This document shows positions 1 to 64,000 of a DNA stretch of 64,000 nucleotides, piece after piece (the stretch's first letter is position 1; each line of letters opens with the position of its first letter). Source of the DNA: Pristiophorus japonicus. Taxonomy: Eukaryota. The position numbers were made by a program, and so were the translations under genes. The stretch spans positions 95,728,001-95,792,000 of the forward strand of contig NC_091994.1 of assembly GCF_044704955.1 (NCBI RefSeq). The letters run 5' to 3'. Below the pieces are notes generated by a model, which worked only from the letters and a program-made list of their open reading frames with translations, was not told the DNA's origin and searched no databases.

Positions 1-459
1 GGAATAGTCGGGTTTGGAGTTAACAAAGGCATTGGATGAGAGTTTCAGGAGGGACATGTTTTTGCCCTGTTCCAATATTCCCTCTTCCTGTAGGTGTTGC
101 CAACTTCTGGGGTACTAATCCACAGGCACCATGCAGCACCTCGCAAAAAAATTGGCTAATCTCCCTGCGTAATCCATGTGTTGGTGGGCTAGTTGACCAT
201 CACAACACAGCCCAATTCGGGCTCATCTAAAATCCACTTCTGGCAAACTGGGGGGGGGGGGGGGAGTGGGGGGGTGGCAGGAGAGGTGCCCATGGGATAG
301 CAATGAGGGAGAAGGACCTAGCAGATTCCTCCCCACTCCTCCTTAACGCAGTAAAGCCGCGGCTAAGTGTAGCCTCCCTCCCATCACCCCAGTTGTGTTT
401 TGTTCACTCAACATGGAGCAGAGATAGATTACTGAGCTTAACAGCACAACATGCAGTAC

Positions 460-1590
460 ATAGGAACAGGAAGAGGTCATCCAGGCCCTTGAGCCTGTTT
501 CGCCATTCAATTAGATCATGGCTGATCTGTAACTCAACTCTCCATTTTTCTGAATTTGCTCCATACCCCTTGATACCCTTACCCAACAAAAATCTATCTT
601 AAAAGCCAACTTACCCCCAGCATCCACAGCCTTTTGGCAGGGAGTTTTCCAGATTACAGGACAGGCTCTCAGCAGGGGAGCTAGCTACAAACTTTTAAAC
701 GTAAAGTATTGTATTTACTGTAAAATCTGGTACATCAGTGTATTTCGATCGCATTTCGATCGCAGCATTAACATAGAAAAATGTCCCAAGGCGCTTCACA
801 GGAGGCGGAAAGATAAAACAGGCGCTGAGACAAACAACAAGGTATTAGGAGGGGTCATATATATGAGGGGTTTGTGCTGTTGAAATAGAATAATAGAGGA
901 CAGAAGGAGGCCATTCGGCCCATCGTGCCTGTGCCCCTCTGTGAAAGAGCAATCCGATTAGTCCCACTCCCTGCTCTTTCCCCGCAGCACTGCTACATTT
1001 TGCTCATCAACTATTTATCCAATTCCCTTTTGCAAGTTACTGTGGAATCTGCTGCCAGGCCGTGCGTTCCAGATCATCACAACTCGCTGTGCAGAAAAAA
1101 TCCTTTTCTTTTGTTACCAATGGTTCTTTTGCCAATTACCTTAAATTTTGCCGATTACCTTAAAAAGGTTGATTACCTTTAGGGAGGGAATTTCAGAGAG
1201 TGGGTCCTGGGCGGTTGAAGGCCCGGCGCCAATGGTGGAGCGAAGGATGGAGAGAGGCGCAACAACTTAAACAAGCAGAAGAGACGAGCATTGTTCCCGG
1301 TGGCAGAGGGGTTGGTAACCAGAGGACACAGCTTTAAGGCAATTGGCAAACGAGAAAATTTACACAGCGATGCTGTGGTGATCTGGAACGGACGGCCTGA
1401 AAGGCTGATGGAAGCAGATTCAATAGTAACATTCAAAAGAGAACTGGATAACTACTGGAAGGGAAAACATTTGCAGGGTTACGGGAAAAGAGCAGGGGAG
1501 TGGGACTAATCAGATAGTTCTACCAAAGAGCTGGCATAGGCACGATGGGCGGAATGGTCTCCTTCTGTACTGTATCATTCTATGATTGTA
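460..1590. mobile_element. Cluster of short CR1 3' ends (~460-660 minus, ~880-1160 minus, ~1270-1590 plus)
   Basis: CR1 3'UTR motifs (ggccattcggccc, gatcatggctgatc, RGHSFK). Confidence 0.7.
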
Positions 1591-2198
1591 AGAGAAATTG
1601 TACAGGTGGATAGCACATCCCCACCTCACACACACAAAACAACACATTAAGGGAAATCTATACACCGTAATTCACAGTGCTTACATTTAGAATCGGTGTT
1701 GCATGTGCTGCTGACATTAGCCAATGTTTAAGCCCAATGGACAACTGACAATCCAATTAAGGCACTCCGGAGGAGGCAATGCCTTTAAACTGGACACCCT
1801 GTCAATAGAGTGAAAGGTTGGTCCTGCCAGGAACTGTCATTAGCACATTTAGTGAACACTTGGCCATGTCACAATCAAAGGCATACTGGTACCACATGGG
1901 ACACACATTAGCAATCTGCTTATTTTGACTCCATGAGCCTAATACTGCGAATTGGATTTGGGAATATAAACCGATTTCAAGGCTCGGAATCCTGGATTGA
2001 ACAGTATTTTGGTTTCTGCTAATAAGATAAAGCTTCTCTTTGTCCTGCTCAGAATGGCACAGAACTGCATGGAAAATGTCAGCGAACTGGCCAGTAACAG
2101 AATAAAACAGAACAGCAAAAAGCAAGTCAAAATGAAAATGATCAAAAAAAATATAACGGTAGAGAGAGAAGCATTTTTTAAATGTTCGTGAATAATTA

Positions 2199-2375
<177 letters not shown>

Positions 2376-2464
2376 CTACTCCCCAAGACCCCAAAACTGG
2401 GCAACTCCTCCTCTCCCCATTCCTCCGCCAATCTTCAAGCTTTTAAAACCCAACTTCAGTGGTT

Positions 2465-3035
2465 AGCTAGGAACAACACCCCACCTTTCAATTAGTTACT
2501 TTACAGCCTTCCGGACTCAACAATTTCAGATTATAACCACTGTCCCCACTGTCTCGGGCAACAGCTGCTGGCAATGGTTCTCCTGTCGCCACTTACAGCT
2601 CCTCTCGACCCACCTTTTGTTTCTTTACTTGTCCCATCACCATCCCCTTTTATCTCGCACCATCACTGCTTTTATTTAATCTCTCCTGCCTTCCACCCTA
2701 TCACAGACCTTCCCTTTTGCTCTTTCCTCCCTTTCCCCTGTGTTTGCTTAATACCGGTTACATCTCGAACTTTTTCCAGTTCTGATGGAAGGTCATCGAC
2801 CTGAAACATTAAACTCTGAATATATTTAAGGCGGAGATAGACCGATTTTTGAGTGATAAAGGAATAAAGGGTTATGGGAAGCGGGCGGGGAGGTGGAGCC
2901 GAGTCCATGATAGATCAGCCATGATTTTATTAAATAGTGGCCTACTCCTGCTCCTATTTCTTATGTTCTTGTGTTTCTCTCTCCACAAATGCTGTCTGAC
3001 TTGCTGAGTATTTCCAGCATTTTCTGCTTTTATTC
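2465..3035 (+). mobile_element. Penelope-like element 3' fragment interrupted by a CR1 3' end (~2815-2970)
   Basis: Degenerate EQH..F.L.TLQPSGLN terminus of the GIY-YIG region; pseudo-LTR-like tctgatg.aaggtcatcgacctgaaac and gatgctg.ctgac.tgctgag.atttccagcattt motifs. Confidence 0.5.
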
Positions 3036-4524
3036 CCTAGTTTACCTCGTTAATTCTTCCACTCTTTTCAACCCTTGGTGATGCTCTTCACTAAAAACAA
3101 AATTTGACTGCACAGGTTCACTTAACCCCTGATGGACCAAAAGCCCCTTCAACATCCTGTGTCGCAAGTTTGCATGACCAGCTGTGACTTTTCCTCATGG
3201 GTTTCTCTATTCTCCTGAAGGCGCTGACCCTACTGAGGTACAAATTGGAGGGTGCTCCTTGGGGCACCTGACAAGTGCTCGGTCCTCACAGCCGAGCCTA
3301 GACGGTGAATATCGGCCGGCTATAGGACCCTGGGGACACCAGAGCCCAGCCCAATCCTGTCCTCACCCAACATCCGCACACATGCACTTTCCAGGGAGGG
3401 GCAATCAATAGTAATCAATTAAACAAAAACAAACCCTTGCATTTATATAGCGCCTTTCATGACCTCAGGGCATCCCAAAACACTTTACAGCCAATGAAGT
3501 ACGTTCAAAGTGTAGTCACTGTTGTAGATTTTAAAATTCTCATCCTTGTTTACAAATCCCACCAAGGCCTCACCTCTCCACATCTGTGTAACCTCCTCCA
3601 GCCCTACAACCCTCCGAGATCTCTGCACTCCTCCAATTCTGACCTCATGCGCATCTACCACTTCCATTGGCAGCCATGCCTTCAGCAGTCTAGGCTCTAA
3701 GCAATGGAATTCCCTCTAAAACCCCTCCACTTCTCTTTCCTCCTTTAAGATGCTCCTTAAAACCTACCTTATCAACCAAGCATTTGGGCATCTGTCCTAA
3801 TGTCTCACATGGATCGGTGTCCAATTTTTGTCTGATAATGCTCCTATGAAGCACCCTGGGACGTTTTACTACATTAAAGGTGCTATATAAATGCAAGATA
3901 CTGTTGTTGTAGGAAACGCAACAGCCAATTTGCACACAGCAAGGTCCCGCAAAGAGAATTGTGATAATGATCGGATAAGCTGTTTTTAGTGATGTTGGTT
4001 GAGGGCTAAATATTGGCTGGAACTACAGGCAGGAACTCTGGCTGATAGCTTTCCCCCTCTCTAACCCAGGGTGCTGAGGCCAATTTTAGAATCTCAAGCA
4101 CCGTCCTGGGTTTCAGGGCAGAAACAGTTCTATAGCCTGGTGCAAGATACACAGGGAGCTACGTAAAATTATAATGTTCTGCAGCAGATTTTGCAAGCTG
4201 CAAATGTTTGGATGGGCTCCTAAGATCGGCAATTTAGTCACCTTGAGCTCCCATTCAGTCTCCCTCAATGCCCAGCAATCACTACACTTGGCTGTTGATG
4301 CCAAATCAAACGTGGTCTGACAAAACTATTCCCTCCAAAGGCTCAATCTTAATAAAAAGACAGAAATACAGATGGGGCCAATTTTGACGATTGGTGAAGG
4401 GCGACACTGGCTTGCTTCAGGGTCAATAAACAAAAAACAGCATGTGTCCCTTTTGAAGGAAACATATGGTCCCATCAAACTAAAAGCTCTACATAAGCAA
4501 CAAAAGCAAAGGGAACCTTCCCAA

Positions 4525-4655
4525 TTAAGTGACAATGTTGTTACCAGTGTCTAACAGACACATTATACCCTGCGGTGCCCGATGGTCGCGGAAGGCATCA
4601 ACCGTGCCGGCAGATACCGTATTCTCCCTCTCCAGGGCCACCCAGGTGCGGAGTA
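4525..4655 (-). mobile_element. Tx1/L1-clade LINE ORF2 C-terminal fragment
   Basis: LRTWVALERENTVSAGTVDAFRDHRAPQG resembles the Tx1-type ORF2 terminus; recognised by eye only. Confidence 0.5.
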
Positions 4656-5611
4656 TCGAGGAACAGAGGCAGGCAGATGGGGCCTTCTCTATAACGAGGT
4701 TTGAGTTGGTTTCTGAAGAGTGTGTTTTGCCACCAATCAGGGCCCTGAGATCTGGGGGGGGGTTCTGACTGGATCTTTCTGCTCTGCCATTGGAGGAACA
4801 GAAGTCAGGTGACCTCACTAATGCCAAATGTTGCTGGGAGCCTCATTTACATTTAAAACACAAACGGGCCAATCGAACTTTAATTTGTTTAATATTTAGT
4901 CACGTGTCATCAGTGAAGGTGGCCAAAAAAATTAAACAATTTCCCACCAAATTGCTGAAGGGATGGAATAATTTACCAGATGCTTTTTACAAACAACTTG
5001 CATTTATATAGCACCTTTAATGTAAAGCGTCCCAAAGGATGCTTCACAGGAACGATTATCAAACAAACTTTGACACCAAGCACATAAAGGAGTTATTAGA
5101 AGTGCCCAAAAGCTTTGACAAAGAAGTAGGTTTTAAGGAGCATCTTAGAGGAGAGAGAGTTAGAGAGGCGGGGAGGTTTAGGGAGGGAATTCCAGAGCTT
5201 AAGGCCTCGGAGGCTGAAGGCACGGCTGGCAATGGTGGTACAATGAAAATCGAGGATCCACAAGAGGTCAGAATTGGAGGGACGCAGAGGTGTCAGAGGG
5301 TTGTGGGGCTGGAGGAGATTAGAGAGATAGGGAGGGGCGAGGGGGAAGGGGCCCAACACCTGTAAAACATTTAAATTTAGACCGGTCACAGCCAGGCCTG
5401 CTACAGATAGCCTCAGCTCCCCTGGGCAGGGGCGGGGAGGGGAGAGGAGGAAAGATGGGCTCAAGCTCCTGGCTGCAACGTGCCAAAACTCGACGGCCCA
5501 GGCTCACAGGTGAAGAATGGCCACTTGGATGAGGTGCCAGAGAGCATCAGACATTCGTGGAGCCTGTCGTCCTGGCAACAGTCAGCGCCTTCCGGAGAGG
5601 CCAAGGCAAAG

Positions 5612-6105
5612 ATCATCATCATCTTCAGCAGTCCCTAGGAATTGAGGGAGACTTGCTTCCACTCTAAAAATGAGTCCTTAGGTGGCTGAGTCCAATACGC
5701 GAACCACAGTCTCTGTCACAGGTGGGACAGATAGTCGTTGTGGGAAGGGGTGGGTAGGATTGGTTTGTCGCACGCTCTTTCCGCAGCCTGCGCTTGATTT
5801 CTGCATGCTCTCGCCGATGAGACTCGAGGTGCTCAGCGCCCTCCCGGATGCACTTCCTCCACTTAGGGTGGTCTTTGGCCAGGGACTCTCAGGTGTCAGT
5901 GGGGACGTTGCACTTTATCAGGGAGGCTTTGAGGGTGTCCTTGTAACGTTTCCTCTGCCCACCTTTGGCTCGTTTGCCGTGAAGGAGTTCCGAGTAGAGC
6001 ACTTGCTTTGGGAGTCTCGTGTCTGGCATGCGGACTATGTGGCCTGCCCAGCGGAGCTGATCAAGTGTGGTCAGTGCTTCAATGCTGGGGATGTTAGCCT
6101 GGACG
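5612..6105 (-). mobile_element. RTE LINE 3' fragment
   Basis: (ATG)n tail at ~5612; close similarity to ~61660-62125. Confidence 0.85.
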
Positions 6106-6679
6106 TGATAAAGCCGGCCATGGTGAGGTCGGGATAAACAGCAGGTTTCACAACCAAATCATTTCTTCCTGCTAATCAATGAATACAGAAATATTCCTCA
6201 ACTGGATTTTCTTTAAACAAATGGTAACATTTACCAAGAAACAATTCTGAAAGACACATGTCTGCCAAAAGAAAACAATTCCTGCCTGATCTCTAGCCGG
6301 AGCTGGGAATGGAAATGCTACATGGAAAGATATACAGCTTTACGTAACAAGAGAAGCAGGCTCCATCTGCAGCTCATCCACTGCTCAATTTACCAGCCAG
6401 TGTTGTACATTTAAGTAAGTGTTCAGGTTCTGCGGTCACAGAAATCACATCTTCTTCTGACAGACCCTAAGCTAACCAGAGGCCAGACACTGAAGTAATG
6501 AGATTGTCGGTGCTTCTCCTTTCAATCCCGGAATGGAGGCTGCAGCATTTAGACATCACGATAAAGATGCAGAAATAACCCGGTGCAGAATGCCAGCCAG
6601 CTTCCAGTTAAATAAACCATCACGTCTGCTGCAAAATGGCACAGTCGGTAGTTGAAGATTGAATAAATAAATAATATTG

Positions 6680-6945
6680 CCCCACCCCCACCCAACCAAC
6701 CCACCATCCTCCCCCCATCCACACCACCCCAATCTCCCCACCCAATCCTCACCCGAACCCCCACCCCCCCCACCCTGCATCCCCACCCAGCCCCCCCACC
6801 CTCACCTCAGCACCCCCCCACTCCTCCCCCCCTACCCAACGCCCCCCACCCAACACCCCCCACCTCCACCAACCCTTCACCCCCACCCACAACCCCCTCA
6901 CCCACACCGCAACCCCCCCCCCACCCCTCCAACACCACCCACAAC
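6680..6945. repeat. C-rich low-complexity tract
   Basis: Runs of C interrupted by A/T; a similar tract lies at 8905-9120. Confidence 0.8.
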
Positions 6946-6984
6946 TTGCGATTATTAGGCAAACCTTGAAATGGGCTGCGTCTG

Positions 6985-7406
6985 CTGTCGCCTCCGAGTC
7001 AGAAGGTCGTGGGTTCAAGCCCCTCTCCAGAACCTAGCACATAGTCCAGGCTGACACTCCCAGTGCAGCACCGGGGGAGTGCTGCTCTCTTGGAGGTCCC
7101 GCCTTTCGGACGAGACGTTAATCCGAGGCCCTGTCTGCTCTCTCGAGTGGACTCCCAAGAAGAGCAGGGGGAGTTCTCCCCGGTGACCTGGGGCCAATAT
7201 TTATCCCTCAATCAACATCACTAAAACAGATTAACTGGTCATTATCACATTGCTGTTTGTGGGAGCTTGCTGTGCGCAAATTGGCTACCGCATTTCCCAC
7301 ATTACAACAGTGACTACACTTCAAAAGTACTTCATTGGCTGTGAAGCGCTTTGAGACATCCTGAGGTCGTGAAAAGCAGAATATAAATGCAAGTCTTTCT
7401 TTTCTT
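6985..7406 (+). mobile_element. tRNA-headed Deu-domain SINE (SacSINE1-like) with L2-type tail
   Basis: B-box-like GGTTCAAGCCC; Deu-type core GCCTTTCGGACGAGACGTTAA..CCCCGGTG.CCTGG; tail ATATAAATGCAAGTCTTTCTTT. Confidence 0.75.
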
Positions 7407-9196
7407 TCGGGCCTAGACGGTGAGGATAAAGTGGCTAGTCAACTTGCGGGGCGGGGGGGGTGAGGAGCCTGATCTTGTTCATGGTCAAAGGCCACTCCCT
7501 CGCCTCACCTTGGCTGAGATCAGCTTCTTTTTAAAAATGATCATGGTCGCAGCTGAAGTTACAATAGCCTGGTCAGCCCCACTTTGCCCATCATATTCAG
7601 GATTTTACCCTGGACCACATTTCCTCTCAGCAACATCCTAAATAAATAGAAGTTACAACACGGAAACAGGCCATTCAGCCCAACCAGTCAGTGCCGGCCT
7701 TTACGAACAAATCGTCCCAACTCCATTTACCCACCCTGTTCCCCTCTTCCTTCATCCCCCTCTCCAATCTAATCTCGAATGTTGACATCGTTTCTGCCTC
7801 AACCACTAACCCGGGAATGAATTTCACTGCCTCACAACTCTCTCCGGGTGAAGATTTTTCTCCTGCCCTCTGTTCTAAATCTTCTAATTGTATCAGTGGC
7901 CTCTTGTTCTTGACCCCTTACCTACTGGAAGCAGTTTGACTCTATCTGCCCAGTATCATCCTTTCAAAATGTTAAACACTTCTGTATGTCACCCTGTAAT
8001 CTGTGTTCTAACAAAAAAAGACCTAACTTTTTTGAGTCTTTCTTGGTATTTGTATTTCCTCACACCAAGTAGCACCTTCGTGAATCTGCATCACAGGCTC
8101 TCTGAAGCCTTATTATCCTTCTCTATGCAGTCGGATGGTCTGTCCACCATCCGACTGAACACTGGGAAAACTCTGCCATAAAGTCAACTTTCGTGTGACT
8201 GACTCCACTTCCCTCACCGGCCACACACTGAACTAGACCAGGTAAAATCTCAGTACCCTGTTTAACCCAGAGCTCGGCTACAAACTCCACATCTTATCCT
8301 TCACCAAGAATGCTTGTTTCCATGACCACGGCACCTCTTCCCCCTACCTGACCTCTGCTGTCACCGATACCCTTATCCCCACTTTTGTCATCTCTGGAGC
8401 CCATTTCTCCAATGGCGTCCTTGCCATCCTCCATAAACACCAACTTGTCTACATCCTGTGCTGCGCTAGGGCCTGTTCGCTCATCATCCCCGCGCTACAC
8501 TGGCGCCCTGTTCCCCTCAACACATTCCATTTCAAATCACCATCCGCCTCAACCAAACCTTCCACATCCCCAACCCACCCATCTCTGCAACCTCAGCCAG
8601 CCTCGTATCGCTTCCCACAGCGTTCAGTCCCTCTGCACATCCCCTCCCTTCACCCCAGCCATTGGTGGCAGAAGCTTCAGTTAATTCAGTCAGACTCCCG
8701 CCCTGAAGCCCTCTCCACTTCTCCACCCATCTTTAAAAATCTTCCCAAAAGCTTTCTGTCACTTTAATTCTCCCACCCTGGCTCACAGTCCATTCCTTTA
8801 TCCCCATGATCTATTTTATTTAACTTTTTCTCCCCGCTCTGTAAAAGCATCTTTTCTACATTAAAGATGCCATGAAAGTTGTCATTGGTGTGACTTTTAC
8901 AATTCCCCCACCCTCACTGCGATCCCGCTCCCTCACCCCCACCCCCCCCCCACCCGACCCTCACGGCAATCCCTCTCCCTCACCACCTCCTCCCCTTCTC
9001 ACCCTCACTGTCATCCCTCTCCCTCACCCCCCTCCCCCGTCCCACCCTCACTGCCACCCCTATCCCTCACCCCCCAATTCCCCCATTCTCACTACAATCT
9101 CTCCCCCTTATCCCCCAATTGCCTCAGTGTAGCAGTAATCTCTTCAATTCCCTCCCACGGTAACCTCAGTATGTCTGTGATTCTCTCCCACATTAC

Positions 9197-9339
9197 CTCT
9201 TTCTTTCTCTTCTTCATTTTGGGAGTCTTGTTCTCTTTCTGTTTCCGTGGTTTCCTTTTTTTCTTCACTTTGGCCGGCTCTTCTTCCGAAAACATCGCTT
9301 CACGACCTTCCTCTTCCTCCTCTTCCTCTTCCTCTTCCT
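9197..9339 (-). CDS. CHD5: CHD5 coding exon 2 (acidic then Lys-rich N-terminus)
   Basis: ttcacag|AG GAA...AAA GAG|gtaatg; 143 nt, phase 1 to phase 0; Glu-run then GREAMFSEEEPAKVKKKRKPRKQKENKTPKMKKRKKE, resembling CHD5/CHD4 KKKKPKKLKENK..KRKKKE; frame-compatible with exon 1. Confidence 0.85.
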
Positions 9340-10639
9340 CTGTGAAATCAATAAAGATTTTAAGGGCTCAGCCAAGTCTGCCAGGACTTACTGAGTCAGA
9401 CGGGAGGTTGTCCCCAATTCCCACAGGAAAGACATTAAAAGAACAGAACACGAGAGTGAGGAGGCACATGCCTCAGTTACCAGTTATTTACAGGTCCCGG
9501 TTACCCCAGTTGCTCACTAAGTAAAAGCAATAACCAGCACACCCATCACTAATGAACTATTTTTATCCATGGTGGATTGTTCACTGGATTCTTTCTTGCT
9601 GGTCACACACAACAACATGCAATTATGTTTTTAGTAAAACGTCCCAAGGTGCTTCACACGAGGGATTAGGACAGGTGACCAAAAGCTTGGTCAAAGAGAT
9701 AGGGTTAAGGAGCGTTTTAAAAGAGGTAGAGAGTCAGAGGGTTAGGGAGGGGATTGCAGAGTTTAAGGCCTAAAAGACTGAAGGAAAGCAGGGTTGCACA
9801 AGAGGACAGAACTGGAGGAGCGCAGAGATCACGGGGGAGTTGTAGGGCTTCAGCAGGTTACAGTGACAGGGAGGGGCGAGGCCATGGAGGGATTTGAACA
9901 CAAGGATGAGAAATATAAATCTGAGGCTTTGCTGGACCAGGAAGCAATGTAGGTCAGCGAGCACAGGGGTGATGGGTGAACGGGACTTGGTGCGAGTTAG
10001 GGTACGGGCAGCAGAGTTTAGGAGTTTCCCAGGAAGGGGTCAAGCTATTCAGCTCCAACGTCCTGTGTGACTGACAGCCTGAGCATAGGTCCGACTGATA
10101 TCTTTGTCTGAGGCGGGTCGTGTCTGTGAGAGGGGCAGAGCCCATTATTCTATCTAGTCCCTTTGACAGACTGCTTCCGAGTCAGTAGCTTCCCACTGTG
10201 GGCTTATAATGACCACTTAGTTCACCGGTCACTCTGAAGGCAGCAGAGATACTGGGATAATCAGGGGAGCACTTAGCCATGTGAGAACTAAGCAACTAAA
10301 TATTTCAAGGACCTGATTTATAATGAGGGTTTGCACAGAAGTGCCTTTGCTATTTTTACATTTCAAGAAGAATATTAAAGTCTGTAAATACTATTAATCT
10401 GCTGAACTCTGCTCATTTACATGTTTATTTTTCAATAAATTTGTCTAATGTGTACATGAGAAGCAGATCACAAGGCTATACACGATTATATTCCCAGTAA
10501 TTTGTAGCGCAGTGAGCAGGGTTCTCTTCTACCTTGGGTCTCGCTATATTTGTCTAGATATTGGGCAGGTAAAGGCGCACTCCAGCTCATAAGGCGCGTA
10601 AAGTCCATTTACACGAGTGGCCGCTGATGGCACACATAT

Positions 10640-11000
10640 TTACCAACCAAACAAGTATCTTGGTATCATCAGGAAATGTAATAATGAAAATATTCTCCTC
10701 CAAACCTCTTAGGAACAATGAGGGACCCAGAATAGACACCTGTGACACTCCGCTGGTGACTGGCCCCAGTCAGAGCTTTCTCCCACCTACCTAACGAGCC
10801 AAGTGTCCATCCAGCTCGGTTAGCTGCCATTAATTACCTGGGTCTTACTCTTCATTAAAAGCCTCAACTGTGAAATGATCTCACGGTTAGCCCTCGAGCA
10901 CAGGTTTAATTACCTCCTCAAAAGGGTTGTAGCGATGATTGAGGCATGTCCTTCTAAATCCATGCCGATTCCTCCCCACGCTTCCCCCAGCTCTTCAGGT
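10640..11000 (-). mobile_element. Highly diverged LINE RT remnant (CR1-like)
   Basis: Minus strand reads VTSGVSQVSILGP and FPDDTKIL, degenerate forms of VTSGVPQGSVLGP and FADDTKL. Confidence 0.55.
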
Positions 11001-12246
11001 GAGCCATGATGGTGCCCTGCCTAATACACTTTCCCCAATACGCATGTTTGGCTCACTGCTCTGCAATTTCCAATTTCAATAATCCGGTCACTTATGGGCG
11101 AGCGCAAAGGAAAATGATTAAAACTGTTGGATTGTTGTAAAAATCCAATCGGTTCATTAATGTCATTCAAGGAATTGAGGTTGTCACGTTGACAACTCAA
11201 GGCTCGCACTGTGGCTGACTCAGAATAACCCCCTGGTAAAACAACCCATTACATTTTCTGCATTACAACAGTGATTACATTTCAAAATTGCTCCATCAGC
11301 TGTAAAGCACTTTGGGACGTCCCGAAGTCATGCAAGGCGCTATATAAATGCAAATCTTACTTTCTTTTCTAAATGCAATTCTTTCATTACAGAATAAAAT
11401 GAAGTGTTACAGCGGTTCAAGGAGAAGGCCCACCATCAACTTCTCACAGCAATGCAATGCCGACCATGCCCCACTTCAATTAAAGATACAGCCTCACTCT
11501 ATTCTCTCAGTGATGGCCCAGGAGTCTGGCCACAGGCTGGCTGACCCCTTACAGACCAAGGATTGACCCAGGGTCCTATTGGTCTGTGCGGCACAATGCC
11601 ACACTGCCCCAACCCACTGGGTCAGTGGGGAGGCCTTTTTTTTTGGTGTTTCATCATTGAGACGTTAAACCAAGGCCTCGTCTGTTCTCTTGGGCGGACG
11701 GAAAAGATCCCACAGCCATATTTTTAAGAGCAGAGGAGTTTCCCCCGGTGTCCTAGCCAAAATTTATCCCTTAACCAACATCACTAAAACAGATTACAAC
11801 AGTGACGACACTTCAAAAGCACTTGGTTGACTGTAAAGCTCTTTGGGACATCCTGAGGTCATGAAATACAAGTCTGTCTTTCTTTCTTTAAACAAGGCCC
11901 AATGTACAAACATAGACAACAACCTAATCTAACCAAAGAGAGAAGTCACTCCATACACCGTAGTGAGAATAAACTGCCAAAAATTAATCAGTCCCCTATC
12001 TTAGCACAAATGATCAACCGAGTAAGTGCTACATAGAAGAAGTGAGTTACAGGCTGGAATCCATCAAGGGGTTCAGATTCAATGTGGCTGATACAAGATG
12101 ATGCTAGTACTCAAAGTTAGCTGCAGCATTTAGAGTGCTCAGTATACACTGCATTTATATTTTACAGTCAGATTGTTTTCTTCAAAGTGAGAGTTGTCAG
12201 TGTTCGAAAATGAATCACTTTTTCCATTACAGCATCCAGCAGCAGT

Positions 12247-12372
12247 ATCAAACACTCCCTGGGCAGGTACAACACGGGTTAGATACAGAGTAAACATCCC
12301 TCGACACTGCCCATCAAACACTCCCGGGGCAGGTACAGCATGGGTTAAACACAGAGTAAAGCTCCGTCTTCA
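12247..12372. repeat. ~67-bp tandem repeat (2 units here, ~1.5 more at 14046-14148 after nested CR1s)
   Basis: Unit CATCAAACACTCCCAGGGCAGGTACAGCACGGGTTAGATACAGAGTAAAGCTCCCTCTACACTGTCC; measured period 66-67 bp. Confidence 0.8.
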
Positions 12373-12713
12373 CAATAAATGGGAGGATACTGAGAGGTGT
12401 GGGGGACAGAGGGACCTTGGAGTGTATGTTCACAGATCCTTAAAGGTAGCAGGACAGGTAGATAAGGTAGTTAAAAAACATATGGAATGCTTTCCTTTAT
12501 TAGCCGAGGTATAGAATACAAGAGCAGGGAAGTTATACTAGAACTGTATACAACACAAACTAGGCCACAACTTTGAGTACTGCGTGCAGTTCTGGTCACC
12601 ACATTACAGGAAGGATGTGATTGCACTAGAAAGGGTGCAGAGATTTACGAGGATGTTGCAAGGACTGGAAAACTTTAGCTATAAGGAAAGATTGGATAGG
12701 CTGGGGTTGTTTT

Positions 12714-13670
12714 CATAGAAACATAGAAAAATAGGTGCAGGAGTAGGCCATTCGGCCCCTCGAGCCTGCACCACCATTCAATAAGATCATGGCTGATCAT
12801 TCACCTCAGTACCCCTTTCCTGCTTTCTCTCCACACCCCTTGATCCCTTTAGCCGTAAGGGCCATATCTAACTCCCTCTTGAATATATCTAACGAACTGG
12901 CATCAACAACTCTCTGCGGAAGAGAATTCCACAGGTTAACAATTCTCTTAGTGAAGAAGTTTCTCCTCATCTTGGTCCTAAATGACTTACCCCTTATCCT
13001 TAGACTGTAACCCCTGGTTCTGGACTTCCCCAACATCGGGAACATTCTTCCTGCATCTAACCTGTCCAGTCCCATCAGAATTTTATATGTTTCTATGAGA
13101 TCCCCTCTCATTCTTCTAAACTCCAGTGAATACAGGCCCAGTCGATCCAGTCTCTCCTCATATGTCAGTCCTGCCATCCCGGGAATTAGTCTGGTGAACC
13201 TTCGCTACACTCCCTCAATAGCAAGACCATCCTTCCTCAGATTAGGAGACCAAAACTGAACACAATATTCCAGGTGAGGCCTCACCAAGGCCCTGTACAG
13301 CTGCAGCAAGACCTCCCTGCTCCTATACTCATATCCCCTAGTTATGAAGGCCAATATGCCATTTGCCTTCTTCACCTCCTGCTGTACCTGCATGCCAATT
13401 TTCAATGACTGATGTACCATGACACCCAGGTCTCGTTGCACCTCCCCTTTTTCTAACCTGCCGCCATTCAGATAATATTCTGCCTTCAAGTTTTTGCCAC
13501 CAAAGTGGATAACCTCACATTTATCCACATTATACTACATCTGCCATGCATTTTCACACTCACCTAACCTGTCCAAGTCACCCTGCAGCCTCTTAGCATC
13601 CTCCTCACAGCTCACACCGCCACCTAGCTTAGTGTCATCTGCAAACCTGGAGATATTACACTCAATTCCT
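12714..13670 (-). mobile_element. CR1 LINE 3' fragment nested in a plus-strand CR1 (12375-12713 and 13668-14045)
   Basis: FADDTKLGG, RPHLEYCVQFW and NLWNSLP motifs; tail repeat; the host CR1 resumes after it. Confidence 0.9.
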
Positions 13671-14450
13671 TGGAACAGAAGAGGCTGAATTATGAGGAGC
13701 CTAAATAGAGTTGATAGGAGGGACCTCTTTCCCTTAGCAGAGGGGTCAATAACCCGAGCACACAGATTTAAAGTAGTTGATAGAAGGATTAGAGGGGAAA
13801 TGAGGAAAGATTCCCTCAACCAAAGGGTGGTGGGGGTCTGGAACTCACTGCCTGAAAGGGTGGCAGAGACAGAAACCCTCATCACATTTAAAAAGTACTT
13901 GGATGTGCACAAAGAGCCGTATTCTACAGGGCTACGCACCTGGTGCTGGAAGGTGGGATTGGGCTGGATGCTCTTTTGCAACCAGCACGGACACGATGGG
14001 CCGAATGGCCTCCTTCTGTGTCGTAAGTTTTATATGATTCCATGATACACTGTCCATCAAACACTCCCAGGGCAAGTACAGCGCGAGTTAGATACAGAGT
14101 AAAGCTCCCTGTACACTGTCCCATCAAACACTCCCAGGACAGGTACAGTGTAGTATGCTTAGTCCTCATCAACATAACTCCTACATGGAGACCCTTATTA
14201 TTACACACTTTGTATAATTCATATTCCAAAACCATTCCCTTCAATATCATACACAACATTTAATCCTCATTCTTATATATTCCATATTTTCTCGTCAATA
14301 TGGAATATTGTTTCCAGAACCAGGGGTCACAGTCTAAGGATAAGGGGTAAGCCATTTAGAACCGAGATGAGGAGAAACTGCTTCACTCAGAGAGTTGTGA
14401 ACCTGTGGAATTCCCTACCGCAGAGAGTTGTTGATGCCAGTTCGTTAGAT

Positions 14451-17045
14451 ATAGAAACATAGAAAATAGGTGCAGGAGTAGGCTATTCGGCCCTTCTAGC
14501 CTGCACCGCCATTCAATGAGTTCATGGCTGAACATGCAACTTCAGTACCCCATTCCTGCTTTCTCACCATACCCCTTGATCCCCCCCTAGTGGTAAGGAC
14601 TACATCTAACTCCTTTTTGAATATATTTAGTGAATTGGCCTCAACAACTTTCTGTGGTAGAGAATTCCACAGGTTCACCACTCTCTGGGTGAAGAAGTTT
14701 TTCCTCATCTCGGTCCTAAATGGCTTACCCCTTATCCTTAGACTGTGACCTCTGGTTCTGGACTTCCCCAACATTGGGAACATTCTTCCTGCATCTAACC
14801 TGTCTAAACCCATCAGAATTTTAAACGTTTCTATGAGGTCCCCTCTCATTCTTCTGAACTCCAGTGAATACAAACCCAGTTGATCCAGTCTTTCTTGATA
14901 GGTCAGTCCCGCCATCCCGGGAATCAGTCTGGTGAACCTTCGCTGCACTCCCTCAATAGCAAGAATGTCCTTCCTCAGGTTAGGAGACCAAAACTGTACA
15001 CAATACTCCAGGTGTGGCCTCACCAAGGCCGTGTACAACTGTAGCAATACCTCCCTGCCCCTGTACTCAAATCCCCTCGCTATGAAGGCCAACATGCCAT
15101 TTGCTTTCTTAACCGCCTGCTGTACCTGCATGCCAACCTTCAATGACTGATGTACCATGACACCCAGGTCTCGTTGCACCTCCCCTTTTCCTAATCTGTC
15201 ACCATTCAGATAATAGTCTGTCTCTCTGTTTTTACCACCAAAGTGGATAACCTCACATTTATCCACATTATACTTCATCTGCCATGCATTTACCCACTCA
15301 CCTAACCTATCCAAGTCGCTCTGCAGCCTCATAGCATCCTTCTCGTAGCTCACACTGCCACCCAACTTAGTGTCATCCGTAAATTTGGAGATACTACATT
15401 TAATCCCCTCGTCTAAATCATTAATGTACAATGTAAACAGCTGGGGCCCCAGCACAGAACCTTGCGGTACCCCATTAGTCACCGCCTGCCATTCTGAAAA
15501 GTACCCATTTACTCCTACTCTTTGCTTCCTGTCTGACAACCAGTTCTCAATCCATGTCAGCACACTACCCCCAATCCCATGTGCTTTAACTTTGCACATT
15601 AATCTCTTGTGTGGGACCTTGTCGAAAGCCTTCTGAAAGTCCAAATATACCACATCAACTGGTTCTCCCTTGTCCACTCTACTGGAAACATCCTCAAAAA
15701 ATTCCAGAAGATTTGTCAAGCATGATTTCCCTTTCACAAATCCTTGCTGACTTGGACCTATCATGTCACCTCTTTCCAAATGCGCTGCTATGACATCCTT
15801 AATAATTGATTCCATCATCTTACCCACTACCGAGGTCAGGCTGAGCGGTCTATAATTCCCTGTTTTCTCTCTCCATCCTTTTTTAAAAAGTGGGGTTACA
15901 TTGGCTACCCTCCACTCTATAGGAACTGATCCAGAGTCAATGGAATATTGGAAAATGACTGTCAATGCATCTGCTATTTCCAAGGCCACGTCCTTAAGTA
16001 CTCTGGGATGCAGACCATCAGGCCCTGGGGATTTATCGGCCTTCAATCCCATCAATTTCCCCAACACAATTTCCCGACTAATAAGGATTTCCCTCAGTTC
16101 CTCCTCCCTACTAGACCCTCTGACCCCTTTTATATCCGGAAGGTTGTTAGTGTCCTCCTTAGTGAATACCGAACCAAAGTACTTGTTCAATTGGTCCACC
16201 ATTTCTTTGTTCCCCGTTATGACTTCCCCTGATTCTGACTGCATGGGACCTACATTTGTCTTTACTAACCTTTTTCTCTTTACATATCTATAGAAACTTT
16301 TGCAATCCGTCTTAATGTTCCCTGCAAGCTTCTTCTCGTACTCCATTTTCCCTGCCCTAATCAAACCCTTTGTCCTCCTCTGCCGAGTTCTAAATTTCTC
16401 CCAGTCTCCGGGTTCGCTGCTATTTCTGGCCAATTTGTATGCCACTTCCTTGGCGTTAATACTATCCCTGATTTCCCTTGATAGCCACGGTTGAGCCACC
16501 TTCCCTTTTTTATTTTTACACCAGACAGGAATGTACAATTGTTGTAGTTCATCCATGCGGTCTCTAAATGTCAGCCATTGCCCATCCACAGTCAACCCCT
16601 TAAGTATCATTCGCCAATCTATCCTAGCCAATTCACACCTCATACCTTCAAAGTTACCCTTCTTTAAGTCCTGGACCATGGTCTCTGAATTAACTGTTTC
16701 ATTCTCCATCCTAATGCAGAATTCCACCATATTATGGTCACTCTTCCCCAAGGGGCCTCACACAACGAGATTGCTAATTAATCCTCTCTCATTACACAAC
16801 ACCCAGTCTAAGATGGCCTCCCCCCGAGTTGGTTCCTCGACATATTGGTCTAGAAAACCATCCCTTATGCACTCCAGGAAATCCTCCTCCACCGTATTGC
16901 TTCCAGTTTGGTTAGCCCAATCTATGTGCATATTAAAGTCACCCATTATAACTGCTGCACCCTTATTGCATGCACCCCTAATTTCCTGTTTGATGCCCTC
17001 CCCAACATCACTACTACTGTTTGGAGGTCTGTACACAACTCCCAC
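14451..17045 (-). mobile_element. Young CR1 LINE, 5'-truncated; ORF2 (partial endonuclease plus RT) nearly intact
   Basis: ORFs 16758-17045 (YRPP, MGDFN, ILDWV) and 14496-16751 (SDHN, YLDFQKAFDKV, GVPQGSVLGP, FTDD) are in frame, separated by one TGA (likely CGA decay); (TTTCTATG)n tail; nested in an older plus-strand CR1 3' end (14317-14450 and 17046-17220). Confidence 0.95.
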
Positions 17046-17764
17046 TCAAGAGGGAGTTAGATATGGCCCTTACGGCTAAAGGGATCAAGGGGTATGGCGA
17101 GAAGGTAGGAAAGGGTTACTGAGGGAATGATCAGCCCATGATCTTAGTGAATGGTGGTGCAGGCTCGAAGGGCCAAATGGCCTACTCCTGCACCTATTTT
17201 CCATGTTTCTATGTTTCTATGACAAGTCTTTAGCTCACTATTAATTGGATGACCCCGCAACGGTTTGTGGCCCATAAATTGATTGACCCCTGTACTGTTC
17301 AAACCTTGCCTCGGGTTATCGATTTTGGCGCAGCTAATCCACTCCTTGGAATCCAAAGCTGTCACTTTAAGGTATGTTTTCTCGATGTAGCAGTGCGCAG
17401 TGAGCTCAACAAGCCTCTTTTAATTATGACTGAGCCCCAAACTTTGAAGAGTTCCATATTAATGAAGGGACAGGACGGTTCTGGTAGGATGAACGTCAAC
17501 AGAACAGAACATGACCTTGTCCCCACGAATGGATCATTTCTTCCTGTCTGGGATCCAGGCTCCGATCGCACTTGATGGCAAATCGCTCAACGTCAGAGTG
17601 ATGCGTGCAGCCATTCTCTGAAGAGTTACTGTGATGACGAGCTATTTTTATGCTGCACTATTATCAGTGATTCATTTAGCAACCGATACCTGGAAATAGT
17701 CGCTACTGATACTTGAAAGACAAAGTCCTGCTGGGTGTCTACGATAATCCTGTACCCTCTATTT

Positions 17765-17830
17765 CAGTGCTGTCCAATACATCAGCCACTAGCCACATGT
17801 GGCTAATTGGGAATCCAGATGAGGCTAATT
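17765..17830. mobile_element. hAT-Charlie (MER3/MER33-like) terminal fragment
   Basis: CAGTGCTGTCCAATAC..AGCCACTAGCCACATGTGGCTA matches the Charlie1-family end; no second TIR seen. Confidence 0.55.
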
Positions 17831-17978
17831 GCACTTCTGAGTTGTAAAGAAAAATAAGAATAGACACCATCGTTGGTCATGTGATCTCAATACTCACACC
17901 CGCACGGTGCATGCATGTGAACTTTAACCTTTTTATGCAGTGGTTGGTAAAATTGTCAGACAGAAAGCAGAGTGTGCA

Positions 17979-18310
17979 GGTGTTTCCCCTCGTGGGGGAG
18001 TCTAGAACTCGGGGGCATAGTCTCAGAATAAGGGGTCGCCCATTTAAAACGGAAATGAGGAGGAATTTCTTCTCTCAGAGGGTTGTGAATCTTTGGAATT
18101 CTCCAACCCAGAGAGCTGTGGAGGCTGGGTCATTGAATATATTTAAGGCAGAGATAGACAGATTTTTGAAAGATAAGGAAGTCAAGAGTTATGGGGAGCG
18201 GGCAGGGAAGTGGGATTGAGGCCAGGATCGGGTCAGCCATGATCTTAATGAATGGCGGAGCAGGCTCGAGGGGTACTTTGGCCTACTCCTGCTCCTATTT
18301 CTTATGTTTT
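17979..18310 (+). mobile_element. CR1 3' fragment
   Basis: FPLVGESRTRGHSLRIRGRPFKTEMRRNFFSQRVVNLWNS plus 3'UTR and tail. Confidence 0.85.
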
Positions 18311-20069
18311 GGTCGTTGTGTGTGCTTTACTTACTTGGTTACTGCTCACCGGTTATCTGCTCAAATAGTGTGTGCCACGGATAAAAGCATCAGACTTCAC
18401 CATCACGGAAACACCAGCAACGCGGTATGGAGAGGGGAGGGGTCACCATGGCCAGTTTGGCCAATCAGAATAACCACTCCAGGCCAGCGCAAGAGCGCAT
18501 CCAAAACCACCAACGAGCAGCTCCGACAGGGCAAAGGGCAAAGGGCAAGGAGCACCCAACCCCGCTCTCTGGATGGAGAGCGGGACAGGAGCAGGAGGAG
18601 AGAAAGGAGGAGGAGGAGGAGGAGGAAGGAGGGAGAAACAGGAAGAGGACAAAAGGGAATAAGCAGCAGGAGGAGAAGAAAGAGGAGGTGACAACAGAAA
18701 ACAGGAAAAGTAGAAACAATCTGGTGGTCAGCAATACAGAAAGAAAAAAAACTTGTATTTAGAGTGTCTTTCAAGACCTCCAAATGTCCCAAAGCATTTT
18801 ACAGTCAATTAAATATTTGGCGAGGGAAGCAGGGTGTGGGGGGGACTAGAAGTCAACCTGGATTCCTGCTGTTCAGCTGGGCTGGATTAAGAGAGAGTGG
18901 GTCTGAGTCTCCCCAGGTACAGAAGGTGATAATTGGAAGAATAAACGCACAAAATCCAATCAGTCGGATGGGCAGTACAGGGGTGGGACGTGTGGGGTGG
19001 GGGTAGGCGAAGGCAGCATTCCACTGCAATGCCCTCCACTGTCGAATAGCCCCACGTGTAAAGAATGGTCACCTGGGCAATGTGCCAGAGGGTGGTTGTC
19101 ACCAGTAGTCCCCGCCCATGCCGGTGCATTCGGGGGAGGTAGTGGGGGGGGCGGGGGTATATGGGGGTGGGGTGCAGTGGGGTGGGGGAGCATCTAAAAA
19201 TAAAACGCCTGCAAAAGCCACACTGAAGCAGGACAATGGCCTGCTATTCTGTCAATCCTCGGCCAGGATAGAGGAGGGAAGAGTCACAGAGCGGAATAGC
19301 TCATAGTCAGGGGAGAGCAAATGGCGTTCGGTCAGGAAACTGTCACTCAACTGTATAATTTATAAGTCCTTGTGCGATTATATAAATGCCCTAATGGAAT
19401 TACTGTCTCGACCTGGATATTGATCGAGCGCGGGCACACAGCAAACTGCACTCAAATCCAATGGTAAAAACATCTCGCAATACAAAAGACTTTAAGGGGC
19501 ATTGTCTTCATTAAAAAAAAAATCTCTGCCCCTTTAAAGTACAAATATTAGGAATCTGAAAAAAAAACCACGCATAGATGTTGGAAATAGACAGCACATC
19601 AGTCAGTGTGGGAAAGGGTGAGAGGCAGGTCGTGTGTGCTGTTGAGGTCACTTGTCAGAGCTGCAGGCTTCCAGCGTTTTCTCCGTCAACTTCATGAAAA
19701 TGTGGCAGGCAAGCCTTTCCTCGCACACCCAATACAGTGACAGACACAGTCATGGGATTCACCATCACCGATGCAGCAGCTTTAACAACAACTTGCATTA
19801 ATGCAATGCCTTTAACATAGTAAAACGTCCCCAGGCGCTTCACAGCAGTGATACAAGACAAAACAAATACATGTGACACCGAGCCACACGAAGAATTTAC
19901 AGCAGATGACCACAAGCTTGGTCAAAGAGGCGGAGAGGTTTAGGGAGGGAGTCCCAGAGGTTAGGGCCCAGGCAACTGAAGGCACGGCCACCGATGGCTG
20001 AGCTGTTATTATCAGAGATGCACAAGAGGGCAGAATTTGAGGAACGCAGACATCTCATGGGGTTGTGAT

Positions 20070-20356
20070 TATTGTGTCTGTAAGCACTCTAGTAATGACT
20101 CCACGAGGTAAGGTATTGTACTTGAACTGTGGTGACCGTAGTCCATTTATTGCAGCTCTTGAATGAGGGTACAATATGGTGAGCTCCCTTTTATACCTGA
20201 TTACCTGCAGTGTACAGGTGACCCCTAGGTCTCCACCAGTTGCACCCTCTGGTGGTACAGGCATTGTGTATACAGTGTGAAGATACATTCAGTGGTCTTA
20301 TGTAACTGTACATTGAGTGTACAGGGCATATATCTATATTATACATACACACAACA
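20070..20356 (-). mobile_element. Solo LTR (Gypsy-like) inserted in an L2 fragment
   Basis: Same termini tattgtg...cacaaca as the full element; similar internal motifs (gtgacc..agtc, ttata, ctggtgg); interrupts L2 sequence; imperfect flanks GTGAT/GTGGG. Confidence 0.7.
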
Positions 20357-21023
20357 GTGGGAGACTGAAAGAGACTAGTGATAGGGTGGGGTGAGGCCAT
20401 GGAGGGATTTGTAAACAAGGATGAGAATTTTGAAATCGAGGCGTTGCTTAACCGGGAGCCAATGTAGGTCAGCGAGCCACATAATGAGATATTAGGACAG
20501 GTGACCTAAAGCTGGGTCAAAAGAGGTAGGTTTTATAGAGCATCTTAAAAAAAGGAGGGAGAGGTAGAGAGGCAGAGAGGTTTAGGGAGGGAATTCCAAA
20601 GCTTAGGGCCTACGCGGATGAAGGAAATCAAGGATGCACTAGAGGCCAGAATTGGAGGAGCGCAGACATCTCAAGAGGGTTTGTAGGGCTGCAGCAGGTT
20701 ACAAAGATAGGGAGGGGCGAGGCCATGGAGGAATTTGAACGCAAGGATCAGAAATACAAATTTGAGGCTTTGCTAGAATTCCAGAGCTTTGGGCCTAAGC
20801 AACTGGAGGCACAGCCGCCAATGCTGGAGCGATGAAAATCGAGAATGCACAACAGGCCAAAATTGGAAGAGCCCAGAGACCTCGGAGGGTTGTGGGGCTG
20901 GAGGAGGTTACAGGGACAGGGAGGGGCGAGGCCATGGAGGGGTTTGAAAACAAGGATGTATCATAGAATGATACTGCACAGAAGAAGGTCATTTCGATCA
21001 TCGTGCCTGTATCGGCTCTTTGG

Positions 21024-22453
21024 TAGAAACATAGAAAATAGGTGCAGGAGTAGGCCATTCGGCCCTTCTAGCCTGCACCGCCATTCAATGAGTTCATGGC
21101 TGAACATGCAACTTCAGTACCCCATTCCTGCTTTCTCGCCATACCCCTTGATCCCCCTAGTAGTAAGGACCTCATCTAACTCCTTTTTGAATATATTTAG
21201 TGAATTGGCCTCAACAACTTTCTGTGGTAGAGAATTCCACAGGTTCACCACTCTCTGGGTGAAGAAGTTCCTCCGCATCTCGGTCCTAAATGGCTTACCC
21301 CTTATCCTTAGACTGTGACCTCTGGTTCTGGACTTCCCCAACATTGGGAACATTCTTCCTGCATCTAACCTGTCTAACCCCGTCAGAATTTTAAATGTTT
21401 CTATGAGGTCCCCTCTCATTCTTCTGAACTCCAGTGAATACAAGCCCAGTTGATCCAGTCTTTCTTGATAGGTCAGTCCCGCCATCCCGGGAATCAGTCT
21501 GGTGAACCTTCGCTGCACTCCCTCAATAGCAAGAATGTCCTTCCTCAGGTTAGGAGACCAAAACTGTATACAATACTCCAGGTGTGGCCTCACCAATGCC
21601 CTGTACAACTGTAGCAACACCTCCCTGCCCCTGTACTCAAATCCCCTTGCTATGAAGACCAACATGCCATTTGCTTTCTTAACCGCCTGCTGCACCTGCA
21701 TGCCAACCTTCAATGACTGATGTACCATGACACCTAGGTCTCTTTGCACCTCCCCTTTTCCTAATCTGTCACCATTCAGATAATGGTCTGTCTCTCTGTT
21801 TTTACCACCAAAGTGGATAACCTCACATTTATCCACATTATACTTCATCTGCCATGCATTTGCCCACTCACCTAACCTATCCAAGTCGCTCTGCAGCCTC
21901 ATAGCATCCTTCTCGTAGCTCACACTGCCACCCAACTTAGTGTCATCCGTAAATTTGGAGATACTACATTTAATCCCCTCGTCTAAATCATTAATGTACA
22001 ATGTAAACAGCTGGGGCCCCAGCACAGAACCTTGCGGTACCCCATTAGTCACCGCCTGCCATTCTGAAAAGTACCCATTTACTCCTACTCTTTGCTTCCT
22101 GTCTGACAACCAGTTCTCAATCCACGTCAGCACACTACCCCCAATCCCATGTGCTTTAACTTTGCACATCAATCTCTTGTGTGGGACCTTGTCGAACGCC
22201 TTCTGAAAGTCCAAATATACCACATCAACTGGTTCTTCCCTTGTCCACTCTACTGGAAACATCCTCAAAAAATTCCAGAAGATTTGTCAAGCATGATTTC
22301 CCTTTCACAAATCCATGCTGACTTGGGCCTATCACGTCACCTCTTTCCAAATGCACTGCTATGACATCCTTAATAATTGATTCCATCATTTTACCCACTA
22401 CCGATGTGAGGCTGACCGGTCTATAATTCCGTGTTTTCTCTCTCCCTCCTTTT
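21024..22453 (-). mobile_element. Young CR1 LINE 3' part (RT), same family
   Basis: ORF 21114-22268; ~97% identical to ~14451-15880; nested in another CR1 3' end. Confidence 0.95.
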
Positions 22454-22686
22454 AGAGCAATCTAATTAATCTTACTCCCCTGCTCTTTCCCCAAAGCCCT
22501 GTAATTTTTTTCACTTCAAGAATTTATCCGATTCTCTTTTGGGATTTTTAAGATCGAGGCCTTGCCAGACCAGGAGCCAATGTAGGTCAGCAAGCACACC
22601 CTTCTCCGATGGGCAAAGGAAGACAGACTTGCATTTATATAGCGCCTTTTACGACCTCAGGACATCCCAAAACACTTTATAACACA

Positions 22687-23083
22687 TGAGTCAGAAGGTT
22701 GTGAGTTCAAGACCCACTCCAGAGACTTGAGCACAAAAATCTAGGCTAATACTCAGTGCAGTACTGAGGGAGTGCTGCACTGTCGGAGGTGCCGTCTTTC
22801 GGATGAGGCTTTCACTGAGGTGGACGTAAAAGATCCCATGGCACTATTTCGAAGAGGAGCAGGGGAATTATCCTCAGATAACATTTATACCTCAATCCAC
22901 ATATCTAAAACAGGTTATCTAGTCATTATCACATTTGTCGGAGCTTGCTGTGCGTACATAGGCTGCCACGTTTCCTACATTACAACAGTGACTGCACTTC
23001 AAAAAAAGTATTTAATTGGCTGTAAAGCATTTTGGCACGTCCGGGGATCAGAAAAGGCGCTATATAAATGCAAGTCTTTCTTA
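22687..23083 (+). mobile_element. Deu-domain SINE
   Basis: GGAGGTGCCGTCTTTCGGATGAG..AAAGATCCCATGGCACTATTTCG core and the same tail; partial copies at ~11250-11370, 11655-11890, 30595-30775 and 61560-61650. Confidence 0.75.
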
Positions 23084-25039
23084 TAGCCACTTGGGGCAAG
23101 GAACCCGAGGCCATCTGTGAAACTTTGCCCAGCAAGGAGTTACTGCATAGTTGAAAGAAAGAAAGATAAGAGTCAAACGGATGCTGGGAGCTAAACGTTT
23201 GTCACACCCTTTGAGAAGGCCAATGACAATACTTTATGTTCCTCCCTCTGCCTGTACCTGGCTCAGGCAATAGTAAGTACTCATGAGAGAGAGAGGGGGG
23301 GTTGGGAATTGCTAACTGCACATCCTCCAATCTATGAAAAAAAGACTAAACAGACTCAGCAGAGATTCACACCTCGCTCTCAGTACAACTGGAAAAGCAA
23401 CGTCAGCTCTCACAGCTCCTCACAAGTGTTGCGACATTTTGTTTGTCTGGAGCCAGAATTTGCGTGTCAACTAAACAGAGAGGGCACCTCACCGTGCCAG
23501 ATCCAAAGAAAGGATCAGAAGCATTCAAAGGAACTTCTTCACTGAGCAGCTGAAGCTTAAATCAGTGTTAACCAAAACCGCCTAATTCCACCTCCGTACC
23601 ATCATCTTGCCTCAGCTCACCCGCTGCTGAAGTCCTCATCCATGTCATTGCTTACCTCTAGACTCGACGATTCCAACGCACTCCTGGTTAGCCTCCCAGA
23701 TTCTACCCTACGTAAATTGGAGGTGATCCAAAACTCGGCTGCCCGTGTCCTAACTCTCGCTAAAGTCCCGCTCACCCATCACCCCTGTGCGCGCTGACCT
23801 ACATTGGCTCCCGGTTAAGCAACGCCTCGATTTCAAAATTCTTATTGTTGTTTTCAAATTCCTCCATGACCTCGCCCCTCCCTATCTCTGTAATCTCCTC
23901 CAACCTCCCCCGCCCCCCGGGAGATGTCTGTGCTCCTCTAAGACGGCCGTGACTTCTGTAGCCTCGGCCCCAAGCTCTGGAACTCCCTGCCTAAACCTCT
24001 CCGCCTCTCCACCTCTCTTTCCTGCTTCAAGACGCTCCTTAAAACCTACCTCTTTGACCAAGCTTTTGGGTGCCTGCCCTAATTTCTCCTTATGTGGCTC
24101 GGTGTCAAATTTCTTATCTCATAATACTCCTGTGAAGCGCTTTGGGAGATTTCACTATGTTAAAGGCGCTATATAAATACAAGTTGTTATTATTGTTAAG
24201 CCCGGCTCCTATAACAGTTCAGTAAGTGGCTACACTACATGTTACAGCTCTAAGCCATATGGGCCAGGAGGTCTCAGGTTCCGTCGCCCTGTCCACTGAA
24301 GCAACGCCTCGATTTTAAAATTCTCATCCTTATTTTCAAATCCTGCCATGGCCTCGCCCCTCCCTATCTCTGTAATCTCCTCCAGCCCTACAACACTCCA
24401 AGATCTCTTCACTCCTCCAATTCTGGCCTCTGGCGCATCCTCGATTTTAATCGCACCACCATTGGTGGCCATATCTTCAGCTGCCAAACTCCTAAGTTCT
24501 GGAGTTCCCACCTCTCTATCCTCCTTTAAGACACTCCAATAAACCTACCTCTTGGTCACCTGCTCTAATATCTCCCGTTGTCAAATTTAGTCTGATCACG
24601 CTGCTGTGAAGTGCCTTGGAACATTTTACTACGTTAAAGGCACTATATAAAAACAAGTGGTTGTTGAGTGAGCAGATCGCAGCCAAGCAACACTGCCTCA
24701 GCAAGAAAACTACACATTCAGGAAAGAGCAGGGAGAACGTTGGTAAAATAGTGTAAAAAAAAGATGTGCACTGTGCAGTGGGCCTTTAAATGTTCAATAC
24801 AACAACACAGAGCCCGGCAATGTACCCAGCGCCATGCTGCACGCTGTGGAAATCGTTACCTGACTTAGCTTCTTCCTCACCTCCTCTATTTGCTGGGGTC
24901 CGGAGTTCTACAGGTGCCGGCTGCCCCTCCAGTACCTCGTCCAAATGGCCGCTATCCATCTCTGAGCCTAGGCACAAGAGCATTGGAAGGTCATTCAGCT
25001 CCACATTCACAGCCATGCCTAATCCAGTCCTCACCCAAC

Positions 25040-27270
25040 ATTCTCACGCACTTTCCAGGGGTTGCTGGAGTTCAGGTAGACAGGTACAAAAAGCACTAAT
25101 GGAACGCTGGCCTTTATCTCAGAGGACTGGAATACGAAGGAGAGGAAGTGATGCCGCAGTTGTATAGAGCTCTGGTCAGACCCCTTCGTTCAGTTTTGGG
25201 CACCGTTCCTCAGGAACGTTATATTTTCCTTGCAGTGCAGTGCAAATTCACCCGCTTGATACCAGGGCTTAGAGGGTTACAATATGAGGATAGGTTGCAC
25301 TGACTAGGCTTGTATTCCATTGAGTTTTGAAGATGAGGTGTGATCTGATCAAGGTGATTTAAAATGAGAACAGAATTCGAGAGGGTAGATCGGGAAAAAC
25401 TATTTCCTCTGGTGGGGGAATCAAGAACGAGGGAACTTAAAATTCGGGCTAGGCCATTCAAGAGTGAAATCAGGAGGCTCTTTTTCACACAATGTAGTGG
25501 AAAACCGGAACTGGCTTCTCCAAAAGGTTGCGAATACTGGGGGTCAATAGAAATGTTCAAGACTAAGATTGATATATTTTTGTTGGGGAAGGGCATCAAG
25601 GGATATGGAGCAATGGTGAGAAAATGGAGTTGAAGTGTAGATCAGCCACCAAGGGGCTGAATGGCCTCCTTCTGTTCCTTTCTCAATCAGGAACGCCAGT
25701 TGGCTGATATTCCCCTCGAACTAGCTCAAGGGTGCTGAGGCCAAGTGTAGTGTTCCAAACGCTGCCTGAACTGAGATCAGCTAACTCAGCATAGAGCACA
25801 GGACCTTCTTGGGCAGTGTGGCCTGTACTGTATTGAACAGCATCAACATCACTCACCTCGATGAGCACAAATTTCACAAAACAAGAGCTACCAATTTTAC
25901 AACCACCATAAATGTAATTTCTTTGAATTTATGTTGCTAACAGGGCAGATGCCGGGAGGATGTTTTCCCTGGTTGGGGAGTCTAGAACCAGGGGTCACAT
26001 TCTCAGAATAAGGGGCCGGTCATTTAGGACTGAGATGAGGAGAAATTTCTTCACTCAGAGGGTGGTGAATCTTTGGAATTCTCTACCCCAGAGGGCTGTG
26101 GAGGCTCAGTCGTTGAGCCTATTCAAGACAGAGATCGAAATATTTTTGGATATTAAGGGAATCAAGTGATATGGGGATAGTGCAGGAAAGTGGAGTTGAG
26201 GTAGAAGATCAGCCATGATCTTATTGAATGGTGGAGCAGGCTCAAGGGGCCGAATGCTGCTCCTATTTCTGATGTTCTTAGAATTAAAAACTTCTCTGCT
26301 GGCTAAGGCAGCAAGTACAGGCCAGGAAGTTACATAGGAAGTTCTGGCAGTAAAAGACCAAGGTCCATCTCGTTCACCTTCTACCTTCCTGGTAGTTGCA
26401 TGATAGAACGATAATGGAGTGGATGCCTAATCATGGAAATCAACCTCTAGCGTTTAGTCTGTTAGTCTATATAAACGTAAGTTGATGTAATCTACAGCAG
26501 ACCCAGACAGGAGGTGAGGAAACCCCCAGTGATGACAATAAGTTAGGAGGCACAGTAAGTAGTGCAAATGGGAGCAGGAAGTTACAAAGGGACATAGACA
26601 GATTAAGTGAGTGGGCAAAACTGTGGCAAATGGAGTTCAGTGTCGGGAAGTGTGAGGTCATCCACTTTCAATCCAAGGAAGACAAATTTCTAAATGATTA
26701 GACACTAGGAAGAATGGAGAAGCAATGAGATCTGGGAGCACTGTGTTCAGATCTGGGCACTGCCCCTCAGGAACGATGCATTGGCCTTGGAAGGGGTGTA
26801 GCACAGATTCACCAGAATGATACCGGGGCTTCGAGGGTTAAATCACCAGTACAGGTTGTATAAACTTGGCTTGAATTCTCTTGACTATAGACTATTGAGG
26901 GGTGATCTATTTAAGGTGTTAAGGATTCTGTGGAATAGACAGAGAGAAGCTATTTCCTCTGGTGGGAGTATCCAGAGCAAGAGGGCATGATGTTAAAATT
27001 AGATCCAGGCCATTCAGGGGGGAAATCAGGAAACACTTCTTTACACAAAGAGGTAGTAGTAATCTGGTAATCTCTCCACAAAAGGCTGTGGATGCTGGGG
27101 GTCATTTGGAGCTTTCAAGACTTGAGATCGATATATTTTTGTTAGGCAAGGGTATCTAGGGATATGGAGCAAAGGCAGGTAAATGGCACTGAGGTACAGA
27201 TCAGCCATGATCTAATTGAATGGTGGAACAGGCTAGAGAGGCTGAATGGCCTACTCCAGTTTCTCTGTTC
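25040..27270 (+). mobile_element. Cluster of older CR1 3' fragments (~25040-25680, 25940-26282, 26530-27270)
   Basis: Degenerate CR1 ORF2 C-terminal motifs (ESRTRGH.L.IR.R.F..E.RR.FFTQR) and 3'UTRs. Confidence 0.8.
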
Positions 27271-27466
27271 CGGTGGTGGAAAGCTTTGGGAACTTGATAG
27301 AGGCGGATACTCCCTCTGTGTTATGGAGGGAGGGCTGCATTGTCGGACTTGCCGTATTTCAGATGAGATTTTAAAACTGCTTGTGTCCTGGCCAACACTG
27401 GTGGTTGGGAAACAAGGGAGACATAGCGCAGAACAGAGCAACAAGTTTGATTCATTAGTTTCGGGG

Positions 27467-27616
27467 CAACGTTCCTGCTCATTTTTAAATTTTGGTGCGC
27501 GGTCCCTTTAAATTTGCTGTGCATGTGGGATATCTTTTTCAGGGGCTGCCGCTGGCGAGCAACCTGCGCGGGACCTCACAATTGGTGTGCGGCCACCCAC
27601 CTTAGGAGGAATATTG
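27467..27616. mobile_element. Possible hAT (Tip100-like) MITE
   Basis: Degenerate TIRs CAACGTTCC.. and ..GGAATATTG; 8-bp flanks TTTCGGGG/GTCAGGGG (5/8 match). Confidence 0.35.
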
Positions 27617-28730
27617 GTCAGGGGTATGAGTTATGAGCAAAGACTTGGGTTCTTCAGCCTGGAAAGGATGTGTCCGAGACGTCGCATGTAAGATAATCAA
27701 TAGTATGGAAAGAGTTCATCCGGAATTCTACTTTAAATTAAACTATGGGAGTTTGACAAGGGGACGGGTTTAAACTAGTAAACGGTAACTTCAGGATTGA
27801 TATCAGGAAGATTTTCATGCAGAAAGTGATCACCACTTGGAATGGACATCCAGATAAAATAGTCGGGGAAAAACCCTGGAATCATTTAACAAATAAGTGG
27901 CTGCAGTAATGGGGAAGGATGAGGTCAAATTTCCAGTGTGCGCAGAGTTATCTGGTCTCAGTTAGGAAGACAATAGGGATTCGATGTCCATTAGCTCAGA
28001 AGAGGAAAAAACAAAATCAAGCCTGAGTCAGGGTTAGGTTCTTGCTTATGATCATTATTCAGGGCGATTTGGACAGAAGATATTTGTAGACAGAAATATG
28101 GCATATGAAATATAACAGACATAGAAACAGAAGTAAGCTATTTAGTCCCTTGAACCTGTTCCACCATTAGATCATGGCTCATCTGTGATCTAACTCCATA
28201 TACCCGCCTTCGCTCCATATCCCTTAATACATTTGGTTAACAAAAATCTATCAATCTCAGATTTAAAATTAATCAACTGCCATTTGCAGAAGAGAGTTCC
28301 TAACTTCTAGCACCCTTTTTGTGTTTCCTAACTTCACTCCTGAAAGGTCAGGCTCTAATTTAATCCAAGACTCCCCAACCAGCGCAGAGAGTTTCTCGTT
28401 ATCTTCCCTGACCATTCCCCTTAATATCTTGAAACTCTGATTAAATCACCCTTAATCTTCTAAATTCAAGGGAATACAACCCTAGTTTGTGTAATCTCTC
28501 CCCATAATTTAACCTTTGGAGTCCAGGTATCATTCGACACTGCACTCCCTCCAAGGCCAATGTTTCCTTCCTAAGGTGTGGTGCCCAGATCTGGTCTAAC
28601 CAGGGTTTGTATAGGTGAGGCATGACTTCTATCCCCTTGTATTCTAATCCTCTAGATATAAAGGCCAGCATTCCATTAGCCTTTTTGATTATTTTCTGTA
28701 CCTATGCATGTCATTTTCATGATCAATATA

Positions 28731-29670
28731 CAGGGATTAAATGTAGTATCTCCAAATTTGCGGATGACACTAAGTTGGGTGGCAGTGTGAGTTGCGAGGA
28801 GGATGCTATGAGGCTGCAGAGTGACTTGGATAGGTTAGGTGAGTGGGCAAATGCATGGCAGATGAAGTATAATGTGGATAAATGTGAGGTTATCCACTTT
28901 GGTGGTAAAAACAGAGAGACAGACTATTATCTGAATGGTGACAGATTAGGAAAAGGGGAGGTGCAACGAGACCTGGGTGTCATGGTACATCAGTCATTGA
29001 AGGTTGGCATGCAGGTACAGCAGGCGGTTAAGAAAGCAAATGGCATGTTGGCCTTCATAACGAGGGGATTTGAGTACAGGGGCAGGGAGGTGTTACTACA
29101 GTTGTACAGGGCCTTGGTGAGGCCACACCTGGAGTATTGTGTACAGTTTTGGTCTCCTAACTTGAGGAAGGACATTCTTGTTATTGAGGGAGTGCAGCGA
29201 AGGTTCACCAGACTGATTCCCGGGATGGCGGGACTGACATATCAAGAAAGACTGGATCAACTGGGCTTGTATTCGCTGGAGTTCAGAAGAATGAGAAGGG
29301 TTCTCATAGAAACATTTAAAATTCTGATGGGTTCAGACAGGTTAGATGCAGGAAGAATGTTCCCAATGTTGGGGAAGTCCAGAACCAGGGGTCACAGTCT
29401 AAGGATAAGGGGTAAGCCATTTAGGACCGAGATGAGGAGAAACCTCTTCACCCAGAGTGGTGAACCTGTGGAATTCTCTACCACAGAAAGTTGTTGAGGC
29501 CAATTCACTAAATATATTCAAAAAGGAGTTAGATGTAGTCCTTACTAGTATCAAGGGGTATGGCGAGAAAGCAGGAATGGGGTACTGAAGTTGCATGTTC
29601 AGCCATGAACTCATTGAATGGTGGTGCAGGCTCGAAGGGCCTACTCCTGCACCTATTTTCTATGTTTCTA
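28731..29670 (+). mobile_element. Young CR1 LINE 3' fragment nested in an older minus-strand CR1 (28115-28730 and 29671-29810)
   Basis: ORF 28622-29497 with FADDTKLGG..RPHLEYCVQFW; ttctatgtttcta tail. Confidence 0.92.
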
Positions 29671-29809
29671 TCCCTAGGTCTCTTTGCACCTCCAGTGCTT
29701 TTAGCTTTTCACCATTTAGAAAGTACTCTGATCTATCCTTTTTAGATCCAAAGTGAATGACCTCATGCTTGCCTACATTAAAATCCATTTGCCACTGTTT
29801 TGCCCATTT

Positions 29810-30592
29810 TGATAGGAAAAATAGAAAAGCAGAGTATTTTTAAACGATGAGCGATTGGGAAATGTTGGTGTTCAGAGGGACCTGGGTGTCCTTGTACACG
29901 AATCACTGAAAGTTAACATGCAGGTACAGCAAGCAATTAAGAAAGCAAATGGTATGTTGGCCTTTATTATAAGAGGATTTGAGTACAAGAGTAAAGATCT
30001 CGTATTGAAATTATATAGGGCCCTGGTGAGACCACATCTGGAGTATTGTGTACAGTTTTGATCTCCTTACCTAAGGAAGGATACACTTGCCATAGAGGGA
30101 GTGCAATGAAGGTTCACCAGACTGATTTCTGGAATGGGGGGATGGTCCTACGAAGAGAGATTGAGTAGACTAGGCCTATATTCTTTAGAGTTTAGAAGAA
30201 TGAGAGGTAATCGCATTGAAACATACAAAATTCTTACAGGGGTAGACAGGGTAGATGCCAGGAGGATGTTTTCCCTGGCTGGGAAGTCTAGAACCAGGGG
30301 TCACAGTCTCAGAATAAGGGGTCGGTCATTTAGGACTGAGACGAGGAGAAATTTCTTCACAGAGGGTGGTGAATCTTTGGAATTCTCTACCTCAGAGGAC
30401 TGTGGATGCTCAGTATATATATATTGAGTATATTAGGACAGAGATCGATAGAATATTAAGGGAATCAAGGGATATGGGGATAGTGAGGGTAAGTGGAATT
30501 GAGGTAGAAGATCAACCATGATGATCTTATTGAATGGCGGAGCAGGATTGAGGAGTAATGGCCTACTCCTGCTCTTAATTCTTATATTCTTA
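29810..30592 (+). mobile_element. CR1 LINE 3' fragment
   Basis: QRDLGVLVH..RPHLEYCVQF; ttcttatattctta tail. Confidence 0.85.
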
Positions 30593-31169
30593 TAACCAAC
30601 ATCACCAAAAACAGTTGATCTGGTTATTTAACTCATTGTTGTTTGTGGGACTTTGCTGTGCGCAAATTAGCTGCCACTTTCCCCTATAACAGTGACTTTG
30701 TATTCAAAAAATACTTTGTTGGCTGTAAAGCACTTTGCGACGCCCTGAGGTTGTGAAAGGTGCTATATAATGGCACCTCTTTAAAAAAAATTAACTCAAG
30801 TCCAGCTGGAAAGTGTGTATGTGCGCGTATCTACATATATCACTCAAGATTCAAGCGTACAGAATAACCACTTGGGTGAGGTACCAAAGGCCAAGGGGCA
30901 CCAATGTAGCAGTACCCTGCCATAAAGGTGTTGCCACCTTCAAGGAGACAGAGAGCAGAAAAAAAGAGAAAATAAACTTTGGAGAGAGATCTGGCACCGC
31001 CTTATGACATGCCCTGGGGTCGAGCAGCAACCCTGGGTAGTGGAACAGCTGAAACAAAAGAGCATTTTATTTTTTTGCCTTTTTGGTATATAAATAATTG
31101 CTACATTTCAGCGCGGCTCAACCGAACTTGTCAGCCCGCCGTGACTGACCTATCACCAAGCCAGCCATC

Positions 31170-31260
31170 AGTCGGCGGGCCAATGGGAGGGCACAGGAGG
31201 GGGCGGGGCTCCGGCCGCCAGCAGGGTAGGTTGCAGCCGGCTTTGTGACGTCATAATGGG
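31170..31260. promoter_or_regulatory. Promoter/enhancer-like motif cluster in CHD5 intron 1
   Basis: CCAAT (31180-31184), GC box GGGGCGGGGC (~31200-31209) and perfect CRE TGACGTCA (31246-31253) within 75 bp of locally CpG-rich, non-repeat DNA. Confidence 0.5.
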
Positions 31261-32531
31261 CCTGCTTTGAATAAATTTGTTCATCAATGGAGAGAGCGGG
31301 GCAGCTGATGGGGCAAAACAGACCAGAGACCGTTCAGTGCAAACCCCAAACTCTCAGCCAGCCCAGAATAGTCAGTCGCAGAACTTTTCTCCTGTTTTTT
31401 TTAAAAAGAAAAAAACTCCTCCAGAAATGCAATGTCAGAATTAGTAACCAACCGTCTGACATTTAGCATTAAAACTTCCCCTCTTTCAAAAATATTTGCT
31501 ATCTATGTTTTTTTTAAATATAGAAATGAATGAAAAGTATTGAGTCTCCCTTTTTTTAATGTATCACACAGGTATTGTACAAGATACATGTCACAAAAAT
31601 TAAGACTGGTGCTGGGATCAATAATTTGCATCTTGAGCTATAAAAACACGGTACAGAATTGCAATGCTGTGTCCAGATCTTGCTTGTATCCAGTGCAAAA
31701 ATGTAGCAACTAGTCAACACAATGTTAATTTAAAATTATTGGGGGGGGGGGAAGCAAGATCACAGGTTAGAATACTACAAGAGTAATTCAAATGTCACTG
31801 GGTATGAATACTGTGTTTTCTGCATAGGTCCAGATAAGATCTGTCAACATGATCCATAATACAACAAATCAATCAAAACGGATTATGAAAATATAAATGC
31901 AGAATTCAAAAAATTAAAATATACACATATAATCATTTACAACATTTTCACGTATGTCAAGTACTGCTAGGAACAGATTTAGAAGGTTTTGGTTAATTTT
32001 CCCATTTTTTTTGTTGCTGTATAAACTGATTTGATTGCACTGCTTTAAACGGCCGTCTTCCCGTTAGGAAGCGTTTTAAAGGCCACGAATCTAAACATTA
32101 TTTTCTACAATTAATAAAAACAAACTTAAAAAAAAAATAGTAATGAATATGCATCAGCCCCTTTTCTTGCTCCAAACCCCGCGCCATCGGTAGCATCGAG
32201 CACAAAGTGCCGGCGGCGGCTGCGAGGGAGCGGAGAGCAGCCGGAAAAATAAACTTGCAAAATAAACCGAGGAGAAGCCCCCGAATCGCGGCTTCCCGCG
32301 GCCCGGCTCCCGCTCCTCCTCCTCACACACTTTCTGCAGGCACTCCGGGCTTGGCCAAGCCATGAAGTTGCCGGCATTCGCTGCTGGCCTTTAGATTCTT
32401 TTAAATAGAGATATACACAAATTCTTTTATATATATAAAAGGGAGTTGCTGCCTGGTTACTATTCTTATCTTTTTGCACCGACAACTTGAGCGTGAAAAT
32501 GATTATTAATGAGATCCTCATCAGCACCTAC

Positions 32532-32592
32532 CTGGGGCTCCCTCATCGTTTTCCATCCCGTCCTCCTCATTGCCAAAAGATGCCGGCATCAT
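32532..32592 (-). CDS. CHD5: CHD5 first coding exon
   Basis: ATG ATG CCG...GCC CCA G|gtaggt; MMPASFGNEEDGMENDEGAP, resembling CHD5 EEMENED; 61 nt ending in phase 1, which fits exon 2; lies in a TE-free region with CpG-rich sequence and promoter motifs. Confidence 0.72.
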
Positions 32593-32849
32593 TGAAATGT
32601 TAAATTATATATTTATATCTTTTAAAAAGGTGGTGGTGGTGGGGGGGCACAGAAAATTTACATTTAAAAAAAATCCTGGAAGGGAAGGATTTATATGTAT
32701 AAAAAGAGGCAGGAAATGCAAATAAGGAGGATTTTTTTTCTAAATGAATAAAAAGACGGGGGTGGGGGTGGGGGGTGGAAGCCCTTGTTGGATTTTTTAA
32801 AGAGGGCAGGAGTCGGATGGAGTGACTATATTGACAGATTTGTCAGGGT

Positions 32850-33005
32850 GAGGTGGAAAAATGGCCGCCACACACCAACAAAAAAATCTCCTCAGCCCCC
32901 CGCCTGAAAATAATCCAAAAAAAGAGACAGAAAGAGGGGAGAGAAAAATTGGAACGCACATGCCCAGTTGTGACGTCTCGTCTGGTTGCCCCGGTAACCA
33001 TGCAT
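32850..33005 (-). promoter_or_regulatory. CHD5 promoter / 5'UTR motifs
   Basis: YY1-like AAAATGGCCGCC (~32858-32869), CRE-like TGACGTC (32971-32977) and a near-palindromic RFX X-box GGTTGCCCCGGTAACC (32984-32999), upstream of exon 1. Confidence 0.55.
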
Positions 33006-36000
33006 CCCATAATTATCCCTAACCTGCTAGTTATGGTAGTGGTTAACCAGGTTTTGGTGCTGGTGGAGTCTGCTGTTTGGGATGGGGGAAGGGGGGAAGG
33101 GGGGAAGTTTTAGTGCCACTCTCCATTACTGATCACTTTGAACTTTTTATTCTTAAACACACATTTTTATTTAAATATACAAAAGGTTTTTAAAAAAATG
33201 TACAGTGTACACTTGTGCTGCAAATAATTTTTAAAATGCACCCTATGCTTCACAACTGAACTCTGATCTCGCTGCATAACTATTTTGCCAAGATATTCAG
33301 CAGGCCAGTGAGGGATTCTTAGAGAAATTAATGAGAGGCAGGAGTCACAAGGCAATACAAGCTTCTCCAGGGGGTCATATTGTCAGCCAAAACCCCCTCA
33401 ATGAGATTATTTTCACCGCATTATATCCTCCATACTCATCATTTCCAAAATATATACAAACAGCATAATTTATAACCATAACATTGGCACCTGACCTGTT
33501 GCAGTGCGAAAGGCGTTTTTGATTCTACCTTACTGGCTTGTTTGACTAGAATGCTCCATACTGTTGACACATTGTAGGCAAGATTACCAAAATTTAATCT
33601 GCAGTGTATTACTGGAAAATAGCATTGCTGGATATGCAGAACAATATTACGGTACAAGGCCATTATACCCAAAAATCTAACTTCAAACATTTTCACCATA
33701 TCCCTCAATCCCTTTACTCTCTAGAAAATCATCTAATTACCTTTTGAACGCACTTTATACTGCCTGCTTTGCGGGCTTTCTTTGTAACCTATTCCACAAC
33801 TCTTTTTACCTGTTGCATGTAAATGTTCTGACTGACTTCCCTTCTTACTCTGATCTTGCTCAGCTTTAGCTTGCGCCTTCTGATAGTTAAACCATGCACC
33901 ACAGTGTAATTTCTTTTCATAGATCAAATGAGGTCAAAACCAGAGTAAAGAGGAACAGTGCACTAAAGCAGCAGGCTGTTTTTCCACACTCAAATTCCCA
34001 CAACATACAATGTAAATAAAAAGGAAAAACTGTGGAAAGGTTTTTTGGTTTCTTGCCTTAAAGGTTTATAAAAGCAGTCATTTCATCCAATTATGCAGCT
34101 CTGAACATTGGCAGATGTGAGGCTAGGATGTAATCAGCAGAAATGTTTAAATCTCACACCAGATACGACAACTTAAGACAGGTCTTAAATCAGTGTGACA
34201 TACAGCAGTACGGTAGATTACAACTTCACAAACCCCTCGTCATCTATAGTCAGGTACACAGGGTGCAATAGAAAGAGAAAAGTCAGTCAGCATCTGAGAG
34301 AGATTTGCTTTTTATGATTTTGTTTTCTATTTGTCATGTCCCACTAAAAAAAGGGGGCCCTTTTTTTAGGTTTTTTTGTTTGATGACACTAAAGTAACCC
34401 AGTGTCTCCTTATGGATTTTATAAGACACTTGAAAGAGAAAGGTTAATATTTGGGTTTTAACCCACCGAAACGTGACTTGATTTTTTTGTTGTTGCAATT
34501 ATTCTTTGGTTACAACACATACCTTGCTACAGTGTGCATGGTACATTGTGGGAGCAAGGTTTATTGAGTGACTGGGGTGCTGTACGACCCCATGACTGGT
34601 CCCAGGCGGTGTCAGTGGTGTGTGTGTACACTGTGGTGCTCACCCATTGTCAGTGCCCTGTGGGCTTTGGCCATCAACAGTTCTTTTGACGGTTTCTGTG
34701 TTTGGCAGGTGGTGCCTGTTCCAGGTACTTGGCATGCAACTTATGTGCCAGCCAGCTCCTGGCAGCAGGCCAAGAACTGGGACCATACTCTGTGAAGAGT
34801 TTTGCCTCACCCAGCCTTAGGGAAAATATGCTTCTCTCAAACTGGGCTATCGCCCATAGTGTTTCAATCTACATTGACCGTTGGATGTTCCTGCTGCTGT
34901 CACCTTACTGGAATGCACCAATGGGTTGCAAATCAGAGGAAACACAACAGTTTAGCATGCAGGAAAAGTGGGAGATCTTTTTGGGAAAGCTCAGTTGTTA
35001 GTAATTTACAAATAAAATTTGGGTTTCTATCACAATGTAGAACGTGTAAAATGCAAGTTGTTGCTTGCATTTAATTGCCTTGCTCAAAAGCTCAGTTGGA
35101 TTGCACAGAACCACACAGATCAGCATGGTCCCCAGGTATGATCTCTGGTGAGATAGCTAACCTGAGCCAGGGAGGTTGCAGGAGCACAAGAGCCTCACTC
35201 AGCACATCTAGATTAAGATGGTCAACAATTTTTTTTTTAAATCACCCAGAGTGCTGCTCCTGACAGCTATTAGTGAGCCCTGTGCATGCAACGTGTGTAT
35301 TAAAATCAGCTGAAGACAGCACTTATTCCCTCAATCCACTTCCACAACAGTTAAATAGCCCGCTAGCACACAGCATCAGGCTCACACATAAATGGCAATT
35401 TCAGCAAGGCATCAGCCCCCACACAACTGTAGTCCAGCATACACCCAAGGGTTAATCCCTAGTCGATGCCAAATTAGCTAACCTCAGTCAGAAAGGCCAG
35501 CCAAAATTCAAGTGTACTTTTGCCTGCAAAATGCAGGCCACTTGGGCAAAGTATTAAAACTATCACCCAATATTGACCTTTGAGTCAGGGAAAAATGAAT
35601 TGGGAGGATTGTTGAAAACAGCAGAGAATGCACAAAAGCGTGCTGAGAAAATCTTCATCTATTTAAGTAGCATCACTTTGAAATGCATGTTATTTGCGAG
35701 CTTGGCTGATAAGATTTATTTGGAGTTGTGTGTAGATGTCCTCACTGGAGCTCACTGCAGAGATACCATATGGTCCCTTTTCACACAATGCATGTGCAGA
35801 TAGAAGCAAAATCCCCAAGACCCCAAACCTGCAAGGCCAGAGAGTACCCGTAATTACCAGTGTGGGCACTCAAGGGGAAAAGCTTTTCCTACAGTCCCAG
35901 GAATTTCCCCAAGCAGTTGGAAGTTCTACAAAATTGATAACGTGGAGCCAAGGCAAATGATTTGTGCTGAGTTATAATAGAAATTTAAGGCCACTTTCTC

Positions 36001-38264
36001 TCCCCTCCTTGAGGGTCCTCACATCCAAGTAGAGAGCTTAATGCCCTGAAGCAAGAGGGAGCATATGTTAAGCAATGATGCATTTCCCAAGCTTTTATTT
36101 CCCCTCACCCACTTCCTTGTTTCCACCAATTTTCTCTCCTTACCTTAAGATGTTGAAACGTTGCTAGAGTAAATTCCTGCAAGCATCTTCCAAGTGGCCA
36201 TTCTTTTAAAGCCTGCAGTGAGGGTCAGCTTGCCATGTGACTATGGGAGTTATTGCTAGTTCTGGTACGCACCCGACATCCATTTTCCAGCGGCGGTCTC
36301 TGCAGTGTTCAGGAGCAGGAATCCCCTGCTGACCCTACTTTCCCTAATTCAGGGGGCATCGGAGCCAATTGATTCGCCCTCTCCTGCCACAGCTGACGCA
36401 GCACAGACTAGGGGTTAAAACCCACGTCCTTTTTGGTGCCTACAGCACAGCTCCTCGCTGGTTAAACCAGCTGAGCCTTCTGTGAAGCTACACTGCCCAC
36501 ATCTCTAATAACTTCAGAACTCGCACCAGCAATTTGAAGCAAAAAACTGAGTATCAAAATGAAAATCGACCGCAGCATTGAAAAACATATATAGGCATCT
36601 TGAACTGGAAGAGAATAGTCATTAAAAGAGAAACTAGCCCTAAAACCTCAAGACAAAATTTCACAATCGCAGCAATCTTGGGTCGTAACAGCAGGAATTG
36701 ATGCCTGGGTTGTTACATCAATGACCGGTGGAAGCAGTCAATCAATGCCAACCTCACAAACTAAAGCCTGCCGACTGACCAGGGGAAATTTTAAACCTTG
36801 ATTAGTTCAAAGTACACCAAGGAAGCAGAACCAAATGCTGCAAATTGAATTTAGTAAAAAGTTACCGTAGAATAATTCGGCCCATCGTGCTTGAGCCAGC
36901 TCTTTGAAAGAGCTGTCCAATTAGTCCCACTCCCCTGCTCTTTCCCCATAGCTCTGCAAATATTTCCTTTTTAACTCTATATCTAATTCTTTTAGATCAC
37001 AAAAAACCCACGAGTGATAAATGTTCAGAATTCTCTACCAAGCAAGCTAGCTACAGCAAAAATGACAGGGTTACTGAAAATGCAATTGGATGCTTAGTGA
37101 GTTAATATGCAGCAGGAATTATCTCAAATTCTACTCAACACAATTGTAGTCCAGTTTGGGAAATCAATTAAAAATGAATTTCAGCAATTAAATTTACAGT
37201 GCATCCTCTCACTGTCCAAAAATTTCATTACACCATGCTACTCTACCTAGGAGGCTGTGACAGTATGAATGGAAGTACTCTCTCTCCCTTTTCTCATATT
37301 GCTATTTCCCATCCAATTTCTCGTGAGAAGTCACTTGAAAGGAATCAGACACAAGCAGGGGAGGGAAGAAAGACGGGACAAGATATGGGACCAAACCAAC
37401 CGAAGTTCAGGTACTTTCACCCCGATGAGTGCAAATTCCTACATGCTGTTATCATGCCAGCAAGCCAAATGGCCAATTCTGTGTCGTAAATTTTCTTTCT
37501 ATGATTAGTAAACCTGTCCATTGAGGAAATACTGCATGGATCAAATTAATAAATGCAATATAAAATACATGAATGATCCTGGATACATCACGAGAATGAT
37601 GACCTGACAAAGGGCAGCGAGGAAATCTCTTCAGATTTGAACCTACATTTAGTGTAATCAATGACTCATCTGGTTAAGGCCCCGGCTTTCATCCTCAGTC
37701 TGTGGAGACTTATCTCAAAATCCATGGGCTAGGAACATGAAAGATCAGCCAGGATTCCTGCTCCTGATCGTTAGCCAGTGACTCCTGCATGTGGACTTCA
37801 GGCTCGGGCACAAAGGGTCAAATAGCCTTCCAAACCTCATCATCTACATTCAACAACTTGCATTCATACAGCACCGTTAACGTAGTAAAACGTCCCAAGG
37901 CGCTTCATAGGAATGTAATCAGACAAAATTTGACACTGAGCCACATAACGAGATATTAGGACAGGTGACCAAAAGCTTGGTCAATGAGGTAGGTTTTAAG
38001 GAGCGTCTTAAAGGAGTAGTAGACGTTTAGGGAGGGAATTCCAGAGCTTTGGGCCTACACTGCCAATGGTGGGGTGAAGGGACCCGGGGATGCACAAAAG
38101 ACATGATTGGAGGAACAAAGGGTTGCAGGACTGGAATACGTTACGATAGTTTTGTGTGTGTGTGTGTGGGGAGGGGGGGGGGGGATGTCATGGAGGGATT
38201 TAAACACAGATGAAAATTTTACATTTTAATCATTCAAACATGATGAATTGCCAACAGAACAGAA

Positions 38265-39090
38265 CATGGCAGATGAAGTATAATGTGGATAAATGTGAGG
38301 TTATCCACTTTGGTGGTAAAAACAGAGACAGACTATTATCTGAATGGTGACAGATTAGGAAAAGGGGAGGTGCAACGAGACCTGGGTGTCTTGGTACATC
38401 AGTCACTGAAGGTTGACATACAGCAAGCGGTTAAGAAAGTAAATGGCATGTTGGCCTTCATAGCGAGGGGATTTGAGTACAGGGGCAGGGAGGTGTTACT
38501 ACAGTTGTACAGGGCCTTGGTGAGGCCACACCTGGAGTATTGTGTACAGTTTTGGTCTCCTAACTTGAGGAAGGACAGTCTTGCTATTGAGGGAGTGCAG
38601 CAAAGGTTCACCAGACTGATTCCCGGGATGGCGGGACTGACATATCAAGAAAGACTGGATCAACTGGGCTTGTATTCACTGGAGTTCAGAAGAATGAGAG
38701 AGGATCTCATAGAAACGTTTACAATTCTGATGGGTTTAGACAGGTTAGATGCAGGAAGAATGTTCCCAATGTTGGGGGAAGTCCAGAACCAGGGGTCAGT
38801 CTAAGGAGAAGGGGTAAGCCATTTAGGACCGAGATGAGGAGAAACTTCTTCACCCAGAGAGTGGTGAACCTGTGGAATTCTCTACCACAGAAAGTTGTTG
38901 AGGCCAATTCACTAAATATATTCAAAAAAGGAGTTAGATGTAGTCCTTACTACTAGGGGGATCAAGGGGTATGGCGAGAAAGCAGGAATGGGGTTCTGAA
39001 GTTGCACGTTCAGCCATGAACTCGTTGAATGGCAGTGCAGGCTCGAAGGGCCGAATGGCCTACTCCTGCACCTATTTTCTACATTTCTAG
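38265..39090 (+). mobile_element. Young CR1 LINE 3' fragment
   Basis: Same family as 28731-29670; ends ~180 bp from the RPL22 poly(A) signal. Confidence 0.92.
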
Positions 39091-39271
39091 ACCATAGCTT
39101 AACTGGTACCAGTGGAATTTCATGAGTCAGCATCTACAGAAGCAATGCGGAAATGCAAATTGCATTACATTTACGAGACCTTATGTTCACAGTAATACAG
39201 CAAAGCTAGATACATTATTGCACAATTCTTCTGTACAAATAAAAACATAACCCAGAGTTGCGTGTTTTTCC

Positions 39272-39277
39272 TTTATT
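39272..39277 (-). terminator. RPL22 polyadenylation signal AATAAA
   Basis: tttatt on the plus strand, 38 nt past the stop codon. Confidence 0.75.
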
Positions 39278-39315
39278 GAAGATATTTTGTACAAAAGTCC
39301 AGACCAGCCTTATGC

Positions 39316-39495
<180 letters not shown>

Positions 39496-40389
39496 TCAGG
39501 GTTTACCAAAGGGTTAGGCCTCCTTACACCGTCTCTTACTGCCATTCGTTGTCCCCTGATCTCAGAACTATGGAACGCATCTCCCTTAGCCGAAAGGCTT
39601 TTACAATCCAAACCTGGCAAAACCCGGACTCTTCCCTTTCACTCTTTTCAAGTTTTGGCTGTCCCACACCGAGCCTTGACTCTTCAAGTCTGGCAATAAT
39701 AAAGAACCAGGCCAAACCTGACACGCGCAAACAACCACCAGCAAGTTTGGAGCAGGTTATTACCATGAGACGCAAAGGAGCCATTATATTCACATAGCAA
39801 GATTTCTCGAGCGCGAGCCCCTCTCATCCAACCTAGGCTCAGATTCTCGACATATTCATGCCAAGGAACACAGTTTAGAGGTCAAGGTTCAAGGTTTATC
39901 TTGGCCAATTTAATTTCATTATATTAAATACAATACCACTGTACAATCGCAACGAGATAAACTGTACAAACCTGTTCGCCACGATTACAGAATCATAGAA
40001 TATGACGGGGGGGGGGGGGGGGGGGGAGAAAGGAGAAATTGGATGCTGCTTTGCCATGGATAGTAGTTGGAACACAGACCAATTGAATGCAGTTGAAGAC
40101 AACTCCTAAATACTTGCACCCCCACCGCCCCCCCGGCCCACCCTCCTGTGTGCATAGCCAAAACAAACCCAACGCACCCTCTCGCAAGCACAAGCAAAGT
40201 GTACACAGCACCATAAAAATGCACATTCCAATGTAAACACCGGAAAACTTTTAAAATCGGATGAATAAAATTGAACTATTGTTGAAACTATCCAACATCA
40301 GCAAGCACCCACAAAAATAATTCGGCAAACAGCAAGTATTGCAGAGTACTTACACACACACACACACACACACACAAACAGGCCAGGCA

Positions 40390-41410
40390 ACCCAACAGGG
40401 CCGTGCCGGTGTTTATGCTCCACACCAGCCGCCTCCCACCCTTCTTCATCTCACCCCATCACCATATCCTTCTATTCCTTTCTCCCTCATGTACTTATCC
40501 AGCTTCCCCTTAAAATGCATCAATTCTATTCACCTCAACTACTCCCTGTGGTAGTGAGTTCCACATTCTTACCAGTCCCTGGGTTAAAAAGTTTCTACTG
40601 AATCCCCTATTGGATTTCTTTGTGACTTTCTTATATTTATGGCACGTAGTTCTAATCAGGCCCGTAAGTGGAAATATCTTCCCTATGTCTACCCTATCAA
40701 ACCCTTTCATAATCTTGAAGAACTATCAGGATACCCCTCTGCCTTCTCTCTTCTAGAGAAAGGAGTTCCAGCCTGTTCAATTTTTCCTGATGGGTATAAC
40801 CTCTCAGTTCTGGTATCATCCTAATAAATCTTTTTTTTATTTGCACCTTCTCCAGAGCCTCTATATCCTTTTTATAAAATGGAGACCAGAACAGTTCACA
40901 GTAATCCAAGTGTGGTCTAACTAGGGTTCTATACAAATTTAACAAACTTCTCTGCTTTTCAATTTGATCCCTCTAGAAATGAACCCCAGTGCTTTGTTTA
41001 CTTCTTTATGGCCTTATTAACCTGTGTCGCTACTCTTAATGATCTGTGTACCTGAACCCTAAGATCCCTGTTCCTCTACCCCATTTAGACACTTATTTTC
41101 CAAGGAGTATGTGACCTCCTCATTCTTCTTACCAAAATGCACTATCTCGCACTTATCCATATTGAAGTTGGTTTGACAATTACACATCCATTCTCTGTTT
41201 ATCAATGTTTTCCTGTATTTGTCGCAGTCCTCCTCTGTATTAATGACACCCTCTATTTGGTGTCTTATGCAAATTTTGAAATTGTGCATCCAATTCCAGA
41301 GTTCAAATAGTTTATGTAAACAGTGAACAACAGTGTTCCCAGCACCGATCCTAGTGGAACGCCACATCCCACCTTTTGCCAGTCCGAGTAACTACTTTTA
41401 ACCCCTACCC
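40390..41410 (-). mobile_element. Older CR1 fragment in RPL22 intron 3
   Basis: RPHLDYC.LFWSP, MKGFDRVD and RMWNSLP motifs. Confidence 0.8.
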
Positions 41411-41530
41411 TTTGATCTGATTAGTTTACGGATAGTACCCAAACTATTTGATATATTAGAAAGAGAAGGAATTCGCAAAGAATTCTATTCCTGTAACATA
41501 CCGCAGACTCATCTCCTGCTTTCTGACTCA

Positions 41531-41671
<141 letters not shown>

Positions 41672-44313
41672 TTATTAGCAATGGTAAGTTTTTAACCCCC
41701 TGCTGTGTACGGATAGGAGGCATTGAATTGTATGTGTTAATAAGGTCGTCATAATCACCAAATGAGAAAGAGCTCTGCCTGGTGCATCACTGAGCCACAC
41801 AGACACTACAATGGAGCCAGAGAGCAGAAATATCAGCCAGGGTTCCTACTCGATTATGAACCAATGACCCCTGCTGAAAAACAGGCTGATGTGGAGGCTG
41901 GGTAAAGACTACACAGGGTTCGGCTGTGATACCTGCCCCAGCCTGAGACACGTGCACTGGAGAAGGCGCCAGCATCTGTACAACCACAAGGGGTCTGCAA
42001 CTTCAAGACAGAATGGAGGACAGAACTATAGTTAAAACATTCGCCATTTTATCACAGAGCCCTTGTATTTGTAGACTTACATTAAGCATCGGACCCAATG
42101 AGAAAATTCGCTGTATAGTTACCCCACACTACTGTTATATCCAACTCATCGGGTGTGAGACAAAACCAGCACCCAACAATGTCCAGCATAGGCAAACTAA
42201 GTCAGTGTCACTGACAGTGGACAACAGTGCAATTCTGCCCCGGCAACTCCATCTAAGCCATACAGAGCAATGATGTCACTAGGAATTCCGTGAAATGCAT
42301 GGGTGGGTGGGTTGAATAGTTTGCTTCTGTCTTCCTCTGAAATGGCTCCATGTTAAAGGCATGGTATAAATGTAAACAGCTTTACTGTGTCCACTTGGAC
42401 TGTGAAACAATGGGCAGTTGTAGAATTAGATTCCAGATTTTGTCACATCAAATTCAGGTTGTGACTGGAGTGTGTATATTGAGTTCTACGACACGAGGGT
42501 GAAATATTGATAGCTACAGTTCAGTCAGTGGTGGTGCAAGTGGTGGAAACAATTAGAAGCGGTAGATTAAAAATATAAGGAATAGAGTAGGCCATACAGC
42601 CCCTCCAGCTTGCTCTGTTATTCAATAAGATCATGGCTGATCTTCGACCTCAACTTCACTTTCCCGCCCTATGCCCATTAAGAGTATCACAAGAAACGTT
42701 AGTACGACATTAAACTGCGCTGACTTACATGTGTTCTCTGCAGTAACACTGCAGCTGCTGCAGTGCCTCCCAATGAGCTTGGGTTAATGAATGGCGGGGG
42801 TGGGGGACAGAGTATCAGCAGCCACCCTGGGTGGCTGTTATCCCTAGCAGCCAGCCAAAAGGGACACTGGCAGACTGTGAGCAGACGAGCTGCCTAGCAT
42901 CTCAACAGGAGGTTTTCAAATAAGGATAATTTACCTTGGAAATAAAATTACCGATAAACACAATCTGGCTTCTTGAGCAGCAGTGTTCAGGAAAATTGCT
43001 CTGTGTTAGGCAGCCAATCAGATACAAGGGTTGAATGTGTGTTAAATTTGAGAGATCATTCCTGCGGTATATTAACTCTTTGTATCCTGAGTAACCTTCT
43101 TGATTTTGCTTCAACTAGCTTGATTGGTAGAGTACTCTGAACATTTATCACTGTTTTTGAATCGCTCAGCATCTGGCTACATGGCTGATAACTTTCTTTA
43201 CGTTTTATCTGCTGCAGTTGCATTTTTCACCCCCTCCTTGGCATCGAACTACAAGGGAATAAAAGCTGCACTTCTGACTTACAGCAGAAGAGATCAGGGT
43301 GAACCTGATGGCTCAGCTAGTCCCCGCACATCCATTCCCCAGCACTGCTCTCCCTCACCTTGAGCATAAAGATCTACAAAACCCTGACTTTAGAAATGCG
43401 ATTTCACAGAAAGTAAAGCACATGTAACCATCAAAGCTTCTTCCACACAAGCACACAGCAAAGTAATTCCAAATCACCTGTTTTGGCCTCAGCAACTGGG
43501 AAGGAAAGCAGAAGCAAAACCCTCCATTCTCCAGGAGAGCTCCTGTTGCCAAACCACCGGAAGCACTCCGTTAGAATGATCTCCAAAATGCTTTGGAAGC
43601 AACACCCTCAGTCGATAAATGCACTACCAGTGCAGCACTGAGCAGGAAGGTCGTGCATTCAATCAGTGGCCTGTGCCAAGTGAGCAGTCTCTGGTAGTGG
43701 TTTGGCTCCAGAACTGGGTTCAGAGCATCTGGTTCTCACTCCCAACATTGAGCCCCCTGCTGGAAAGCGCACATGTCCCTAAAGTCACAGAGTTGCCTGG
43801 GTTTACAGGGTCAGACTGGATACCTCAGGTTCAGGATCACACGTGAGGACAGAATACTGGAGGGAGTCTGTGTAACTGTATCCGAGCACAGGTCAGCATC
43901 GTTGGGGCGGGGGGGGGGGGCGGGGGGCAACGATGACGAGAAAGTCACCTGACTTGATCATCGATGTGATGTTAAAATTTACCAAAATGCACTTCACCTG
44001 GACTTCACTATAGTGGGCTGGTGCAGATACAGGACATGTACATCCCAGCAAGCCCCAGACACATGAAAGGGAGGCACCAAAGAATTACGCAAGTTGCAAG
44101 GGGTCAGCTCCAGGTTGTGGTGGCACCAAACTACCCCAAAACCACAGAAATACTATGCTATGACAGAAAGCAGGCAACAAACACAACTAAGGGAAGTCTT
44201 TATCTCTTGCTTACATTCAGACCCACATACAGCATCTAGGTCTAAGCATTTGGAGGTGCAGTCTCCTGCTTAAGTTGCTCCATTTGCACTGCTGAGTACT
44301 GAACGCAAGGAAC

Positions 44314-46583
44314 ATAAACTACTGCCCCACCTCAACCACCCGGAAAATAAACCACTGCCCCACCTCAACCACCCGGGAGATAAACCACTGCCCCACCTCA
44401 ACCACCCGGGAAATAAACTACTGCCCCACCTCAACCACCCGGGAGATAAACCACTGCCCCACCTCAACCACCCGGGAAATAAACTACTGCCCCACCTCAA
44501 CCACCCGGGAGATAAACCACTGCCCCACCTCAACCACCCGGGAAATAAACTACTGCCCCACCTCAACCACCCGGGAGATAAACCACTGCCCCACCTCAAA
44601 CACCCGGGAAATAAACCACTGCCCCACCTCAACCACCCGGGAAATAAACCACTGCCCCACCTCAACCACCCGGGAGATAAACCACTGCCCCACCTCAACC
44701 ACCCGGGAAATAAACCACTGCCCCACCTCAACCACCCGGGAGATAAACCACTGCCCCACCTCAACCACCCGGGAAATAAACCACTGCCCCACCTCAACCA
44801 CCCAGGAGATAAACCACTGCCCCACCTCAACCACCCGGGAAATAAACCACTGCCCCACCTCAACCACCCGGGAGGTAAACTACTGCCCCACCTCAACCAC
44901 CCGGGAAATAAACCACTGCCCCACCTCAACCACCCAGGAGATAAACTACTGCCCCACCTCAACCACCCGGGAGATAAACCACTGCCCCACCTCAACCACC
45001 CAGGAAATAAACCACTGCCCCACCTCAACCACCCAGGAAATAAACCACTGCCCCACCTCAACCACCCGGGAAATAAACCACTGCCCCACCTCAACCACCC
45101 GGGAAATAAACCACTGCCCCACCTCAACCACCCGGGAGATAAACCACTGCCCCACCTCAACCACCCGGGAAATAAACCACTGCCCCACCTCAACCACCCG
45201 GGAAATAAACCACTGCCCCACCTCAACCACCCGGGAGATAAACTACTGCCCCACCTCAACCACCCGGGAGATAAACCACTGCCCCACCTCAACCACCCGG
45301 GAAATAAACCACTGCACCACCTCAACCACCCGGGAGATAAACCACTGCCCCACCTCAACCACCCAGGAAATAAACCACTGCCCCACCTCAACCACCCGGG
45401 AAATAAACCACTGCACCACCTCAACCACCCGGGAGATAAACCACTGCCCCACCTCAACCACCCAGGAAATAAACCACTGCCCCACCTCAACCACCCGGGA
45501 GATAAACCACTGCCCCACCTCAACCACCCGGGAAATAAACCACTGCCCCACCTCAACCACCCGGGAAATAAACCACTGCCCCACCTCAACCACCCGGGAG
45601 ATAAACCACTGCCCCACCTCAACCACCCGGAAATAAACTACTGCACCATCTCAACCACCCGGGAGATAAACCACTGCCCCACCTCAACCACCCGGGAGAT
45701 AAACTACTGCCCCACCTCAACCACCCGGGAGATAAACCACTGCCCCACCTCAACAACCCGGGAGATAAACTACTGCCCCACCTCAACCACCCAGGAGATA
45801 AACTACTGCACCATCTCAACCACCCGGGAGATAAACCACTGCCCCACCTCAACCACCCGGAAATAAACTACTGCCCCACCTCAAACACCCGGGAGATAAA
45901 CTACTGCCCCACCTCAACCACCCAGGAGATAAACCACTGCCCCACCTCAACCACCCGGGAGATAAACCACTGCCCCACCTCAACCACCCGGAAATAAACC
46001 ACTGCACCACCTCAACCACCCGGGAAATAAACTACTGCACCACCTCAACCACCCGGGAGATAAACCACTGCCCCACCTCAACCACCCGGGAGATAAACTA
46101 CTGCCCCACCTCAACCACCCAGGAGATAAACTACTGCCCCATCTCAACCACCCAGGAGATAAACCACTGCCCCATCTCAACCACCCAGGAGATAAACTAC
46201 TGCCCCACCTCAACCACCCAGGAGATAAACCACTGCCCCATCTCAACCACCCAGGAGATAAACTACTGCCCCACCTCAACCACCCGGGAGATAAACTACT
46301 GCCCCACCTCAACCACCCGGGAGATAAACTACTGCCCCACCTCAACCACCCGGGAAATAAACCACTGCCCCATCTCAACCACCCAGGAGATAAACTACTG
46401 CCCCACCTCAACCACCCAGGAGATAAACCACTGCCCCATCTCAACCACCCAGGAGATAAACTACTGCCCCACCTCAACCACCCGGGAGATAAACTACTGC
46501 CCCACCTCAACCACCCAGGAGATAAACTACTGCCCCACCTCAACCACCCAGGAGATAAACTACTGCCCCACCTCAACCACCCG
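44314..46583. repeat. 33-bp minisatellite, ~69 copies, in RPL22 intron 2
   Basis: Unit ATAAAC(C/T)ACTGC(C/A)CCACCTCAACCACCC(G/A)GGA(G/A); head-to-tail with no spacers. Confidence 0.98.
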
Positions 46584-48824
46584 TCCTCTCAAGATCTTAA
46601 CTATTTTGCTGGATCAGATGTCCAACTTTCTACAACTCCCTCTTTGAAACCCTCCACAATCAAGATTTCCAATGCCCCTCCCCAAAGTACCAAAACGGAG
46701 CTAATCAAAACACAAATGGCATTTCATGACCGCTAACGACTTCTCTTCTCAGCCAGTATAGTCATGGCCCCATCCTTTTCTTCATCTGCATGCTGCCTCT
46801 TGGTGACTTCAACGGACATGGGGTCAGCTTCCACGTGTACACTGATAGCATGCAGCTTTGCCTTAAATCCTCCACCGCCTCGGTGTTGTTACAAAGCGCA
46901 CCTGACATCCAGCCTTGGATGAGCTGCAATTTTCCCCAACTAAACACTGGGAAGACTGAAGCCATCATCCATGGGCCGTCACAAACATTGTACTCTCACC
47001 ACTGACTCCACCTCCCTCGCCAGACAGTCTCAGCATCCCATTTCACCCCGAGCGAAGCATCCGACGTAACATCCTCTCCATCAGAGTAACTATTTCCATA
47101 TCGTAACATTGCCCACATCTATACTGAAACCACCATTCTATGTCCAGGCCACCTCCAGCCTCAGCTAACCCAATGCTTCCGTGGTCAACCTCCCATTTTC
47201 CATCCTTCATAAACTTCAGCTCATCCAAAACTCCGCTCACCCACCACCCCTGCCCTCACTGACTTGACACCTCAAATTCTAAGTTTAAATGTTCCCATTC
47301 AGATCACTTCATGGTCTCATCCTAAAATTCCTCCATTTTTCACACCATCAGTGTTAATTCCTAATGCCTACAGCTATCTAAGTTCTACACTCTCCCTGCC
47401 TCTTCTCCTTACAACCCACCCTTAACCAAGCCTTTGGTCACCCTCCTAATAATGCATTTAGCTTGGCTCCTTCCTTATGCCCCTGTGAAACACCTGTAGA
47501 TGTTAACGGCATTATATAAATGCAGGTATTGTTGAGCACATAGCACTCCCAACTCACCGTTCCTATGGACATATGAAATGCTCATGAAAAGATCAGTCAC
47601 TCTCATCCCAATGTTGATTTCTGATACTGCAGCCTTGCCCAGGACCTGTCCTTTAGTGGCTCCCAAAAACCAGAGGGCAGCACCAAAAAAAACAAGCATC
47701 TCTTTCCAATTGGAATGACATGGGACCAGTGTCAGGCTAGCAGAGGAAGAGAGGTGGTGTTACCTGAAGGCTGCAGTTATCCCATGGATCACTGCTCTCC
47801 CAGAGCTCCATGGGTAATATGGACATTTTTTTTTAGCCAAATTTGATGATACTTCTTCAACTCAGTTCCTCCCTACCATAATGTACGGTTGGAAAAGCAG
47901 AGACTTATTCAGCGGTTGCACCAAGGGACTCCAGTTAAATCAAGTCTCCTGAAAGAGCAATTACAGAGAGAAGCACAGGTTCGGTGCAGCCAGGTTTTCT
48001 TGCCTCCACATAGCTGGGTTGTGGAGCCGTAACTGCATTTATATTGGCAGACAGCACACAAAAACAATACACACCAAGCTGGAGGAGTTTGGTTAATTTC
48101 TATAGTTACAGACAGAAGTTGAGATTAAGGTCCAAGTTTCAGGCTGCACTGCTGGCAAGTGTCTAACTCACAAACAAGAGCGCTTTAGCCTTTAAATATC
48201 AACAGATAATTAAGTTGATTAAAAAGATAGGAATGTCAGCATATGTATCTGCAGGTATTGTATTACCTATCAAGGAGTATGTACTCTGCTGTATTTCATG
48301 ACCTGAGTGCATGCAAATTCTTCTATACAAGAATGACAAAATCTGTTGGTATTAATAATGCAAAAGATCTGCAAGTTAATGGGAGCATGGATTTAAAACT
48401 AGAGTCTCCTGGTGCGCAGTTAGACAACAGAGGCAAAATTTTGGAAAATAGCATGTAACACTGTGGGTGAAATTTTAACATTACAGCTACTTGAATTGCA
48501 AAGAATAACCATCAATTTAATTATATAGATTTCCAAATTTGGACGGTGTCTTTAAATACCCAGATAGCTCAAGACAGTTATACAGTGAGCAACTAAAGAT
48601 GTTAATTGAAATACTGCACACAATTGGAAAGCCTATTGGATGGTGCATGCTTTCTAAGAGCATATTGGTACCAATACACTCACTACACCTAGTGACAACA
48701 CTGCTAGAATTAAACAGTTATTTCAACAGACAAACATTCTGTATCCACCCTGCCACCTGAACGTTGTTTTTTTTAATACTGATGCTAAAACACATTCAGA
48801 TTAATAGGCACCATCACGTACAAT

Positions 48825-49675
48825 CAACTTGTATTTATATAGCGCCTTTAACATAGTGAAACGTCCCAACGCGCTTCACAGGAGTATTATGAGATTAAAA
48901 CATTTGACACCAAGCTGCACAAGTAGAAATTAGCACAGGTGACCAAAAGCTTGGTATGTTTTAAGGAGCGTCTTGAAGGAGGAAAGAGAGGTAGAGAGGT
49001 TTAGGTAGGGAGTTCCAGAGCTTGGGCCCTATGCAACAGAAGGCACGGCCACCAATGGTTGAGCGATTATAATCAGCGATGCTCAAGAGGTCAGAATTAG
49101 AGGAGCGCAGACATCTTGGGGGGGGGGGGTTCAAGGAGATTACAGAGATAAGGAGAGGCGAGGCCATGGAGGGATTTGAAAATAATTTTGAAATCGAGGC
49201 ATTGCTTAACCAGAAGCCAATGTTGGTCAGCGAGCACAGGGGTAATGGGTGAGCAGGACTTGGTGCGGGTTAGGACACAGGCAGCTGAATTTTGGATCAC
49301 CTCTAGTTTACGTAGGGTAGAATGTGGGAGGCCAGCCTGGAGTATGTTGGAATAGTCAAGTCTAGAGGTAACAAAGGCATGGATGAGGGTTTCAGCAGAG
49401 AATGAGCTGAGGCAAGGGCAGAGACAGGCAGTGTGATGGAGGTGGAAATAGGCTGTCTTCGTTATGCTGCAGATACGTGATCAAAAGCTCATTTCAGGGT
49501 CAAATATGACACCAAGATTGCAAACAGTCTGATTCAGCCTCAGACAGAAATTGGGGAAGAGGGATGGAGTCAGTGGCGGGGACCGAAAACAATGGCTTTG
49601 GTCTTCCCAATAGTCAACTGGAGAAAATTTCTGTTCATCCAGAATTGGATATCGGACAAGCAGTCTGACAATTTC
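48825..49675 (-). mobile_element. L2 LINE 3' fragment (representative of many copies)
   Basis: IQNSAA.VLTRTK...ITPVL...HWL.V..LDFKI..LHGLA.PYL and LWNSLP motifs; further copies at ~3530-3910, 4990-5345, 8130-8890, 9630-10020, 19785-20960, 23590-24665, 37855-38215 and 46760-47535. Confidence 0.8.
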
Positions 49676-49999
49676 AATGAGTGGTTAAAGTTACCCCATC
49701 ATCGTACCTAGTGTTCCAGAATGACAAATGTGAACAGAAAGCAGAAGCATACACTGGTTTAGTGTAGAGACTGTCACAGTACTCATCACCACAGCGCTAG
49801 GACGCAGCCACAACTGCAGCCTGCATATAACGTACTATGTCTGCTGTGTCTTCTCTGCCTATTGTGAGCTGGTGCGCAGAGGAAAGCTAGTAGGAGACCG
49901 CCAGAGTCCCTGCTGCATACAAGTGCAAAAGGTGGGCTATTCCCAATTCAGGTTTAATTTACAGAACAGGCATTAGGAACTGCCACCAAGTAAACTTAC

Positions 50000-50101
50000 A
50001 AAATTGGAGGCGTCCATGATGCCATCTTCCACTGGATGTGTGCAATCCAAGGTGAATTTCAGCACCTGCTTCTTCTTCTTGCCCCTCGTCAGAAGCTTCT
50101 T
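50000..50101 (-). CDS. RPL22: RPL22 exon 2
   Basis: ttgcag|AAG...TTT|gtaagt; [34 protein letters not shown]. Confidence 0.96.
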
Positions 50102-51890
50102 CTGCAAAGCAAGGAGATTGGGAGTAAATGTTAGTGGGATGCACAAAGCCAAGAAGTGACATACTGTGACACAGCAGTGCTGAATCATGTGAAAATAGCC
50201 AATAAAAAGTAACCATCAATTTTCCAATATAACTGCAATTACGATTAAATTGTCAAATGATTCAGCTTTCTGGTCTTCAGGGCAAAGTAGGGAACCTTTT
50301 TATTAAAGATCCAGTGCCTGATTTAAACGACCATGTGTGTATCAATGATGTTTCTACAGTGGCAATTGCAATTTTCCATGCAGGCTCCTGACCACAGCGA
50401 GACTGCTGAGCAGACACCTTCCCCACAACGAGAATCTGATTTGAAATGGGCAGCGGCAATCCAACTGTGGCAGAACGGGAAGGAAGAAAGGTTAATGATT
50501 ACAGATTACAATGCACCCGATGGCAGCAAATACACAACAGGGGGCAACAACCTACAGACAGGAGATGCACCACATTTCTAGAACTATCACAGCAATTCAG
50601 CAAACATGTGCAGGAGTGCCAAATTACAGCTGTTCTTAGCACTCTTGTCCACAACTTGGAAAGTCATGGGGTCAAGTCTCACTCCAGAATCATAGCACAT
50701 GATCTAGATTCATACTTCAGTGCCATACTGAGATGAAACATTAAACCAACACCACGTCTACCATGCAGTTGAACATACAAGGCATTATTTCACCACAAGA
50801 TGAGTTCTCATGTCCTGACCAACAATTATCCTTCAACCATGTATGTGGGACGTTGCTGTGTGCAAACATCCTTCTTTAGATATACATGTCACAATCTAGA
50901 ACACTAGTGTGAATTTACAAACAATCTTACTCAGGTACAGGTTCCACTTTCCGTTGGTGCGGGAGTCTAGGACAAGAGAACACAACCTTAAAATCAGAGC
51001 CAAGCCATTCAGGAGGTTAGGAAACACTTCACGTAAAGGCTGGAACTCTCCCACAAAAAGCAGCAGATGCTAGCTCAATTAATAATTTTAAATCGGAGAT
51101 AGATTTTCACAAGTCATGGGTATATTATGGGATATGGAGCAAAGTCTGGTGGATAAAGTCAAGATACAGATCGGCCATGATCTCACTGAATGGCGGAACT
51201 GCCTCGACAGGCTGAACGGCCTACTCCTGTTCCAACATCATCAAAGTCTGGAAATGATGTCAGCAGGATATTGCACTGTGGAGGGCATCACAGCCGCAGG
51301 CCAAAATTGCCATTCTGTAATCACATTAAAGACCAGACCCCAACTGGCTGAGATTTACAGCCACAATGAGAAGGATTATATGAAAATATGTTGAAGAACT
51401 GGTCACGACATGCGGCGCTCCGAGTCTGAAGGCCGGGGCGGGGTAAGAGCTGTCGTCAACGCAAAGGATTGTAAAATATCCATTTATTCTGTATTTATTG
51501 ACTTTTGAAGGGAATTAAAAAGGTTTTAACAAACTTTTCCAAACACGTGTCGCACAAACAGCCCGAAACATGAGCCCGGCGTCTCCGCCCGCAGTGGGGG
51601 AGATAACGCTCCCTTCCAGAAATATCCACAGGCCGGAAGCGGTGTTGAAGCCCCGGCCCCGCGGCTACAGAGCCTGAGCCTGGTCCCCACACTCAGACTC
51701 CCACCCCGAGGCCGCGGCCTACTGCTCAGGCCTCCCTCCCCCACAGATCGCCAGCAATGGCAAGACAAGAGCCGAGCCAATCCTCACACGTCCCCGTGAA
51801 GAGGCCGACACCCGATGGAATCGAGGGCCGGCGGCGGCCACGCGGTCCCCCTGCTCGGAATCGCTATTTGCGGCGCGGCCGTAGACTCAC

Positions 51891-51902
51891 CGCGGGAGCC
51901 AT
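51891..51902 (-). CDS. RPL22: RPL22 exon 1 coding part (MAPA)
   Basis: ATG GCT CCC GCG|gtgagt after a pyrimidine tract, within a CpG island; same 4-codon first exon as vertebrate RPL22 (MAPV). Confidence 0.9.
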
Positions 51903-51904
51903 GT

Positions 51905-52160
51905 CTGTACAAGATGGCGGAAGCGAGAGAGAGAGGGGGAGAGGTCCGCGCCTGCGCGACACATCGCCTGCCCCGCTCCCAGAAAGCACCAATCACAGTG
52001 CGGAACAAAGCGCCTGCGCATTGCGACATTTAGAAGCACCAATCACAGTGCAAACCGACCGGTGTCTCCGGGCTGGTTACTGTACAACCCTGAGACACCA
52101 ATCACAGCACAGAGACTGCGCCTGCGTATTGCAGGCGGAGAACCACCAATCACAGACATG
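51905..52160 (-). promoter_or_regulatory. RPL22 promoter: 5'TOP tract, YY1, NRF1 and four CCAAT boxes
   Basis: Pyrimidine tract CCTCTCCCCCTCTCTCTCTC (51944-51925, minus); YY1 CAAGATGGCGG (51910-51920); NRF1-like GCGCCTGCG(C/T) at 51948, 52010 and 52118; CACCAATCACAG at 51987, 52037, 52096 and 52144. Confidence 0.8.
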
Positions 52161-52654
52161 TACCGTGCCTGTGCCCCTCACCAGGTTACTGAAAGATCGA
52201 TCGCTACAGCGGAAGGGCAGGCCGAGTGAAATCCATCTTTCCATCCTCCATTATTGAGGCTGCATTTAAAGAAACAGGCACCATATAATAGAATGACTCA
52301 GAAGTAGGCCATTCGGCCCATTGATACCTCTTTGGTAGAGCTCTCCAATTAGACCCATTCCATTGCTCTTTCCCCATAGTCCTGCAAATGTAACCCCTTC
52401 AAGTACATATCCAATTCCTTTTTGAAAGTTACTTCTCAATCTTCCAGGCAGTGCATTCCAGATCACAACAAGTCGCTGCATAAATATTCTCCTCATCTGC
52501 TCTCTGGTTCTTTTGCCAAATATCTTAAATCTGCGTCCTCTGGTTACGGACCTTTCTGCCACTGGAAACAGTTTCTTCTTATTTACTCTATCAATACACC
52601 TAAATGCACAAACCTATTAATGTGCAGTCGGTAGCCTGCTCATGGGTACCCACT

Positions 52655-53885
52655 TAACAACAACTTGCATTTATATAGCACCTTTAATGTCGAACAACAT
52701 ACCAAGGCGTATCACAGGATTTTAATCAGACAAAAATGGACAACGAGTGGACAGAGGAGATATTAGGACATGTGACCAAAAGTTTGGTCAAAGAGGTAGG
52801 TTTTAAGGATGGACTCAAAGAAGGAAAGTGTGGTAGAGATGTGGTGAGGTTTTGCGGGGTGAATTCCAGAGCTTAGGGCCTAGGTGGCTGAAGGCACCAA
52901 TGGTGGGGTGAAGGGAATGATAGATGCACAAGAGGCCAGAATTGGAGGATTGCAGAGTTCTCAGAGGGTTGTAGGGCTGGAGGAGATTACAGAGATAGGG
53001 AGATACGAAGCCAATGAGGGATTTGAACATGAGGATGATAATTTTCTATTTGGGGCATTGTGAACTGGAGGCAATGTAGGTCACTGAGCACAAGAGTGAT
53101 GGGTGAACGGGACTTGGTGTGAGTTAGGATATAGGCAGCAGAATTTTGGATGAGCTGAAGTTTACAGAGGCTGGAAGATGCGACGCAGGCCAGGAGAGAA
53201 TTGGAGTAGTCAAATCTGGAGGTAACAAAGACATGGATGAGGATTTCAGCATCTGATCGGCTGAGGCAGGGGCAGAGACAGGTGATGTTACAGAGGTGGA
53301 AGTTGGTGGTCTTTGTAATGGAGCAGATATGGGTTGGAAGCTCAGTTTAGGGTCCAATACAACGCCGAGGCTGTGAACAGTCTGGTTCAGCCTGAGACAG
53401 TGTCTAGGGAGGAAGATAGAATCAGTGGCTTAACCAGGACTGGATGCTGGACAAGCAGTCAGACAACACAGAGGCAGTGGAGGGGTCGAGAGAGGTGGTG
53501 GTGAGGTAGAGCTGAGTGTTGGCAGCGTACATGTGGAACCTAACATCTTGTCTTCGGATTATGTCATCGAGGAGTGGCATATAGGTGCGAAAACGGAGGG
53601 GGCCAAGGATAGATCCTCGGGGGACTCAAGGGATAAAGGTGCAGGAGTGGGAAGAGAAGCCATTGCAGGAGACTCTCTGGCTACGACTGAAGAGGTAAAA
53701 GTGGAGCCAGCCGAGGGCAGTCCCACCCAGCTGGATGATGGAGGAGAGGCGTTGGAGGGGGATGGTGTGGTCAACTGTGTCAAAGAGAGGTCGAGAAAAA
53801 TGAGGAGGGCCACAGTCACATTGCATGTCATCTGTGACTCTTTGATTAGTACCTTTTCAGTGCTGTGGCAGGGGTAACTTGACTG
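52655..53885 (-). mobile_element. L2 LINE fragment with RT remnants
   Basis: FDTVDHTI.LQRL....LGGTAL.W...YL..RSQRV RT motif plus the L2 3' tail. Confidence 0.8.
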
Positions 53886-54109
53886 GAGTTGTGGGAAAGA
53901 AGCTTGAGAGAAGGGAAATAAAGTGGAAAAAACAAAACAATTTCTCCACTGTAAACAATAAGGGCTGATTAAAATTGCCATCACTTCTTCGGCATCACTG
54001 TGTGCTGAAATGAAACACACGAGGGAGTAAACAGAAGTCAACCTCCCAGTCCAGACCTCAGCCTGCTGATAACCCAGGAGCCTCCCAGTGAAGGACACAA
54101 GTTCATGGG

Positions 54110-54200
54110 GCCATGACGTCAATGGGCAGCTGCTTTCTAAAAGAGATCAGAGATTTCTCTCATACCAGCCCGAGGCCAGAGAGACAGAACCGAGGTAAGG
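54110..54200 (+). promoter_or_regulatory. Candidate promoter plus non-coding first exon of a downstream plus-strand gene (RNF207 expected by synteny)
   Basis: Perfect CRE TGACGTCA (54114-54121), E-box CAGCTG, AT-rich TTCTAAAAGA, then a strong donor GAG|GTAAGG at 54194/54195 in unique sequence. No coding exon is seen in the window. Confidence 0.3.
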
Positions 54201-55064
54201 AGAGCACAGCCGAGTCCCAGATAACATCTCCCGCTACTCTTGTTAAAATCGCTTTAATGTCTGATGTTATTATATAACGTGCAGTCACAGGATCCGCTGT
54301 GTGGTGTGAGGTGGAGAGGGGACTGCTGTATGCAGCTCCTATTTGTACTGCTTATACTTGTTTAAAGATTTGAATTTGTTTTTTTCCATGAGCTTGCTCT
54401 TTTTGGAATATAGCACAGGAATAATGTTGTTGTGAAAAATAAGATTCACAAGTATATCTTTACAATAATACAAGAATTAAAACAGAAGTCAGATATTTAC
54501 TTAATTTCCATTTCATACAAAATATATTTTTTTAGATGTTGGACTTGTTGCATGTTGAATAGAAGTTTTAGTGCCGGTACTGGTCTATTTTACAATATTA
54601 CAATGAATAAAACACACCTTATATTCTGAGTCACATTTGTGAACTGGGTTGACAGATAAACTAAAAGAACCAAATTGGGACATGCCACCAAACTCACAGT
54701 ATCAGAACGCTCTAAAATAAATTGATTTTAATTTTATAGTTTTATAATTTAGAAAACTTTTAAACGATAATTCATACTTATTAAAATTAAGACATTTACA
54801 TAATATGTGAAAAATTACATTTGTGCGCACTTCCTGGCAATATTTTCCATTACATGTTTCTACATCCACATTTATAATGGAACGTGCTAAGTAAAGATAT
54901 CACGCTGAAGTGACATCCTCTCACCAATGGACGAGCTGCAATGTCACCACTGTTGGGAGATGTCATTACAATACGACAAGTTTATAGAGTCAGTTTCTGT
55001 TATAAATGTTGACATAGGAAATTCTAATGACAATTTTTAAATGTATGACTTCAAGATGGGGACT

Positions 55065-55565
55065 GAATTACACTGTATTTACAGCACAGAAACAGGTCAT
55101 TCACGCAGCTGGTCCGTGCCGGTGTTCATGCTCCTCACCAGCCTCCTCCTACCCCTCTTCATCTCACCCTACCACCATATCCTCCTATTCCTTTCTCCCT
55201 CATGTGTTTATCTAGCTTCCCCTTAAAATGCATCTATGCTATTCACCTCAACCAAGTTCCACATTCTAACCACTCTCTGGGTAAAAATGTTTTTCCTGAA
55301 TTTTTTATTCGATTTATTACTGACTATCTTATATTTATGGCCCCTAGATTTAGACTCCCTGTCAAGTGGAAACATCTCCACGTTTACTCGATCAAACCCT
55401 TTCATAATCGTAAAGACCTCAATCAGATCATCTCTCACTCTTCTCTTTTCTATTCTGTTCAATCCTTCCTGATTGTTATACCCTCTCAGTTCTAGTATCA
55501 TTCTTCTACATTTTTATTTGCTTCTTCTTCAGTGCCTCTATATCCTTTTTCTAATATGGAAACCA
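55065..55565 (-). mobile_element. Older CR1 3' fragment
   Basis: MKGFDRVN..SRGHKYKIV..FTQRVVRMWN. Confidence 0.75.
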
Positions 55566-55704
55566 CTGGAACTGTTCAAGTGTGGCTACACGGTATTCTA
55601 AATCTGCATGCATTCTCCCATCCTCGAGACCCATTACAAGTGAAGTCTACACGTGGTCTTGACTCCCTGTGTGCACCTCCATGGGAGATTGATTACTTTA
55701 AAAT

Positions 55705-56356
55705 AAAACAGAAAACAGAGAGTCAGGATAAATGGTTCATTCTCAGGTTGGCAATCAGTAACTAGTGGGTGCCGCAGGGATCAGTGCTGGGAGCCCAACT
55801 ATTTACAATCTATATTAACGACTTGGAGGAAGGGACTGAGTGTAACGTAGCCAAGTTTGCTGATGATACAAAGATGGGAGGAAAAGCAATGTGTGAGGAG
55901 GACACAATAAATCTGCATAAGGACATAGACAGGCTAAGTGAGTGGGCAAAAATTTGGCAGATGGAGTATAATGTTGGAAAGTGTGAGGTCATGCACTTTG
56001 ACAGAAAAAAAATCAAAGAGCAAGTTATTATTTAAATAGAGAAAGATTGTAAAGTGCTGCAGTACAGCAGGACCTGGGGGTACTTGTGCATGAAACACAA
56101 AAGGCTAGTATGCAGGTACAGCAAGTGATCAGGAAGGCCAATGGAATCTTGGCCTTTGTTGCAAAGGGGACGGAGTATAAAAGCAGGGAAGTCTTGCTAC
56201 AGTTATACAGGGTATTGGTGAGGCCACACCTGGAATAATGCGTGCAGTTTTGGTTTCCATATTTACGAAAGGATATACTTGCTTTGGAGGCAGGCAGTTT
56301 ACTAGGTTGATTCCGGAGATGAGGGGTTGACCTATGAGGAAAGGTTGAGTAGGTTG
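55705..56356 (+). mobile_element. CR1 fragment split by the Gypsy insertion (continues 60918-61320)
   Basis: PQGSVLG, KFADDTKM; reads YEERLSRL|Gypsy|GLYSLEFRR across the insertion. Confidence 0.88.
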
Positions 56357-56567
56357 TATTGTGTTCCTAACACAGATGAGACTGCACACAGGGAGGTTAA
56401 AGTAACAGTGACCTCAGTCTTTAATAAGACACTTCAGAGTGAGGAACAGGCCTTAGGGGTCGGCTTATATACCGTGCTCCCAAGGGATGCTGGGATTCCT
56501 TGGGACTTCAGGGGATGAGCTCCCTGGTGGCGGAACATGGGAGTGCATGTTTTACAGATACACAACA
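56357..56567 (-). repeat. 3' LTR of the Gypsy element
   Basis: tattgtg...cacaaca on plus; 9 mismatches in 211 bp versus the other LTR. Confidence 0.93.
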
Positions 56568-59500
56568 TCACTACCCCACAAAGTCAAAGTGAAAACTATT
56601 TACAAGGCGAGGCAGTTGGAAGCCTTTCTTTCCCTGGTGGACCGCCTCGGTACAAATGTCTGTTCTGGTGTGTCGGCTGTGCCCTCGCTGGGCTGGCATG
56701 TTGTTGGCCCTGAAGGGCTGCTGGGTGAGCCTGGCCTTGCTGGGCTGTTGGGCGTGATGGGTTCGATTTCCTGGTCCGGCGTGGTGTCGTTGATCCTTTG
56801 GGTGTGTGTTGTGGGCTCGAAAAAGGTGGTGTCTGCTGTGGGTTGTTCAGGGCAGTCTGTGAACCGCAGCCTCGTTTGGTCCAGGTGCTTTCTGCAAATT
56901 TGTCCATTGTCTAGTTTGACTACAAACACCCAACTCCCTTCTTTAGCTATCACCGTGCCCGTGATCCACTTGGGACCATGTCCATAGTTTAGCACATACA
57001 CAGGGTCATTCAGATCAATTTCCCGTGACACAGTGGCGCGACCATCATTTACATTTTGTTGATGCCGCCTGCTCTCTACCTGATCATGGAGGTTGGGGTG
57101 AACCAGCGAGAGTCTGGTTTTAAGTCCTTTTCATGAGTAGCTCCGCCGGGGGCACCCCTGTGAGTGAGTGGGGTCTCGTGCGGTAGCTGAGCAGTACTCG
57201 GGACTGCGGGTTTGGAGTGAGCCTTCTGTGACTCGTTTAAGGCTCTGTTTGATTGTTTGTACTGCCCGCTCTGACTGCCCATTGGAGGCTGGTTTAAACA
57301 GGGCCGAGGTGACATGTTTGATCCCATTGCGGGTCATGAATTCTTTAAATTTGGCACTGGTGAAACATGGCCCGTTGTCACTGATCAGTATGTCAGGCAG
57401 GCCGTGGGTGGCAAACATGGCCCTCAGACTTTCAATGGTGGTGGTGGCGGTGCTTCCCGACATTATTTCACATTCAATCCATTTTAAAAAAGCACCCACC
57501 ACCACCAGGAACATTTTACCGAGAAATGGGCCCGCATAGTCGACATGGATCCTCGACCATGGTCTGGAGGGCCAGGACCACAAACTTAGTGGTGCCTCTC
57601 TGGGCGCGTTGCTCAACTGAGCACACACACTGCATTGTCGTACACAGGACTCGAAGTCACAGTCGGTACCGGGCCACCACACATGGGATCTGGCTATCGC
57701 TTTCATCATTACTACACCCGGATATGTGCTGTGGAGATCCAAGATGAACGTTTCCCTGCCCTTTTTTGGTAGCACTACGCGGTTACCCCACAACAGGCAG
57801 TCTGCCTGAATGGACAGCTCGTCCTCTCGCCGCTGGAACGGCTTGATTGGCTATTGCATTTCAACGGGGATGCTGGCCCAGCTCCCATGCAGTACACAGT
57901 TTTTTACTCGGGACAGCACAGGATCTTGGCTGGTCCAAGTCCTAATCTGGCGGGCAGTGACAGGTGACTTATAATTTTCAAACGCTTCCATGACCATCAA
58001 CAAGTCTGCGGGCTGCGCCACCATCAACAAGTTTGCAGGCTGCACCATTTCCACCCCCGTGGTGGGCAATGGTAGCCGACTGAGAGCATCCGCACAGTTC
58101 TCGGTGCCTGGCCTGTGGCGGATGGTATAGTTATACACTGATAGCGCGAGTGCCCACCTTTGCATGTGGGCTGAGGCATTAGTATTTATCCCCTTGTTTT
58201 CAACGAACAGGGATATGAGGGGCTTACGATCGGTTTCCAGCTCAAATTTGAGGCCAAACAGGTACTGATGCATTTTCTTTACCCCGAACACACACGCTAA
58301 TGCCTCTTTCTCAATCATGCTGTAGGCCCTCTCGGCCTTAAACAAGCACCTAGAAGCATAGGCGACAGGTTGCAACTTCCCCGCAATGTTAGCTTGTTGT
58401 AATACACACCCGACTCCGTACGACAACGCATCACATGCTAGCACAAGTCTTTTACACGGGTTATACAATACAAGCAGCTTGTTGGAGCATAAAATGTTTC
58501 TGGCTTTCTCAAAAGCAATTACTTGTTTTTTTTCCCCATACCCAGTTGTCACCTTTACACAATAATAAATGTAAGGGCTCTAAGAGAGTGCTTAACCCCA
58601 GTAGGAAGTTACCAAAATAGTTAAGGAGTCCTAGGAACGACCGCAGCTCCGTGACGTTCTGTGGCCTGGGCGCGTTCCTGATAGCCTCTGTCTTGGCGTC
58701 TGTGGGCCGAAAGCCGTCCACCGTGATCTTTCTCCCCAAAAACTCCACTTCTGTTGCAATGAAGACGCATTTCGACCTCTTCAGCCGCAGCCCTATGCGA
58801 TCCATTCACTGGAGGACCGCCTCCAGGTTTTGTAGGTGCTCGACGGTGTCCCGACCCATGACCAATATGTCGTCCTGAAAGACCACCTTGTGTGGTACCG
58901 ACTTGAGTAGGCTCTCCATGTTTCTCTGGAAGATCGCTGCAGCTGACCGAATTCCAAACGGGCATCTGTTGTAGATGAACAGTCCCTTGTGCGTGTTGAT
59001 GCAGGTGAGGCCCTTCGGAGACTCCTCCAGCTCCTACGTCATGTAGGCCGAAGTCAGGTCGAGCTTGGTGAACGTCTTGCCACCTGCCAGCATCGCAAAT
59101 AGGTCGTCTGCCTTAGGTAGCGGGTATTGGTCCTGTAGTGAGAAACGACTAATAGTTACTTTATAATCGCCGCAAATCTTGACCGTGCCAGCACTTTTGA
59201 GTACTGGAACAATCGGGCTGGCCCACTCGCTGAATTCCACTGGGGAGGTGATGCCCTCACGTTGCAGCCTGTCCAGCTCGATTTCCACTCTCTCCCTCAT
59301 CATGTGAGGTACCGCCTTGTGGTGAATGGGTCGTGCCTCTGGGACCAAGTGGATCCACACCTTCGCCTACTGGAAAAGTTTCCAATGCCTGGCTCAAAAA
59401 GGGAAGGAAATTTGTTAAGAACCTGGGTACATGAGGCCTCATCGACATGTGATAGCGCTCGGATGTCATCCCAGTTCCAGCGGATTTTGTCCAGCCAGCT

Positions 59501-60042
59501 CCTTCCAAGCAGTGTGGGGCCATCGCCTGGGACAATCCAGAGTGGCAGTTCGTGCACCGTGCCCTCGTAGGTGACCTTGACCATGGCGCTGCCCAGGACA
59601 GAGATGAGCTCTTTGGTGTACGTTCTCAGTTTCATGTGGAAGGGGCTCAGGGCTGGTCTGAATGCCTTGCTGCACCACAGCCTCTCAAACATCTTTTTAC
59701 TCATGATGGATTGGCTAGCGCCAATGTCCAGTTCTATGGCTACAGGTAAGCCTTTCAATTTTACGTTTAGCATTATAGGTGGACATTTCGTCGAAAATGT
59801 GTGCACCCCGTGTACTTCAGCATCTGCCTCCTCTGAGGCTCGAAATTGCTTTGATCCACCATGGATCGAACTTCCTCTGTGATGTGGTGGTTAGCAGGTT
59901 TTGCAGAGCTTGCCGCTCGTTTGGTGGACATATCGCAATGGCCTTACTGAGGGTCGGTGTCTCTACAGTCAAAAGTTTTCGTAGGATGGTCTCGTGGCCA
60001 ATGCCCAGTACAAAAAAGTCTCTGAGCATTTGCTCCAGGTAG

Positions 60043-60285
60043 GAGGTGGGTGGGGTGGCTTGACCCATCCACCTCCACGGAGGTGTGTGGGGGACCTGAC
60101 CCATCCACCTCCATGGCACGAACCTGGTATTGCAGTACTTCCAGGAACGGTGCAGTGGCTCTAGGCCTTTTGGCTAAGAGCATTGGCGCAGAGTGATCCT
60201 TGATGTGTGCAAGGTGACCTCTGGCGTTTGTGATTTGACAAAGAATTGGAACGATTGGCTACGAATTAAAAAAAAAAAAAAAAAA
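60043..60285 (+). mobile_element. Poly(A)-tailed retroposon with rearranged U2 snRNA-derived modules, inserted in Gypsy gag
   Basis: TSD ATTTGCTCCAGGTAG (60028-60042 and 60286-60300); A-tail 60268-60285; 60122-60154 matches the U2 3' end and 60164-60179 matches the U2 5' stem; gag reads GYLEQ|insert|YLEQMLRDFF across it. Confidence 0.88.
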
Positions 60286-60706
60286 ATTTGCTCCAGGTAG
60301 CCATCAAACTCACATTGTCCTGCAAGTCGCCTTAGCTCGGCAACGTAGCTCGGCACTTCCTGACCTTCAGATCGCTGGCACGTGTAGAACCGATACCTCA
60401 CCATCAGCACACTCTCCTTTGGGTTAAGATGCTCCGGAACCAGTGTACACAGCTCCTCATACGACTTATCTGTGAGTTTCACCGAAGCCAGAAGATTCTT
60501 CATGAGGCTGTAGGTCGGTGTCTCGCAGACTGTGAGGAGGACCGCTCTCCTTTTTGCAGCGCTTCCTTCTCCATCCAGCTCATTGGCTACAAAGTACTGG
60601 TCTACCTGTTCGACATAGGCTTCCCAGTCCTCACCCTCCGAGAACTTCTCCAGGATGCCCACAGTTTGCTGCATCTTTACGTTGGATTCGTATTCTCGTC
60701 GGCAGT

Positions 60707-60917
60707 TATTGTGTTCCTAACACAGATGAGGCTGCACACAGGGAGGTTAAAGTAACAGTGACTTCAGTCTTTAATAAGACACTCCAGAGTGAGGAACAGG
60801 CCTTCGGGGTCGGCTTATATACAGTGCTCCCAAGGGATGCTGGGATCCCTTGGGACTTCAGGGGATGAGCTCTATGGTGGCGGAACATGGGAGTGCATGC
60901 TTTACAGATACACAACA
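60707..60917 (-). repeat. 5' LTR of the Gypsy element
   Basis: Direct repeat of 56357-56567, adjacent to the PBS and the gag start. Confidence 0.93.
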
Positions 60918-61652
60918 GGTTGGGTCTCTACTCATTGGAATTCAGAAGATTGAGAGGGGATCTTATCGAAACGTATAAGATTATGAGGGGGCTTGACATG
61001 GTGGATGCAGGAAGACTGTTTCCAATGATGGGGGACACTAGAACTAGGGGGCATAATCTTAGAATAAGGGGCCGCCCATTTAAAACTGAGATGAGGAAAA
61101 ACGTATTTTCTCAGAGGATTGTAAATCTGTAGAATTCGCTGCCTCAGAGAGCTGTGGAAGCTGGGACATTGAATACATTTAAGACGGAGATAGACCGTTT
61201 CTTAACCGATAAGGGAATAAGGGGTTATGGGGAGTGGGCAGGGAAGTGGACCTGAGTCCATGATCAGATCAGCCAAGATCGTATGGCCTACTCCTGCTCC
61301 TATTTCTTATGTTCTTATGTAGACTCGCCCAGTGACTTAGCAAATAAATATATTACCAGCTGAGGTACTGAGCCATACAGATCAGGAAGGCGCTGGGGCA
61401 ACACCAGTCTGTAGTTATATCTGATCTTAGCCAGAGTGGTGGGATAGGTGTCCCTGGGCTTGCCAAAGCTCCCACTCCTGTCATTGACCCCTGCTGGAAA
61501 GCATGTGTGTGGACTGTTGGGTGATAATTTGGTGAGGGTTGTTAGTGATGCCCCCATGAAAAGAAAGAAAGCCTTGGATTTATATAGTGCCTTTCATGAC
61601 CACTGGATGTCTCAAAGCCAGTTAAGTACTTTTGGAGTGTAGTCACTGTTGT

Positions 61653-63399
61653 CATCAACATAGGCAGTCCCTCGGAATCGAGTTCTGAAGTGAGTTCTTT
61701 GGTGGTTGAACAGTCCAATAAGAGAACCACAGTCTCTGTCACAGGTGGGACAGATAGTCGTTGAGGGAAGGGGTGGGTGGGACTGGTTTGCCGCACGCTC
61801 TTTCCGCTGTCTGCGCTTGATTTCTGCATGCTCTCGGTGTTGAGACTCGAGGTGCTCAGCGCCCTCGCGGATGCACTTCCTCCACTTAAGGCGATCTTGG
61901 ACCAGGGACTCCCAGGTGAGAGTGGGGATGTCGCACTTTATCAGAGAGGCTTTGAGGGTGTCCTTGTAGGGTTTCTGCTGCCCACCTTTGGCTTGTTTAC
62001 CATGAAGGAGCTCCCAATAGAGCACTTGCTTTGGGAGTTTCGTGTCTGGCATGCGAACTATGTGGCCTGCCCAGCGGAGCTGATCCAGTGTGGTCAGTGC
62101 TTCAATGCTGGGGATGTTAGCCTGAATGAGGACACTGATGTTGGTGCGCCTGTCCTCCCAGGGGATTTGTAGGATCTTGCAGATACATCGTTGGTGATAT
62201 TTCTCCAGCAACTTGAGGTGTCTACTGTACATGGTCCATGTCTCTGAGCCATACAGAAGGGCAGGTATTACTACAGCCCTGTAGACCATGAGTTTGGTGG
62301 CAGTTTTGAGGGCCGGGTCTTCAAACACTCTTTTCCTCAGTCGGCCGAAGGCTGCACTGGCGCACTGGAGGCGGTGTTGGATCTCGTTGTCGATGCCTGA
62401 TCTTGTTGATAGGAGGCTCCCGAGATAGGGGAAGTGGTCCACGGTGTCGATCTTGATGACTGGGGGGCAGTGCTGTGCGGTGAGGACAGGCTGGTGGAGG
62501 ACCTTTGTCTTACGGATGTTTAGCGTAAGACCCATACTTTCGTACGCCTCAGTAAATACGTCGACTATGTCCTGGAGTTCAGCCTCTGTATATGCGCAGA
62601 CGCAGGCGTCGTCCGTCTACTGTAGTTCGACGACAGAGGTTGGGGTGGTCTTGGATCTGGGCTGGAGACGGCGAAGGTTGAACAGGTTCCCACTGGTTCT
62701 GTAGTTTAGTTCCACTCCAGCGGGGAGCTTGTTGACTGTGAGGTGGAGCATGGCGGCGAGAAAGATTGAGAAGAGGGTTGGGGCGATGATGCAGCCCTGT
62801 TTCACCCCGGTCCAGACGTGGAGTGTGTCCGTTGGTAAGGATCACGGCCTGCATGTCGTTGTGGAGCAGGCGGAAGATGGTGACGAACTTTTGGGGGCAT
62901 CAGAAACGGAGGAGGACGCTCCATAGACCCTCGCGGTTGACATTGTCAAAGGCCTTTGTAAGGTCGAAGAAGGCCATGTATAACGGCTGGTGCTGTTCCC
63001 TACATTCTTCCTGTAGCTGTCGCGCTGCAAAAATCATGTCTGTTGTGCCCTGATGGGGACGAAATCCTCACTGTGACTCCGGGAGGAGCTCCTCGGCCAT
63101 GGGAAGAAGTCGGTTGAGGAGGACTCTAGCGACGACTTTCCCAGTGGCTGATAGCAGGGAGATTCCTCTGTAGTTGCCGCAGTCAGACTTGTCCCCTTTT
63201 TTGAAGATGGTCACGATTACTGCATCTCTGAGATCCCCCGCATGCTCTCCTCCCTCCAGATGAGAGAGATGAGGCCGTGTATTCGCGCCAGCAGTGCCTC
63301 TCCACCTTACTTCAATGCCTCAGCAGGGATTCCGTCCGCACCCGTAGCCTTGTTGTTTTTAAGCTGTTTTATGGCTTTTTCTACCTCGTGCAGTGTTAC
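61653..63399 (-). mobile_element. RTE-clade (BovB-like) LINE, 5'-truncated
   Basis: RT remnants (KQGCIIAPTLFSIF, FPYLGSLLS, LLYGSETWT, QLRWAGHIVRM, C-terminal CPTCDRDC..H); short (ATG/TTG)n-type tail; TSD TCACTGTTGT (61643-61652 and 63400-63409) within a SINE tail. Confidence 0.9.
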
Positions 63400-63459
63400 T
63401 CACTGTTGTAATGTAGGAAACGCAGCAGCCAATTTGCACAAAAGCAAGCTCTCACAAAC

Positions 63460-63754
63460 CCATCATCATCATAGGCAGTCCCTTGGAACCGAGGAAGACT
63501 TGCTTCCACTCGTAGAATGAGTCCTTAGGTGGCTGAACAGTCCAATACGAGAGCCACAGTCCCTGCCACAGATGGGGCAGGCAGTCATTGAAGGTAAGGG
63601 AGGGTGGGACAGATTTGCCGCACATTCCTTCCGCTGCCTGCACTTGTTTTCTGCATGCACTCGGCAATGAGACTCGAGGTGCTCAGCGCCCTCCTGCATG
63701 CACTTCCTCCACTCAGGGTGGTCTTTGGCCAGGGACTCCCAGGTGTCGGTGGGG
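63460..63754 (-). mobile_element. RTE LINE 3' fragment
   Basis: (ATG)n tail; CPICGRDCGSRIGLFSHLRTH C-terminus, homologous to ~61653-61930. Confidence 0.85.
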
Positions 63755-63758
63755 TGCT

Positions 63759-64000
63759 GCGACTGGATCGCGTAGGGCTGCGGCTGAAGAGGTCGAAATG
63801 CGTCTTCATGGCAACAGAAGTGGAGTTTTTGGGGAGAAAGATCGCGGCGGACGGCATTCGGCCCACAGACGCCAAGACAGAGGCTATCAGGAACGCGCCC
63901 AGGCCACAGAACATCACGGAGCTGCGGTCGTTCCTGGGACTCCTCAACTATTTTGGTAACTTCCTACCAGGGTTAAGCACCCTCTTAGAGCTCCTACATG
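63759..64000 (+). mobile_element. Gypsy pol (RT to RNase H linker) fragment, same family as 56357-60917, running off the window
   Basis: LDRVGLRLKRSKCVFMATEVEFLGRKIAADGIRPTDAKTEAIRNAPRPQNITELRSFLGLLNYFGNF; nearly the reverse complement of ~58570-58810. Confidence 0.88.

Follow-up and report, generated by a model that had tools for sequence, protein, structure and literature searches.

A SINEU-type U2-U1-U2 retroposon in Pristiophorus japonicus, likely transcribed from a captured U2 promoter and likely mobilised by a Keno-like LINE

Retroposons headed by U1- and U2-derived sequence have been described as SINEUs, which according to PMC4494074 are known only from crocodilians, none having been found outside them; the same crocodilian range is given in a 2017 review (PMC5381603). 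SINEU-1 is described as growing by the addition of snRNA pieces, and the account given of these elements names no promoter and no transcript, leaves their mode of transcription open and suggests an R2-like dependence on flanking transcription (PMC4494074). Two LINEs targeting U2 genes are presented in PMC4640811, i.e. Keno, of the Tx1 clade and with an APE endonuclease, and Utopia, with a restriction-like endonuclease; the Utopia site is given as U2 nt 39 in Phytophthora numbering, and the Keno site as the same. Within the open literature searched, neither a SINEU from cartilaginous fish nor promoter capture was found reported, and the family described here may already be catalogued in Repbase or Dfam.

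The window, i.e. the whole analysed stretch of 64,000 nucleotides, contains an insert within a Gypsy-type LTR element, the Gypsy label having been assigned by eye from the LTR pair and gag/pol-like frames (Table 1). Two exact 15-mer direct repeats enclose 243 bp, with 18 A at the 3′ end. The initial annotation, made from the letters only, had listed this insert length, the A18 tail, the perfect 15-bp target-site duplication (TSD) and a row of hairpins (two resembling U2 stem-loop III, then stem-loop IV, U2 stem I and a tail hairpin); all of these are present, and all of the hairpins fold. It was also right that the Sm site and the branch-point motif are absent from this copy, full-length copies having an Sm-type U-run, and its figure of ~4% divergence between the Gypsy LTRs agrees with the 9 of 211 bases that differ. 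The reading frames of the Gypsy element are interrupted, and another member of its family was hit independently at the corresponding site (L049). Folding of the insert gave z = −3.6, with 0 of 200 shuffles equally stable. Rfam returned a weak U2 match for the window stretch (17.8 bits, E 2.2); matches to Prion_pknot, miRNAs and PVT1 lay below their cut-offs and were discarded as chance. The tail of the window copy had no match to U1, to U2 or to the LINE described below. Apart from the insert, the window holds a 33-bp unit in a long tandem array (44170-46700, about 69 copies, 94-97% alike) and many 3′ fragments of what we take to be CR1/L2-like LINEs (12700-15400, 21000-22000, 28700-30400, 38300-39100 and 60921-61320), one of which adjoins the Gypsy LTR.

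Table 1. Features of the insert and of its host element in the window
Feature	Position	Strand	Remarks
Left target-site duplication	60028..60042	+	15 bp; last 3 bases match the element too (5′-junction microhomology)
SINEU-type element (by structure), 5′-short copy	60043..60285	+	starts just 3′ of the Sm-type U-run; without the ~118-nt U2-U1 head
U2 stem-loop III derivative, copy a	60042..60076	+	predicted −28.1 kcal/mol (host U2 hairpin −15.1)
U2 stem-loop III derivative, copy b (tandem duplicate)	60079..60112	+	
U2 stem-loop IV and 3′ end	60116..60154	+	33-mer, 31/33 to nt 153-185 of the U2 gene of its own genome
Second U2 5′ stem I	60160..60182	+	21/23 identical to U2 nt 7-29
Unique tail with hairpin; hairpin loop subfamily-defining	60183..60267	+	homologous to S2 tail
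Poly(A) tail	60268..60285	+	18 A
Right target-site duplication	60286..60300	+	
Host Gypsy-type LTR element	56357..60917	-	LTRs 56357-56567 and 60707-60917, 95.7% identical

A 28-mer spanning the junction of U2 stem and tail had 4,855 exact matches genome-wide (reversed control 0). A DNA search of the insert's own genome (5.9 Gb) gave 655 candidates, of which 40 were scored, 40/40 at 99-100% identity. The proposal, made from the window alone, of a young multi-copy retroposon of U2 modules that is 5′-truncated there is supported. The full element is non-coding and ~345 nt long, and many copies reach ~118 nt further 5′ than the window copy, to U2 +1. With the U1 and U2 genes of the same genome as references, its order was read as U2 5′ end, U1 stem-loop I, a short linker and an Sm-type U-run in the 5′ part, and as two stem-loops III, stem-loop IV, U2 stem I, a ~85-nt tail and poly(A) in the 3′ part. 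The head corresponds to U2 nt 1-29 (nt 2-29 identical), with a looser match to about nt 35 by eye; U1 nt 3-57 are present at 77% identity, a score equalled by 0 of 500 shuffles, the stem-loop IV segment extends to U2 nt 186, and the second stem I is U2 nt 7-29. For a full-length copy Rfam gave U2 at 58.6 bits, above the gathering score of 46, and U1 at E 0.073; its 11 matches included no tRNA, 5S or SRP. The start at U2 +1, the U1 sequence, the Sm-type site of the family and the copies at the start of U2 genes had escaped the initial annotation.

By structure, the element is assigned to the SINEU type. A functional U2 or U1 variant snRNA was rejected, the pairing motifs for branch point and 5′ splice site not being intact: the U2 part ends inside the branch-point motif, and the U1 5′-splice-site motif is altered at position 6. 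The U2/U1 head and internal T4 and T5-6 runs exclude a classical Pol III SINE, and a U1 or U2 origin of the tail was dismissed after 237/500 and 369/500 shuffles, respectively, scored equally. Stem-loop III has diverged in sequence, yet its predicted fold is stronger than the host's (Table 1). The first 100 matches listed on C1 yielded a sample of 95 copies, whose 82 two-hairpin members were aligned; variants common to at least three copies fell in 23 of 76 unpaired vs 3 of 105 paired columns (nominal p 3e-7, which overstates the case, columns not being independent events), private variants were spread evenly (19/76 unpaired, 26/105 paired), and the stem-loop IV loop had no shared variant among the 82. 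The hairpins look selected because shared variants avoid both the paired columns and this loop, which points to selection on the fold of the source-copy RNA. Junctions common to thousands of copies, along with diagnostic subfamilies, argue for spread from master copies and not for independent chimeras.

Subfamily B, with a canonical Sm site, accounts for 495 of the exact matches, ~90% of the 4,855 copies lying outside it. Over 214 aligned bases, the subfamily of the window copy shows 10 differences from the array copy, as well as indels, and it looks older, being more divergent and having shorter tails. A sister family, S2 (500 exact matches; e.g. G000:C1:8729349 and others, L197-L226), consists of a near-complete array-type U2 with a small deletion, then U2 stem I and a homologous tail, the similarity of which to the element tail scored above 1,000 of 1,000 shuffles. 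Array-type U2 differs from S2 by 2 mismatches in 186, C9-type U2 by 10 in 181. S2 retains the Keno site, and the studied element, which outnumbers S2 about tenfold, is often inserted there (U2 nt 38), giving nested stacks. Both families would derive from an older unit of U2 head plus tail by addition of snRNA pieces, and a head variant with real U2 nt 1-37 (L064) is a sign of repeated head addition.

An exact TSD, of 15 bp at the median, could be defined for 84 of the 157 solo copies. At these 84 sites the nick context is a purine at −2 (82%), a pyrimidine at −1 (82%), then A, then A/T; RY/A, the slash marking the nick, occurs at 51/84 sites vs 34% background, the A at +1 being in part a consequence of the method. 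This motif also fits the site before U2 nt 38, and poly(A) immediately precedes U2 nt 38 at 93 exact sites genome-wide. Among 16 fetched regions, a LINE of 5.7 kb with ORFs of 581 and 1,147 aa was found (L171 1542-7279, minus strand, and G000:C19 69.62-69.72 Mb), many copies of which are packed at one U2 array edge. ORF1 has RNA-binding and CCHC domains and ORF2 an APE endonuclease, RT and zf-RVT; a perfect octamer lies in the 5′ UTR, some 55 nt downstream of +1. The complete copies (n = 5) are 99.2-99.9% alike, four of them starting at U2 +1. The closest proteins, Tx1-like ORF2s from amphibians and fish, match at 37-49%, and one of them bears the name 'transposon TX1 149 kDa protein'; human L1 ORF2p is much more distant. 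Short matches to Heterodontus proteins at 71-81% point to a shark as the probable host. Enzyme type and insertion site, as these are given for Keno in PMC4640811, suggest a Keno-like Tx1 element, which in array units is followed by U2 nt 38-191, i.e. sits at the conserved U2 site. The anatomy of the retroposon and the presence of this LINE at the same U2 site support the connection to Keno/Tx1 and the kinship with SINEU that had been suggested from the window.

The LINE has 228 exact 3′-end matches and many insertion sites outside U2; three sites in other repeats are used by both LINE and SINE, within 3 nt, and another U2-type element directly adjoins 8/30 LINE and 32/189 SINE 3′ ends. The strongest non-U2 hot spot is a single nucleotide of one repeat that, in the sample, took up 8 SINE, 1 S2 and 1 LINE copies (L009, L083, L136, L244, L279 and others). 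The pair L225/L226, a probable duplication, was left out of the hot-spot count, and a shared-site group of 6 was discarded as an artefact of missed tandem copies. Aligned with each other, SINE and LINE have nothing alike beyond the U2 head and no common 3′ tail, and the LINE would therefore probably recognise the SINE RNA by its poly(A) or its fold; other Tx1/L1 families might cut the same sites. In a displaced piece of U2 array (L191, G000:C14:76771000-76775000; LINE end, U2 nt 38-191, spacer, upstream DNA and next LINE head), possibly a 3′ transduction, the U2 head that belongs to the LINE has itself received a short SINE copy.

Some units of the tandem U2 array carry a full-length SINE copy that starts precisely at U2 +1, with normal upstream DNA in front. 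These units have no separate U2 nt 1-37 and no TSD; poly(A) comes next, then U2 nt 38-191 and the usual 3′ flank. They number 18 (17 of 23 pattern matches plus one at a contig end) vs 259 units with a U2-type start, and one further +1 copy lies on C9, in a U2 gene of a second type; compared with intact U2 genes, the upstream DNA agrees at 230/230 bases in the array and 300/300 in the C9 type. The other six of the 23 matches are dispersed copies, which have in front of them the final four bases of the array upstream DNA but no further array sequence, and which were not counted as promoter-linked. Of the heads counted behind U2 upstream DNA in the C19 block that was fetched, 15/15 belong to the LINE (10), whose own U2-derived head occupies the same +1 position, or to the SINE (5), i.e. 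U2 genes there are disabled by both. One LINE copy is a plain TSD insertion with U2 nt 1-53 left in front. The C9 type (L159-L168, L178; G000:C9 111.0-113.8 Mb) has different upstream DNA and is repeated every 18-21 kb; in many cases a LINE fragment, a piece of S2 and another U2 3′ part come after it. Beside the U2 array, L192 (G000:C19:69725000-69734999) has long stop-free stretches in three frames and is probably a GC-rich tandem repeat.

A motif scan of the 300 nt upstream of the array units found neither an octamer nor a clear PSE match, and U1 genes in the same scan had an octamer at about −205; the term promoter rests, for the array, on position and on the seeding of S2 by array-type U2. 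A look-up of RNA records listed for the array copy returned none, which counts neither for nor against its expression. Only subfamily B was seen at +1, and the window's subfamily had no copy behind either upstream type by exact patterns, which miss variants and collapsed arrays. The 18 array copies, which may descend from one or two insertions, represent two successive derived variants. A pattern for both variants gave 29 matches (18 array, 11 dispersed), the earlier variant having 2 array and 9 dispersed copies and the later one 16 and 2. Ten of the dispersed copies were aligned (the eleventh was viewed only) and differ from array copies by 0-1 bases over 322-342; they start at +1 to +19, have tails of 12-75 nt and carry no array upstream DNA. 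The simplest reading, on parsimony, is that array RNA starting at U2 +1 seeded them.

Since the youngest full-length copies lie exactly at the U2 gene start, the U2 promoter has likely been borrowed. Taken together, the sequence data make it probable that the family is a SINEU-type U2-U1-U2 retroposon, likely transcribed from a captured U2 promoter and likely mobilised by the Keno-like LINE of the array. The LINE endonuclease would nick U2 DNA before nt 38, or RY/AW look-alikes elsewhere, and reverse transcription would be primed on the poly(A) of the element. The end of the cDNA would be complementary to U2 nt 1-28 and could then pair, or later recombine, with the target U2 gene, whose 5′ end would be replaced by the element head, the promoter being inherited. 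Source copies arising in this way would be multiplied or erased by array turnover. The snRNA hairpins and Sm site that were kept likely let the RNA pass as an snRNP with broken branch-point and 5′-splice-site pairing motifs, and short copies would likely be due to a template that terminates at the 3′ border of the Sm U-run or halts the enzyme there.

Read-through from neighbouring promoters, as proposed for crocodile SINEU-2 (PMC4494074), is the rival that survives best, and it is considered unlikely. The sources would then be ordinary dispersed insertions, and the copies in U2 genes dead ends amplified by array turnover, which would suit the roughly 90% of copies that belong to subfamilies without a U2-promoter-linked member (B = 495/4,855) and the lack of a recognised PSE or octamer upstream of array units. 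However, 55 of the 95 sampled copies start at U2 +1 to +18, full-length dispersed copies have no common 5′ extension by eye, and each of the two successive +1 variants of the array has identical dispersed copies. Domestication of the array-borne element as a variant snRNA that serves the host, which would make the dispersed copies no more than its retropseudogenes, is highly improbable: the U2 gene context, the retained Sm site and stem-loop IV loop and the constrained stems would fit, but the element has a poly(A) tail and interrupts U2 genes at the Keno site, both pairing motifs are altered, subfamilies turn over fast, insertion is in nested stacks, and copies are about tenfold more numerous than those of the U2-like S2. 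A non-autonomous LINE derivative or LINE 3′ end, the latter raised in the initial annotation, or else a set of independent template-switch chimeras, is just as improbable and already largely refuted, the U2-derived 5′ head common with the LINE and the L064 head variant being outweighed by the lack of any other sequence in common with the LINE, of an ORF and of any full-length copy running past U2 +1, and by identical junctions across thousands of copies.

By a motif rule, non-B copies (n = 83) comprised 36 short, 5 intermediate and 42 with the head kept; the 12 B copies of the C1 sample were all full. Of 37 short copies examined, 36 start at −10 to +11 of the first base of stem-loop III, i.e. 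at the 3′ border of the U-run (the start is ambiguous in the 6 that have one hairpin only), and 1 was unplaced. They occur in 5 of 6 tail types, which argues for a recurring process and not for one master, and about 5/30 S2 copies start at the equivalent place by eye. In a larger B sample, with its canonical Sm site, 8/71 copies were short vs 36/83 non-B (Fisher p 1e-5, the subfamilies being few and differing in age). snRNAs without Sm are described as subject to XRN1 decay (PMC7293007). A 5′-to-3′ trimming of poorly Sm-loaded RNA up to the hairpin is favoured because B has fewer short copies, and is given somewhat less than an even chance; release of the RT at the U-run after the hairpin is given about one chance in three, and an RT block by the Sm ring only a small one, its pure form being weakened by the same B counts.

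A further and speculative step would make the element a parasitic snRNP mimic, in which takeover of the U2 5′ end gives access to the snRNA machinery, an Sm ring and nuclear re-import to the target, with the quality of the Sm site setting the trimming rate; this is held to be rather doubtful. If it were true, the Keno enzyme would possibly be ferried along to the target, and the genome copies would be a record of snRNA quality control.

What appears to be new is that a SINEU architecture is aimed at the U2 genes themselves and that both candidate source copies and an intact partner are present there. With candidate sources at U2 +1, identical dispersed daughters and an intact LINE, promoter capture is directly testable. 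Very young copies are possible population markers; one of them (L352, G000:C3804:342060) lies apparently just past the start codon of what is presumably a histone H2B-like gene, labelled by eye. If true, the proposal implies that U1/U2-headed SINEs arose a second time, likely independently, and that there is a third SINE promoter route, namely an external promoter acquired via site-specific insertion with a homologous head. It would also offer a candidate answer to how SINEUs are transcribed, a question left open in PMC4494074 together with whether snRNA-headed elements form a distinct retroposon class.

Compared with the known systems, the element resembles U2 retropseudogenes and snRNA/L1 template-switch chimeras in its snRNA sequence, TSD and poly(A); those are one-off copies, whereas this family has shared junctions, subfamilies and constrained hairpins. 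Like R2 in the 28S rRNA genes, it combines site-specific insertion in a tandem RNA-gene array with a likely reliance on a host-gene promoter. R2 resides in Pol I rDNA, whereas here a Pol II snRNA gene has its 5′ end replaced, likewise by a non-coding passenger; unlike R2, the element should need no ribozyme release, because it replaces the 5′ end of the U2 gene. The partner LINE resembles Keno, described in PMC4640811, in its APE endonuclease and in having the 3′ part of U2 behind it at the conserved site, which the SINE shares; unlike Keno and Utopia, the studied element is non-coding, and the partner LINE has many non-U2 sites and its own U2-derived head at +1. With SINEU-1, -2 and -3, as described in PMC4494074, it has in common a length below 500 nt, a head derived from U1/U2, snRNA pieces added repeatedly at the 5′ end, a poly(A) tail, internal T-runs and tandem insertion; for those families a Tx1 group clustering with Keno is the suggested mobiliser, and here a Keno-like LINE is the likely one. 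It differs from them, in a comparison by description, in its non-crocodilian host, in targets that include U2 nt 38 where SINEUs have Mariner-N4, and in copies that stand at U2 +1 beside an intact partner LINE.
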